A stretch of DNA of 64,000 nucleotides, taken from Pelomyxa schiedti. Taxonomy: Eukaryota; Protista; Evosea. Position 1 is the stretch's first letter. The number at the start of each line of letters is the position of its first letter. The stretch is from NCBI GenBank assembly GCA_020536535.1, contig JAHLWZ010000151.1:30965-94964 (forward strand), read 5' to 3'. This document shows, piece after piece, positions 1 to 64,000 of this stretch. Made by a program: the position numbers and the translations under genes. The notes beneath the pieces are model-generated. The model was given only the letters and a program-made list of their open reading frames with translations, was not told the DNA's origin and searched no databases.

Positions 1-124
1 TCATAGAATACGCCTTTGGCCTCTGCCTTCCCCACCCTCTGACCGTCGGTCTCTGAGCGTCTATCACTTCCTACTAGTTTGTAGTGACCCTCCTCCGAGG
101 TTTTGCGCAACAAGCATGTTCTTT
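1..124 (-). CDS. Probable exon fragment of a gene continuing off the left edge
   Basis: Open frame (TCLLRKTSEEGHYKLVGSDRRSETDGQRVGKAEAKGVFY) preceded on the minus strand by a pyrimidine-rich tract ending in TTAG. No start is visible. Confidence 0.3.
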
Positions 125-212
125 CTAATGTTGAAAAAATAAAAAATCAAAAACTTTACAAAGAGTAACAACTATGTATTAAGGGACAAGTTTTTGAGTG
201 TTTTGGGATTGA

Positions 213-2586
213 CTAGTAGGCCTTGAAGGCCCCTGGGGAGTTGTGGCGGAGGTTGGGCATTGGTATGGAGCTGCTGGTTGTGGTTGTTATCGAGGGTGAT
301 TCACATGGTGACTCCTGTGCGGGGCTGTTGTTCTGAGAGGGACTGGCTACAACTGTACTGGACATCCTAAATGAACACCGGGGGAGTTCCTCATACCCTG
401 GAGTCCGAGCTTCTTGCTTCTCCGTGAAGAACTCTTGCAGGATTTCCTCCTGTGATAAGGGTTGGCAATGTGGTTGTTGCGTATGTTTCATACGCACTTT
501 TGGAATTCTGCTCACTTGGACTTTTCCAGTGAAATCACTTTTATACTGCAGGAGAGTCCTGACATTATCAACTTCATGAAGAAAATCTACTAACGTTCGC
601 TTATTGCCAGCAGTATCAATGTCTTTTACCAAGGAGTGGTGCACTTCACCCTAAATGTATGGTTGATTTAAATAAGTGGTGAAGGAGGAAATCACCTGAT
701 ACACATAGGCGGTGGCATATTTTCCAGGGAATCTGTCACTGAACCGAATGACGAAGGATCCTTCTTCATGGCTTGCTAGTAGTGCATCGCAATCGACTTT
801 GGAAATGAACCCGTAAATATATCCTTTTACCCACATCGGGCACATGTTCTTTTGGTGCCTCACTTTTTCCAGTCCAGGCCCAAACCATTCCCAGAAGCGA
901 TCAAAGGCAGGGAGATTGACAATTTTGCTTTGTTCAAATTTGAGAGTGCTGAGGTAATCAAAGTCTTTCAGTGTTAGTGGCCGTGTTGGGAACTCACTAT
1001 GCTGCCTAGTTGCTGCCTACGTGGTTTTGTTATTTGTTTGTTACAAGGAAGTACACAGAAACCAGGTAATATGTCTGGAGAGTGTTTGCAAACCGGGCCC
1101 AGGAAATTTCCATCATCTCTCCAAATGAGTCCATTTTCAGTAAAATTCCCTCAGAATCACGCCACTGAATGGAGTTGGTCGTGATAATGAATGGTCTGGA
1201 TTGGTTGCTCTCAACCAGCCGTACACCTGGTTGCTTTATCAAGAGTAAGGAGCAAAAAAAGGTAATTAAAATAACACACAGCAAGGGCGGGATTGTGGCA
1301 TTTCATTGGCGCATGTTTGATACTGACATGCAACCTCAGTGTAACAGGCTTCTTGTTGGTTCCAATAGGGAAGCGTAAATGCAACCTGACCTAGTTCATC
1401 GTTAGCTAGAGTTACATTGAGCTGTGCTATACTTTTCCTTCGTTGTCAAGGTCTTCTGTGGCATTTTCTAGATAAGGCCCTGTTGGTTTCCCATTCTTTT
1501 TAGCAGTGGAATGGTATTGAACTATATCGGCCGTTACTCGGCCCATGGATCTTCAGGGAAATTGAGAACCTTTTAGAGAGAAAAGAAGCCAACCTTATTT
1601 CAATTCTTGAGGGTAAAAGAAGTTGTGCCTCAACTGGTACCATTTGACCTTTAACTATAGAGCGAGAGAAAGGTTGCTCTGTGATCATGAGAGCGGCTGG
1701 GCTATAGAATATCAAAGGAAAAAGTGGAATCCAAAGACCTACCAGGGAATAGAATCGGGCCTGACGTAATGCATTAATTCAAGCTGGTATAAATCTAACT
1801 GTTTCATACACTTTTGGAGTTGCTGAAAGTAGAGAAAGTCAAAAGGCACACTAATTGTTTGTACAAGACAGTACCAGTTCCAATTTCTTTGTGTGGAAGA
1901 CCTCTCCAGGAGAAAGAACTATCTCGTCAAAAATACGCATAAGTGTAGCGTGCTCCTGAAGCATGGCATCATACAATTCTTTATGTTGTCTTGACAGTGT
2001 CTCAAGACTCTGGTTTGATATTAAAATTCCTCTTGTGTTACACCCCACATACCGAGGCACATTCAATGGGGGGAAGATCAAGAACGTGCTTTTGGGTTGT
2101 CTTAATGTGCTCAAGTGTGACTGAGTACAGTTTCACTTTCCCGGCAATTGTGTTGAGAACCTTCAGCTTTGGTCAGGCATTAAAACGCAAAGAGGTAAGC
2201 ACCTGTTGGACAGCACTAGTGACTGGTTGGAAGGGTAGGTTCGCTTGGAAATCAGTGTTCTTAACGGTATTGGAATTTGATCCATTCCCGGTGTCAGGTG
2301 TAGTTTCTGGGGTTCTCGCAGAAAAGGTTGAGCTGGTTTTGAGAGGACTTTGTGATGGTGTGGGTGGTGGGGGTGGTTGTGGGGTTTGAGGTGGAGATGG
2401 AGGGCGAGAATTCTGATTTTCCAGTTAGGGAAAAGAGTTAGTCTTGGGAACGGAAGAACGTACAGGAATCTGACCAGAAATCATTGCCAACAGAGACTGT
2501 GCTGCCTGATTATTAATGGGTTGAGGGATATTAATGCCATAGCTTAGCATTTGTTGCTGTTGGGCCTGTTGTTGTGCTTGTTGTTG

Positions 2587-2618
<32 letters not shown>

Positions 2619-3232
2619 ATTGAAGAACTTGTTGTTGCAGCACCTGTTTTTAAAGGGTTATTCGTTTTCAAAAGCGTCTCCGTACACACTTGTGCAATGG
2701 ATGCAAATTGAGGTTGTAACAACAACTGTTGTTGCTGCGCCAACTGTAACTGCTGAGCGTATTGCTGCAGTCTGTGTTGATTACCAGGAAGATTCATCTG
2801 AGAAGAGAAGGCGGCCGCTGCCGCTGCAGCGGCCGAGTTGGCATTAGTGGGATTAGCAGCAGAATTTCCAGGATTTGCAGCAGCCGTATCCACTGGTGGA
2901 ATATCAAATTCAGGTACAACCCCTGAGGTCGAGCCATCTTTACTATAATTTCCCAAAGTTAGTAAGCAGTATCTCACTCAAAGAAAAAATAAGCAGTATC
3001 TCACTCAAAGAAAAAAAAAAAAAGGGAAGCTACATCGAGCATCACAAGAAAGAATAACAAATGACAATGGTGGAGTGCAATGATACTTATAGAAAAGTTC
3101 CTCAGGGAGACTCATAAGTGCGCTCAACGCGGGCCCCGCACCGCGGGGTACGGCCCTCGCCCCCGACCCTCCCCCGCCCGTCGCGGCCGCCGAAGACCCT
3201 TGCTGCTGGTGCTGTTGTTGTTGCTGTTGTTG

Positions 3233-3269
<37 letters not shown>

Positions 3270-3595
3270 GACATGGCCTGGAGGGAGTGGGATTGTGATT
3301 GTGGCTGTGTCTGCGTGTGCGACTGCGACTGGGACTGGGACATGGCCTGGAGGTCGCCGCTGTCCCCCCCGTCGTCGCTGGAGGAGCCCCCGCCGCCGCC
3401 GCCCGAGCCGCCGCCGTCGTCCTGGTCCGGGTCGTTCTCCACGTCGGCGGGGACGGCGCCCGAGGAGGCCGACGAGGCGGAGTGGTCGGGGGCGCCCCAG
3501 GCGTCGTTGCGGCGCCGCTTGGTGGACGGCGGGGGGACGTCGTCGCTGACGAAGCGAGAGTGTGCGAACGCGCTGCTTGTGGTGGCGTTGCTCAT
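213..3595 (-). CDS. Dictyostelium-type STAT transcription factor (polyQ N-terminus, coiled coil, DNA-binding fold, SH2, phospho-Tyr motif); multi-exon
   Basis: Spliced exons give ALMITEQPFSRSIVKG, SRPFIITTNSIQWRDSEGILLK, ISWARFANTLQ, FDRFWEWFG, MWVKGYIYGFISK, the SH2 signature GSFVIRFSDR and a C-terminal PGYEEL. ATG at 3595 (MSNATTSS), stop at 213. Confidence 0.9.
2551..2640 (-). repeat. CAG/CAA polyglutamine tract in STAT
   Basis: (TGC/TGT)n on the + strand; encodes QQQQ...AQQQAQQQQ. Confidence 0.9.
2963..3016. repeat. 27-bp tandem duplication inside a STAT intron
   Basis: taagcagtatctcactcaaagaaaaaa occurs twice back-to-back, next to a minus-strand TACTAAC branch site. Confidence 0.85.
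3211..3269 (-). repeat. CAG/CAA polyglutamine tract in STAT exon 1
   Basis: About 20 Gln codons in frame. Confidence 0.9.
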
Positions 3596-4174
3596 TGCCT
3601 GTTGGTACCGGTTCTGTATGTTGTGGCTGGGGGGGGTTCTTTTTTTTTTTTTTTTTTGGTGGTTTGCTTGGTTGTGTGTTGGTGTGGGTTGGCGACGGTG
3701 GGTCGGGCTTGGGTTTTGTTGCTTTTTGGATAAAAGACAATGCCGCGAAACCCCCATGCACAGAAAAAATCACACATTGCACAAATTCAGAAAGAGATCT
3801 GCAATCTGCAGCTGATTGGACATGTTTGGTTCTCTTCGAGGGGCACTCACGGTCAATGTGATATAAGTGGTCCTTTTGGAGTGCAAGGCACAAAATAGAA
3901 AGTTTACACCTGGGGTGAAACAACAGTTTTTCTGCCAGGCCATAATAATGGCAATGCCCCCTCGAAAGCCAAGCTTGACTGAGACCACAAAAAATATTTT
4001 TAGATTGTAACTGGTTGGAAGAAGTTTACTTCCACTCATCATAGAGCTCTTCCAACCAAAAACACAATACAGATTTACACTTTACATTGTTTGTTTGGTG
4101 CTGAATTTAGTGGTCTTCCAAAAGGGAAAAATCCATTTCATCTACGTCAAAGTCTATTGTTGCATTAGAGAATT

Positions 4175-5511
4175 CTAGTGGTAGGAGCCACCACCTTCAT
4201 CATTATTTTCCTGGGAAGTACTTGTAGGATCCTTTGCCTTGATTTTTTCTGTTGAACAGTGAGATTGGGCTGATTTTTGAGACATACTAGGCCGTATGTC
4301 CGACAGCTGAGCTGTACCCAATGGCATGTTCTCGTTTGATGTCTCATGGGATACTATGGTGGCTTCTTCATTTACCAGAACACTACTGTTTTCAGTAGAA
4401 TATGCTCTCACTTGGACACTTGTGTCCAGGACTGAATTGTACTTCTCAGAGGCCATCTGGGGTGGTGCCCCAATAGTGTTATGTACAGAGGTATTGTATT
4501 CCCCCGTTTGTTGTGTGCTGTAATCAACAACCTGGGGATTGTCTGCCTGTGTTTGTTGCTGGCCGATATCAGCAAGGACATTAGGATTTTCAGGCTGTGT
4601 GCTGGTGGTGTATGTCTCAAAGTTGGTGGCCTGTTGTGTGATGTCATAAGTAGTTGGATGTGTACTCAATTCTACGGTCACATTCCTACTGCCTGCAAAA
4701 TTGATCAACGATTATAGTATCTTTAAGTAGGGGCAAGAAAATAGTACCACCAAGTTCATGTGTAGGACGAGTAGATGAATGAGATGAAGCCTTGAGGTTT
4801 TTAGTGCTTGATGGAACTGGAGCAGGGGATGATAATGTTTGGGATTCGTGGCCTCCGTTTACGATCTGGGAATGATGGTTTGCATGGAGAGGCATTCCTG
4901 GATCGGGAGCAGTGTTGTGTGGGCTGAGTACATGGCTGTTATGAGAATCAATCGTTGGCAGCGGTTCTATTTTGCTACGGCGAAGAGAGCCACTGCTACC
5001 AACACCTGTAGCAACATCTGCCTTGGGCTCTGGGCCCGTTTTTCTTCCAGAGTATAAATGAAATTGCACAGTAACAAGGTACTAACCTATTTGCGGGACT
5101 ATACCCCGGTCTCATTCTTCTGAGAAGCGATTCTTGTTCAATAGCGTCCCTCTGCCATTGCCAATATACGGTGTGTTTCGCCTTGACTGCCTCCAACCGT
5201 TGTGCAAAAGCCTGAAAAATATAAATAAACATACGGAAAAAAAAGATCTAAAACCACATTCCCAATGAAAGAAAAGACAAGACAAGAAAAGAAAAGAAAA
5301 GACAAAAAAAAAAAAAAAAAAAAAACCGTACGATGTTCTCTGCGTTGATTCTTTCTAGTTCCCTCTTCCTTGCCTCGCGATTGAGGCTCCTCACGCCCAC
5401 CACGGGCGCCGCGTAACGCGTCGGCGACGCCCGTATTTGCGCCATCTTGCTGTCGTGCACCCCGTCTACGTAATCGTTCCACTGTCTCTGTGCCACCTCC
5501 GCTTTCCTCAT
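4175..5511 (-). CDS. CFAP97/Hemingway-domain-like cilia-associated protein with low-complexity tail; multi-exon
   Basis: SLNREARKRELERINAENI|AFAQRLEAVK...WQRD resembles the CFAP97 (KIAA1430) motif. GT-AG introns join it to the S/T/Q-rich ORFs 4686-5069 and 4175-4708. Confidence 0.65.
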
Positions 5512-5658
5512 TCTTTGTGTGTTTTTCGTGCAAAGGGTCTCGGTCGTTGTTGCTCGTTGCCTGTGCTTTTGATTTTGGATTTCGCCAAAGTGTCGATTTT
5601 TTTTTTTTTCCGCAGCTTTGGATTGCCTAAAAAGGCACAATGGCATTTAAGTAGAAAG

Positions 5659-7157
5659 CTACGGCACAAGGGCGTTGAGGATCGCTGTCCAGTCGGCGTT
5701 GCAGGCGGAATGACGGAGGTCGATGGGTACATTGGAATTAAGCTCTAGGAAAGTATGCAGGCCCACGCGGGCCGTGGCGTCGTCGTCGGGAACGTGGTAT
5801 AGAGCAAGAACGCGAATGTGGGCTCCAGAGGACAGGAGGATGTGGGCCAATTTCATTCCAGCACCAGGGCCCCCTTGGGACACTGACAGTGTGTGAAGCT
5901 TGGGTGCAGAAATGGTAATGTCCTGCAGTTCCTCGGCGGTGACACACCCCGGTATCTGGACTTTCAGTGAGGTCAGGTATGGGAGCGATACAGTTGATAG
6001 AGCATGGATGTTGATAGCTTCAAATACTAGTTTCTCAAGTCGCAGAGACGAGAGCTCTCGGATACCAGAACATGTAATTATTGTGCCGATTGCTGCCAAA
6101 GATGTCAATTTTGTGCATCCAACACGGAGTAGTGGTAGAGAGACATCTGACACATTTCCGCAGTTGGACAGGTTCAATTCTTGGAGATTCGGGCAAAGCT
6201 GTGCAATCATTCTCATACAGGTATCGTCAACTTTGGTGTTGGTAAGCTTAAGGGTTGTAAGTGTCGGTGGAAAAGGTGCTCGGCAAAGACTAACTGGCGT
6301 TTCAGCCATACAAAGAACCTTGAGTCCACGGCACTTTGAAAGTACTATAGTGGCAATCCGGTCCGTGATACATTCAGAATCGCAAAGATGGAGTTTCTCT
6401 AACGTAGTCGGGATCTCTTCAAAAGCTTGGGCAAAGTTTTCTTGCGCTTCAGTCTCCACACAAAGTAAGTCTGCTGCCATTCGCAAACAGTTCAGCATTG
6501 GGTGAAGTTGCAAAGTACAAAACAAGAAGCGGAGTCCCCGAGGGTCTTTAATGTTAAGTGCTCCTCTAAACTCGACACGCCTTAAGGAGCGCCTACACAT
6601 ATGAGAAATTGAGGTACTAAGTGGGTCAAGGAGTTCTTTGCCAGTTCTGGAGAAATTCCATGTACTAAAACTTTCAAGAGAAGGCATTGGTACTGCAAGA
6701 AGCTTGTGTAATGAACGGGGGTGAACATTTTCAAGACTGCAGAGAGTGGAGGCAGCACTGTGCACAAGGCCAAGCTCCATATCTGGGTTGAAGTTGGGGT
6801 GCTCCAGCCAAAGTGTATTAAACCTGAACCGAAGGTCAAAGTTAGAATTAAAAAAGATATGAGCCTTAGGTGTTTGACACAAGAAAACGAGTGGGTGGCT
6901 AAAGCAACAGCAAGTCCTTTCAAACGAGGAGCATAGCCTGTCAAACTAACAGATACAAGTAATCTGAAACCACTGCATACAAGTTCACTCCACTGTTCTT
7001 TGGTCACTGTATCTATAGGGTGGGGTTTTCGTGAATGTTGAAAGCAAAACTCCACGTCAGTCACAAATTGTAGATAGCATGATGCGCATTGCAACTGTAG
7101 CACAGTATTCACATCGCGAAAGCGTATGAAGACCTTTTTTTTTGTGTGTTTTTCCAT
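5659..7157 (-). CDS. Leucine-rich repeat protein (FBXL/cysteine-containing LRR type)
   Basis: Repeats such as LEKLHLCDSECITD, LTTLKLTNTKVDD and CPNLQELNLSNCGNVSD. One intron near 6826-6885 joins the two ORFs; the 5' end is uncertain. Confidence 0.75.
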
Positions 7158-7374
7158 GTGGAACTTTGCGTGTCTAAACCTTCTTATTCGCCCACACTGC
7201 CGGAAACGATATCAACCTTCGCCATTCTGAACAAACGCCCCTCGACAAAACGCAAGTACGCACATCCGCATACTCCGACTCGAACACGTGCAGCATCTCC
7301 TTTTTTTTTTTTTTTTTTTTGAATCGTCCGAATCGGCATCTTTAGACCAGGAAAGCGGGGCACGCAGGGACGTG

Positions 7375-10300
7375 ATGTCACGCGAACGGAGACGCTCGAA
7401 CCCGGCGCTGCCGACTGCGGCAGTTTCTTCGGCGGCGCTGACGTCATCGTCGCCGGCAATAGGGGACGGCGTGAGGCTTGTCTCGTCGACGTCTGCCTTG
7501 ACAAACGTGAGGCTGGCCAACAGCTTCAGCACGCCCAACTTGGGCAACCTAGCGTCGTCGTCATTGTCAATGGCAACGATTTGCGGCAACGGCGGGGTCC
7601 GGAATGTGGCGTCGTCGCCCTCTTCCACCTCTTTCAACAACAGCGGGACAACCGGAGACCCATTATGGGACGGCACCAACAACGGGGTCGACGACGAAGG
7701 CTGCGGTGGCGTGAGGAATTGGCTGGAGTCAGTAGGCCGGGGCTTCGGGGCCAATTATGGGAGACGGTTTGAGGAGGAGGAAGTTACCCTCAAGGTTCTT
7801 TGGACATTGACTGATTCTGACCTCCGGGAACTGGGTGTTACCAAAATGGGCCATAGGAAGCTCATCTCAATAGCAGCTGAGAGGCTCAGGCCCTCAGATT
7901 CCAAGTTGGGTTCGGTCTCATCACCCTATTGCAGCTGTTCGCGTAAGGAGCGAGACAGAGACAGGGATAGGGAAAGAGAAAGAGAAAGAGAAAGGGATAG
8001 AGATAGAGACAAGGAGGAATCTCGTGGAAGGGATTCTGAGAGGAGCAGTGAACCTCCGGCCAACTTGAAACACCATCACCACCACTCTTCTTATCCTTCA
8101 GGTTCCGTGCATTCCTCTTCGCGGAGCTCACCTCCAAGAAGGACTGGGCCGTTGTTCCAGCCACTGGATGACTCATTCCCTCAGGTAGTGGCACCAACTC
8201 CACAGCAGCCAATGCTTACTTTGACTCTGCCGGCATCTCCCACATCATGCACAACTCCACAGGCTCCTCAGTCACCTGCTACTCTCGTACTGAACCCTCT
8301 TTCAACAGCTATACAAAGTGACCAGGGTTCAAGTGCGGTAAGTGACTCAACCGCCCCTGCGCCGTCTCCAACACACTCTCCTGCCAGTTCACCTCGAACA
8401 ATACCTTCGCCTGCCCCAATCACTGTTTCCTCCTCGTCTCCTCACCTTATGCCAGGCCCTGGAACGCCAACAACTCGACCTAGGCGGTCATCACATACAA
8501 TTGCACCCTCTCCAATTTCTGTTACTTCAACCCCCAATTCCAACTCAACTCCAGTTATTTCGACCTCAGTAGTACCCTCTACAACTCCCCCACCAAGTCC
8601 TCAAGGTTCATCTTCATCGTCAGATCACAGTTACTATGGAATGCTGCGCTCTTCACCATACCCGGCCTACAATGAAGATGAGCAGAATGAATTGGGTATG
8701 TGATTCAAGAAAAGATATTTTTCTTACTGTGAATAGCAAACAGTTCTGACAAACTGAAAATATCCATGCTGGCAATGTCCGATGTTTTTATTCAAGGTGT
8801 GGAACTTTGTGGCCAACTTGGAGAAGGGTCATTCGGTGTAGTGTGGAGGGTATATTAGCAGTTTGCACAGTCACAGACCTAATAATACAATCAGGGTTTA
8901 TGGAAAGGAATTCAGGTGGCAGTTAAGAGGGCCAAAGATTGTACTCCCAGAGAAGGTGACGAGGCCGATTGTTTTATGCAGGAAGCGGCAGTATGACTTC
9001 GAGGTAACACTGGCCTCTAAGACAATAATACAGGTGCTCAAACGAATGAGGCACCCAAATGTTGTATCTTTCTATGGAATATGGTCAAATGAGGAGGTGC
9101 CTCACCTTGTTTGTGAGTTTATGTCTGCCGGGTAATGAATCATTGTATCTCCAGTCTAGCTCAGCTTTAACAGGAGCTTGGACAAGTACCTTGAAAAAAA
9201 CAATGTGAAAATCCCAACCTCTCAGCTTCTGAAGTTTGCACAGCAAACTGCCCTTGGAATGATTTACTTGGAGTCTTGCAATGTCATTCATCGGTGTGAT
9301 TTCGAGCAAAATGACAATTTATTCTTTATTTACTAAGAAAACATTGCACAAAAATAGGGATCTGGCAGCACGGAACGTGTTATTGAAACCATCATCAGAT
9401 GGACTAGTAGCATGTGTTGGAGGTACTTGGTTTCTCTTGTGAGCATGTCTCTAAAACGAAAAAGATTTTGGTCTCAGTCGAATTTTAAGTGATGCCTCAG
9501 AACAATACAATTCATCCTCCAATGTCATGCCTGTATTTTTTGCTACATTTACTTCCTTCACTTTTAACAGCACCTTTTCTTTTTCCCTCACTAGATTAGA
9601 TGGGCAGCACCGGAGTCTTTAATGTCACGTATTTTTTCATCTAAATCCGATGTCTGGAGCTTTGGTCAGTATACCAACTTGACATTTAGAGTGATATCAA
9701 TTAAGAATCGACAGGTGTGGTCATGTGGGAAATATTTTCTCTAGGTGCTGTTCCATATTCAGAATTAGCCAACACTGGTGTCCTGTCCCATATTAAAAAG
9801 GGAAACAGATTACCTATTCCCATCAATTGCCCTGAATCTCTGTTTAAAGTGATGCTGAATTGCTGGAAAGAGGTACGCCATTTAAAACCTGGAAGGGATG
9901 AAGTGGAAAGGTGAAAGTTTAATTTAGACTAAACATCCAGAACCCTGAAGAGCGGCCAACATTTGAAGAGATCAATAATCAATTGTTGAAAACGCACACT
10001 GCCACTATCAAGGTACTAAGCCATTCCATTGATTCTAGACATAACCCAAGTAGGTGTGGTTTTTACATTGTGAGCAATGCTTTCACTCCACTGCTTGTAA
10101 ACATCGCGCAATTCCTTGGTTTGAGCAAGGTTGTGTCTTAGTTCCGAGTACTGCCGAAGTTCCAGCAACTACACGGAATCCAACCACTACCACTCCCCCT
10201 ACACCCTTGCACCGCAGTGCTGGATTTGTGGAAACACAAGATGGAAGAATCTTTGGTGTACCCACTGCTTGGCCATCTGGCCTACCGAGTCTCTTATGTA

Positions 10301-11575
10301 CATCGGTGGAATTGGCCTGTGTTCTTTGGGTTCAACAGAGGGTAATGCAAATTTCCTGTTCTCACTTTAAAGAAGATGGATCCTACACAATTGAGTTTGA
10401 TGTACATGACAGGTAAGGTTATATTTTCATTTCGTAGAGTTTATCTGCATGCAGATTAGTGCTTGCAAGTGCACCAAAGCGGGACCTTAATGAGGTTCAA
10501 GACTCCCTTGGATTTTGTATTCCAGGAGTAAACCTTCTTCCTGTGAATCGTAAGTTGTTGCCTTCGACTCCCAGTAACTTTCTACAGTTTCGTTGTTTGC
10601 AGTTTTTCCTGGAAACCTGCCAGACATGTTTATCCTTGTTTGTTCAAGTTTTCTATCTAACCGTTGCAGATATCGCTATGGTGCTTGCTGTGATATTTGC
10701 TCTCAGTCTATTCCTATGAGTTCCTCTTGGCAGCATTGCACAGACCCGGCATGTACTAACTTTGACATGTGCACGTCTTGTTATGCTGCTTCAGTTAAGG
10801 ATGGAAAAGAAGTAATCAAAGGAACACACCTTGCTTCACATCAAATGCTAAAAGGTTAGCTTTTTCTTCTCCAAATTTCCAAGCACCGAGTCACTTTTGC
10901 ACCGCTATCACAGCGTTTGGAAATGTTGAAGTACCCATTGTCCCAGAAACAGTATGCACACCCAGCATGTGGATACCCGGAGACGCACAAGTCTCTCCCT
11001 CCGGGGCATCGGCAGGAGCCCACGTAATGGCGGTAGTCTCCCGCGACCCCTTTGTTGTCCTGCGGGGCATAGTATCCCCCATACAAGTCACCCGCAACCT
11101 CACCCCGTTCACGCGGCAGCTCCCGCCCATAACCCCGTCGCCCACCCCCGGCCCCGGCCCCAATACTCCCCCGTCGACCCCGCCCTCCTCGGCGTCTTCC
11201 ACCTCGCCTCCTCAGCCGCAGCAGCCCCCAGCAGCCGTGCCCCAGCCTTCCTCCGCTCGCTCCGGGACTCCCCGCGGCGGTGCCGGGGGAGGGAATGCCC
11301 AGCCGCCTGCAACAACCACGGCGGCACTCAGTGCCGCTGAGGCTGCAGCTTCTGCGCTGGCATCAGCATCCCACAGCAAAGTGATAGAAACAGGAACTGT
11401 GAAAGAGATGGTTTCTGTACTGGCCTTGCACCTGGTCAAAATTGACATCACCATTTCCCGTGACAGGCTTCACGCTGTGCTACGGTTTTTTCCTCTCTCA
11501 TCACTATATGTTTTGAACTCATTCACTCAAACAGAGATGCCAGGACTAAAAGAAAGGGCATTCTCACATCCTTGA
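7375..11575 (+). CDS. SAM domain + tyrosine kinase + ZZ-type zinc finger protein; multi-exon
   Basis: SAM (VRNWLESVG...LTDSDLRELGVTKMGHRKLI). Kinase motifs after splicing: LGEGSFGVVWRG, VAVK, HPNVVSFYG, IHRDLAARN, DFGLSR, MPIRWAAPE, SDVWSFG. ZZ: CDICSQ...HCTDPACTNFDMCTSCY. Intron 10855-10913 links into ORF 10967-11575. Confidence 0.88.
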
Positions 11576-11633
11576 GAAAGTTCTTTGTGTAATTGGTATT
11601 GGTACTAAAAATGTAAAAAAAAATTTTCTTTGC

Positions 11634-13548
11634 TTATGAAAGTTTGTGTATTGCAGAGAGAAGGTCCTTGTGGTGTTCTGGGGCAACATGCTGTGTGGTT
11701 CTAAGTGATAGAAAAAGGAAAAAAAAAAGGGTAAGGGAGTCACCATTTGTGCTAAGTCTTCCGGTCCTATAAGTGCGGCGATCTTCAAAGAGTCATAGCC
11801 ATTTTCAATGAACACAGATGAGTATGCTGCCAATCCAAGGGAGTGCAACCACCTAGCAACTTCATTGTCAATGTTGGGAATTGGTGCCTTGGCCACAGGG
11901 GCGGGGGTAGGTACGGGTGCCTTGGGATTAGCACTGGCTGATTTATTTGGTGTGGATGTGGATGCACTGGATGTGGGAGCCTGTTTTGTTGGGGGAAGTT
12001 GTTGTGTTTGAACTGGTGCTGCTTGTTTTGCTGGTGGGGCAGACGTTTGTCTTGCTGTTTGTGACGTCGAGACAGGTTTTACTGTTGGTGCAGATGCAGG
12101 CACTGATGTTGAGGTTGAAGCAGCAGTTGTGGAGCTTGTTGAACTTGCTTCCACATCAGCTGTTACCTATTACAAGTTGAGATTCACTTGAGGACTGACA
12201 AGTACCTTAAAAACAGTTAATACTTCCTCTGTGAGGCGTTTGCGTTCATCACGGAGTAACTGCAATTGCTCCTGTCGCAACGACGCTCTGAGGCAAATTC
12301 AATGCTTGTAAATAAGAAACAATTTTCATACAATTTTTCGTCTATTTTCAAGCTGAGTTGCTTTCTTAAAGTTTCTATCTTGTCATGTTCCTCCAGCCAT
12401 ATTTGGCGTTGATTATTAAGGGATTCACATAATTTCTTTTTTTTTTAGTTGTGAAAAATATTGGATGGGTCCTTACAGTGTATTGCGCTTGCTCCGCTTC
12501 AGGCGCAACCCGCCTTTTTGCCTCATTTTGGAGAAGCACAATTTCAGCTTGTACGGATTTACGCATCTCCTCCACCCTCTGGTCATAGGCATCCAATCGA
12601 CGTATCTGGGACTATTGCAGGTTGGCTGTTGTTTGTTTTTATTGTGTTTTGTTGGTAGAGACCTCAAATCTTTCTGTGACAGTCTCACTTTTTTTAAGAG
12701 CAGTTTCCATTCGCTCAGTTTTTTTCAGAGTCTCTTTCAGTTGCCTAACAGCCTTCAACATCACAAAACGTAAGAGATTACTAACTTGAGAGTGGAGTTG
12801 ACATCTTGTATACCAAGTGCAAGTTGCTGTTTAATGGCAGACTGATGCTCAAAAAACGACTGGTTCATGTGATTCAACATTTTAAAGAATGAAGTAAAGA
12901 TACCTTCTGAAAAGTTTCTTCCATGTCCCTCCTCTCCTCTGCATTCTGAGCAGCCTGTGTTTCATATTTCTTTAAAAAGATCCCCCACAGGGATTGCTCT
13001 CTTTCTTTGGCCTCTGTGTTCAGTCTTTGCTCCTGTGCAAATTAACACCTCAATCTTAATCGAAGGGGACCACACCTGAGCAGAGTGTGCTACTTTTAGC
13101 AGTTCGTGAATTCGTTCAGCATTCGTTCCCACCGTGGAATCAAATTTGTGCTCCAAAGTTGTGACTCTCTGAGTCAGAGCCGCCATTTCGGATCGAACTT
13201 CCCTCAATTGGTCGTTCAGTCCCTCTGTCGTTCAAGCAAGATCAGAACTAAAAATTATTGCAACGGCTGCCAGCAAAAACAGGAGAAGAGGAGGAGCGCA
13301 GAAGCACCTACAGAAGCAGATAAACCGTCGAGAGATTTCCTGAACTCGTTGGCGTGGGCCTCGGCGGCCCTCCTGTCCGCGACCTGGGTATCAGATACGC
13401 GCTTGAGCTCCTGCCCTAGTTCGAACAGAAACTGCGCCTTGTTGGCCGTGGTGCTTGGCGTAGTGCTCCTCGCCGCAGCGCCATTTGCAACCGGGGGCGA
13501 AGACGATGACGCGGGCCCTGCGGCGTTCGGCGTACCCGTCCGCGACAT
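11634..13548 (-). CDS. Coiled-coil protein with C-terminal SAM domain; multi-exon
   Basis: Helical exons (AALTQRVTTLEHKF, DAYDQRVEEMRKSVQAEI), then SAM EVARWLHSLGLAAYSSVFIENGYDSL...EDLAQM|HVAPEHHKDLLSAIHKLS*. Confidence 0.75.
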
Positions 13549-13989
13549 TGATTGACTTTTGAATCGATTCGGAGAGAGATCTCTTGTTGGGCCGCACGGA
13601 AGGATGGCAACTCAAACGAAGACTTCATGTTGTCACTCACCCATGCATGGCGTTTTTACTGTTCTTTTCTTGCCACTACCCTCGGAGCTGGTACATTCAT
13701 TGTTTTAATTGATATCCAGAGCTCGGTGTTGGTTTTCCTGTTGCAAACTGAGTCGTTTATCGACGACGAACCTCTTACCTTGTCACCCTCTGGACTTTTA
13801 CTGGTTTGATTTGTATAGTATGATGAACCATATCTGCCCCAGTGGGGAGAGTCATTTTTACCCTCGATGTACCAACGACGAAGGCGAGACCAAGGATTGC
13901 GGTGCACGGCAGCACGTTCCATTTGGACGACGCCACGTGCGTGTTCATGCTCAAGCAGCTCCCACAATGGCGCGACGCGGAGGTGGTCC

Positions 13990-14089
13990 NNNNNNNNNNN
14001 NNNNNNNNNNNNNNNNNNNNNNNNNNNNNNNNNNNNNNNNNNNNNNNNNNNNNNNNNNNNNNNNNNNNNNNNNNNNNNNNNNNNNNNNN
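13990..14089. other. Scaffold gap (100 N)
   Basis: Run of N. Confidence 1.
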
Positions 14090-14311
14090 CTGTTCTGTTT
14101 GCTTGTTTATTATTTTATTTATCGGAGTGGTGTTTTTGATTTTATTATTAAAATACAAATTAAATTTGATTTATTTTAAATAATTATAATGTATTAACCA
14201 TTATTATTAAAAATGTAATTTATTATATAATAATAAATTAAATTTAATGGTTATATATGCGTATTATTATTATATATTATTAATTACGCCTCCAGTTCTT
14301 TTTTCCATTCG

Positions 14312-14380
14312 ACCTGTATTAGAAGTCTCCGCATTACACCAGTTTTTACGCTGCTTTCAACCTGTATTAGAAGTCCCCGC
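14312..14380. repeat. Pair of 21-bp direct repeats, 48-bp period
   Basis: acctgtattagaagtc(t/c)ccgc at 14312-14332 and 14360-14380. Confidence 0.85.
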
Positions 14381-14882
14381 TTTCCGCCAGTATGTGGCTT
14401 CTTCTTTCTTCGTTTTCTCACGTAGGATAATTTAGGTGCCGGACGTGGTGGCTGTAATCCCAGCTGGCTAGGTTTTTCTTATACTGGCACGGTGGTATGT
14501 AGCTTTTTTTTTTTCCAGCTGCGCCAGCTGCCCAGATGGCAACCGCCAACGTACATCCCTCCCCTCGTCATCCCACTCAAAGTACTAGGTACCAGACTGG
14601 GCACCAGGCCGGATTCCTCACACTCACTCTCACCATCCTCACCTCACACCTCTATGTACAAGCCTGAAGTCGAAAATCGACTTCAGGCAAAAAAAAAAGT
14701 TATGCCCTTAAGTCCTTGGATAAAAAATCGTGCCACCTTTTTTTAAATCCACATTTTGAGAAGTGGGCATTGTGAGTACACATGAGAGTGAAAGAGTAAG
14801 AAGGGAAATTTGGGCTTGGGAGAGTACTCTGGTTGGTTGGTGACTTGGGGGTGGTTGTTGTTGGGGTTGGGGGCGAAGTTGA

Positions 14883-14940
14883 ATGATTTACTTATAAACT
14901 GAACATGTATGTTGTTGAAGATGATTTACTTATAAACTGA
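14883..14940. repeat. Pair of exact 20-bp direct repeats, 38-bp period
   Basis: atgatttacttataaactga at 14883-14902 and 14921-14940. Confidence 0.9.
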
Positions 14941-15081
14941 GGCTGAGGCTGAAATCAGGCAGAGGCAGAAGAAGAGTACTCTCGTGGCGGCTGTGGGTTC
15001 TGCTGGTGGTACTTGCCTTTTAACTTGTGGTCAAAACGAAAAGAAAAACAGGGTTGTTGTGTGGCGTTTGTGGCGATGATT

Positions 15082-16156
15082 CTACAAAAAAGAGACCGAG
15101 ACGTATAATCGTAATATGCACACTGCCACGCTACTGCTACTGCTGCTATCTGGTCGGTGTTTTGGCTTGTGGGTTTTTTTACTCTCTCTGTGGTGTGACT
15201 TGTGTGCCAACGGGGTGTTGGTGGTGGCGGGGGTGGTAGGACGATTTAATAAACTGGTCGCGCTTGTGTGTGTGGGGAGGTGGAGGAGGAGTTTAGTGGT
15301 GGTGTGAGTGTGAGAAGGAGAAGGCGAGGGATGACAGGCACTTGTTGAATGCAAGGGCTATTTCGTCATCGGTTGTTGTTGGTGCGGAAACGGTGGGTGA
15401 GAATACAATGGATGCGCAGCTGTACAACAACTTCTCAATCACTGAGAATGGCGGCCGGTTGCACTCTGTTGGTAATAAATGGTTATAACCTTACCTGTAA
15501 GAATTTACTACTAGCTTATATTCCTATTTAATGAACGTGCTGGCAGCTCACCTCTTATTGAGAGACAGGACTTGACAATAAGTGCAACAAGCTGAGAGCA
15601 AATAGGATGAAGATTCGGGAACTTGGAGTCCAACTTTGACGTTGCACGTAGACATGAATTTCTTCTATTCAGGAATTCAACAACAATACCCTCTCCAACA
15701 TCCGTATTTGCACACAGTTGATCCAGTTTGTGAATTGTATGGAGCCTGCAGTAATCGTTTTTGAAATATAAAATGGCCACTTTTTTTTCCCAAAAAATCG
15801 TTTACATAGTTTACGAGCTGTTGTGCTCTTCTCCCTCTGGGTCCGGAGCATAACTAAAAAAACCATTACGAGTGAATGGGAATTCATGTACATACAGAAC
15901 AGCTAGAACGGACTCCACAAATTCATCCACATTTGTAAAGCTGGTTGTATCAGCAGCAGGATTCTTGTGGTTTTGGCACAGAACTTCAATTTCACCTTGG
16001 GCACGCTGCCGGCTCTGTAATAATCCTCGGCCAGTGCCTCGGCTGTGGGGGTGGCAGGGGAGCTGGCAAAGTGGCTCACAGAGGGGAGGAGAACAATGAT
16101 GGGGATGGTGATGGTGCATGTGTTATGGCTATATGAGGATGTGGTGATTGATTCAT
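15082..16156 (-). CDS. Hypothetical multi-exon gene or degraded gene; boundaries uncertain
   Basis: Several protein-like minus-strand ORFs (15811-16119, 15511-15780, 15082-15354) flanked by GT..AG signals. No motif recognised. Confidence 0.35.
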
Positions 16157-16211
16157 TGAGGGCAGCAGCTGGTGAAGAAAATTTTGCCAATCAAAAAAAA
16201 GTTAATTAAAA

Positions 16212-17302
16212 ATGTGGAAGAGACAGAACGAGATCAAGGGGGTGTCGGCAGGGCCGGTGAGCGACGCGTGTTTATTTGTTGGGGTTTTCCGTCTTACGAG
16301 TGGTGTAGGTTATAGAGCTCAAGGCTCTGTTGTTTGAAAAAACCGAAGAAGTCAAGAATGCCAAAATTGCTGGTGAAAGAAGAGCAAAGAAGGTCTGTGC
16401 TTATTTGTTAAAATGCACATTGTTTGCTTTTGCTTTTGCGTTTTCCATTTTCTAATATTCATTGTACAGGTCCGTGGTGAGAAGAAGGGTACATTGCATA
16501 TCAAACAAAACAAAGGTGTGGCTGAACGTGATGCCAAGGATTTGGCTGCAATTGAGAGTGAGACCATGACACCCGAGAAGGCTGAAGCCGCTTTAAAGGC
16601 AAAAGCTGATCTTTATGGGAGAATGGGTATTCCACCTTTTTTTCCCCATTTTGTGTAACATTAACGGTAACAATACACAAACCAGTAAGGGGAGAAGTTC
16701 TGGAATCAACAGACACAAGCAATACCTCACCGGACAAGCCAGAATGCATGGTGGACTTTGGTGTTAAAAGATACGAAGACCTTACGTCTGAAACGTCCAC
16801 TTCCACACAATCCACGGCTTCTACTTCATTTTACGCGGAACCAAGCCCCGTTGTTAGGGATGCTAAGAAGCATTTTCATAGCGCCGACTATCTTGAATCA
16901 TGGGATGAAGGTACGGCAAGGTTGAAAATGCTACTCTTTTAACAGGAACCTTTCTGAACAGACGCCAAGCGCCGCCGCCATCTTGAGCTGCTTGGTCAAG
17001 TTCTGGAAGAAACAAGAGGTGGAAGAGAGCAAGCTCAAGAAACCAAAATGCAAAGACACTCAACAACAGCGGCCAGGTTGGAAACGATCCGGCGCAAGCA
17101 ACTGAGCCACAAACAATACCTAGAGCACCAACAAAGACTCCAAGCTTACAACGAATCCCGAGAGTTGCACACAACAGAAACAACCACACCATCATCAACA
17201 AAATCCACCACTTCTAGCACCACAACTACACCCACAACCACCAACCACACAGAAGACCCCCCTTCTTCTGAGACGGCAACACCAGACACGAACTCCAGTT
17301 GA
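16212..17302 (+). CDS. CCDC174: CCDC174-like coiled-coil protein; multi-exon
   Basis: Spliced MWKRQNEIKGVSAGP|VIELKALLFEKTEEVK, KQNKGVAERDAKD, ALKAKADLYGRM and MVDF follow the CCDC174 motifs (LVDLKAELFRKQEE, QNVGVSNRAEKD, LEEKAKLYEKM, LVDF). Confidence 0.75.
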
Positions 17303-17422
17303 GAAAACTATGTATAAAAAAAAAAGACATGGAAAGGAAAAGGCATAAATTTGTCTTTTTGAATAGTGTTTTTGGGTTTTTGTTTTGTTTTTATGCCTTT
17401 TGTTGGGATGGGTATTGGGAGA

Positions 17423-18865
17423 TCAAGCCCAAATCTGGAGGTAAAGTGAGAATTAAGAAAGGAGGAAATTGCCAAGTACCCTAAGGGAACTGTCCCAAGA
17501 GCCAGTGCAGAGTGCCATGCCATCAACACTCACACCAAGGCAGGACACACGGTTTTCGTGCCCTGTCAAAGTCATCACCTTGTCGCCCTTGAGTGTATCC
17601 CACATATTACAGTTAAAGTCTGAGGAGTGGTTAGTTGGACAAAGGAGTAACGAGAAGGGAAAAACCGTCATAGCCTGCGAACAAGAAACGGCCACTAAAG
17701 CTGAAAGCAACAGAGGTAATACCACAGACAATGCCCTCTGGGTTTATTTCAGTAAATCTCAGCATAACGGGAAGGGATTTCACACCGTGCATGTATTTCA
17801 TAAGTTCACGATCAGCACGAAGATCGAAGAGTCGGCAACTGGCATCATCAGAGCCTGTGCCAAAAGCGAGGCCATTGGGGAAAAAGCTATACATAGGCCC
17901 TAAGTAGACAAAAAGGAGAATAACTTAGAACTACCTGACGGAGTTTATATCAGACTCGTGACCGGTGAACGTTTGTACACATTTGTTGGACCTTATATCC
18001 CACAGTTTCGCTGTAGCGTCACAGGCACCGCTGACGAAGGTGTTTTTATCGGGTGCTATTGATACACTGTGCAGAAGTTGGAGGAATCCCAACCAAGAGA
18101 GATATTACCTCATTACATCGCCGGTATGGTCAGCAAATTCCGAAATTTTGTTGCCGTTTTCGATGTCCCACAATATACACAACATGTCTCCGGAGGATGT
18201 GATGATTTGTTGTTCGTTGAGGAATCGGCAGCAGGAAAGGTATCCAGTGTGTGATGTCAGCTCTCGAGAAACGCGAATAGGCCCCTCCCTTTGCCTCAGA
18301 GAGTAAATTGAACAGGTGTTATCCAAACCACCACAGGCCACAAAGTTCGATTGAGGAGAGTATGCGCAAGTCATAACCCTTTGTGGGAGTTAATCAAAAC
18401 AGAGGTGGATGTTCGCCATACCAAGATGAGCGGAGGGGAATGACATGAACTTTGTTTCTGCAAAACAGTAAGTTCATCAACATCAAGATTTGGGAGGATG
18501 AATGTACGTGGACAAGCCATCCCAGACCAAGAGTTTCCCGTCCTGTGAGGCGGAAACAAGGTGGGTCTTGTCCTCAGACCAATGCATGGCATAAATCTTA
18601 GCCAAGTGGCCCTTCAAAGTCCTACGGGAGGTGACTTTGTCAACACGCCCAACGAGCGAAGGAATGTCCTTCGTGGCGAGCTTCACTAAAACAGTGTGAA
18701 TTGAAGGGGAAAAAAAAAGAGAAAGTTTTCCTCTCCGAAAAGAGCGGGAAACGTACTGGTGGAGTCGTTCTTTTCGGCTCGGTGAGCGTTAATTTCCTCC
18801 TTCATTCGGTCACATTCGTGCCTTACTTTCTGTATTTGCTCGGCAATAGACTTGGGATCTCCCAT
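17423..18865 (-). CDS. gpbA: Heterotrimeric G-protein beta subunit (WD40); multi-exon
   Basis: [80 protein letters not shown]|IWA*. Confidence 0.97.
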
Positions 18866-19101
18866 TTGTTTGTTATGTACGTTAGTCTGTTGTCGCTCGG
18901 CTGTTGTTTACTTTTCTTTTTTTTCTTTTGTTTTGTTGTTTGGGTTTGAATCGATTTTCTCGGTTTCTTTGATAACGGCCTTCCCTTTTTGAAACAGTTG
19001 CTTCGGGCCATCAAACAATAAAACCCCGGCGCGTTTGACACCTGGGCGAGATCCAGCTTATCGCCATAACTTCGTATCTTTTCTTGGAGATCTAGGACAC
19101 C

Positions 19102-21534
19102 ATGTCGGGGGCAAGAGGGGGAGGCAGTACAATGCAGCCGCAGACACCACTTTCTACGCCAAAAGGCCCCCCGAACGCACCTCGTTCCGTGACCGGACAG
19201 AGTACACGTCCGTCGTTGTTGGGAACGTCAACAATGCGAGCGACTCTGGGACCAAACTGGAGGTAGTAGTCTCCTTGTGAGCATGCTCGAGAAAATGACA
19301 GCTTTGAAAAAAAGAGGGGGACAGGCTACGGACCCGCGACCACTCAAGGATCCTGCTTTTCAACACAAATGCAGTGACAATATACTGAAATTCCTTCAAG
19401 AATACGGCTATGACAAGTACTCATTCTCTCCCCCTAGTATCTCGCAAAACAGGTATGCAAAAAAGGACTTTAAATCAGAAGTTGAGCAGTCTATCATCTA
19501 AAGAGACCTACTTGATTCTCGAATTTGTCTATAGTCAACTGAATCCAAAATTCAAGTTCACACCAAAAAAGGAGGATGAGTCTCTTTTAGTTGTGTTGTC
19601 CTCCCTGAGGTTGCGAAACAAAATAGTATAAAAAGACTTAATGTTTGTGCCAAGGTATCCATTCAAAATTACAAAAGCAATCCTGATGAATTGCCTTACC
19701 CCTCACGGTTGGTCTACAATGCTAGGGATTATGGATTGGCTTGTACACATTGTCCGGGTATGTCTCACTTCTTCATGAAAGTGCTTAAATTTTCCAGTAT
19801 TCAAAAAAAGAGACATCACAACAGTCTTGTGTAACACTTAGTGGCTCTATGACTGCTGCAATCAAAGAAGTCAATAAAGCATCTCTACAGGTTTTATTGT
19901 CCTCCTACCCGTTATGGATGGCTGGGAATGATCCTGCTTGTAAAAAAATAATGGACGAATGTGAGAGCGCCTTAGGTATGCACAAATCATATTGTCCCTG
20001 TTGCTTTCTTGTATTTGTTTATGGAATAGAAACATTCTCATCCCAGCTCAACGAAAGGCAACACTTGAGGAGTCAATTCTCCAGTTACACAATGAAAAGC
20101 AATCTATTGAACATGACTTGAAAGTGAGAGAAGACCCCGTGGTATACTTCTTGGGTACACTGCCACTGCTTAATTCAGAAGAAAGCACTAGATGACTTGG
20201 AAATGAAAATTCAGATTGAATCACAAAAGCTGTCCAGACACATGAAGGCCATTGAAGATCTCAACACCAGAAGAACGAAGTTGCTCCTTACAGTGGACGA
20301 AGCACGCACCTCAGTAGCTAATGCAGGCATATCCAGAAGGATCCCATTGTAGAATCTGATTGTCACTAGAAAATGAACTTATGACTTGCACAAAAGAGCA
20401 GCAGGAACTTGAGAGTCAGGTGAGGATGCAAAAATACAGTGTAGCCGACATTGACCGGATCAATGCCGAGAAAAAATCACTTCTGGCCTCTTTGCAATCC
20501 GTGACTGTAAGTAGAAACCAGCAGCAACAAGCTTGCTGGAATCTTAACCTGGAGACTACCAAGAAGTTTGAGTGTGTCTCCTTCCAGAAAAAGATGTCAC
20601 ATGATGAGTTTTCTTAGACAATTGAGTCAACTTGTGTTGCACTTTAATGTTCAAGTGAGAAATGTGAATCTTACTCCTCCAACTGCGAAGTATGCAAGGG
20701 GCACTGACTATATACTTGTATTGCCTCGTCCACAACCTTTGATAGCTAGTTCCGCTATTCCTCCAAGCAAGGAAGAAATTGAGTTATTCCTTCTGTTTTC
20801 CCAGAACACTAAACGTATACGTGTATGCATGAAGTAAAACCCAAGTAGTACATAACCTTGCAACAGAAATCTGCTTGTGAGTTGCACACAGCACTTCAGG
20901 CCAGGACAAAACAAGTCAAATCAGAAATTCTAAGATATGTATGTGCTTGACCGATTACATTTAGCCTTGCATCTTACCGCGCTTTACAGGAAGGTATTAT
21001 TAACCAACATCAAGTGGCACACCAAACGAAAAGTGTGGCTCTTTGCAGTATAAAGGATCATATCAGTAGGCTTCAAACAACCTACAAGGCTCTGTCCGAG
21101 GTTTACCTGTTAGAGCCAGAACTGGAACTTGACACTTTTCTCTCATTAGGAAGGAACTTCAACAAGTAAAGAGAAATCTGGTTTAGTGCATGCGAGTCAT
21201 GAGGAAACTGAAAAACGAAGGACTGTAGCTAGGCAAGGGAGAAACAAACAAGCCCAAGAACTTGCTGAGGCTAAAGCAAGGTACTTGACACCCTCTTCTC
21301 ATCTTGAACTCAAGAAAAAACAGACTGGAGGATGCCACCAAATGCTTGGACAAAGAAGCAGCTGCCCTCACTATCAAATGTAACGAGTCTGTTCAACAAG
21401 TTCTGGCATTCAAGGAGTATGTTCAAGCTCAGGTTGGGAGGCTAATCACCACCGCCCGCACCGCAGAAACTCAACTAACAGAATGCTGCACTGAAATGGA
21501 CAAGCAGACACCCACGAGGGCCTTGAACCCCTAA
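19102..21534 (+). CDS. NDC80: Kinetochore protein NDC80/HEC1; multi-exon
   Basis: DPRPLKDPAFQHKCSDNILKFLQEYGY, LEFVYSQLNPKFKF, LRYPFKITK, PHGWSTMLGIMDWLV (calponin-homology domain), followed by a long coiled coil. Confidence 0.88.
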
Positions 21535-21715
21535 ACTATCACCTTGTGAATTTTGATGCCAAAGAGGAAAACTGCTTTAGAATAAAAAGAGGTTTCTCAT
21601 TGAATTTTGATAAAAAGAGAACGAAAAGCTAGAACCACATGCGCGTCTTGACTTTTAGCCTTTTCTACAAGGTCCAACCACCAGTTCAGGATTGTGGGAT
21701 TACAGGGGGTTGTGC

Positions 21716-23475
21716 TCAGAAAAACGGAACAATCCAGGACTGGGGCAGCAGTATTGTGTGGAGCATTTCTGCGATGTCGATGTTGGCTGCTGTCTCTTTG
21801 GATGTCTTGGCCAGGGAGGCCACTGATTCCTTCCATTGAATCATTCTGTATGTGTTGTGGTACGTGGGGCCAATGGAGTACCGGAATTGATTGTCCGGTG
21901 CAGAGGAGTGCGTCCTGGTCGCGCGAATTTCGTACTTTTTGGTGCATGACTTTGTCAGATTCTTTCTGGTTGCGACAACACCGCGGATTGTGGCGGTTGA
22001 AGGTCCGAGTTCCATGATTCCGTGGCCGGTACCAAGGCACGTGCATTTCACAACTACCATCTTCTCGTGGGAGTGCGTGGTATCTTCCAGTCTCCAGGAA
22101 CCTTCGTGCAGCTCGAAACTAACCTCTATCTGTATTTGGAATGACATGATCCCAGAGAGTTGTAAATGCACATACCAAGGGTGTGGAGGAGAAAGATATA
22201 TGTTCCGCTCTACAGGTACCGTCTGACCTCACCGTCAAAGTATGTTGGTCTGATGTTTTTATTTTGTTGGGATTGTTCCGTTGTCAGATGGAAATGAAGG
22301 TAATAGTAAACCTACCGGTTTCAGTAAGTGTATGGCAGGTCCTTTCTTTAACAGTATTATTTAGGAAACTCCGCCCAAAAGGAAGGGTTGGGTCAGAAGT
22401 ATCTGCTACTGGAGTCCGTTGTTTGAGTACACCTAAAAGGTTTGGCCCAATCGTGCCGGCATTGTCAAGAATATAGTTCGCATAGATCGCTGGAATTCCA
22501 GTGAAATCTAATCCACACTGGGTCAGCCAATCAGTGGCAGCATTTTTAATAGCGAGTTGGATCTAATCACGTTGAGACGGCATAAATATCGTCATGAACC
22601 TTTGGTAGAAAAGCTAGCAATTTGCGTCGTTGAAATATCTTTTCTATGTGTTGAACCGCTTCGATATCGGCAACCAAAACTGTTTGATGAAGGAGACTAA
22701 ATTTGGGTGCCTTGAGTTCAATGGACATTATTACCAGCAATGTAGTGAGAGTGTTCAATATAGTCTTGCTTGCATTTCTCAAACGCAAAAGTAAACTCAG
22801 GTGGAGTGGCAGATCGACCCTTAGAAATTGGAGGAGTGAATTTCCAGGCTTCAGCGTGTTGTACAGAGTCTTCCTCCCAGCGTTCTATCACCGGAGGAGG
22901 AGAAGTACTACAAGTTACCTGCAGTTCACCCCCAAAACTAGAAAATACAAACAGTTCAATTTGCCGGCCCATAAGGTGGGCAGGAATAGAGGCAGTGAAA
23001 TTCTGGCTCCTCCAACCCTTCAATAAATTAGAACCCCAAGTAACAATAAAGTAGCAGGTTTCCAAACTTACACGTAAAGATCCACACTGCTGCAGAATTG
23101 CGGTATAAGGCCTCCTAATGTCACAAAACAGCCTTTTCCTCCTACCAGTGTCATTATCACTGGATGTTAGCCCAGATAGAACGTCCAGTCTAAGTCTATC
23201 CACCTTGTTCACGTGCTCATCTACAGCTCGAGCCCAGTGAATTGCAGAATACAGGAAAGTGCTGCACTCCTTTTTAAATGCAAATTGCTTTTTCTCCACC
23301 ATAAACTGAGACCAGCTAAGAAATATCTAGAAATAAAAAGTCATTACCCCGGCGCCAGGAAGTACTTGTGGGAACAAACGTCGGACCAGTAGTCAAATCC
23401 AGCAATCATTACAATCATATGTGCTACATCCGGGCACACGCCCACACCCATAAGAGCCTGGGCCAAATCTTCCAT
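21716..23475 (-). CDS. Hypothetical protein; multi-exon
   Basis: Contiguous minus-strand ORFs (22718-23302, 22567-22788, 21716-22171) with GT-AG boundaries. Candidate start MEDLAQALMG at 23475. No family recognised. Confidence 0.55.
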
Positions 23476-23785
23476 TATTATGGGCACTCACACCACACCG
23501 TCGAAACCGGTTAGTTAGTGTTGTTAGTAGAAGGAAAACGACCGTTCCCCCAAGTGTAAATTCCAATGGTGTCCTCCAGCCGTCCCACCCCTCACCGACT
23601 TCCGGTCCACTCAAAGAATCCACAGCACTCAGTTGGGCTACACAAGAGTTCAAGGTATATCGTAGGCACTGAGCCCTAGAAAAGTCGGTTTTCTCTTTTT
23701 AGTTGGTAGTTATCTTCTTCTGATCCCTGTCAACTCATTTGACGCTTCTAAAACCACCTTCTCAACTTTTCCCATCCCCATCTGT

Positions 23786-26525
23786 CTAAGAAGTGAGTGC
23801 TTGGAGGGCATCAGCGGCACTGAGCCTGGTTGCTTTTTCAGGGTTCATCATCTCCATCATCACTGACTCAAGCAGCACAGGTTCCCCGTTGCTGCTATTG
23901 TTCTGCCGTCGCCTTTTTGTTGCTGTTGGTGTTGGTTGTGCTGCTTGCAATGCTGCTGCCCTTGCCTGCTGTGATGACGCCGATGAAAACAAGGGGATGG
24001 GGAAGTCGCAGAGGAGTGACTGGGTGTTGAATAAACTCATGTCGCGGCTCATGTCATGGTTCCCAATGAACTTGTGCTCAGGTGGCAGAAGAGCATTCCA
24101 GAAAGTGAGGGCGAGTGCAAAAGAGTCACACTTTGAGTATGAGAACACAGCGCCAGTGCCCCTCATGATCCCCTTGAGGAACTTGCCCAGCTCTGGTGGC
24201 ATCGTGCCTGTGTTGCCCCATGCCTGTGACGTGGTGGTCAACGTCATCTCCATGTTTGGGCAGTTCTGTGCCTCACCAAAGTCAATCAATGTCAATTTGC
24301 AAGTCTCTGGATCAACAAGAATGTTGTCTCCCTTGATGTCCCTGTGCCATTTGTTTGTTTGTTGGGTAACAATTTTGCGGGGGTGGAGACAAACCTGTGA
24401 ACAACAAAATGCGTCTCAATGTGGAAGATGGCCTTGAGTCCTTGAACAAACAGATTCTCAACTTCGAGTGTGCTCTTGTTGCTAGAGAAGGAAAGGAGGA
24501 ACGATGACAGTGTGATACCACAGTGGGGCATGAGGATGGCCAACGACTTGTTTCTGCCCAGCTCTCGAAAAGCAGATTGCTCTCTTGGTATTTTATCTGC
24601 AAAAGGTGCTGGAAGCCTGGAAAACGTGTGAGTTATTGACTTGATCGAGAAGTAATATGTGAAAAATAAATACCAAGGGATGACCAAAGCAGCAAGAGGG
24701 TGGATCACGTTTGGGTGATTTGGAACCAACGCGAGGGCAATGCATTCAACCATGTATTTCTGCCTCACCATTGTCTGCCGTGGTGTGTTCTCCCAGTTGA
24801 AAAGCACCTTCATGACCATGTCTGTGGTTGTTCTTCTCAGTGATGGTGATGATGGTGATGGAGAGGCTGTTGACGTGGCACTTATTTGGTTGTTATTGGA
24901 GCTGTTTGTGATGAATGTCGTGCCTCGGTATTGCACTTTGAACGCAGCAGCATTGGAACCAGTGCCAAGCAGTTTCACCACCTCAAAATCATCAATAGTT
25001 GCTGAAATCAGTGATGTCATTGTGTTTACAATTGTCTTATTGATGGGTGAGAGGGTTTTTTTTGACCTTTGTATGTGTGTTGTGGAGTGAGGAGCCAGAA
25101 CCTTGTATCGTTCCACTTCTTCTGTGAGGGCTTTCGTCAGGTTTTCGGCATTAGTGTGTTGTTGACGCAGAGCTGTCTCCGTTTCCTTTACACGGTTCAC
25201 AAGTTGTTCCTTCTCCATCTGTCATTTATTTGAGCGTGTGAAGAGAAACCTGACGAAAACCTTGATTCTTTCCACTTCATCTGTGAGCTGTTTCCTCAGA
25301 TTTTCGGCAACAGTTTGTTCCTGGAAATGTGTGACTTAAGTTTTTTTAAAGAACAAAGAAGAGGTGGGGCGTTGTACATCTGCAAGTTGTTTCTTCAGAG
25401 TGTCAACTTGCTGTGTGCGTTTTAATTTTAGTAAAGGCTTCAACCAACGCGCACCTCTTGAGAATGTGCCCTTTCTTCAACGAGCTGTTTTTTCAAGGAT
25501 TCCACTTCTTTTTCCAATATTTCAACAGTGGTCACTTGTTGTTGCACTACAGAGTTGGTCTTCCCACTGTTGCTCACTGGATATGAAGAGAGGACCTTTT
25601 CTGCACCCCTGTGGCCAAGTACGGCAGCCTTCACCAGCCAGTTCTGTGACTGCTCCACGTCGGAATCAACGCCATCGCCATCCCTGAGACACACACCAAG
25701 GTGAAACATTGAAACGGGGTCACCGCCCTCGGCACCCATCCGGAAATATCCAACAGCAGCCCTCTTGTCTATCGGCGCCCCGCAGTCTCCCCTTTGGCAA
25801 TACTCTCCAAGCTCCCCAAGTGCCTGCCCACCGCCCCGCGTCGCGTCGCTGAACAGCTCGAGGGCCTTGCCGGCGTCCAGGCCGACCCCAATGCCCCGCT
25901 CGTGGCAGTACCCAAGGAACACCTGGGCCTGGGCAGAGCACCAAACCCCCGCGGCGGCCTCGAGCAGCTTCGCGGCCTGCGCCACGTCCTTCGCGGCGCC
26001 CCACACGCCCCACAGGTAGCACCAGCCCAGGTACGCCTGCGCGTCGCTGTTCGTGTCCGACTTCTGGAACAGCTGCGCGGCCATTGCCCAGTCCCTCTTG
26101 ACGCCCTCGCCGCGCAGGTAGCACACGCCGAGGCGCCACGAGTGCCGCCTGTGTTGGGCGAGCGCGGCGGCTCTGTAGAGCGACACGGCCCTGCGGTGGT
26201 CGGGCTCCACGCCGACGCCGCGCTGGTAGCACAGGCCGAGCTGGGCCATGGCGTCGCAGTGGGACAGGCCGGCGGCCATGGTCCACGCCGAGACCGCCTT
26301 GGCGACGTCGCGGGCGGGCTCGGACAGCGTGCCGTAGTAGCACTCGCAGCCGACCGAGTACAGCCCCTCGGCGTTGCGTGCCTTGCTGTACCAGCGCAGC
26401 GCCTCGTCCAGGTTCTTGGACACCCCGCGTGTGCCGTTGTGGTAGCACCCACCAAGTTCACACATAGCCCTGGTGTCGCCTGCGTTTGCCTGCTCGACGA
26501 GGGAACCTATGCCACGGGTGGCCAT
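23786..26525 (-). CDS. Sel1-like repeat + coiled coil + PINK1-like protein kinase; multi-exon
   Basis: About 8 Sel1 repeats (e.g. AMAQLGLCYQRGVGVEPDHRRAVSLYRAAA). Kinase: LGTGSNAAAFK, VMKVLFN, HPNVI, GRNKSLAILM, HRDIKGDNILV, IDFG, GNTGTMPPE, YSKCDSFA. Confidence 0.85.
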
Positions 26526-26663
26526 CAAAGTTGTTGCTCGGACAGAAAAACACCAAACTTCCCCCTTCGAGGCATTACACTGTGGAATAGAAACAAGCTG
26601 GCTGTGTCAGCTTTCCACCCCAGATCATGTTTCAGTTCCCTCATAGGTGACGTTTCGTAGAAA

Positions 26664-27962
26664 ATGCAGGGTGAGCAACCCAAGTCGCCGGCGCCGAAGA
26701 AGCCAAGGAGCACAAAAACCAACCATCTGGTCCCGCCCCGATGGCTGGGTGTCATCACTTATGGGACTCAGTGTGTTTGGGCACGGGAACAAATGGCTGC
26801 CCTAACGATCGCGTGTCACTCTCCCCAGCGCTGCGGGATACGGTCCCCAGCATCGGTGTTGGGGCCCCACCTCGTTCGGCAATTGTGGGACGCCTGCGTT
26901 GTGAGCTGCCTGAGGGCTTTTGCCGTGGAAATTTGGGTGGGCTCAAAGGAACCCAGGGAAGAGCGCCGGTTATGCATCGTCAAGGTCCGCGTGTCGCCCC
27001 TGCTGTTGGGAATCACAAGTATTGAGTGTGTAGAACCGCCGGAGGAATTATGGGTCCGCTCCATGTTTAGTGACCAGTACTGGATTGATGAGAATAGAAT
27101 GTTCATGGACAAGGGGGTGCTGGAAGTAATAGGATGCATGCTTGTGGATACAAGAACTGGGAAGGAGAGGCACCTGATTCAGGAGGATCCCCACATTCCC
27201 GAGCTTTGCGTGAATGGGGAGTGGTGGTTGCAGCTCACAGAAAAGAATGGCGCTCCTTACCTTGTCATCACCAGTCTGACAGCTGAGAAGGAAAATGACC
27301 CTGTTCTTGTTCCACTACCTGATGACTATCACTTGGCCGTCGAAACGATCCGCTTCAACAAAGTGATGTCGTCACAGGCGGTGATTCTTCTCAACAGAAG
27401 AAGTTCCACCACTCAGCTGGTTATTTTTGATGTTACTAAGACACACGCAACGAAGAACCTGGAAGTTGAAAGCATTACAGAGTGCGTTTTTCCACCAGAG
27501 CACCTTGAAGATTTCCTTATGGAATCCCTTCTTGTGATGAAGAACAGAGCTGGGCAAAATGTGTTCATTGTTGAGACCTCCTATGACGGGTCATACCCCC
27601 CGGGGTTGGTGTTTGCGGTCCAATCGAATGGATGCCTCACTAAGCTCTATGATGAAGTTGGCACAGGGGTTGTCTCTCAGTTGAGCTCAACCCAGTTCTC
27701 CATTTACTACCCAAGGCTGAAAGAACTCCAAATTTTCGACTGCAATGACATCACAACAAGCAACCCTCGTCCATTGCAGACAATTCCGCATGTTGAACAC
27801 AGTGAATACCTTTCAGGTGGAGGGTTCATTGTGCTGGTTTCAGGTAAACAGAGGCTGCAGGTGATTGAAGCATCCTCAGGACTTATTGTTGCTTGCATTG
27901 GGTTTCTCGCGCCTGGGTGGTCCATCAAGCAACTAAACCAGACGGAGTCTTTCATGTGGTAA
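26664..27962 (+). CDS. Intronless hypothetical protein (432 aa), beta-rich C-terminal part
   Basis: Single clean ORF followed by AATAAA at about 27971. No known motif. Confidence 0.75.
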   Translation: MQGEQPKSPAPKKPRSTKTNHLVPPRWLGVITYGTQCVWAREQMAALTIACHSPQRCGIRSPASVLGPHLVRQLWDACVVSCLRAFAVEIWVGSKEPREERRLCIVKVRVSPLLLGITSIECVEPPEELWVRSMFSDQYWIDENRMFMDKGVLEVIGCMLVDTRTGKERHLIQEDPHIPELCVNGEWWLQLTEKNGAPYLVITSLTAEKENDPVLVPLPDDYHLAVETIRFNKVMSSQAVILLNRRSSTTQLVIFDVTKTHATKNLEVESITECVFPPEHLEDFLMESLLVMKNRAGQNVFIVETSYDGSYPPGLVFAVQSNGCLTKLYDEVGTGVVSQLSSTQFSIYYPRLKELQIFDCNDITTSNPRPLQTIPHVEHSEYLSGGGFIVLVSGKQRLQVIEASSGLIVACIGFLAPGWSIKQLNQTESFMW

Positions 27963-28234
27963 GCTGGGAGAATAAAAAGAAAAACCCCTATCTAAGATAA
28001 GTCTCGAGCTTTCACTTCATCAGGTGGCTGTGCTCTGTGATGTGTGGGGCATTCTGCTTCCTAGGATATTTTGCACACCCAAAGATGTTGGGCTGGCGGT
28101 AAGGGCGCCATGCCATGCATCATAAGTGAGGGGAACTCAGGCTCACACCTAAAAATCGTTGGGAAGCCGTGGTGCTGAGGCCAGGTCAAGATAAGAAACC
28201 CGGAGTCAGCGAGTTCGCGAAAAAAATCTCAACG

Positions 28235-30884
28235 ATGACTTTCGGGTCAGCAATTCTGCGGTTGTGTGTTGTACTTGGAGTGATCGTCAACGACGTTGGG
28301 TGTGATTGGTTGTGGACATCAACAGATACAAGCAGGTCCAGTTCGTTGGGTTCGTGCCTGCTTTGGGTTTATTATGGGAGGCGCCTTTGTTCAAGTTTTT
28401 GTTTTTAGGTTTTGATGCTACTATTGATTCACAGGGGAATGTGATTTGCCTTGGGATGAGGTTGGCTGCCTATTTCTTTACCCCCTTTTTCTTTTTTTCC
28501 CCCTCCCACAACTTAATAGTGATGGGCCAGTTGAGGGTGGTATCAGTGAAAGTGATCCTCATGCAGTACTTGTTGCATGGTCCAAAGAAGGAGAGACAAT
28601 GTTGCTCTGTTCATACTACTTACAAGCACTTACCCTCCTTGAAGATGGAAAGTGGATGTTCCAAACACTGACGCGGAATCAGCGGAAGAATTTAGTGTAG
28701 AAACTCCTAAGTTTTCTAAAACTGAGCAACCCCCAAGGGAGCAATTGCCATTGATAGTGACGACTACTTTTGGGTTGTAACCAGTGGGAGTATGTACAGT
28801 TCTCTACCCAATACAAGGAAGTTGTTCACGGAAGTGCAGGTCAAAGAATTTTTATCTATATTGGCGTGTCGAGTAGCGGCGAGCAATTCATTTTTGATTC
28901 ATTTATGCCATTTGATTTTGAGGATTGCTTCCCAATTCAACTTTACGTTGATTACAATGTGTGTTCAGCCGGGGTTTATTGTCTTGAAGCTCACCCCAAG
29001 TAGATGTACATGTGGATACTAACCAGGAAAGGTATTTTCAAATACCGTTTTGATATGTTCGATATTCCAATCTGGTATACGCTGTACTGCCTTGGAGAAT
29101 GCCAGTAAACTCCGTTCATACCTCTTTCATTCCTGATAAGGCCGCAGGAAGTTTGTATTCGATAACTCTGGCAGTGTATATGTATCATCAACCATTACTG
29201 GAACAAGAAATGTTTTTCTACAAAAACTGACCTTTAGGTATAGTCACTTAGCAAAGTGTAACACTGAATGAAATAGCGATTCAAATGCAACCTTAGTATG
29301 GAATATTACTCTTGAGGGTATTGGCACGCCAATAGGCATGTACACAGCAACCGATTTTCTGTCATTATATCTTGTATGTAGTTTCTAAATTGTGGCACAT
29401 AACAGTTAATAATAGGCCACAAATGTCGATTCCGTATGTGTGCATATTATTCAATTCCTTCCAACAGGAACAGTCATCCGTGAAAGTCTTGTAACAGCTA
29501 ATTTTAATACATCATTTAGTGCTGGCGGTTTGATAAATCAGACTATCCTCCTTGTATTACCGCTAAAAATTTGTCCTTTTGTTATAATCGACTTGCAGGG
29601 GGGAAAAGGGCTGGAAACTGAAGGTTCTGTGCCGACAGCTGTACTCCTTGCCTATGACATTTCATCGGCACGTACATTGTGGCAAGAAGATTCAGTGGGG
29701 AACTTTCAATCCAACTCACCATACAACGATGCTATGGTAAAGATTGTAACTTCATCCAAATTGTGTGCGATAGTGGGAACAATGCATGGAGATTCTTTTG
29801 GAAAGTGCGATCTAACTGTGAGTCTGTATTCTACTTGGGTTTTTCTCAAAATTTTGTGAGGTAGTCTTATTCATATCTTGAACGTAGGTATTTTCTCCCA
29901 CCTTAACTTTGAAGTTTATTTCCTTTCTTTCCAGTAACAGCGTTCAATGCCACTGCCTCCCTATATACTGAGCTGTGGAGTGATTTTATTACTGGCCAAC
30001 TTGAATGTGTTATTCCCCTTGACCGCTTTCTAGTGATGATTGTTGTGGGTGCCGCCTTCCTTACTACCATTACGATTTGCGCATGTGGTATGGGAATATT
30101 GCGCCCGGTTTCATCAGAATACTCCTATCAGGTTTCCACAACAATTTACCCTCCTCTCACGTGACATAGAAACTTGGCAGTGCCGAAAGAAAGTCAGATG
30201 AAAATATTCCTCAGGGCGGAACAAAGCGGTACGAAGATGACGATCAACAGCCACGTTCTCTATCTGGTACCCTGCGGGTACTTAAATGGGCACATGGGAT
30301 ATCTGCCTGTTGTACCCTTGTGCTTTCCATTATCGCCATTTTCATTAAGGGAGAAACAGCCTGGCCAGGTGCATGTGGTGAAAATTGGGAGTATGCTCTC
30401 TTCTTTTCTTTACCGATTAGTGTAACTTCTGCTAGTATCTGGAACCCACTTGCTTGTGCTCCAGTTTTCTACATGTGGCTGCTTATTCCAGAATACCTAG
30501 CTGACCTCATCTTCCTCTTGTGAGTGTTAGTTCTTCAGCAAATGACCATAATAACCCATTCATTCCTTTCCCAAAAACATAATAAGGTCCCGCAAGGAAA
30601 AACGCGTCTTGACTTTTGCCCTTGTTGACCTGGTCACCATCACCACCCTCATTCTCATGCCTCTTAGCCTCATGCTTTATGCCAACCACACCACGTGGTA
30701 TATCCTATGGTCCTGTGTGTGCCTCCTCATGATTCTGCGGGAATCCCTTGCTGTTGTTCTGACTGTCAAACACACTACCCATACTCATGCATCCCTTGTT
30801 GCTGGTATGTCTGTATTCCATTTCCTTGCCGCTGTGAGCTTTGCAGCACTTTTTTGCTGTATTTGGCCTGTACAACTAGACTAA
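28235..30884 (+). CDS. Signal-peptide protein with large ectodomain and C-terminal multi-pass membrane region; multi-exon
   Basis: N-terminal hydrophobic MTFGSAILRLCVVLGVIV, beta-strand-rich exons, then about 6 hydrophobic segments (30020-30884). AATAAA follows the stop. Confidence 0.6.
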
Positions 30885-31052
30885 ATAGAAATAAACACAA
30901 AAAAACAATTTGTTACTCCTGTTTGGCTTTAGAGCTTTGAAAAAGCTCCATTTGACATTTGGTGTTGGATAAATAGAATAGTACAGCGTTTTTTTTGGTT
31001 GGAGTGGTGGGGTTCCTCTGGTCCTGGGTGGATGGAAATCAAGTCACATTAA

Positions 31053-34000
31053 TCAGGTTTTCTTGCTGGTGGATGATCTTCCAGGCAGTCTGAAACCAGA
31101 AAAACCTTTGCCAGAAGTGCCTAAGGAGGTGGATGTCTGTGACTTGGGAAGCAGTCCAAAGCCTGCTCCTGAGTGTTTGCGGGGTTTGGTGGGAATAAGG
31201 GTTGGGGATTTGCTACTACCGCTGGATTCCGGTGGGGAATTCTGTGTGGGCATGTCGGGATGTAGTAACTGTTGCTGCTGTATTTCTTGTTGTTGATGTA
31301 GTGGGGGTGGTGGGATTGCTATGGGTGAATGTTGGGGAGCGGTTGGGGGAAGGATGTCACGTGGGATAGGGGGTGGTATATAACAGGAAACGGGAGGTGG
31401 TATTTCAGAGACGAAAGGAGGTTCTATATCACATGGTATTGGCGGGGGTATGTCAGTGGGTGTTATGTCGAGTGACGGTGGTGGTGGTGGGGGTACTATG
31501 GAGATGGAAGGAGGAGGAAGTTCGGCCTCGGCCTCAACTTGGGGTGGGATTTCGGGAGAGGTTGGAGGGGGACCTGGTGGTGGTCTGAGTGTGACGGAAG
31601 GTGCTGTAGGTTGTACTGGGGGCGGGCAAATGTCATCTGTTGGTGGATATTGCGGTAGTTCTATTTCCGATGCGAGGGGAGGGGGGTGATAGGAAAAATC
31701 TGGGGGTGTGCTGATTTCTTCATGGGGAGGTGGAACTACAATATCGGGGGGTGGCTTTTGATGAAGTGGAGGACTAGGGGGCAGCAATCCCTCTACGCTG
31801 GTTACTTCACTCTTTCGAAGGAACATGCTTCCCACAAGATCATCAATGGAAACATCTGTACAAGGGCTTGGGGGTGGTTAGTGTCACTAAAATCTGGTGT
31901 TTTTGGTACGAGCCTGATTGGTGTAAACGGGGGTACATCCAAATCCAATTCAAAACCAAAATCGCCCATAAGGTCAGAAAGACTTGCGGGTGGTGAAGTG
32001 GAAGTGGTGCTGGTGTCAAATGAATTGCGTGGAAAGCGCGTTGCTTGCGAAGTCTCTGTTGGAAACGGGGGAATGTCTTCATTCAAGCTTGGAGTTGGAG
32101 GGAGGCTAGGAGGGCTTTGCATCGGGGGAGATAACGGAGGAGTAACATAATTTGTACTGCCCTGTTGGTGGGTTTCAATTCCTGGGACTTGAATTTGAGG
32201 CCAATTTGAGTACGAGAAGGGTTCCACTCTGGGAATATCGGGTGTAGCTACATATTTAAAGAATAGTGTAGACAAAAACTGAGGCTTGTAAGAAAAAGCT
32301 TCTTTGAAGGGGGATACTTGTTTTTCTTTTTCTGCAGCTACGAGTCGATCTGCAAGCTCCTCACTATCCCTGTGAAAGATGTGAAATAATGATCAGGGAA
32401 ACCCAGCACGACGTACTGTGAGCGGAAGAAGCAGGTGGCAAAAATTGCTGCAATGCTATCTCGGGACATGGAAGTCTATTCATTTAAATGAAACATATTG
32501 CTAAAGGATGCATACAGCTTCTTCAGCTTCCGGAGTGCAGAAGTTTTGAACGAAAGTGATTAAATAGCCTATTGTGATCCTGTTGACCTCGGGAAGTTGC
32601 CCCAGAATGGAAAGGGGATCCTGTGCCTCCAGACATAAGGTACTTGGGATATTTTATGATCAAGTTGTGATTGAGAAGAATGTACTAGAGATTTGCGGGG
32701 ATGATTGGCTCAGGCAATGCCCTAAGCCAGAGCTTCAGTAAGGCAGCGCAGGTGTGAACATCAGATGGGGCTGGGTAAATTCCCTTATTGAGGTTTGATT
32801 TCGAGGTCTCAATCTCACTCACAGTGCCAGATATACGAAAGATGCAGGGGGCTTTTAGTCCTATCATAAATGAGAACTTATTTTGTGTCACATTTCATCA
32901 TACCGCCCAAAAATAAAATACTTTCACAACAGTACTTGACCAATAGAGGTATTTTTACAGGTCTGAGGAAATTAGCATTCTGTCTGGCGACAACATCTTC
33001 AAGGGGAACATGGAATATGGCGTTTGAGTTCTTTTTTGAAGGTTTGAGATTTTTCAGGGGTAAACCGCGTTTATCATACATCGAGCTGTGTAGCCTTTGT
33101 TGTGAAACTTGGTGGTTTCTTAACTTGTAAAAGGGAAGAACCAACCTGCAAAGAGTTACGCAAACATATTTAACCAGGAATAGCTCACCTTGCAGTAGGG
33201 CTCAAATCCAAAAGGGGGTGGTACAGAAAAAGCGTCATCCAATTTTTGGGTGAATTCTTCCAAGTCAATCGCTGGATCAATGCCAACAGACTCGGTTTCT
33301 AGTTGCTGCAATAACGAGCCTATGTCTTGATCAGCCTTGGCGATGATCTGGGAGAACAACACAAAGCAGTCCTATGCATGCATTTACTACAAACAAAAAG
33401 CGAGGAAGGGGACTTTTAGATGTGCCACTCTGCGGAAAAAGGCGTTGTAAAGATCCTATAACAAGGCAGTGAGCAGATTTATAATAATTTATCGACATAC
33501 AGTGAGTATTCCGGGCATTCCTTTGGTGTAATATTCTTCTTGTATTTTATTGGTAGCCATGATTTGCTGTCTGTACGCGCATTCAAGTTCTTTGATATCA
33601 TCACGAAGTTTATTCAGCTTTTTTTCCAGCTGGGGATAGTTGAGCTGTTACATAAAGACCTAGCAAGCAAAACACTTTGAGTTGCTCCCGCTTTTTCTTT
33701 GGATCTCCCTCGAGTTCCTTAATCTGCAGTTCCAAAATTTCTGCATCTCTGGAACTCCTATGAAATTGATCTTTTATCTGATTGAGGTTACATTTTATAA
33801 CTTCAGTAAGAAAACCTTGTTGAGCGCACTAACAGCATCGAGGTGCATCTTCATTTGATGCTGTGCATCTGAAATAGACTGTGTTGTTTCTTTTAGAGCC
33901 TTCTCTTGTCATAACGAGGGACTACCTTTTTTTTAATATTTTCCATTTCATCCACAAGTTTGGACAAAGGATTGCAAACAAGCTCCAGAATCTGCTTGGA

Positions 34001-34359
34001 AGCCATCTCCTGTAGAATCACGTACTCCTTTTCAGCCTTGAGGAGTTTGGCCCAAGCACTTGAGACAGTGCCCTCCTCGAACCACAGAGTTTCAGGAGCG
34101 CGACTAATGAGTTTGGAGGTTTGGGAAGCGAAATCTGCAAACAATTGTGCTCTCCCCTGGAAGTATTTCCACATTCTTTGCACAGAGTATATTTTTTGCT
34201 CATAGTTCTTCTGCACTTGGCAACAGCGATTCTACACATAGTGTTTGTTCCAAAGTAACAACAAAAAAAACCAAACGCGAAGACTAGCAAAGGGGGGGGG
34301 GGAAAGGGAGGGAAAGGGCACACAAGCAAACGCGAAAAAAAAGTTTTCTCGTCCCCCAT
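31053..34359 (-). CDS. F-BAR/FCH + RhoGAP + proline-rich protein (MEGAP/srGAP-like); multi-exon
   Basis: FCH-like KYFQGRAQLFADFASQTSKL...GTVSSAWAKL. RhoGAP IFHVPLEDV, IPLLVKYC, IFRISG (arginine finger), DVHTCAALLKLWLRALPEPIIP. Pro-rich tail. Confidence 0.88.
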
Positions 34360-34614
34360 GGTCGCTACACGAGAGGTTGACGCCACAAATATCGTGTTGT
34401 GCAACAAACAGTACTGTCAGAATGAGATCTCTCCTACCACACCACCACCAACCAAGACCAACTTAACCAGAATTAATAAAAGACAAAATTAAAATTGAAA
34501 CACCGCACCGCTCTGTCTGCTCCCTTTTTTAGTAAATGCGTTGATAGTTAAAGATCTATTTGATGATCCTGTCTTTCAAGGCTATTTCCACAGCCCCTTT
34601 CAGACCACGAATCC

Positions 34615-34714
34615 NNNNNNNNNNNNNNNNNNNNNNNNNNNNNNNNNNNNNNNNNNNNNNNNNNNNNNNNNNNNNNNNNNNNNNNNNNNNNNNNNNNNNN
34701 NNNNNNNNNNNNNN
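34615..34714. other. Scaffold gap (100 N) flanked by an identical 121-bp overlap
   Basis: 34494-34614 is identical to 34715-34835. Confidence 0.95.
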
Positions 34715-35015
34715 ATTGAAACACCGCACCGCTCTGTCTGCTCCCTTTTTTAGTAAATGCGTTGATAGTTAAAGATCTATTTGATGATCCTGTCTTTCAA
34801 GGCTATTTCCACAGCCCCTTTCAGACCACGAATCCTTTCCTGTGCAAGTTGGTGTTCCACTGATTTCACGTAAGTGTCGAAGGGACTCACCTCTGGAAGG
34901 TCGATCTTGCCCTTACTGAAACACACAGGAAGAGGCCCTATGGTAAGAGAACGGAATTTCTGTATGGCCTGTTAGCCCTTTGTGCACATAAAACCGTTTT
35001 GCTACAACCAATACC

Positions 35016-37306
35016 ATGTCCACAGAGGACAAATGCCATAGCACACATCCTTCAAATGGTGACGCAACCAAGCCACATGGTGAGGGTGATGTGGAGAGTG
35101 GTAACAAGCACGCCGAGAAAGATGCGGAAGTTGCTGCCGACCAACCCAGCGAAGTCACTGAATGCACTGTGAGTGCAGCACATAGTCCAACAACTTCGGC
35201 TGATGTTGGTGTTGGTGCAGGTGTCAGTGTCAGTGTACCCGTGGGGCCTGGGGCTTGTGCTGTTGGCAAGGCTGTGGAGGAGTTTGGGGTTTCAGAGCCT
35301 GAGGACAAAGTGCCGCGGTTGCGCTTCTTTTGCTCCTTGTCAGAGATAGCGGAGAGATACGGCGTTGGCGTGTACTTGTATTTTGACTTCCTGAGATTTG
35401 TCATGATTCTCAACTTTATTGTTTCAGTGCTCGTTTTGTGCAATTGGGGTATGTGCATACTTCTGGTACGTGTCAATTGGACCTAATCAATTTGTTTTCA
35501 GTTCCCCAGGTTGCCATGTACGATATCGACACAGTGGTACATGAAATTGCATTGCACTCTGAAGACTAAAATACAATTGCAGGCAGATAATTTGGAAGCT
35601 CTTTTTGTGTCTGGATATCCCCCAACATTGCTGATAGTTTGGCAAGTGACGTCTGGCGTTGCTTGCGGAACAGTGGCACTTTTTGGGTTTTTCCAAGCCT
35701 AAATTCTATATCAATGACAAAATGATTAGGTTTCTGTATGTTATTCATGCACGGAACGTACAAAAAAGCAGCCCCGAAGCAGAAAAGCCGCCAGAACAGA
35801 ACTCTCTTTGGGAATACGAACTAATGCCACAAACACCTGGTGATATGGGCTTTATAGAGGTAAGGGCTCATACTCCTCTTTTTAGTCATCGTTCTTATTA
35901 TTTAAATATGCAGCGGAACATGAAAGTCAATAATTGCAGTAAGTTCTGCAGAAGATCTGTGAGTTATGTATTATTTTTCCTATTTACAGGTTATCACTCT
36001 GAAATTGATTGATGCCCATAATAACGGCTGTAGCCTGCTCAACGGTTGCACTGATAGTGATGTGTGTAGCTCAGTTGAGAAATGCCCCCATGACTACTTG
36101 GGTTTACCAACAGTTGCTATCCTATTTTAACGCGGATTTCTCACCTCTCTCAGAACAATTGTTGGTTATGCCATTAGTATAACCCCATGGGTAAGCTGAA
36201 GTGGTCACAAGTATAGATTTTCGTTTACATTTTGAAGGATTATGCCATCAGTATTACCTTGTTTCTTCTCTGCTTTGGTGGAAGAAAAATTTGTTCCATT
36301 CTCACTCATTTTGAGCGGCATAAAAGTAGACTCGCTCATTCCAAAAATAAGACATTTAAAAATTTTACCTACAAGGTATTTTAATCCAAGTCTCACAGAC
36401 TTTCACACATACAGGTCGTACTAGTTTCCTCCGTATATTGGGCTCAGTGGTTGCAACTGAGTGACACTGATGATTTCTGCCCACTACGCACAGCAGGAAT
36501 AAAGGTACGTCGACTAACTGACAGCTATACCAACACCTGATATAGTTTTTATCTATCGGAATAACGGACTTGACTCTTGGTAAAAATCCACGAGCATTTC
36601 ATCACTTAACCAGATTCCAAAAGGGAGTCTTTTATTAATTGCCACACCACTTTTCACGTACTATCTCAATACACGTAAAAAAAGGGCGGGAAAGCCAAGA
36701 GCTGAGGTATGTGCAGCCTTTAACAAAAATCCTGATCCCAGTTTAGATACACTTCGACTTGTCAGCACAGTTTGTTGTCATAAAATAGAAAATATATTTA
36801 AGATTTTTGTAGGTACATGGATGCACTATTTCGGCAGTACATGATGTACCTCGGAATGACAGGCACGTTGCGCCTCAAAAATTTTCACCAATAATACCTC
36901 GCAGTTTTCCCTTGCCTTTGTCTGTTAACATTAGCGACAACTATTATTATGTAGAGTTCCGAGAGAAAAAGGCTGTCAAAATTAACAGGTGCTAGGTACC
37001 AAATGGACAAATTCAGACTTGTCAAACTGTGTACAACAAAAAAGAAGTCCATTGGCTCGATGCGATATTACCTTGCCATTATCATGTTCCTAACAGCGAT
37101 TCTTGGCGTTGTAATGTTTCCGTATGCACCCCTTGAATCTTTCTTCACGCATATCACAATGTCACTCAAAAAAAAAAAAAAACAGGTCAGGAGGAGTGTG
37201 GACATTGTCAGGGTTGCCTGGCGACAGCTACTGCCACTGTACGATCTACAACGACACATGCCCCCCCGAAAACGCGACATCCGAGGTAGAGTCTAACTCC
37301 TGGTAG
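35016..37306 (+). CDS. Transmembrane channel-like (TMC family) protein; multi-exon
   Basis: LSEIAERYGVGVYLYFDFLRFVMILN matches the TMC N-terminal motif (FGxGVxxYFxFLRxxxxLN). Later ALFRQYMMYLGMTVFPCL...MDKFRLVKLC resembles the TMC domain. Confidence 0.75.
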
Positions 37307-37445
37307 CAGTCTGCGTACTCCTTTTTATGAGAGATCTCTGTCTAGGACGGAAGGGAAAACTCCCCTTTCACGAAAGGCCAACCATTCTGTACAGTTGAAC
37401 ATTAAATTATAATCAAGGTTTTTTTGCGTTTGTACGCAAACTGTG

Positions 37446-39544
37446 ATGGCGATGTCGCGCCGACGCGTCGTCCCCGAGGCGCCCAAGTGGTGGCGCCTGT
37501 TCAACGTGGACTCCGCGGCCCAGTGGGAGGACGACGGCGGCGCCGCGGCCTCGTCGGCGACTGGGGGAGGCGCGGGGCTCGCCGCGGCGCTCGACGCGGC
37601 AACGAGGTCGATGTGCCGCGACCTGGCCGACACGGCGTACGCGGCGTCCGACTTCGCGAAGCTGAGGCTGCCGGGGCCGGCGGCCGAGCGCCCCAGGGTC
37701 GTGGCCGCGAGGTCGCGGCGAAAGAGCGGCGGCTCCTCCACCACCGCCGTTCCCATAATCGCCAGCGGCGCCGCGACCGAGCAGGCTCAGGCTCAGCCGC
37801 AGCCGCCGCGGCAAAACCAGCAACTGACGCCGGCCATGGCCAGCCCCAAGTTGGGCGCCAGTGTGGAACCGGGGGCGCAGTTGCTTTCGGATGTCATCGG
37901 TGACGAAACGGATTTCGGACAGGCGTATATGTCTGCTGCAGAGTCCCTGAGGCCAAGGGACCCCTACGTTGCACTGGACTTTTCGGCTTGGTGGCTAAGG
38001 AGGGGAATTGTCACCACTGCGCTGGATTATGCGAAAAGAGCTGTACTTATTATTATTATTCTTTCTTTACTTCCTCTGGCTGAGTTTTTCTGACAGATTC
38101 ACTTTGACTATTGCCTTTTGCAGCCGTACATGACGTTGCATGGTGTGCATCACCCTTTTGTTTCTCCCCTTGTTTCCTTTTTTGGATGGATGTTTGTACT
38201 TTTGTTTTGCCCAGTTTGTACTTCCTTACCTTTGTTATGGGGGTATTCAACAAAAGTTGAATGCCTGCTAGTACACACTGCGTACACAGGCAGACAGTAT
38301 TCCCAACACTCTCCAACACAGACATCTACGCCCTGACTGGAAATTACCACAAAGCCAAGCAAGTTCTACTAACTGCCGAGCAGCTTGCCACAACAACATC
38401 TGCCGATAGAGCGAACCTCAGTAAACTTATCGTTGTTTGTGACAGCAAACTTGCAAGTAGGACTTTCTACCTCATAGGGAAAAACCCATTTATGTGTCTC
38501 AGACTCAACTCAAAATGAGACTGAAAGCAGTTTCTGGTTGTCTATTCCGAATAATACGATTCCCCTCACACAACCTTTACCTGCATTTGCAGTTTGTGGT
38601 GACTGTCACTTTACTTCAGTTGGTAGTTTTCACACTTCTAGAAATTGCCTATTTCCTCGATCCCTTCACCATTTCTGCCTTGCGGCTCGTTTGTAGGGGT
38701 ACCTTCATTTACTCTTATTTAAATACCTCACCCATAAAATAGAATGGAATGGCATTTTCTCTTCCATGGGGTTCAAGGTCCAATATCTCAAAGTCCACCA
38801 GGCAGACCCACACTCAGTTGAAAAGCACTGGAAAGAAGATTACTTATTGTTGACTGCAGCCTATGCCCACTGGAACTGTCTCACAAGATTTCACAAAGGA
38901 ACAGCTCTTTTGAAATTGGATATAGGACTTCCACTCCTTTCTCCTCCGTGTACATATACTGGTATGTTTATAGATAAATTTTTTCTAGAAAGAAATGTCC
39001 TTCCAGAAATTACACAATTTGAGGCCATGTATGGTGTTCATCTTCCCTCTGATCTAAGATACCACATTACACTCCATAATGGCTGCTCAATTGCCACCCC
39101 TCATGCTTCCGTTGTAATATACCCTCTATCTAAGTTCAGCCAGCATATTACCACTAACAAGGTATTTACATCAAGAGGATTTTCTTTCATTTAACAAACA
39201 GCCAGTATCTACTCAGGCGAGGGACCCCTGAAGTGATGTTTAGTAGCACACCTATCCACAAATACGTAATCGGTGAAGCAAATAAAATTCACGGCTCCAA
39301 TTCACAGCCAGTATTGCTTGTAATTAATCTGGATTACTCTGTTGAAGCCTTTGTGGGACAGATAGCGTGTTGCCAGGTAGGCCACGAAAAAATTGTCCCA
39401 CTAACCTCTAATAAGAACTTTGACCCACAAGGAGTACAGCTTGTGCACGGTATATGCGCCGGGTTTTCTGAACTGATAACTAGTTTGGTGTCAATGTTTC
39501 AATCACACTTTGTGGGGAGCTTCACTGAGATCCGCTCTGTGTAA
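37446..39544 (+). CDS. TPR-like + F-box + SMI1/KNR4 (SUKH)-like protein; multi-exon
   Basis: Helical TPR-like exons (DIYALTGNYHKAKQVL), F-box LLEIAYFLDPFTISALRLVCR|EW, and SMI1/KNR4-like EITQFEAMYGVHLPSDLRYHITLHNG. Confidence 0.65.
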
Positions 39545-39863
39545 GCTCAATGAAATAAATAATTAATTACCAAGGAATCATACTGACAACAGCACAGGAA
39601 AAAGCCGAAAAAGAGCAGCAAGAACACCCCTCCCAGAAAGACCTCCCCCCACTTCACAAACTACCAAAGGAGATGTTAATGCCTTCCCCACAAAACACAC
39701 GCCCGCGGGAGTAATTTAGCGATTCAAATTTTTATGGGAGCAGGTTTTTCTCCTACAACGAGGAGCTTCGAACGAAAATTGAGTTTGAGAAACCAAAAAA
39801 AAAACCTCCTTTCGAGCCGCAGCACCCTCGCTTGTCTGTGGGGAAACTGACTCAACCAACGAC

Positions 39864-40647
39864 ATGAGTATCTCTCGATCAGTTGGTCACGTGTGCGCCG
39901 AGGCTTTGGGGGTGTTGCTTTGGTGCCTTGTTTTGGCCTGGTTTCCATTGGCACGGGCTCAAGACAAGATAATGTTGTCTCTATCATACGCAAAACTTGG
40001 TGCATTCCCACGTGGTTCAGATGAACGAATAACTGACTTGTTTTTTTTTGTTTGTTTGGTTGTTTTTTAAGACTGTGTTGGGGAGCCCGTGATGTATGCA
40101 GAATACGGGTTCAACCAAGAGCAGTGTGACTATATGGAATACTCGTGTGCAACTGGGAGACTGGGGGGAAGTTCCCTTGTGCAGTGTGTTGACACCTTAG
40201 ATGTCACTGAGTACTTCACATCACCGTATTTTCCGGCCCTTTTGCTTTATTTTATTTTATTTTATTTTATCTTTTCTTTTCTTTTCTTTTCTATGTATTC
40301 ATCCCTCTGTATGAAAAAGATACTGGGTTACAACCACATATCAGAATACCAACAGCACTTGCAATGACGACTTACTGATCGTCACCATTGATGCTGGGCC
40401 TCTGGACAACAAATGCTTAGACTTGGATGACTTCAGTGCTCACTATAAATGTGAGGACGATTTCCTGCAGCAAACACTTTGTACCGATGGTGAGTGCCAA
40501 GGCACGTGCTATAACAACTACTACCTCCTTGACACATGCGCATTCAATGCTGGTAAATACTCAATCACTGTCTGTGACTCTTCACTACCTGTCACATCAT
40601 TCCTACTGTTTTTCACTGCCTCTCTTGTTGGTTTACTTCTTATCTAG
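39864..40647 (+). CDS. Small cysteine-rich secreted protein with hydrophobic C-terminus (possible GPI anchor)
   Basis: Signal peptide (LGVLLWCLVLAWFPLARA), regularly spaced Cys, terminal SSLPVTSFLLFFTASLVGLLLI*. Confidence 0.65.
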
Positions 40648-40752
40648 TGGCCAACAAACACGAACAACACTGTGGAAGCTAAATACTCTTCAATACAATG
40701 TGTGAAATGTACCATAAAAAAAAAATTGCTGTATTTGTTTTTTCACCATCAA

Positions 40753-42349
40753 TCACTCCCTACTCTTTTTGTGTTGTTGGGGGCTATTGAGCTGTGTAGG
40801 TACTCGTTTTATGGGAAGAGTGGTTTGATGGAGTTTGGATTGTACTGTGCCTTGGCTCTTGGTGTTTCTCCTTGATGCTTTCTGCTTCCTCGACTTACTT
40901 TCCTTGTTGCTTTTGGTCTTAAGAGTCACCTGGTGAACTACCGGCAGGTGCACTTCTGGAGAGGGTGTTGTAGAGCTGTTTGTTGATGAGGTTGTTTGTG
41001 TGTCCACATTGCTGGATGTTGTTGTAGTGGTAGACGTGGCGGTTGAGTCCTCTGCGGCGTCGGTGACAGCTTTGCTGCTTGTGACTGATGAAGGGGTAGA
41101 GTTTGGTTTTGGTACTGAGGTCCCAGCTGAGAAATACGTGGTGATGGCGCCCTTACTTCCCTGTGGTTTCACCAAGGGCTGTATACAGGCTACGGTCTTG
41201 TCAGATGAATTCACTTCAGGGCCGACTTTATGCCAGGTGAGGCCTACTTGGGCTTGTAGCAGTGGAAGTAGTCGCTTATATACATCTTTAACGGGTAATT
41301 CTTCATCTCCATCGCAGTTCAACCATGCATCTATCTGAATGGTTTAGAAAGTATTAGGCGACTGTCGTTGATAGGTTTTGTTTTGTTAATGATTAAGAAC
41401 GCACTGCAGCTTCGTCGGGGAGAATGACTGGAATTCTGTCATGCAACCATTGGAACTCCTCTGGTGCCTCGGTCGTCACAACAACGTATGAACAGTCGCG
41501 AGTATCCTCCTCAGAATCATCTTTATCATCATTTTCCTCGTCGGACTTCTCAGAGTGGTCCTCTTCGTGTTCCTCAAAGGTCTCAGACGGGTCTTGGTTT
41601 TCAGATTCCTCCTTATCAAAGATAGTGCTAACTTTCGTAGTTGTGGCTTTGATCTCTGAAACGTCATCCCATAATCCAGCCATTGCGACTATCTGTGGAA
41701 GGGTTGATCCTGCACGATAATGGCCCAGGGACGAACCTGATTATTTGGCCAATGGATGAAATAGGGCTGCCCCCTGCCACTGTCGTCATGCTTCCACTAC
41801 AATGCAAATGGTACAGTTAGACATACTATACTATGCTTCTTAACAAAGTAATTTCCAACACAAGTACACAAATACAAAACAAAAACAAAAACAAAAAAAC
41901 AAAAAACCAACCTCGAAAAATCCCTCCGAAATGACTACGCAGCGCTTGGTCCTCAGCATGCGCTTCCACATGGACGTGGCCAGAGTCTCGGCCCTAGCGT
42001 TTATCGTACAGCAGCCCCTCAGCGCCGGCGTGGTTTCCCCAATAAACCTGGGCCTGATCCCCCACCTCATCGCCTTCACCATCCGGCGCGGCCCCCCCGA
42101 CGACGACGGCGCAGTGGATGCCGTGGCTGTGGCTGCGGCAGAAGCCGAAGCGCGAGCCGGCGGCGAGACGTCCGCTGCGGCTGTGCCCGTGGTTGTGGCT
42201 GTGGCGGGGCACGAGACTACGACGGGCTGGTAGTCCGTTGGGCGGACGTTGTACGACCGGGTGTAACGACGCGTGCCGACGAAGCCGCGCGAGGCAGTGC
42301 GCGCCACGATGTCCGCGGGAGCGAGTGCGCATACGGTGCGGCCGCACAT
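40753..42349 (-). CDS. HMCES: SRAP-domain abasic-site processing protein (HMCES/YedK-like); multi-exon
   Basis: N-terminal MCGR (catalytic Cys2), SYNVRPT, MRWG, INARAET, RCVVISEGFFE|W, IAGLWD, WLHDRIPVIL. Confidence 0.92.
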
Positions 42350-42712
42350 TGCGAAACCCAAATTACGTTGTCGATGTTTTCCTCTAGCAGATACCAGATG
42401 CCTCTGCTGGCCAGCTCCCAGTGTTCCATCGTTTCAGATTGTAAGTACACACGGAATCGCACTCTCTGCATAAGAGCAGAAAGTGTTCCCCCAGACCGTC
42501 AATAGAACAATTCTGCGTTGAGTTCCATTTTTTTGCCCGTCGAATCGATGTTTGAATCGTTGGCTGGTCGGCTGGGAGGTGGGCGTCTGGCGACGCTATG
42601 CATATGGCCACGCTGTGGGGGATCCTCCCGTACTCTGGTGCCGTCACGGCGCCAAGTGGTTTCCCTTCCAAAGCAAGTCGCGGGGCTGCTTCCTCCCGCC
42701 CCGGCTACGATA

Positions 42713-43962
42713 ATGGATCTCCCGGTCGACGCGTTGGACGAGGTGCTGTGCCTGTTGGACGGCCGGTCTCTGGCCGCGTGCCACGCGGTGTGCAAGGCCT
42801 GGTCCCGCCACCTTAATGGTAATCAAATGCAACTGCAATCAATCTGTGTGGCTACAACCTTAGTTTCGCTTTTTTCCCATTGGTTGTTTTTTCTATGCGC
42901 GTGTAAGTGACTGAATGCTCAAACAAAAAAACCTATCAAGTAATAGGAAGTAATATACTCTACCAGTAATTAAACAAATTCCCACAACAGGCACATAAAC
43001 TCTTGAAAATAACAACACATAGAAAAGGATTGTTTGTGGTCTGCACTTCTGCACCGCGATTTTCCAGGACAGTCGTACGAGGGAGATCTCTTTGGGGAAG
43101 GCAGCTCTCGGCAAACATACTACAGCCTGCAGAATGACGCGGCGGAGCAACGCCGCCGTACGCGCTTAAGGGAAAGGAAGCGCGCCACAGAGAAGGTGAT
43201 GTGGTGGCTGAAAGTTGGAGGTTGTGTGTCAGCCAGTGGGGCTTTATCATATTATGCACCTCCGGCATTCGCTCTTCCTGGTGGAAAGTGGTCTTCAATT
43301 GCTGCCGTTCCCGCAGGTAACATGTTTCTTTCCGGCTTTGATACAATTTACACTCATCATTCCTCTAGTTGTTGCACTTTCTGCACTAAACAGATCAACG
43401 ACGATAAGACGAGCGTCTGTGTGGACATTTTTCTGTTTTGATACCTACCTTATGTCCTGCTCCTGGCAATGCATGCTTGGGCGGAAAGTAACTTAATTCA
43501 CATCTGTACTACTCTAAAACCTTTCCTTGTATAGGGTGTTAATGGGGCATCAATTGGCTTTCTATATCACTGCCTGATGCTGCATGCAGCTACCATGAGG
43601 CATTTTTCCTCTAAAGCAAGAGCACAACTTCTCATTCAAGCAGTTGTTGCTAAACTTGCTATCCCTGTACCTTTCCAGGTGAAATGGTTCCTCTGTATGC
43701 TTTGCATGTGTTAATCAAATTCCAGACCGCTCTGATTACCTCTCAAACAACCCAGAAGTTTTTAGCTCTCCTGAGGCCAAGGCTCTTTTATCCTCTACAA
43801 TCAGCAGCTAAACTGGGCTCCTTGGCGTGCCGCATGTACTCTGTTTTCGTTTTGCTCCGTTCCCTGTACCGTTGGGATTACAAATCCTTTGCCGTAAGCG
43901 TTATTCTAACTCCTATAAACGGCACTCATTCACCTCAGGTTTGGTTTTTCTCTTGGATGTAA
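42713..43962 (+). CDS. F-box protein with hydrophobic C-terminal segments; multi-exon
   Basis: MDLPVDALDEVLCLLDGRSLAACHAVCKAW...LWSALLHRDF. The 3' end is approximate. Confidence 0.7.
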
Positions 43963-44001
43963 AGTACAAACAAGAATGTGAAAATTCTTTAAAAACTACT
44001 C

Positions 44002-45743
44002 TTATACTCTCCTGTCAAAGACAGAAGCAATCATATTTGCACATTTGTCATCCAAGCTGCATTGTGTGCCATCCTGGTTTGAAGTCAACACAGACTTGTC
44101 AGTCCCACACATTTCGACAATAACCAGTGCGGTTGGGAGCCGCGAAGATGACGATGTACTGGAAAGAAGCAGTTGCATTCCCATAAGGTGTTCCACGCAC
44201 CGCAGAAAGGAAGTGAGTGATACCTTTGGTACAACCTCAGTGTAACTCTCACATACTATTGTGTCTGAGGATGGTTGTGTTAGTTGGTGGAAACTGATTG
44301 TTACAAATACATCGAGTGTAGATAGCAGTGACGGGAATTGCGTCACTTCTTTCGGAGAAGGACAGTGCAATTGCTAGTATGAGTTTTTCAGTTGGAGGTA
44401 GGTTTCTTACCTTAAAAAAGGGGTTGAGGTGGTGAAGTTTTTTGGAGGAAGGTATTTTACAATTAATGTGACCGGACTAGCACTGGCTTGATTGGCGTTT
44501 CTCTCTCTTAGTGCTTGTGACAGGTGACGCTCTTCTACGAGTTGCGGTATGTTTGCGTTGCAATGATGGGATGATGAGAGTTGGAGCCGGAGGCGCTCCA
44601 TGTGACGCTGATCTTCCAGAGCAATTGTGATACTATGTGCACAAACGTTCAGCATCTTCCGGGAATCCCCGCCGCACATCGCCTCACGTACTGCAACGTC
44701 GTGTAAGGCCTGAGTAGAGAAGAGGGAGACTGTGAACTCGTTGTGTGCAGTTGAGGCATCAATGTTTATCAATGTAGCACCGGGTGAGCAAGTCGGGATG
44801 ACGGCGAGTGTCGAGGTGCTGGTCGATTGGGATGGAGTTCTTGATTTTAGGGAAAGATGCATCCGGTGCTGTACAATGGCTTGAAGCTCATCAGCAGTGT
44901 ATGAATTAAACAGCATCCGATTCACTCCCATTCTGCTGATAAGCTTGGAGTGAGCTTCGTTTGGCATTTGCGACTTGTTTGATGCCTTGATGTAGAATGT
45001 TTCAGCGAAAAATGTTCATGCATGGCGCAACATTACACAGACTTAATAGCGAACAAAACACAGGTACATTACCGCTATCAGGAAGAAGTGAGTCTTGGAT
45101 GAAGTTGTCATGTCATACAGCTGAATGAAGACAGTGGAGCTGTTTATGAGGCAGTCGATCTCATCTACAAATACAACAATGTAGGGGTGCTCCCCTGTAA
45201 CCTGTTCTTGAACGTGGCCAGAGAAATAAGCTCTGGCAGTAGAGGGAGCTGAAGGGAGATTACATTTCCTGCACAACTGAACCAGTGAGACACGAAGAAG
45301 GGGAATCAGACTGAGAAGAGGAAGAGCATACTTCTACGTACAACTTCTCAGGGGATGTCAGCTTAAATGCATTCAAGTCAATAAAGGTGAATTTCTGTTC
45401 AGGGTGCTCCGCCTTTAATGATGCTATAGCACACCTCACACAACTCGTTTTTCCAGTCCCAGGTATCCCACACAAATACACTGACCCAGCTTTTTTTATT
45501 GTTGTTATTAATTATTTTATTTTTTGGAATATGTTGAGTTGTAAGTAAGGGGGGGAATTTGCACTCACAAGCTTGAGTCCTGATACCATCACAAATAAGT
45601 TCCTTGATTATTTTGAGGTGGGCCTCTCGCCCCTTCATCACTAAGTCGCCAGGATTAGCCGCCGAATCGAAAAGGAGGTTCTTGTGCAGAGGAGACAGCG
45701 CCTGCTGCGTCGCGCGCGCCACAGCAACGAGCTCGTCGATCAT
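44002..45743 (-). CDS. ORC1/CDC6-family AAA+ ATPase with winged-helix tail; multi-exon
   Basis: GRE, YLCGIPGTGKT (Walker A), FIDLNAFKL, VFVDEID (Walker B), ISRMG, FNSYTADELQAI, GDSRKMLNVC. Confidence 0.88.
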
Positions 45744-45975
45744 GGTCGTTGTGTTGGGGGGGCACTCGTTTTCGTGGCAATTTAGACTGGGATCTGATCT
45801 ACAAGACTGTAGGGGGGCTTTTAAATCAATGTCAATGGAAAAGTGAGTGCCCAGGGGAAGAGAACTGGCCCACGGTCGAGGGGAGCTCCTTCTTCTCTCG
45901 CTCTCACCGCCCCGAAGTTCTCTCTCGGAATTGGGGTTAGTTCCAATTTAGTTCTGCGATAAAGACGTAATAATA

Positions 45976-47531
45976 ATGGAAGAGAGGTGGGGATGCGGTT
46001 CAAGGGGGAGTGGCGGTGACAATGTGATAAGACTGTTGCGGAGTTGGTGGGTCGTGACGTGTTTTGCGGTGGTGGCGATCTCCGCCGTAACGAGGGCTGC
46101 TGATGGGGATGTAACAACCACCACCGAAAAGAGCGAGGAAAACCGCGGCAGTGGGTGGTTGTTGGAGGACAAGATGAGTATGGGAGGTGCGCCTTCTGGC
46201 CTATTTCCTTTCGTTTTTGTCTGGGGTTTTTTTTTTTTTCTAGTGTTGAGACATGGCGCCACAGGTTGTATAGGAGAGGTGTATGCGATTCACGGCAGGT
46301 GGTACTCCGATCTTGCTCAGGCACCGCCGTATTCCACCTGTGAAGAGACGGCGATTGCGAGTTCTCTGTGGCACATCTCTGAAACTCCTGTGTACCCAAC
46401 CAATACTGGGTGAGTGTTGTTGTGGCATACATATTTCCTCACTTGGGGACCACTAGGGTATTATCTCTGGGATTTGTTGACATAAATACCTGCACAAGCT
46501 CTCCAGAAACATTTACAGAATTCTGGTGGCATTCGTTTGAGTGTGTTATAGGCGAGCAAGGCACATGTGGACATGAGGGATATTCCTATGTTTTTTATTG
46601 TCCAGGTGACCCTGACGAATGTCACAGTTGCACCGTGCAAGTTAGCATACCAATTATCTTTTTCTTGAAATTTAATATATTTCTCTAAGAGTTAAATAGG
46701 GGACTCTAATTGGACACTGCGTGGAAAACCCCACTAAGGGCCACACACAGTTCATACTTGGCATGCCCTGTGACTACACTTTGACAGGTGAAGAGGAGGA
46801 ATCTCCCTCTTCCGATGGTACTGAGGGAGATGAAGAATTAGTTTGGGAAATGTTTGAGTACTACAGTTCTACAGGTTGATTACCAGACAGTACAACATAA
46901 ACATCTAAAACTATTTAGGGTGTCAAGGCTCTATTTCTTATGCGTACAAGCTTGTTCCTTTTGACCAGTGTTCCGAAAAGGGATGTTCTAATACTGGGGT
47001 AGGCTCACTCAAACTTCATTGCAGAGAGAATTTAGACTTACCTCCAAATGGGTGTGTAGTACCTCTCCTTTCTGGGCCGATCTGATTATTTGACAGTATT
47101 TTCTTTTCTACTTACTCTGAGGAAGACTGCAGTGGGGTCCAAGCCGGATTTTGGAAACCTGAGCGCTGCGAGCTCGGCACTTCGACTCTGTTCTTGTGTG
47201 ATCACAACAGACTAATGATCTCGCAATGCAAAGCTGGCTGCATGGCACCCTGTGAGCTTATTTCAACACCCGTTCCAGTCTACAGTTGTGCTACGAATGG
47301 AAGCATCTCCGCCAAGTTGGAATCTTGTATCCACAATGTACTGGCACTCAATGTTCATTTTACTTCCCCCAACTGACCGTTTCCAAGACGGATTTGGATG
47401 TGGACCCTTCCAGTTCCTCAAACTGGGGATGGACAGTCCTAGTATTTATAGTTGTAGCCGCGATAACAGCATTGATTTGCATTCTGGCATACAAAAACTA
47501 CAACAGGCACCGCTATAAAACCTTGTCGTAA
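45976..47531 (+). CDS. Cysteine-rich type I membrane protein; multi-exon
   Basis: Signal-like WWVVTCFAVVAISAVTRA, Cys-rich exons, TM WGWTVLVFIVVAAITALICILAY, short tail ending YKTLS (Yxx-phi). Confidence 0.7.
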
Positions 47532-47741
47532 TCTGCACACCTCACACACCCCAAACAAAAACCATCACACTGGCACATTACCCGCTCTTTTTAAAAAGGG
47601 ACAATAGCGCAATAGCTTCTTGTACCCAGATTCCAATCAGATCTCTTATCTCGAAACCCAATACTAATTCTCGAAGTTGTGCCCGCACCGTAGGTACCGG
47701 CAAAGGAAATACACGCAGAGAACATGCAGAGGAACGAGAAC

Positions 47742-48453
47742 ATGAGCGACGCGGTTTCGTGGGCGACATTGTGGGACAGAATCACAACGGCGAGGCCGTG
47801 GAGCGAAGCACTTGACGTCACAAAAATGGGCGTGCCTTCTAGCCAATGCGCCAAGTTGGAGCGGAACATGAGGCGATTTTTCGGGAACTACTTACAATTT
47901 GCTTTGCTCTTGATTGCATTCACAATGTTACTTTGATCACCTTTACTTACTTTGTATTTCTTGCTGTAGTAATTTGTTGGGGATGGTTATTTTTTTTTTT
48001 CCCCCCCTCCCATTGTAGGTATGTTCACCCTAAGCTGCTGTTCTCTGTTATGGTGGAAGCTGTGATTGCATACTTTTTGGATAGAATACCGTGTAGACTG
48101 AACGTCAAATTGACATTGGTGGCGCAGAGTTAGTGCTTCTAGTGGTAGAAGCGGTTCTAATTTCTCTGCACAGGCTATTTGATCACATTGCTATCTTTCA
48201 AAGCATTTCTTTTAGCCTTATGGATGGGAATCACAGTTGCATCCTGTGAGTGTGGCTACATCCTCTTTCACCGCTGTTACCTTTTTTTCATCTGAATAAC
48301 AATTACATACTTCCAGGCTGTTTCCTTCATATGACAACCTATTGTGATCAAGCCGATCAAGCTACTCCTCCTGTAGATCATTCGGTACCCAATGTCCAGC
48401 ACGTAGAAACCAAAGCTAGTTCTGAAGACCAAAAGGAGGAACACAAAGAATAG
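47742..48453 (+). CDS. PRA1 (prenylated Rab acceptor) family protein; multi-exon
   Basis: RPWSEALD...P...ERNMRRFFGNYL followed by hydrophobic helices and a late His (CFLH). Confidence 0.8.
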
Positions 48454-49334
48454 GTATAGCCGATGAACTCAATTTACCGCCTCAGCATTACCTTAGGCCA
48501 ATGGCTCTTCCTACCGAAACCATCGAAAACAAGAGTGTGAAAAAACAAAGCGGCATTCATGTTTTGGGTAAAAACCAATACATGCAAGTGGATACTTCTT
48601 TTTTCCAATTTGACGGGCCAGATTCACCAGTACTATGTTTCTCCAACACGGTATTGTTGCATGCCAGCACTACCCAGTCTCAAGTCACCATTCTTCCCCA
48701 CACAGTCCAACTTCAATAAAACCCAACACACTGTGGCGAGGTACTTCGTGTCCCTGTGTTCTAAGTGCGGTTCTAATCACTGATGGATTTCCGGGAACTT
48801 CCGTGCATCTGTTAGTACCCTGAGAAGAGATTCAGGCGACACCTAGGAGTGATTCTGGTGCTTGAAGGCGGGAGCAACACCATTGTAGTTACTCACTAAT
48901 CTTGTGTTTGTGTTCGGGATTCTTTCTCCCTTACTACACAAGTAAAACAACAACCATCCACACCAGCACACCTCACAGTGTGGTCTCTATCCAAACCCAA
49001 TCTACCTCGGCACACACTAAAAGAACATTTGTCTCAAAACCAACTTTTTTTTCTCAGTCTTTCCTCAGGACAGTTGGTTTTAGATGTGGAGGAGGTAGAG
49101 GTTGTTGTGGGTTAATTGGTAGATTTGGAACGACGGTAAGTTCTATTGCTCAAGCAAACGGGCATATCACTAGCACTGATGGTGTGTGCTGTAGAGGCTT
49201 TCTCAAAACAGCAAAGCGCGTAAAGGAGGACCAGCAGGAAGGTGACTATGACCAACTCGGGTGCGAAAAAGCCAAACCAGTTATAGACCGTACGCGGAGT
49301 GATTTCGCGAGCACCCGGAGTATATGGCTGATGG

Positions 49335-50947
49335 TCACCCGTACCAGACAGCCATGTGGAGGTTGGCACCGTAAAGGTAGACCATTTTGGGAATTGGCAG
49401 TTCCCAGCGGGAACCTGTGACGGGCTTGCCACCTGGCATTACAAATATGAGTATTGGTTGGAAGTGGAGGATGGGCTGTTGCCCAACCAATAATAGCAGA
49501 CACGGCTGGGGCAATGCCATTAAGTACAGGAGGGGTCACTGAGTGGCCAGGTACCAGTGGGCCACTGGCGTAGCCTAAACACCAGAGTTAGATCATGGAA
49601 TCCTGAGTGAAGATATTGTCGGAATAAAGTGGGGTGTGCAGTACACAGTCCAAATGGCATTAATTGACTTTGTCCACAGTTTCACTTGACCAATGGCTGC
49701 CAGCCCCACTTCTGCGTCATACAACGCAAAGTGAGAAACAGCAAAAACTTTCAAATCTGGCCGCGGGCCATTGGACCAAATTTCGTCCATAATTGCCAGT
49801 ACAAGGCTGGAACAGGAATAAGCCAAGATTCAGAAAAGGCATTAAAGCTTACGCAGGGCTAGAAAAAGTGTAAATAGGAAAGATGAGTATGATTGTGTCA
49901 ACGGATTTAGTTGCCGCTGCAACTGCAGCAGGATTGTGCCCAGTTGCAAGCTCCACATGAACATCAGAACAGTTTTTATGTAAAAACTGCTCCACCTGTC
50001 GTGACACTTCTAAAGTGAACCCTTTCATATTTCTGCTGGCTGGTATAATCAAAACCCTGGTGCAACTTAATTATCGTCGAACAGGGGAGTATACCTCTGA
50101 GAGTGCTCTGAAGGAGATGGAACATAGGTATCAGCTAACTCCCTTGAAAGAGTCACTACAGGAGCATCTGCCGCTCTCCGTTTGCGTGTATCGCGCGCTT
50201 GTACTATTTCTCTCTCAATCTGAGCCGAACTCCAGGTTGTAGAGATAAAAACTGGAACACAACCCAGTGGAAAATGATTCCCATGGAATTTCAGAGCACA
50301 CTCAAACACTTTCTTTTCTTCTTCACTGTATTTTTTTGTGAGAATTGAATGAACATAGCGAAAATGAAAGGCTTACATAACACCTGGGGGAGCAAAAACA
50401 ATTGGGAGTAATGCTTTTTTCTTGTAAGAACGCAGTGGGTGGCAAGTTAGACCATTCTTGATGATAATAGACGGGTGAAGAACTACTAGTAATCTATCTA
50501 AGCACTACAGATTATTAACAATCTTGTGGTAAGAGGGTGTGAACAGGAGTATACAAGGCCTAACTTTCAAGAGTGAACATACCTTCTTAGTAGGTTCATT
50601 AAGAGAGCCATGGACCAAAGGTGAAAGTAGAACAAGAATATCTGACTGAGCTTCCTTCACATATACGTCTTGCATGCAGTCTCTAAATATCTATGTCAAA
50701 ACACGAAAAAATAACGAGACCAACTTTATGGCACAACGACCAGAGGTGTAGCGTGTCTGGCAAGAAGTGCACCTGTTGATCTTTGTGTGTTAGACACGCA
50801 AGGCAAAAATCATGTAACTGAACCCACAGATGCTTTGGTGCATCCTATGATGTTGTAGCAGTGTGTAGGGATGAAGGGGCGCAGTGTACCCTGCAGTACT
50901 ACGAACCGATAGTACGAAAGGGATTCTCTTAATTCTCGTTTTTTCAT
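49335..50947 (-). CDS. Tandem flavodoxin-fold protein (iron-sulfur flavoprotein/FMN-reductase-like domain fused to a second flavodoxin-like domain); many short introns, both ends uncertain
   Basis: Manual splicing gives INRCTSCQTRYTSGRCAIKDCMQDVYVKEAQSDILVLLSPLVHGSLNEPTKKCLDRLL...HPLRSYKK, then RVLIIPASRNMKGFT...DTIILIFPIYTFSSP...PIPKMVYLYGAN. Confidence 0.7.
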
Positions 50948-51400
50948 AGAAAATGATGGTAAAAAACGAGCAAAACAAGATGTGGCTGTTTTTTAAAACA
51001 CCATAAAGGCCAGCATTCCGATCCGTTGATTATTGATTCAGCCATGTGGGCACATCTTGAATCGGGAGGCCAATATTGTGTGTGATAGGAGACCAGAGTC
51101 CGGTTGGGGTGACGTCAACTGTGATTGGTCACTGGGCGCGACCCCACAAGTGTCTGCAAGTAGAAACTACCGACTCTGCGAATCCAGCCTCCTCCGTTTA
51201 CCCACACCCTTGGTTTCAACGATAAACGAACCGTACAGGTGGGCAACAAACCATCGATGAGGCTATGTTAGGCACACTTTTTTTTAGAATTCCTAAAGGA
51301 GGTCTTCGAAGAACACTTGTTTCTTCACGTAGACGGCGGTTCTAGGAACTCAAATAGCACAAAAAAAAGTGAGAACAAGATTAAATAACAGGTCCCGACC

Positions 51401-54400
51401 ATGGCGCGCACAGGGCAGCAAAACACTGACAGGTGGTGCTCTTCTCCAACATAAATTTTGGAGCGCGGGGTGCAGCGATTTTTTTTATCATCAACTGTTT
51501 TCTTCTTAATTCTGGCGTAGGTTCCTTGTTGCGGTCACAGGCACAAGCTGCCGATTTCCGACTGCGATAAATATCGACGAGTACTACAACCTCTTGCACA
51601 GCTGCGCCGACGCCGTCGGAGTTGTTCCGGCTCACAAGCTGAACACCGCGGTACACTGCGTTTCAGGAAAGATCAAGACCCCCTGTGCCGGAGCATTGAA
51701 TGACCCCCTTACGCACTGCGATCCCGCTTTCTTTGGCTTGCTGTCTCGCGAGGCCTCGTTCCTGAGCCCGGTCCAGCACCAACTGATGCAGATCTCCTGC
51801 GAGGCACTGGCCGATGCCGGCGAGCCTTTCACCGTCGTACCGCCCGGCGCCAGCTCCGACAACGAGGGTCCCGGCAAGTACGTCGGCGTTTTCGTCGCAA
51901 GCTTCGGGATGGACTGGCCCGTGATCCTCATGACGACGGAGGCTGACATATCTCCATACACTGCGAACGGTGCAGCCCTGACCATGCTGAGCAACAGGCT
52001 GTCGTGGTTCTTCGACTTCAAGGGGCCCAGTGTCACCGTCGACACTGCCTGCAGCGGCTCGCTGGTTGCATTGCATTTCGCATATACGAGCTTAAGAGAC
52101 GGCGACTGCGACGCGGCCTTGGTCGCCGCTTCCAATTTGATCTTACTGCCCCAATTTTCTCTTTCTGTATCTCGAGCGGGGATGACTACGCCCTCTGGAA
52201 GGTGTCACACGTTTGGTTCCAATGCGGACGGCTATGTTCGTGCAGAAGGAACCTCTGCCTTGTTTTTGAAAGTATGTTTGAAAAATTGTACAAGCATTCA
52301 TTGATTTGTGTTTTCCTCCCTTTGAAAACAAAAATTTTCTAGCCTCTGGCTGATGCAGAGGCCAATGGTGATCATATCTACTGCGTGATATCTGGCACAG
52401 CCACCAATCACGACGGAAGCAAGCAGTTTATCAATCGGCCATCAACCAGTGGTCAGGTGCCCGTTGTGCAGCGAGCTCTGACAGTGGCACAAGTAGATCC
52501 AAAGGACGTGACATATGTTGAGGCTCATGGAACGGGAACTCCAGTGGGTGATCCAATCGAGGTGGAAACCCTGAGGAGAGTTTTCAGTGAGGAGGTGACT
52601 GGAACAAGAGGTCCTTGCTTTATTGGTTCCGTAAAAGCGAACATTGGGCACTCTGAGGCAGTTGCTGGGTTGGCGAGTCTCACCAAAGTCATTCTTATGT
52701 TACAGGTTTACACTTCCATGAGATTTACTTATTACTCACACTCGTTTAGCACGATGAAATTTTCCCCCAGATGACCGTGCCTATTAATACCCACATTCAC
52801 TTTGGAAGCCTATCTGTCTCCTGGAAAGGACAGCAGTGGAGTAAGATCACCAAAAAAAGGATTGCTGTTGCCAATTCATTTGGCTTTGGAGGCAGCAATG
52901 CGACCGTCGTCGTTGAGGAGTACCACACAACTCCACGCCCTGATTATGGCCTCGTAGAAAAACCGTTGTTTGTCCCCCCTGAAGAGAGCGTTGGTGGAAA
53001 ACCGTTCTATTTTTTGCCGCTGTCTGCCCACACCACGGCTGCGCTTACTGCATGTGCACAAAAGTGGGTTTCATTCCTATCGGAAAGTAAGTGCAACTTG
53101 TCAGAGATTATTTACAGTGCTGGAAAACGCACAAGTCATTTTTCCCAGCGCCTTGCACTTCTGGGGCGAACAGCACAAGATATTGCAAACGCCTTGGACA
53201 CCTTCATACAAAATCCCAAAGGACAACAGCAAGCAACACCCGAGTCATCGTGGAAGACTGGAACATCTCAACTTCTCACCACAAAGAACAAAATCTTATT
53301 TGTATTTTCAGGTCAGGGGCCTCAATGGTATGCAATGGGAAGGCAGATGTTCTCTGACGATCGTATATTCCACGACGCAATGACACAAGTCGATTCCATT
53401 GGGAGAAGAATCATGGGGTGGTCAGTGATCGAGGAACTTCACAAAGCTGAAAGTGACTCGCGTGTGAATCAGACACAGTTCGCACAAGTGTTGATTTTCG
53501 CTGTCCAAATTGGCCTGAATGCAGTGTGGCAGCACTGGGGAATTGTGCCCGAAGCTGTTGTTGGACACAGTGTTGGTGAAGTGGCTGCCGCCGTCGTGAG
53601 TGGCTACCTGACGCTCGAGGAAGGCGTTCTTGTCATCAGCGTGAGGTCTCGCCTGCAGCAGGCACTCAGTGGGAAAGGGAAAATGCTTGCCATCAACATG
53701 TCGTACACAGAGGCTTCTGAACTCATCTCCGACGTGGTTGGCGTTGATATTGCCTCGGTGAACAGCGCCGATTCCGTTGTTTTGGCTGGAGACCCTGCTG
53801 CTCTGACTTCTTTGGAGAAGACCCTCAAATCCAAGGGGAAGTTTGCAAAGTTTCTGTACGTTCAAAATGCGTTCCACAGTTACCAAACAGAACCGATCAA
53901 AGAGCAGTTGCTTCAGGAGCTGCAAGGACTCTCTCCTGCACCACATCCAAAAATCCCAATGATTTCAACGGTGTATGCCAAACCCCTTACTGAACCCCCA
54001 GGGCCAGACTACTGGTGGAAGAACGTGAGGTGCAGCGTTCTGTTTTACCCTTCTGTCCTGTATGCTCTTGAGGAGAAATTCAACGTTTTTGTGGAGTTGG
54101 CCAATCACCCAGTCCTCTCTGTGTACCTATCTGGCACTGCCACGTCCACACCAAAGAATCCCACTATCATCGTGCACTCGATTGAGCGAAACAAGCCCGA
54201 GAGAATGACGTTGCTGTCAAACCTTACCACGTTGTATGTGAACGGTATCACCAGCATGAACTGGTTCAACATCAGTAATTACCCCCTCGCTGCTCCTGCT
54301 GCAGAAGACAAGGCGAGGTGGGTCAAAATCCCCAATTTTCCAGTGTGGCAAAACACTGTTCCGTTGCACGAACCAAAGGCCTTCACAGCGTACAAGCAGG

Positions 54401-57400
54401 CATCTAATTTCACTCATAGCCTCCTGGGTTTGCGTGACGATAGCCCCGTACCTTCCTGGAGCAACGTTGTTGCACTCAATTTGTATCCTTGGCTCTCCGA
54501 TCACAGAGTGAGTGCTGGAGAGGACATTGTGGTACCAGGGGCGTTCTATTGCGAGCTGGCAACACTGGCTGCAAGGGAGATTTGGAGGACCAACCAGGTT
54601 CATGTGAAAAACTTGGGGTTCCACAGTCCCGTTGTATTGTCCCCTGACTCGTACGTGGATTTCAAGTGTGTGGTCACTGATTACCACCCGGGTGCCCAAC
54701 AAATGGGATTTGAGGTTCACACCAAAGCAGAGCAGGAGAAAACTTTTTCGAGGCGTTCTTCGTGCACAATCGAGCTTATAACTGAATCTACAGAAACTGC
54801 ACTGCCAGACGCAAAACAAGTTGATATTGACGCACTCAAGGCAACGTGCAAACTAATGAAAGGGCATTCAACAGTATACAAAGCTTTCTCTGACATGGGG
54901 TTAAACTACAAATCACTGTTCGCTCCAATTACCAAGATGTTTGTTGACAATTCTAACTACAACGAAGCACTGGGGCTGATGAAATTCAACAGCTCTGCAC
55001 TTGCCTCAGTTGCTCGAAACTCTGCAGTTCACCCAGCTGTTTTGGACGGTTGCTTCCAGTGCATTATTGGTGGGCTGTTAGGCCTACCGGACCTCCGAGG
55101 TTTAACTATACTCCTTCCTTCATCCCTTGGTGATATGCAAATACTCGCTCCACTCAGCACGGAGGGAACGAAAGATTTCCGTGTCAATATCAAAGAAAGC
55201 AGATTTACTCCAGAATACAGCGCAATCGAAGAGGAGCGGATGCGTTCAGCTCTTGAAGAAAACCAGCATTTAGTGCAGTTATGCAAGCATTATTCTGCGC
55301 TCTTTTGCCAGGCAGTCAGTGCAAACAGTGCAGACTGGAGTCCAAGCCATAGAAAATATCTCGATTGGCATAAAAAGCTTTCTGCTGATGTTGTTCCAAC
55401 GTCAGTGCCTCCTTCATATTCTTTCAAGGTGATGAACACTGAAGCGGAGCTGGCCCACAACGTGGGCAAGAAGTTGGTGGACCTTGTCAGCAATGCAGCT
55501 TCTCTTTTTGAAGATGAACACCTCCCCAAATTCTTCCTTGATTCTGTGTCATGTAATATCAACAAAGCCTCGGTTCCGGTTTTGGCACAGTTGTTGCAAT
55601 GTGGGAAGAGAATCAGGATTCTTGAAGTTGGTGGTGGCACTGGTGGTGCAACCAAACAACTTCTTCCTGTGTGTCAAGAAGCCTACAATCGCGGCTGCGA
55701 TATTGAATACATATTCACTGATGCCTCGCCATTCTTTGTCAACAAAGCGAAAGAGATGTTCTCTCACATACCCTTTGTCCAATGCAGCATACTTGATACC
55801 ACAAAACCCTTCCCTGAGGAGCTTCGAGATGTGGACGTAATGGTAGCTTTCGCTGTTGTGCACGTTGTTCCAGTCTTGGCGGACGCTCTCTCTCGAATGT
55901 TTGATGCTATGTCTCCTGGTGGTGTTCTTCTTCTCACAGAGCCAACCAAAAAAGACTATGTGTTCCTCAACTACCTGTTTGGCTTATTTGATCAGTGGTG
56001 GCAAAACGACCCAGCAGATAGAGCTCACGTGTGCATTGAGAGAGAAGAGTGGATTAAGCGTTTGAATAGTGCAGGTTTTTCAGATGTTGTGTCTGACACA
56101 GCTGGCTCCAAAGGGATAGAGCTCGCCTTTGCCTCGTTTATTGCACAAAAACCAATAACTGGAAGCCACACTTTTTCTTCATTTTGGTGCCATACAAAGA
56201 TAACCCATTTCGTTCCTCAGAAATCTATGATTGGTGAAGCTACTTTGATGGACATGTCTGGCAAGCCTCTAATTTCCGTCAAGAACCTGAACCTCAGTGC
56301 CATTTCCAATAAAGTAGCCAACGTATCTCTTGGGAAGGAAAAGTGGGTCGAGCTCCCTCTGGAAGTACCACCACAAGATTCTCCTGCTGAGGAGGCTCCT
56401 ATCAAAAAGGAAGGTGTGTTGATATTTCTTTCCTGCCGTAATGAATTCTGTGAGTCTCTCTTTGCCTCTTTGATATCTCGTTATGAGAATGTTCTGACTG
56501 TAGAGCGTGGATCAAAGACAACAGTGACCTCCGATAAAGACACCACTCTTTGTATTGATCCTTTGAACAAGGACCACTGGGCTCAGTTGGTCAAATCGAT
56601 TGGAAAACCTACGACTTGTGATGTAGTCAACACGTGGCCGGCATCATACTACACAACAAACGAACCAAGTGTGGACGAACTCAAACAAACTTCAGTTGAG
56701 AGTGCGATGTCCCTGGCGTACTTGTCAACAGCCCTGAGCCAAGCCGAATTGAACTGCAGACTGATCACTGTAACAAAGGGAGTCCATGATCCCAGGATGT
56801 CACGTTGTCACACACCAGCGGTTTCATTGTTTACATTGGGAGGTGTTGCTAGAGTTGCTTGTACAGAAACGTCACTTCGCTTGAAGGTGATTGACCTGGA
56901 TCCTTGTGATGAGACAAACAATTCTAAAACGCACGTTATTCAAGAGTTATTGCATGGGTGGAAAAATCCGGTTGAAACTGATGTTTGTATAAGCAACAAC
57001 AGACGATTTGTAGAGAGAGTGAACATTGGTGACTACAAGGAATCTCTTTCCCTTTTGGAATCTCCAGCTGAACCGGTTCAACCCGAGGATGAAGGGTGGG
57101 AAGTTCAATTTGAATCTGCAGGTTCTCTGCCTCACTTCGTGAGAATAAATGCTGGCCGTCCGCTAGCCCCAACCGAGGTCTGCACAGAGATGAACCACGT
57201 TGGTTTGAACTTAAAAGACTCGCTCATTTTCAAGGGACAGCTTGGTGTTGAAGAGGCCACAGGACAGTGGTACAAGTATGGAAAGCTTGGTTTGGAAGGA
57301 TCCGGTGTTGTCAAGCGTGTTGGAAGTGCCGTAACTCACGTGAAACCTGGGGATGAGGTCATTGTACTCACCCGTTTGGGAACTCTGTGTTCACACTTGA

Positions 57401-60400
57401 TTTGTAACTTCCATTCAGTGTTCCCCAAGCCAACAAAAGTCTCGGAGGAAGAAGCTTCCAGTTTGGGGGTTCCAGCCTATACAGCCGTTTACTCTCTTGT
57501 TCACTGTGCGAGGGCCTGCAAAGGGGAGTTTATTATGGTTCATTCTGCTTCAAGTGGAGTTGGTCTGGCTGTAATGCACCTTTCAAAATCCCTTGGATTG
57601 CAAGTGCTGGCCACAGCCTCTTCTGAACGTGAACTGCAGTACCTAAGAGAGGTCGTTGGATTGGAAAATGTAATTGCAGGGAAGGACCCAAAATTTTATC
57701 AGAAGGTCATGGAGCTAACTTCCGGCCGTGGTGTGGATATCGTTGTAAACACGTACAGCGGCACACTCGTTGAAAAGTCCCTTCAAATTCTTGCAAGAAA
57801 TGGGAGGTTTATTCAACTCGTTCCTGGGCAACAGCTTCCCAGAGGACTGCTCACTGAAAACCAGTCCATTCACACCATTGAGCTCTCAAGTATTCCTGAT
57901 GAAAAGCTATTTTATGAACTTGGACCCGACGTTATGAACACGATAGCCTCCTTGGCTGGCGTAGTACCCATCCAGTCTTACGACCTTGCACACATCCAGG
58001 AAGCGTTTGATCAGTTGTCCAACCCAGAGAAAAGAGGCCAAGTCTCCATATCTATTAAGACACCCATTGAAAGGCTGGATATTCTCCCAAGCCACACTGG
58101 TACCAGCTGGTTGTGCAATGCAAACGCGTCTTACTTCGTTTCTGGTGGCTTGAATGGGTTTGGATTTGCAGTTGCTAAATGGTTGTTTTACCATGGCGCA
58201 CGTAATGTTGCCCTTGCTTCCCGTGATGGGAGACCAAAGACAAGCTCTGATAAGCACTCGATTGAGTGGCTGAAGTGTCACGGGTGCAAAGTGCTCTGTC
58301 TATCAATGGACGTGTGCAGCTACGATTCCGTTGCATCAGCATTCAAGGTGCTTGAGGCTGAAATGCCCCCAGTGGAAGGAGTGTACCACTGTGCTGCTTT
58401 GTACGGGGATTGCTCCCTGTATAACCTCACCTCGGAGAAGTTTTCACGTGTTTGTTTTCCAAAACTGGTTGGTGCTTGGAATTTGCACAAAGTTACACTC
58501 TCACATCCAGTCAAGCACTTTGTGATGTTTTCCTCTGTCTCTTCTCTGCTTGGCCGAGACGGACAAGCATCTTACGTTGCTGGAAACTATTTTATGGACA
58601 GATTCGTGCAATACAGGCACCATCTTGGATTGCCTGCCATTGCCATTCAATGGGGCGCAATTGGAGACACTGGAGTTTTGGCCACGTCTCCCTTGCCAGC
58701 AATGTCTCTTGCCGCTGATGGCATAAACCAGGTTTCTGCAACAGATTCTCTCGATTGCCTATATGGCATTCTTTCAACTAAAGAGTCGGATTCACCAATT
58801 TCTTTGTTCTCCGTTGAGATGACTAGCTTCTATCCAAGCAACAGAGCTACCCTTTCACTTGCCAGGTTTTCTGAAAATAAATTCATTGATGAAAATGCTC
58901 ACAAGGCAGTTTCTGGAGATGTTTCTGTGTTTTCCCTCCTGAAATCACGTGTGGCCAAGAGTCTGGGCATTGAGGAACAGACCATTGGAGAAGACATGGT
59001 TTTGGCGTCACAAGGCATAGACAGCCTTGTGGCAACTAGTTTACGCACCTGGATAATGTCTGAGCTTGGTGTTAGCATTTCACCGCTTAAATTGCTGAGT
59101 GGTGTATCAATCGGGGAGTTGGCCTCAGAAATAAGTGCCATGAGAGGTGAGCCTCCAGCGTCGACAGCAGGCCCTGCTGCCACTCCTGCAGCTGCGACAC
59201 CAACTAAACCAGCCCCCAGTGTTACGCCGGCTGCAACTGTGGAAAAACCTGCTGTTGTTGAACATTCTGCAGTTGCTACCAAGGCGCAACCACCAAAAGT
59301 ATTGTCCGAACTACCCTCGCCAAAACCTGAGAGCGTCGCATCTCTCACTACTGCAGTGTCTTCATCAGTGACTCAACTTGTGGGTAGCACTACCCAACAG
59401 CAGAAATCCAAGCGCATTGCAGTATTTGGTGGCTTCAGTCCTGACCCAGACATCAGAACTTGGCTCATTGGCAAGTTGAGAACGTTGTGCAACCTGTTCC
59501 CCTTGATAGACAAGTGGCTCTATGGCGCATCCTCTTCACTATGCATGTTAGTTGCCATCAACCACGAGGCACTGGACAGACTCCACTCCCAGCACCCTGT
59601 GCTGGATAAGTTTTTCCAATCAGGAGGTTCAGTTGATTTGTATTCATGGTAACTATACTCCCAACCTTTTTTTGTGTATGAATTACCTCTCATCTCCTCT
59701 CAGGGTACAGAACGAATCAAGTTGCCCCAGCAATGATGTTCTTTCCACAATGTTTATTGCTTCTCTGTGTACTTTTTACAATATTGCATGCTTTATTGCT
59801 TCCGCACTGTCAACTGGCGATGACGAGGATGATCCTGACGGAAATAACCGATTTATGGCGTACCTGCGATCTTTTGATATCTTGCTTGGGTATTCCTCAG
59901 GGCTGACCTCATGCATGGCTTTGAGCAGAGCAGGTCCGTGTGGTTATGTTTTTTTACCCTTAACCTAACTGCCTTTTTCAGATTCTCTAAAGAAGTTGCA
60001 ATTTATTTCCGCCGCTCTTGCTTGTGCTCAGCTCTTATGCTTTGCTGAATTGATCAATGAGTACATCAAGCAGTGGGGAAAAGATGTCTTCACTAAACCA
60101 TGCCTTGCAACGGTGACAGACTCTCCAGTTGCCATTCAGAAGGCTCTTCAATCCATCAATGCCGAATGCCCAAATGCTCCACTTCATGTCTGCATAGGGA
60201 TGGGTCCTAATTTTGCAGAAATCACAGGTTAGTTGGGTTCTGTTGTGGGAATGAGTAGGGGGAAAAAAATAAGATTCATATTCTAATGCACACATAGGTC
60301 ACCCAACAAGCATAGAGAAACTTAAAGAATTACTGCCTGAGCAGACTTCAACGTTGCCTGTCGTGTTTCCACTTCACAATCCGTATTACATCCATAAGCC

Positions 60401-63400
60401 AGTTGAAAGATTGTTGCACGATCTCCAGGCTTGTGGCTTTGACAAAGTATTGGGGCAAGTGCCAAACAATCCTCCAGTTATCAGCACAACCAAGCTGATT
60501 GATCTCTCTCACGTGTGCCTCCACCTTATACCCTAACCCTAACCTCATATCTCTTTTAGGAAGATTCCCTACCGCTTCTTAAACGTAACTTAAGAGATGG
60601 TGTGGAACTTTCATTCAATTGGCCGGACTGTGTCAAGTAAGTATCCATACAATAAGCTCTCTTCATAACATGAAAACAGAGCAGCGATTTCGCTTAAGGG
60701 GGGATGCACCGAAGTGAAGCTATTTGATTTCGGGCCAGCCGGAGTGGGATCTTTAACAAACCTGATTTGCTCTGGGTTTTCACTTAAATCTTCTATTGTA
60801 AACTGCATGACCGGGTTTGTTGGTCCCAAACCGAAAACAACACCAGCAATTCCACAGGCACCCCAACAAAAGGGCCAAGTCAGAAAGGACACACTTACAC
60901 CAGAGCAACAGATTGTCTACGAGTGGTGGTGTGAGGTACTAGCTGCACCCCCAGAGACAGTGGACGAGGACTTTTTCGAAGCTGGGGGAGACTCAGTTGC
61001 AGCAATCAAGTTTATCGCATGTGCAAGCAAGGGGGGCTGGAAGTTGGAAATCAAGGACTTGTTCCAGTGCAGAACCCTTCGGACTATAACAGAGCTCCTG
61101 CCATCACGAAAGGCCAGTAAGAGCACATCTATTGTGCAACAGCCACACGCAATGCAGAGGCCACCCAAAGTTCCACTTTCATACACACAGATGAGGCTCT
61201 TCTTTATCGATCAACTTGACCCCAACTCTGTTCAGTACAGCACCTGGGGTGCTCTTGTGTTGAAGGGAGCAGCACCCTCCACATCACTTCTCCAACAAGC
61301 AACTCTTGCAGCAGTGCAGAGGCACGAGTCTCTCAGAACTCTGTTTGTGATGAGTGATGGTGACGACAACCCCCACCAGTTGATCCTTCCACCTGAAGAG
61401 GCTCAAGGAGGATTTGAATTCACCGAGTTTGTTTACGATGGCCTTCAAGATGATGAACAACACAAGAAAGAACAGTGGGTCTTGAAGGGTTGTATGAAGG
61501 AGGTCCACAGACCTTTCAACCTCCAAACTGGCCCTCTGTTGAGGTTCTCTGTTTTCCGAGTGTCCAAGGAAGAGACCGTTTTGTTCGTGAATGCTCACCA
61601 CATCATTGTTGATGGGTGGTCTTTTGTTACTTTCGCCAAGGAAATTTCATACAACTACAACAGAGAGTTGGCACTTTCAAAACTCACCACGGAGACTGCA
61701 AAAACAACAATCCAACCCGCCTTGCTTCCACCCCCTCTACCAGCACTGCCCTTCCAGTACGCTGACTTTTCCCTGTGGCAAAGAGAACTGCTGCAGTCAA
61801 CCGAGCTCAAAGATGAGCAGCTGTCGTACTGGAAGAAAGAGTTGGAATGTGCACCAGAAGTATGTGAGCTTCCACTTGACCGACCCAGAGGAACACATCG
61901 CACCTATGCAGCAGGCACCCACACACACATTATTGCACCTGCTCTCTTTGAAGAACTTTGCTCGGTTGGACACACTTGCTGTGATGCCACACCATTCATG
62001 ACAGTTCTGTCCATGTTTCTTCTTTTGCTTCATCTCCACACCCCACGCCACCAAGCACCTTCAGCAGCGGAAGAAGTGGTAGGGTGTGACGTCGTTGTGG
62101 GGATTCCAACAGCAAACCGGCACTACCCCGGAGTGGAGTCTCTCATCGGTTTCTTTGCCAACACCCTTGCCATCAGGCTCAGGATAACCGAGGACAAAGA
62201 CCTCGAGTCTGTGCTTAAACAAGTCAAAGAAAAGGTTTTGGCAGCCCAAGGAGCTCAAGACATCCCCTTCGACTGGGTTGTTGAGGCAATTGGAGTTGGC
62301 CGCAAACTCAACACACAGCCACTTGTGCAAGTGATGTTCATCATGGACGACTGGGACGTAGGCAATCCAAACAATTTCTCTTTGGAAGGAATCCAGGCTG
62401 CAAATCAGTTGAGTGGACTGCAAGCGCCAGTCACCAAGTTCGACTTGACGTTGCACTGTTACGTTGCAAACAAGGAGCTTCACATGGAGTTCGAGTACGC
62501 CAAAGATATCTTGGACGACTCCACCATCCAAAGGATGGGTGCCAACCTGGAAGCATTGATGAAATCAGTGGCCAAGGCCCCATCTCAAGGCATCACAAAG
62601 ATGCTCCCCATCTCAGTTGGTGAGATTCAGCAGCTGGAGCAGTGGAACGCGACCGAGAAGGACATCAGAAGAGGGGGAGTGGCAGTTCACCACCTGTTTG
62701 AAGAAAAGGTTGCAGAGAGACCGAAGGCGACAGCACTCAAGTTCATGGACTCCACGGTGACGTACGAGCAGCTGAACAGCAGGGCGAACCAACTGGCACA
62801 CCACCTCATCGCAACGGGAAAGGTCGGGCCCGGCATCTTCGTGCCGATTGTCGCGGAGAGGTCGATCGAGATGTACGTTGCGGTATACGCAGTTCTCAAG
62901 GCGGGCTCTGCATACATCCCCCTCGACCCTGAATCACCGAGCGACCGCCTGTCGAGCGTCTTTGCCGACTCGCAGCCCCCGTTCGTCCTCCTGTCGAAGA
63001 AATCTCTCTCCAAGTGCCTCCCAAGCGGGTCTCCGCCCACCATCTCGGTTCTCGAAGATTCCAACCTTTGGGAGAGCCAGCCCACGTGCAACCCACCACA
63101 CGCGATCAAGACGGGGCAAGAACCGATTTACGCGATCCTCACTTCTGGCTCGACTGGAAAGCCGAAGTTGGCTGTGAACAACCACATTGGAGCAGTGAAC
63201 CACGGACTGTGGCTCACACAAAAGTTCGGAGTCACATCGGATTCCCGATTCCTCGTCAAGGCACCATTTTACTTCGATGCCTCGGTGGCCGACATTTTCT
63301 TCGTGCTCATTGCCGGTGCATGTGGAGTCCTGTGCCCTCTCGGCTCCGAGATGGATCCTGAGGCTCTCTTGAATATCGTTTCCTCGGAGAAGATCACTTG

Positions 63401-64000
63401 GATCTTCTTTGTTCCGGCGGTTCTGAAAGAGTTCATCAGCGTTGCTCGCTCGAATCCCAACACCAGACAGATGACAACCTCCTTGAAGCTCGTTTATTCG
63501 GGAGGAGACGCTCTCCAGTGGGAAGAAGTGGTCAGATTCGTTGACACGTTTGGTCCGCAGGTCCAGCTGTTCAACGTGTATGGTCCGTCTGAGGCCTCCT
63601 GCGGAACAACCTCGTTCGATTGCACCGAGGCGCTTCCCAGCAGGAACACGCTTTACTCATCCAGCCCTGTTGTTCCACTCGGAAGACCGATCGACAACGT
63701 GACCGTTTTCGTGCTCGACAGGAACCTGAAGCCGGTTCCAGTTGGTGTTGTTGGTGAGATTTACATCGGAGGAATCTCGGTGGGGATGGGATACATGAAC
63801 AGAGACGATCTCAACGCGAAGCACTTTGTCTCTTCCCCCCCAACGCTCTGCGGCGGAAAGCTTTACAGAACTGGTGACCTCGGCAGGTTCCTGCAGAACG
63901 GCGAGATTTCCTTTGTTGGAAGGGCCGACTTCCAAGTCAAGCTCCGCGGCCTGAGGGTCGAGCTCGGTGAGATTGAAGAGTGTTTCCGATCGAACCCCTT
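51401..64000 (+). CDS. Hybrid type I PKS-NRPS megasynthase (KS-AT-DH/MT-ER-KR-ACP-AT-PCP-C-A...), 3' end beyond the window
   Basis: ATG at 51401. Eight GT-AG introns (51433-51520, 52272-52342, 52706-52749, 59649-59703, 59934-59981, 60228-60297, 60513-60559, 60637-60679) restore one frame. KS DTACS/HGTGT/NIGHSE; AT GHSVG/AFHS; DH DHRV..P/HPAVLD; MT LEVGGGTG; KR SYVAGN; ACP GIDSL; PCP GGDSV; C HHIIVDG; A TSGSTGKPK/YGPSE/YRTGDL/GRADFQVK. Confidence 0.95.
59410..60770 (+). other. Internal acyltransferase domain resembling the fungal FAS beta-subunit acetyltransferase (starter AT)
   Basis: AVFGG, DLYSWVQNESSCPSNDVLS, GYSSG (GxSxG), ITGHPTSI, LPVVFPLHN, NWP and LFDFGPAG occur in the same order as the FAS1 AT motifs (FGGQG, GHSQG, VSGPP, FLPVxxPFHS, LDFGPGG). 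Confidence 0.75.
60680..64000 (+). other. Final visible exon encoding NRPS module PCP-C-A (not in the ORF track; no stop before the window end)
   Basis: In-frame DFFEAGGDS (60969), PLSYTQMRLFF, RHESLRT, HHIIVDGWS (61596), QYADFSLWQR, LIGFFANTL, TYEQLNSRANQLA, TSGSTG (63141). Confidence 0.93.

Follow-up and report, generated by a model that had tools for sequence, protein, structure and literature searches.

Does the end of scaffold C151 of the Pelomyxa schiedti genome encode one polypeptide that joins a polyketide synthase (PKS) to an NRPS, and if so, how is the acyl chain handed from one half to the other and how is it released? The window, meaning the whole stretch of 64,000 nucleotides analysed here, is the final 64 kb of this scaffold, one of 5337 in a 52.4 Mb genome that was assembled from single cells and scaffolded with RNA, using SPAdes at k values of up to 121 (PMC8887013). 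Polyketides go unmentioned in the papers on the P. schiedti genome and symbionts (PMC8887013, PMC10579272). A literature search, with most subscription journals outside its scope, found no paper on the hybrid layout, on a methyltransferase (MT) within a dehydratase (DH), or on PKSs and NRPSs of Pelomyxa or Archamoebae, and the view that this architecture had gone undescribed therefore stood within that search. To address these questions, we combined the exon structure of the gene and its traces in RNA libraries with domain searches, structure comparison and the paralogs found elsewhere in the genome.

Gene structure and transcription

The hybrid PKS-SAT-NRPS gene is a nuclear gene of P. schiedti (Table 1). 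Its long exon matches KAH3766393.1 at 100%, a record that NCBI names only "type I polyketide synthase". The original prediction of a single spliced frame of roughly 4000 aa was borne out: the nine joined exons read as 4044 aa free of stops, the introns are all GT-AG and 43-88 nt long, and the NCBI model (P0001, 4010 aa, truncated at the contig end) has the same reading frame. An acceptor for intron 3 at 52770 was dropped for 52749 after comparison with the NCBI model and a paralog. A paralog on C753, 74-78% identical, carries the entire order, including two modules and a T-stop end, on a single contig, and six of the eight hybrid intron sites recur in it at the same place, again as GT-AG.

At the PKS-NRPS junction, four of the five introns appear as joints in RNA-library contigs (55, 48, 47 and 43 nt; GT..AG), and further RNA-library contigs bridge SAT, T0 and C1. 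Instead of ending at the apparent stop at 59652, as separate PKS and NRPS genes would have it, RNA-library contigs skip the 55-nt intron that carries this stop, and the two halves are therefore one frame. The joint removing 59649-59703 is seen in one RNA-library contig, with 28 letters on its shorter side. All of these contigs are short, come from a single study and fall below the length of the whole hybrid gene, and their joints cover neither intron 60228-60297 nor the three 5' introns. A single DNA contig runs unbroken over 57200-62670.

The flanking segments resemble eukaryotic housekeeping families (Rpc34, SPC12, PRA1, F-box, SRAP and a Cdc6/ORC-like AAA ATPase), and no tailoring or transporter gene cluster was found among them. 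These flanks, together with the spliced introns, uphold the earlier judgement that this is a host gene and that contamination is unlikely; contamination is now excluded. The expected order from KS to A was likewise recovered, with Pfam returning KS, AT, DH, MT, ER, KR, ACP, T, C and A; domain searches used single exons or the NCBI record, and the joined model was only translated and compared locally. The expectation of largely intact catalytic motifs held for KS, AT, DH, MT, KR, ACP, T0, C1 and A but not for ER (HSASSGVG). The hybrid gene is real, present in RNA libraries and apparently intact. Elsewhere in the window, a 121-nt repeat at 34494/34715 was considered as an inverted repeat and rejected, being a direct overlap around a scaffold gap.

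Table 1. Features of the hybrid gene, in window coordinates
Feature	Positions	Strand	Evidence or remarks
Hybrid PKS-SAT-NRPS gene, 5' portion	51401..64000	+	9 exons, 4044 codons
Exons 1-4	51401-51432, 51521-52271, 52343-52705, 52750-59648	+	GT-AG introns between
Exons 5-9	59704-59933, 59982-60227, 60298-60512, 60560-60636, 60680-64000	+	GT-AG introns between
KS	51521..52923 (exons 2-4)	+	Pfam; Cys-His-His intact; DTACS/EAHGTG/NIGH
Extender AT	53299..54249	+	Pfam; GHSVG and NAFHS
DH N-terminal part	54406..55143	+	catalytic His and Asp present
C-methyltransferase, predicted within DH fold	55162..56163	+	SAM motif LEVGGGTG, His-Glu pair
Last three DH beta-strands, after MT	56179..56307	+	profile positions 230-276; pLDDT 92-94
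psiKR (structural KR half), putative	56404..57093	+	by position only; 67% to paralog
ER	57169..58041	+	Pfam; NADPH motif HSASSGVG
KR	58126..58665	+	Pfam; GGLNGFG NADPH motif, Tyr/Asn (YVAGN) intact
ACP	58939..59127	+	Pfam; GIDSL; Ala/Pro/Thr-rich linker behind
SAT / fungal FAS-AT-like acyltransferase	59420..60800 (exons 4-9)	+	GYSSG, LHNPY, DFGP motifs
55-nt GT-AG intron	59649..59703	+	RNA-library joint; holds apparent stop 59650-59652
T0 carrier, without own A domain	60915..61100	+	Pfam; GGDS
C1 condensation domain	61170..62636	+	Pfam; HHIIVDG; closest to bacterial LCL-type C
A domain (1360-nt collapsed repeat)	62641..64000	+	identical to C151:1-1360; TSGSTG; code DAAFYGVCGK

The PKS half and its methyltransferase

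The PKS half comprises a single module without a loading domain, an organization that suggests iterative chain building, and its extender AT carries the GHSVG and NAFHS motifs of malonyl-type ATs. Outside Pelomyxa, single KS domains reach identities of about 40% at best. For the main KS-AT, Dictyostelium Pks16 (9nju) is the third-best PDB match, a best-hit rank that does not by its score establish shared descent; this amoebozoan single-module type I PKS has, to our knowledge, no NRPS part.

Within the Pelomyxa genome, C171 and C291 encode the same PKS core followed by ACP-oxoamine synthase (PLP), and the hybrids are 62-87% identical to these AOS-type sisters by catalytic domain. The ER NADPH motif of both hybrids lacks the first conserved Gly (HSASSGVG here, HSASCGVG in the C753 paralog), where the AOS-type sisters, like 100 of 103 motif matches, have GG. 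Between the two hybrids the ER shows 77% conservation and is no less conserved than in the AOS-type sisters, and no trans-ER partner was seen among the flanking segments near the hybrid. As judged from these motifs, ER activity, and hence chain saturation, is uncertain.

The placement of the MT was evaluated using a DH profile derived from 169 complete domains. Profile positions 6-228/243 match before the MT, and positions 230-276 behind it, in each of the four Pelomyxa PKSs of the family; by itself, the C-terminal part reaches scores of up to 26.6 bits (6.7 for the hybrid), whereas shuffles give at most 2.5. This split was not seen in the other MT-bearing PKSs that were retrieved and screened. 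An AlphaFold model of the hybrid DH[MT], built on an alignment that gave the last strands no outside support, reaches a pLDDT of 87.6, with 92-94 on these strands. Solved DH structures match model positions 1-634 over 273-275 of their approximately 280 residues (Z 33, rmsd 2.1-2.5) and solved CMTs align to positions 253-586 (Z 33-34 for the CurJ, citrinin and DszA CMTs), whereas the DHs of LovB and Dictyostelium Pks16 are contiguous in the same comparison. No Atlas model matched the whole nested DH[MT] (best TM 0.50), which is weak evidence. Computation thus places the MT inside the predicted DH fold of the hybrid, unlike canonical cis-AT PKSs with a C-MT, in which the MT stands behind a complete DH.

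The internal acyltransferase and the NRPS half

A non-canonical order with a second AT between ACP and PCP had been proposed and was upheld, with this AT now read as SAT-type. The Pfam SAT match in the hybrid (E 7.8e-4) lies below the cut-off. Among 1.8 billion representatives only four relatives were found, all of them Pelomyxa proteins; three of the four pass the Pfam SAT cut-off, and two are SAT-T-C-A NRPSs without a PKS in the NCBI models. A profile of the Pelomyxa SATs picks from the PDB the fungal FAS beta AT (E 0.017), PksC and the norsolorinic acid synthase SAT (E 0.22), and the SAT relative P0122 falls in FAS-AT/SAT clusters of the Atlas (0.95-0.97). The nucleophile motif is GYSSG in the hybrid, accompanied by the LHNPY His, and GYSAG or GYCGG in the relatives; the fold model of the hybrid SAT has a pLDDT of 38. 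SATs are present on at least 13 Pelomyxa contigs, mostly immediately upstream of a C domain, and a search of JGI metagenomes, which detects close relatives only, found none. These weak sequence signals suggest a SAT/fungal FAS-AT type for the second AT. The domain also stands at the start of other Pelomyxa NRPSs and would have arrived as part of the NRPS half. The AT subfamily and motifs are common to the SAT of fungal NR-PKSs (PksA/NSAS) and the fungal FAS beta acetyltransferase, but the fungal domains are N-terminal and feed the KS, whereas that of the hybrid is internal and lies ahead of a T-C pair.

The C1 domain is nearest to LCL-type rather than starter (lipo-initiation) C domains. It scores 132-204 bits with the C domains of Txo1/2, 5u89 and TycC and about 40 bits with 7c1k and surfactin C, which we take to represent the LCL and starter classes, respectively; the score with the PsoA C domain is 65 bits versus 204 bits with Txo2. 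In a quick, thinly sampled tree, all nine Pelomyxa C domains form one clade (support 100), within which the C1 domains of the Pelomyxa SAT-T-C-A NRPSs are the sister group of the hybrid C1 (support 98).

The gene continues past the contig end. Contig C2062 overlaps the end and the start of the A repeat by 121 nt each and encodes an A end, a T and a second C, and C151:1361-1895 encodes an A end, a T and a stop. Overlapping contigs and the paralog together give the completed order KS-AT-DH[MT]-psiKR-ER-KR-ACP-SAT-T0-C1-A-(T-C2-A)n-T, a path that stays in frame however often the T-C2-A unit is repeated (n=1 gives 5337 aa, n=2 gives 6452 aa). In one run, unique sequence has a contig depth of 27, compared with 68 in the T-C2 unit and 92 in the A repeat, and the RNA run depth is 22.6 versus 7-9; as a hint, n=2-3 fits depth better than n=1, such depth being distinct from copy number. 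Neither the completed hybrid nor the C753 paralog contains a release domain, and both end T-stop. Within C753 the two A copies show 3 differences in 1433 nt, and in the C151 hybrid they are collapsed, yet between the paralogs they are 80% alike; this homogenization within each gene suggests gene conversion or unequal crossing-over. All A copies share one pocket code (read against LgrA), which matches no A-domain code known to us.

These results alter the original picture of the product, a reduced, C-methylated acyl chain amide-linked to an amino acid. The acyl-amide linkage was retained, but the presence of two or more C-A-T modules whose A domains are identical points to an acyl-dipeptide or longer; C-methylation agrees with the MT motifs, while reduction became uncertain with the ER glycine missing in both hybrids. 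The downstream sequence that had been sought yielded the further T-C2-A module(s), a bare T as terminus and no release domain.

Because the PKS core and the SAT-NRPS block both occur separately in the genome, the hybrid is best read as a fusion of a reducing PKS module with a SAT-T0-C-A-T-C-A-T NRPS block. A comparable block, on C424, reads SAT-T-C-A-T-C-A-T-R, with no PKS in the upstream DNA that was read; the genome also contains two PPTase-family matches. The obvious comparison is with PsoA, TenS and LovB-like enzymes, which we take to be fungal iterative PKS-NRPS hybrids with the order KS-AT-DH-MT-ER0-KR-ACP-C-A-T-R. These likewise carry one reducing PKS module with a C-MT on the NRPS polypeptide, and the ER may be impaired in the Pelomyxa hybrid as well. 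However, their ACP is followed directly by C, whereas SAT and T0 intervene in the Pelomyxa hybrid; they have one C-A-T module with an R/DKC end, compared with at least two modules and a T-stop end; the Pelomyxa MT is nested in the DH; and in the quick, thinly sampled tree the fungal hybrid clade does not include the Pelomyxa C domains. By its junction, module count, lack of an R domain and C clade, the Pelomyxa hybrid is not a member of the fungal class. Closest in logic are emericellamide and pneumocandin (HR-PKS, acyl-CoA ligase, acyltransferase and T-C-A-T NRPS; PMC3672099), in which, as proposed for Pelomyxa, the polyketide is loaded onto a first T that has no A domain before the amide bond is made. 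Those systems use separate proteins and a CoA intermediate, whereas Pelomyxa has one polypeptide, an AT of the SAT/FAS family and no terminal C; no acyl-CoA ligase or separate PKS or acyltransferase was found among flanking segments of at least 75-80 aa.

Proposed chain transfer, release and product

The explanation that we favor, and consider reasonably probable as a whole, comprises a PKS-built chain, hand-over by the SAT, repeated addition of one amino acid and release in trans. The PKS would build a methyl-branched acyl chain from malonyl-CoA and SAM, which might be partly unsaturated if the ER is weak. The SAT would then take this chain from the ACP onto its serine and deliver it to T0, and would probably also act as a chain-length gate; transfer in this direction and with this substrate is likely, and somewhat more so than the explanation taken whole. 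C1 and C2 would add the same amino acid at least twice, because the A domains are identical copies, giving a predicted acyl-homopeptide, and release would occur in trans because a bare T forms the C-terminus. The likeness of C1 to LCL-type rather than starter C domains speaks against this explanation.

The best candidate acceptor is a stand-alone KS-AT-ACP that lies approximately 290 nt head-to-head from the C753 hybrid and 11.4 kb beyond the stop of the C151 hybrid. The two copies are 79% alike, similar to the identity of the hybrids themselves, with which they appear to have been co-duplicated. Their KS has an intact Cys-His-His and an ACSTS motif and ranks 8xjy/8xju (presumably colibactin ClbI) and ClbC high in the PDB, whereas the main hybrid KS ranks them low; the best PDB match of the AT is ZmaA. 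Our own KS comparison set did not separate NRPS-following KSs. Around a third copy, on C351, the 20 kb of sequence read contain no NRPS. The stand-alone KS-AT-ACP itself ends in a bare carrier and is tied to the hybrid by position only. It could add one unreduced extender, after which lactam formation would close a pyrrolidinedione (tetramate-type) ring, a final step that we propose tentatively as falling somewhat short of an even chance. In reutericyclin/mutanocyclin biosynthesis, MucD (C-A-PCP) passes an N-acyl-amino acid to the separate KS module MucE (KS-ACP-TE), where it is extended and the lactam closed (PMC10161427); by analogy the Pelomyxa protein may act similarly, although it has its own AT, lacks a TE and is linked by position. 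The NRPS-following PKS modules of ZmaA and colibactin likewise serve as models for the proposed last step.

Alternatively, and with a lesser yet substantial likelihood, the acyl-peptide is freed by an unlinked hydrolase, reductase or amine acceptor, and the KS-AT-ACP neighbour is unrelated. The genome offers candidates in several thioesterase-like matches elsewhere, the terminal R domain of C424 and, by a weak match, a flavodoxin-like gene in a head-to-head position. The distribution of the KS-AT-ACP argues for its involvement, however, as it lies near both hybrids and, in the flanks read, near neither AOS-type PKS, and a relative on C176 (38% to the stand-alone protein) is fused straight after A-T. 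A further alternative concerns role only: the acyl-homopeptide could be a structural or storage amino-lipid of the membrane, glycocalyx or symbiont interface instead of a defence or signal compound. The oxoamine synthase that ends the sister PKSs would suit sphingoid-like lipids, and the lack of a tailoring or transporter cluster around the hybrid also fits, but the family is large, duplicated and in part degenerate, and its tails vary, as is usual in specialised metabolism, and we regard this role as doubtful.

The acyl donor of the SAT can also be questioned. Fungal FAS-AT and many SATs use acyl-CoA, and in the stand-alone SAT-T-C-A NRPSs of the Pelomyxa genome the SAT needs another donor, either acyl-CoA or free ACP, on which the SAT of the hybrid may likewise draw. 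It is unlikely, though, that the SAT loads T0 from free acyl-CoA while the chain leaves the fused PKS or the two halves operate in parallel and the fusion serves co-expression rather than direct channelling: the PKS has no thioesterase or other exit, the domain that follows the ACP in the sister PKSs is an offloading enzyme, and transfer from HexA/B to PksA reportedly shows that SATs can accept chains from an ACP. Least credible by a wide margin is a division into a PKS gene and an NRPS gene, or an origin of the hybrid as an assembly chimera or in a contaminating prokaryote. In favor of these readings, the assembly is from single cells and the scaffold begins and ends with the same repeat and holds two N gaps; against them, the RNA joint removes the stop, the DNA contig across the junction is unbroken, an independent paralog shares order and intron sites, and the spliced introns exclude a prokaryotic symbiont origin.

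The architecture is unusual in two separately tested ways, the nested DH[MT] and the internal SAT before T0-C. It is conceivable, at a strength well below that of the favored explanation, that Pelomyxa operates a mix-and-match system in which a PKS chassis with a nested DH[MT], interchangeable exits (oxoamine synthase or SAT-T-C-A NRPS), a fungal-FAS-type AT as in-cis ACP-to-PCP transacylase, recombination between A repeats that alters the peptide module number and a KS-AT-ACP finisher yield lipopeptide or tetramate products, possibly employed towards prokaryotic symbionts or prey. These genes provide insight into the secondary-metabolism repertoire of an anaerobic (oxygen-avoiding) amoeba, which was unstudied before. 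For the design of megasynthases, an internal transacylase could link PKS and NRPS with no need for the ACP and the C domain to match, and a DH that accommodates a 330-residue insertion between strands would represent a natural insertion site. The sister genes, with a common core and different tails, could be used to test the effect of offloading domains on chain length.

Structure of scaffold C151

The same 1360-nt repeat lies at both ends of C151, and contig C2062 closes the loop between them. This leaves three possibilities for the scaffold: a misjoin at one of the two 100-N gaps, a tandem duplication, or a circle of ~97 kb. At the gap beginning at window position 13990, sequence overlap is absent. 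Downstream of the Rpc34-like gene on the same scaffold there is an exact 108-nt inverted repeat (L005:4263-4370 and 4717-4824), which may be an amplification artefact.

Within the hybrid gene, the long PKS exon has a GC3 of 0.47, compared with 0.69 for the first KS exon (window 51521-52271) and the A repeat (62641-64000). One RNA run shows single-base differences at two sites, window 60854 and 60920, which are possibly allelic.

Related and additional megasynthases

The degenerate copy of the hybrid's PKS on C151 is restricted to KS-AT, carries stops within the KS, breaks off ahead of the DH, and lies 1.3 kb from a stand-alone KS-AT-ACP gene. In the three stand-alone genes the KS and the AT motifs (CHSLG/TPSHS) are intact. 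The two PKS-oxoamine synthase fusions have a DH[MT] core in common with the hybrid and an intact ER motif. The C424 NRPS has no PKS in the upstream DNA that was read. The additional megasynthases are copies with the order A-T-KS-AT-ACP, a C-A-KS-KR gene in which no AT was matched, a PKS of two modules, a distant HR-PKS whose DH is unsplit, and an NRPS with several modules.

Locations of megasynthase genes, candidate accessory genes and scaffold gaps
Feature	Location	Strand	Match
Degenerate 5' copy of hybrid's PKS	L006:8038-10000 + L007:1-951 (C151:18038-20951)	-	
Stand-alone KS-AT-ACP	L006:3294-6749; L014:1747-5358; L025:3617-7008	+ (all)	
PKS-oxoamine synthase fusions	L016/L017 (C171); L019/L020 (C291)		
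SAT-T-C-A-T-C-A-T-R NRPS	L033 (C424:44676-53500)	-	
Additional megasynthases	L027/L028 (C176); L029 (C693); L021/L022 (C508); L023 (C891); L011 (C1181)		
Flavodoxin/FMN-reductase-like exon	window 49200-50950	-	E 2e-4
ACPS/PPTase-family matches	C561:21307-25231		
100-N gaps in C151	window 13990-14089; 34615-34714		

Candidate accessory genes

Two adjoining ACPS/PPTase-family matches on C561 are the only ones found in the P. schiedti genome. The gene containing the flavodoxin/FMN-reductase-like exon is oriented head-to-head with the hybrid, and is a possible redox partner of it.

Follow-up and report, generated by a model that had tools for sequence, protein, structure and literature searches.

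The domain located between the PKS and NRPS halves of a hybrid gene of Pelomyxa schiedti, an anaerobic, multinucleate amoebozoan, is a member of the SAT/FAS-AT family with a FabD-like fold. It is somewhat more probable than not that this domain works as a competent catalyst, a starter-unit:carrier transacylase (SAT/type-I-FAS acetyltransferase family), and functions as an in cis acyl relay; which way the acyl group would move, and between which substrates, is what we infer. The gene was analyzed in a DNA stretch of 64,000 nucleotides, referred to below as the window.

Gene Structure and Domain Order

The gene matches the NCBI protein P0001 ("type I polyketide synthase", 4010 aa), which is truncated by the scaffold end. 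According to Pfam scans, the order of domains in P0001 is KS-AT-DH-MT-ER-KR-ACP, a Pro/Ala-rich linker, the SAT-family acyltransferase, a PCP, and C-A. All of these were mapped to the plus strand of the window. The KS is encoded by short exons (about 51520–52770) upstream of the HR-PKS part (52771–59133), which lies within a large exon and comprises the PKS AT (53299–54249), DH (54415–55167), C-MT (55585–56082), ER (57169–58041), KR (58126–58665), and PKS ACP (58936–59133; Ser2474 of the GIDS motif, codon 59023–59025). The linker between the ACP and the SAT (59134–59400) comprises 89 aa, of which 62% are P/A/S/T, and it shares with the ACP a common open frame that contains neither a stop codon nor a Met codon.

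The SAT-family acyltransferase occupies positions 59401–60791 (P0001 residues 2600–2975, ~375 aa). It is encoded by six exon parts (59401–59648, 59704–59933, 59982–60227, 60298–60512, 60560–60636, and 60680–60791), in which the model is identical to P0001, and these are separated by five GT-AG introns of 43–70 nt each (59649–59703, 59934–59981, 60228–60297, 60513–60559, and 60637–60679). The translated exon model differs from P0001 only in the last four compared residues, near the scaffold end, where the annotated model stops. A linker of 41 aa (60792–60914) leads to the extra PCP-type carrier, T0 (60915–61100; Pfam PP-binding, P0001 residues 3017–3078), with its GGDSV motif at 60984–60998 (Ser3043, codon 60993–60995). 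The Condensation domain (61170–62636; Pfam Condensation, 235 bits) has an intact HHIIVDG motif (61596–61616), so that a carrier directly following the acyltransferase and preceding an intact C domain, as proposed in the initial annotation, is indeed present. The adenylation domain of NRPS module 1 (62697–64000) is truncated by the scaffold end.

Bases 62641–64000 are identical to C151:1–1360, and the presence of two NRPS modules (C-A-T-C-A-T) was deduced via C2062, C151:1–1892, and the paralogue on contig C753. Both this gene and the C753 paralogue seem to terminate in a T domain without a release domain; the Pfam scan gave no NAD_binding_4 or Thioesterase match on C151 or C753.

Transcription and Splicing

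The SAT domain is transcribed and spliced. Four of the five SAT introns are removed in RNA contigs exactly as in the exon model. Spliced contigs that cover the ACP-encoding exon from its linker portion on link it to the SAT exons, and the SAT is likewise spliced to the PCP/C exon in RNA contigs; the ACP, linker, and first SAT exon form a single open frame. The location of the domain on another mRNA, considered in the initial annotation as grounds for rejecting its proposal, is at odds with these contigs, and the GYSSG, PLHN, and DFGP motifs that it had placed after the ACP and the Pro/Ala linker all lie there in one spliced frame.

Identity and Fold of the Junction Domain

The Pfam SAT family (PF16073) matched P0001 residues 2684–2867 with a score of 25.5 bits, the curated gathering cut-off being 22.8 bits. 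Three paralogous proteins also exceeded the cut-off (29.1, 36.2, and 37.5 bits), and the C424 copy scored 45.7 bits in a scan of the species' own genome. Profile matches to solved SAT and FAS sequences were individually non-significant (E 0.14 and 0.21). Nevertheless, since four proteins score above the Pfam cut-off, the motifs recur, and the structure search agrees, the SAT match is more than chance. Language-model features of the domain gave a score of 0.97 to SAT clusters, with VinK-type clusters at ranks 26–30 among the neighbours (0.94), and Atlas TM values to SAT clusters were 0.60–0.61.

The AlphaFold2 model of the domain (pLDDT 68, pTM 0.69; pLDDT < 50 at both termini and at model residues 142–147, the nucleophile elbow) has a FabD-like acyltransferase fold consisting of a large alpha/beta and a small ferredoxin-like subdomain. 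The best structural match in VIA-align was the N-terminal acetyltransferase of fungal FAS-beta (Z 17–18.1 over ~280 residues, FAS-beta ~156–502), followed by the AT of M. tuberculosis FAS-I (15.7), the SATs of PksA, CTB1, and CazM (14–15.6, with PksA at 15.6), and FabD (~14). Foldseek returned 67 matches at E ≤ 0.001, with FAS-beta at E 2e-7; all 50 matches listed of these 67 are acyltransferase-containing synthases or FabD. Thus, the profile and structure searches of the spliced domain gave the FAS AT/SAT matches that had been expected, and an acyltransferase of the fungal FAS-AT or NR-PKS SAT type is borne out by Pfam, Foldseek, and VIA-align (Z 18.1 to FAS-beta residues 156–487 and 15.6 to the PksA SAT). 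The absence of an AT fold, which would have told against it, is not what the model displays. The word "fungal" fits the nearest structural relatives only; it does not fit the amoebal host or the flanking KS-AT and C domains, whose top PDB scores belong to bacterial-type PKS and NRPS entries. For KS-AT, these were CurL and other bacterial-type PKSs (E 2e-140), compared with LovB (1e-99) and PsoA (3e-94), and for the C domain teixobactin Txo2 (7e-59), compared with PsoA (6e-19).

An assignment of the junction domain to the malonyl-CoA:ACP transacylase ATs (PF00698, GHSxG) was rejected: its motif reads GYSSG and its match is to SAT, and within P0001 PF00698 matches nothing but the PKS AT (residues 566–882).

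Predicted Catalytic Residues

The GYSSG motif (59888–59902) contains the predicted acyl-accepting nucleophile Ser2746 (codon 59894–59896), and PLHNPYY (60369–60389, within VVFPLHNPYY) contains the predicted catalytic base His2867 (codon 60375–60377). The N-terminal strand RIAVFGG is located at 59413–59433 and FDFGP at 60723–60737. Ser2746 aligns with the Cys of PksA GFCMG, and His2867 lines up with the His found in PICLPAHN of PksA and in LPITAPFHSPYL of FAS-beta, so that PLHN is in register with FAS PFHS. The GX(C/S)XG nucleophile and the downstream His are thus seen in the sequence, the elbow itself being modeled at pLDDT < 50. About ten paralogous loci, diverged to 25–50% identity, have kept both residues; there, the nucleophile motif is GYS[AS]G (GYCGG, a Ser-to-Cys change, in the C259 copy) and the His is invariant within the consensus LPVxEAFHxPFYQ. 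The Ser/His pair proposed in the initial annotation therefore appears credible as a catalytic pair.

A degenerate domain, acting as a structural or docking remnant while C obtains the chain from the ACP itself or from a T0 charged by other means, seems quite unlikely. It would agree with the high divergence of the sequence and its lack of relatives outside the species, with the marginal Pfam score of P0001, and with the atypical VVFPLHN context of the His in both PKS-fused copies, which deviates from EAFHxPFYQ. On the other hand, the N-terminal strand and DFGP motif are retained along with the nucleophile and His at this level of paralogue divergence, the intron positions are conserved among paralogues, the open frame is intact, and the domain is expressed as spliced RNA. 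Loss of activity, the other outcome that the initial annotation had allowed for, is not suggested by these apparently intact residues.

Paralogous Loci of Pelomyxa

In an exhaustive search, this SAT subfamily was detected in Pelomyxa only. Within the species, it occurs in three forms: two loci have it fused behind a PKS ACP, at least five carry it N-terminally on a PKS-less NRPS, and at one locus it stands alone. The second PKS-fused copy, on C753, is 74% identical and has a continuous frame, PKS-SAT-T-C-A-T-C-A-T, in the same order as this gene. SAT-T-C-A without an upstream PKS was found on C150 and C1291/C1593, with a Met 10–45 residues before the first SAT strand, and likewise on C259 and C424, the latter having the order SAT-T-C-A-T-C-A-T-R. 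The short contigs C1508 and C1674 carry SAT-T-C-A, and C1840 carries the SAT only. In two PKS paralogues (C171 and C291, 69–74% identical), homology to this gene ends exactly at the ACP-linker boundary, and no SAT homology was found; by Rosetta-stone logic, split and fused forms both exist. Since SAT-T-C-A occurs without an upstream PKS, the SAT would serve T0 and the NRPS rather than the PKS, and the three forms taken together make SAT-T look like an NRPS loading unit.

Of the three functions considered in the initial annotation, this paralogue context favours a hand-over from ACP to PCP and disfavours priming of the PKS, in which the SAT would place a starter on the upstream PKS ACP, as in NR-PKSs, with T0 merely a second carrier. 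Such priming is the classical SAT function, and the long flexible linker would allow the ACP to reach the SAT. However, HR-PKSs are normally primed by their own AT, the SAT-T-C cassette leads NRPSs that have no PKS, and the close PKS paralogues show no SAT homology, which makes priming highly improbable.

The same loci bear on a release or editing role, in which an acyl hydrolase or off-loading transferase, similar to the FAS malonyl/palmitoyl transferase or the acyl hydrolases of trans-AT PKSs, would remove chains that have stalled or set the product free. Enzymes with an AT fold are able to off-load onto CoA or water, and the apparent end of this gene and the C753 paralogue in a T domain, with no TE or R visible, would leave room for it. 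But a carrier and a C domain invariably come right after the SAT, which points to loading, and the C424 paralogue has SAT-T in front in addition to its own terminal R domain; a release role is accordingly rated as very unlikely.

Proposed Acyl Relay and Comparison with Known Systems

In the fused enzymes, it is most likely that the SAT relays the polyketide from the ACP to the PCP. The reduced and methylated polyketide would be completed on the PKS ACP, tethered by the 89-residue flexible linker, and taken up by Ser2746 with the assistance of His2867. The chain would then move to the phosphopantetheine arm of T0, which would offer it at the C-domain donor site for condensation with the first amino acid. 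As two NRPS modules follow, an N-acyl dipeptide would be expected as the product. The enzyme would thus amount to an HR-PKS behind which an NRPS has been fused together with a SAT-T loading didomain of its own, and the SAT, because it must accept the chain, would double as a gate on chain length and structure.

Alternatively, the SAT could charge T0 independently, either from soluble acetyl- or fatty acyl-CoA or from the ACP of a different synthase, while the PKS product leaves otherwise or reaches C directly. FAS acetyltransferases, the nearest structural neighbours, take acetyl from CoA and not from a carrier, an observation that speaks against the relay. SATs also take acyl-CoA in vitro, so donors other than the cis ACP are conceivable, and the PKS-less paralogues must obtain their acyl group from outside their own protein. 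Independent loading is nonetheless considered unlikely, if appreciable: the PKS ACP of the fused enzymes would have no visible off-loading partner (next to it, Pfam detected neither a TE nor an R nor a second C domain), T0 would fill the single donor site of C, and the fusion has been retained in two paralogues diverged by 26%.

In NR-PKSs, SATs transfer an acyl chain from the ACP of a partner synthase (HR-PKS or FAS) to their own ACP. The Pelomyxa domain shares with those of PksA, CTB1, and CazM the Pfam family (PF16073), the FabD-like fold, the nucleophile and catalytic His in register, and presumably the job of passing a chain from an upstream reducing synthase to the next carrier. It differs in its internal position after an ACP (N-terminal in NR-PKSs), in feeding an NRPS PCP and C rather than a PKS KS and ACP, in its Ser (Cys in one paralogue) where Cys is usual, and in its amoebozoan host; the sequence relation is only marginal. 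By architecture, the domain is not an NR-PKS starter-loading SAT, which stands N-terminally before KS-MAT-PT-ACP, whereas this one lies after KS-AT-DH-MT-ER-KR-ACP and before PCP-C-A; it is N-terminal in the PKS-less paralogues, but to an NRPS. With the N-terminal AT of FAS-beta and of mycobacterial/corynebacterial FAS-I, it shares, besides the best structural match, the Ser nucleophile and the local motifs W-x-x-N-x-x-x-x-P-x-x-D/N-x-L, LPxxxxFHSPY, and DFGP. The FAS AT primes the fatty-acid cycle by moving acetyl from acetyl-CoA to the FAS ACP, whereas the Pelomyxa domain lies outside any FAS context and is followed by PCP-C-A.

Canonical PKS-NRPS hybrids (PsoA, TenS, and LovB-like PKS + C-A-T-R) likewise combine KS-AT-DH-MT-ER-KR-ACP with NRPS module(s) in one polypeptide. 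In these, C comes immediately after the ACP, from which it receives the chain. The gene is not a canonical fungal-type hybrid with C next to the ACP, a single module, and an R/DKC end: SAT and T0 are inserted, there are two modules, and, unlike in canonical hybrids, no R/DKC domain was found in this gene by Pfam. The VinK (ACP-to-ACP) and CmaE/SyrC (T-to-T) shuttles have in common with the proposed relay the concept of carrier-to-carrier acyl transfer via a covalent enzyme intermediate; those are free-standing bacterial enzymes, CmaE and SyrC having the alpha/beta-hydrolase fold, and the likeness is one of concept rather than of sequence as far as seen here.

A comparable order of steps is found in the emericellamide model, where the free acyltransferase EasC loads the polyketide onto the first T domain of the NRPS (PMC3901194). 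That pathway comprises the HR-PKS EasB, the CoA ligase EasD, EasC, and the NRPS EasA, which has a T domain first (PMC3901194); in both cases, an HR-PKS polyketide would pass via an acyltransferase to a leading T domain and the first C domain. There, the proteins are separate and the chain makes a free-acid/CoA detour via the ligase, whereas here a single polypeptide is found and no ligase is visible.

Significance

The initial annotation knew of no precedent for this PKS-NRPS junction, and the literature searched likewise contained no other description of a SAT and extra carrier between PKS and NRPS halves. P. schiedti has been studied for its organelles and symbionts. It also encodes a sizeable, expressed set of PKS, NRPS, and hybrid genes; these are not mentioned in the main text of its genome paper, and the literature search found no paper pairing Pelomyxa schiedti with "polyketide synthase".

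Known PKS-NRPS hybrids rely on a matched ACP-C interface, and the way in which the chain crosses from PKS to NRPS sets limits to how hybrid natural products can be engineered. If true, a covalent relay from the ACP via the Ser enzyme to the PCP would solve this crossing in a different manner, one that is potentially portable, and could also act as a chain-length checkpoint. More tentatively, at somewhat short of an even chance, SAT-T may represent a previously unrecognised, self-contained NRPS lipoinitiation module, a carrier-to-carrier relay from an HR-PKS or FAS ACP to the C domain, in trans for the PKS-less SAT-T-C-A genes or in cis for this fusion, that sets the chain length of the product. 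It may have arisen or diversified in an anaerobic amoeba when a FAS/SAT-like domain rich in introns became joined to PKS and NRPS parts of bacterial type. With the function predicted here, SAT-family enzymes would now extend to NRPS loading.

Structure and Expression of the Gene

A single gene on the + strand starts at approximately 51.5 kb and occupies the rest of the window (C151:30965–94964), whose right edge is the end of the C151 scaffold. A large exon of 6.9 kb (52771–59648) is followed by five short exons and a last exon starting at position 60680. The exon model contains five GT-AG introns (59649–59703, 59934–59981, 60228–60297, 60513–60559, and 60637–60679). Its translation is stop-free and coincides with the NCBI protein P0001 ("type I polyketide synthase [Pelomyxa schiedti]", 4010 aa, from the 94,964-bp contig), except for the last four residues compared, near the scaffold end where the annotated model stops. 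According to the Pfam analysis, P0001 contains KS (residues 14–390), AT (566–882), DH (938–1188), C-MT (1328–1493), ER (1856–2146), KR (2175–2354), ACP (2445–2510), SAT (PF16073, 2684–2867), PP-binding (3017–3078), Condensation (3102–3590), and AMP-binding (3611–3976) domains. The initial annotation had described a FAS-like starter acyltransferase and a second carrier at the PKS/NRPS junction, and coordinate mapping confirmed that all the motifs lie where it had placed them.

In the single-cell RNA-seq data of one study, four runs contained parts of the studied stretch. Exact GT..AG joints were detected in RNA contigs at four introns (59648/59704, 59933/59982, 60512/60560, and 60636/60680). 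One RNA contig starts within the linker that precedes the SAT domain (59341) and crosses intron 1, and a second one leads from 60381 through introns 4 and 5 and the PCP into the C domain; these contigs join SAT exons to the coding sequence on either side. Intron 3, where RNA coverage is absent, is based on the reading frame, the NCBI model, and the matching exon boundary in paralogues. In addition, intron 1 was retained in one RNA contig (run X4, 59599–59775), and an RNA contig from run X1 showed two mismatches to the genomic sequence, 60854 A>G and 60920 C>T; these differences may be allelic or paralogue-derived.

The ACP, the linker, and the first SAT exon form a single open frame with neither a stop nor a Met, indicating that the ACP-SAT fusion is real. 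An annotation artefact joining two genes was rejected on this basis and because the frame of the paralogue on contig C753 is equally continuous.

The final 1360 bases of the window (62641–64000), a segment of the A domain, are 100% identical to C151:1–1360. The 2.2-kb contig C2062 (locus L036), coding for A(C-terminal subdomain)-T-C, starts with the last 121 bases of the window and finishes with the first 121 bases of the repeat. It therefore bridges the repeat to itself, so that the 3' terminus of the gene (A-T-stop) lies at the beginning of C151 itself, where C151:3–1892 (L037) codes for A-T and then a stop. The repeat means that either two modules have almost identical A domains and the RNA-based scaffolding was mis-ordered, or the arrangement is tandem or circular. 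On the pattern of C753, the complete enzyme would be KS-AT-DH-MT-ER-KR-ACP-SAT-T-C-A-T-C-A-T. A search for a TE or R domain on C151 and C753 found none. Two runs of exactly 100 N (window 13990–14089 and 34615–34714) indicate that C151 was scaffolded from three or more contigs, so gene order over the gaps is not assured.

Identity of the Junction Domain

Pfam scans of the junction with each exon taken separately gave no match because the pieces were too short, and a phmmer search of the SAT domain against PDB sequences returned only noise. In P0001, the Pfam SAT profile scored 25.5 bits (cut-off 22.8); the paralogues scored 29–37.5 bits and one genomic copy 45.7 bits. Language-model features grouped the junction domain with the SAT and FAS-AT clusters (0.97). 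A profile of five family members compared with solved sequences placed T. lanuginosus FAS-beta and PksA at the top with non-significant E-values (0.14 and 0.21); in these non-significant alignments, GYSxG falls on PksA GFCMG, and the His falls on PksA PAHN and FAS PFHS.

An AlphaFold prediction from the single sequence (pLDDT 38.6) was replaced by a model from a 31-row paralogue alignment (pLDDT 68, pTM 0.69), which is weak at the termini and at residues 142–147. Among the matches listed, Foldseek found only acyltransferase-containing synthases or FabD. VIA-align showed the highest similarity with the acetyltransferase of fungal FAS-beta (residues about 156–502; Z 17–18.1), followed by the N-terminal AT of M. 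tuberculosis FAS-I (Z 15.7), the SATs of PksA (Z 15.6), CTB1 (Z 14.6–15.1), and CazM (Z 14.1), and FabD (Z about 14). The Atlas shape search was consistent with this result. By profile, fold, and motifs, the junction domain is a member of the SAT/FAS-AT family, and the Pfam, language-model, and structural matches to FAS-beta AT and SATs bear out its original description as a FAS-like starter AT.

The SAT Family of Pelomyxa

When 1.84 billion representative proteins were searched exhaustively with phmmer, four relatives were detected, all of them Pelomyxa schiedti proteins. Word-index homology searches found nothing beyond the protein itself or the Pelomyxa paralogue P0005, and pattern scans of metagenome, bacterial, and archaeal genome contigs yielded no relatives. 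In the genome itself, the domain matches about 15 contigs in three contexts, namely, fused to a PKS, heading a PKS-less NRPS, and stand-alone.

The PKS-fused paralogue on C753 (74% identical) encodes a continuous PKS-ACP-SAT-T-C-A, then T-C-A-T and a stop. The order SAT-T-C-A with no upstream PKS homology was found on C150 (protein P0002) and C1291/C1593, where a Met lies 10–45 residues ahead of the first SAT strand, and likewise on C259 (P0003) and C424, the latter with the order SAT-T-C-A-T-C-A-T-R. The short contigs C1508 and C1674 encode SAT-T-C-A, and C1840 encodes SAT only. C573 (L022:7088–8469; P0006, P0004) carries a stand-alone SAT-like gene (436 aa) that is followed by neither a carrier nor a C domain, and the N-terminal motif of this copy, RRIAIAAGFAEDPDIRTW, is nearest to that of the PKS-fused copies.

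Copies sharing 25–50% identity retain RRIAxxxGF, SFDxxxGYS[AS]G, LPVxEAFHxPFYQ, and FDFGPxGxG, except that the two PKS-fused copies have VVFPLHN as the His motif. That the domain is only an inactive scaffold appears improbable. The C259 copy (L028:8689–8967; P0003) has GYCGG with a Cys nucleophile, whereas all other copies have GYS[AS]G; a Cys nucleophile is typical of classical NR-PKS SATs. SAT exon boundaries lie at matching profile positions among the copies.

In the PKS paralogues on C171 and C291 (69–74% identical), homology to the studied gene ends exactly at the ACP-linker/SAT boundary; their open frames apparently continue for several hundred codons beyond this point. These two (C171:54981–62855 and C291:143987–151765) and a copy at C151:18125–20954 (- strand, upstream of the window) are HR-PKS paralogues with 64–84% identity in KS-AT. 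The C151 copy is interrupted by in-frame stops and is possibly a pseudogene.

Fungal contamination was set aside, given a SAT subfamily with no relatives elsewhere among the 1.84 billion representative proteins, its spread over about 15 contigs, the conserved intron positions, and its presence in single-cell RNA runs. As a residual possibility, the SAT genes may come from a contaminating unsequenced eukaryote.

Possible Function of the SAT Domain

With or without a PKS, the SAT domain always travels with the following carrier (T0) and a C domain, which points to T0 as its client. This counts against priming of the PKS by the SAT domain, the least probable of the functions considered. In the fused enzymes, the PKS ACP has no visible off-loading partner apart from the SAT domain, and SATs of NR-PKSs take chains from the ACP of a partner synthase. 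Taken together, these observations make a relay in cis the most economical reading, and we lean towards it: the chain would pass from the PKS ACP to the predicted catalytic Ser2746 of the SAT domain, then from Ser2746 to T0, which would hand it to the C domain. Complex prediction for the SAT domain with the upstream ACP gave scores of 0.11, 0.48, and 0.00 against a mark of 0.34. Independent loading, in which the SAT domain would charge T0 from acyl-CoA or from the ACP of another synthase, is conceivable but unlikely, and a release or editing role is very improbable.

Comparison with Known Systems and Possible Origin

The junction domain does not fit the architecture that defines NR-PKS SATs, and the enzyme differs from a canonical PKS-NRPS hybrid, in which C directly follows ACP. 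In the model of emericellamide biosynthesis, an acyltransferase puts the polyketide on the first T of the NRPS (PMC3901194). The proposed relay would share this logic, but the Pelomyxa version is one polypeptide, with no ligase visible. The open-access text searched yielded no description of Pelomyxa PKS or NRPS genes, or of a SAT-T-C or ACP-SAT-PCP junction.

The best scores of KS-AT were with a putative PKS (7zma), CurL, a Dictyostelium PKS, and Pik/DEBS synthases, and those of the C domain with teixobactin Txo1/2 and LgrA; these matches far outscore fungal PsoA and LovB. Judging from these comparisons, the parts flanking the SAT domain look bacterial-type. The introns are distributed very unevenly: the 1.4-kb SAT region has five, and neither the 6.9-kb PKS exon nor the NRPS exon (at least 3.3 kb) has any. 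The paralogous loci L023–L038 show the same spread with conserved intron positions. Taken jointly, this intron pattern and the bacterial-type top hits of KS-AT and C hint at a mosaic origin of this gene family.
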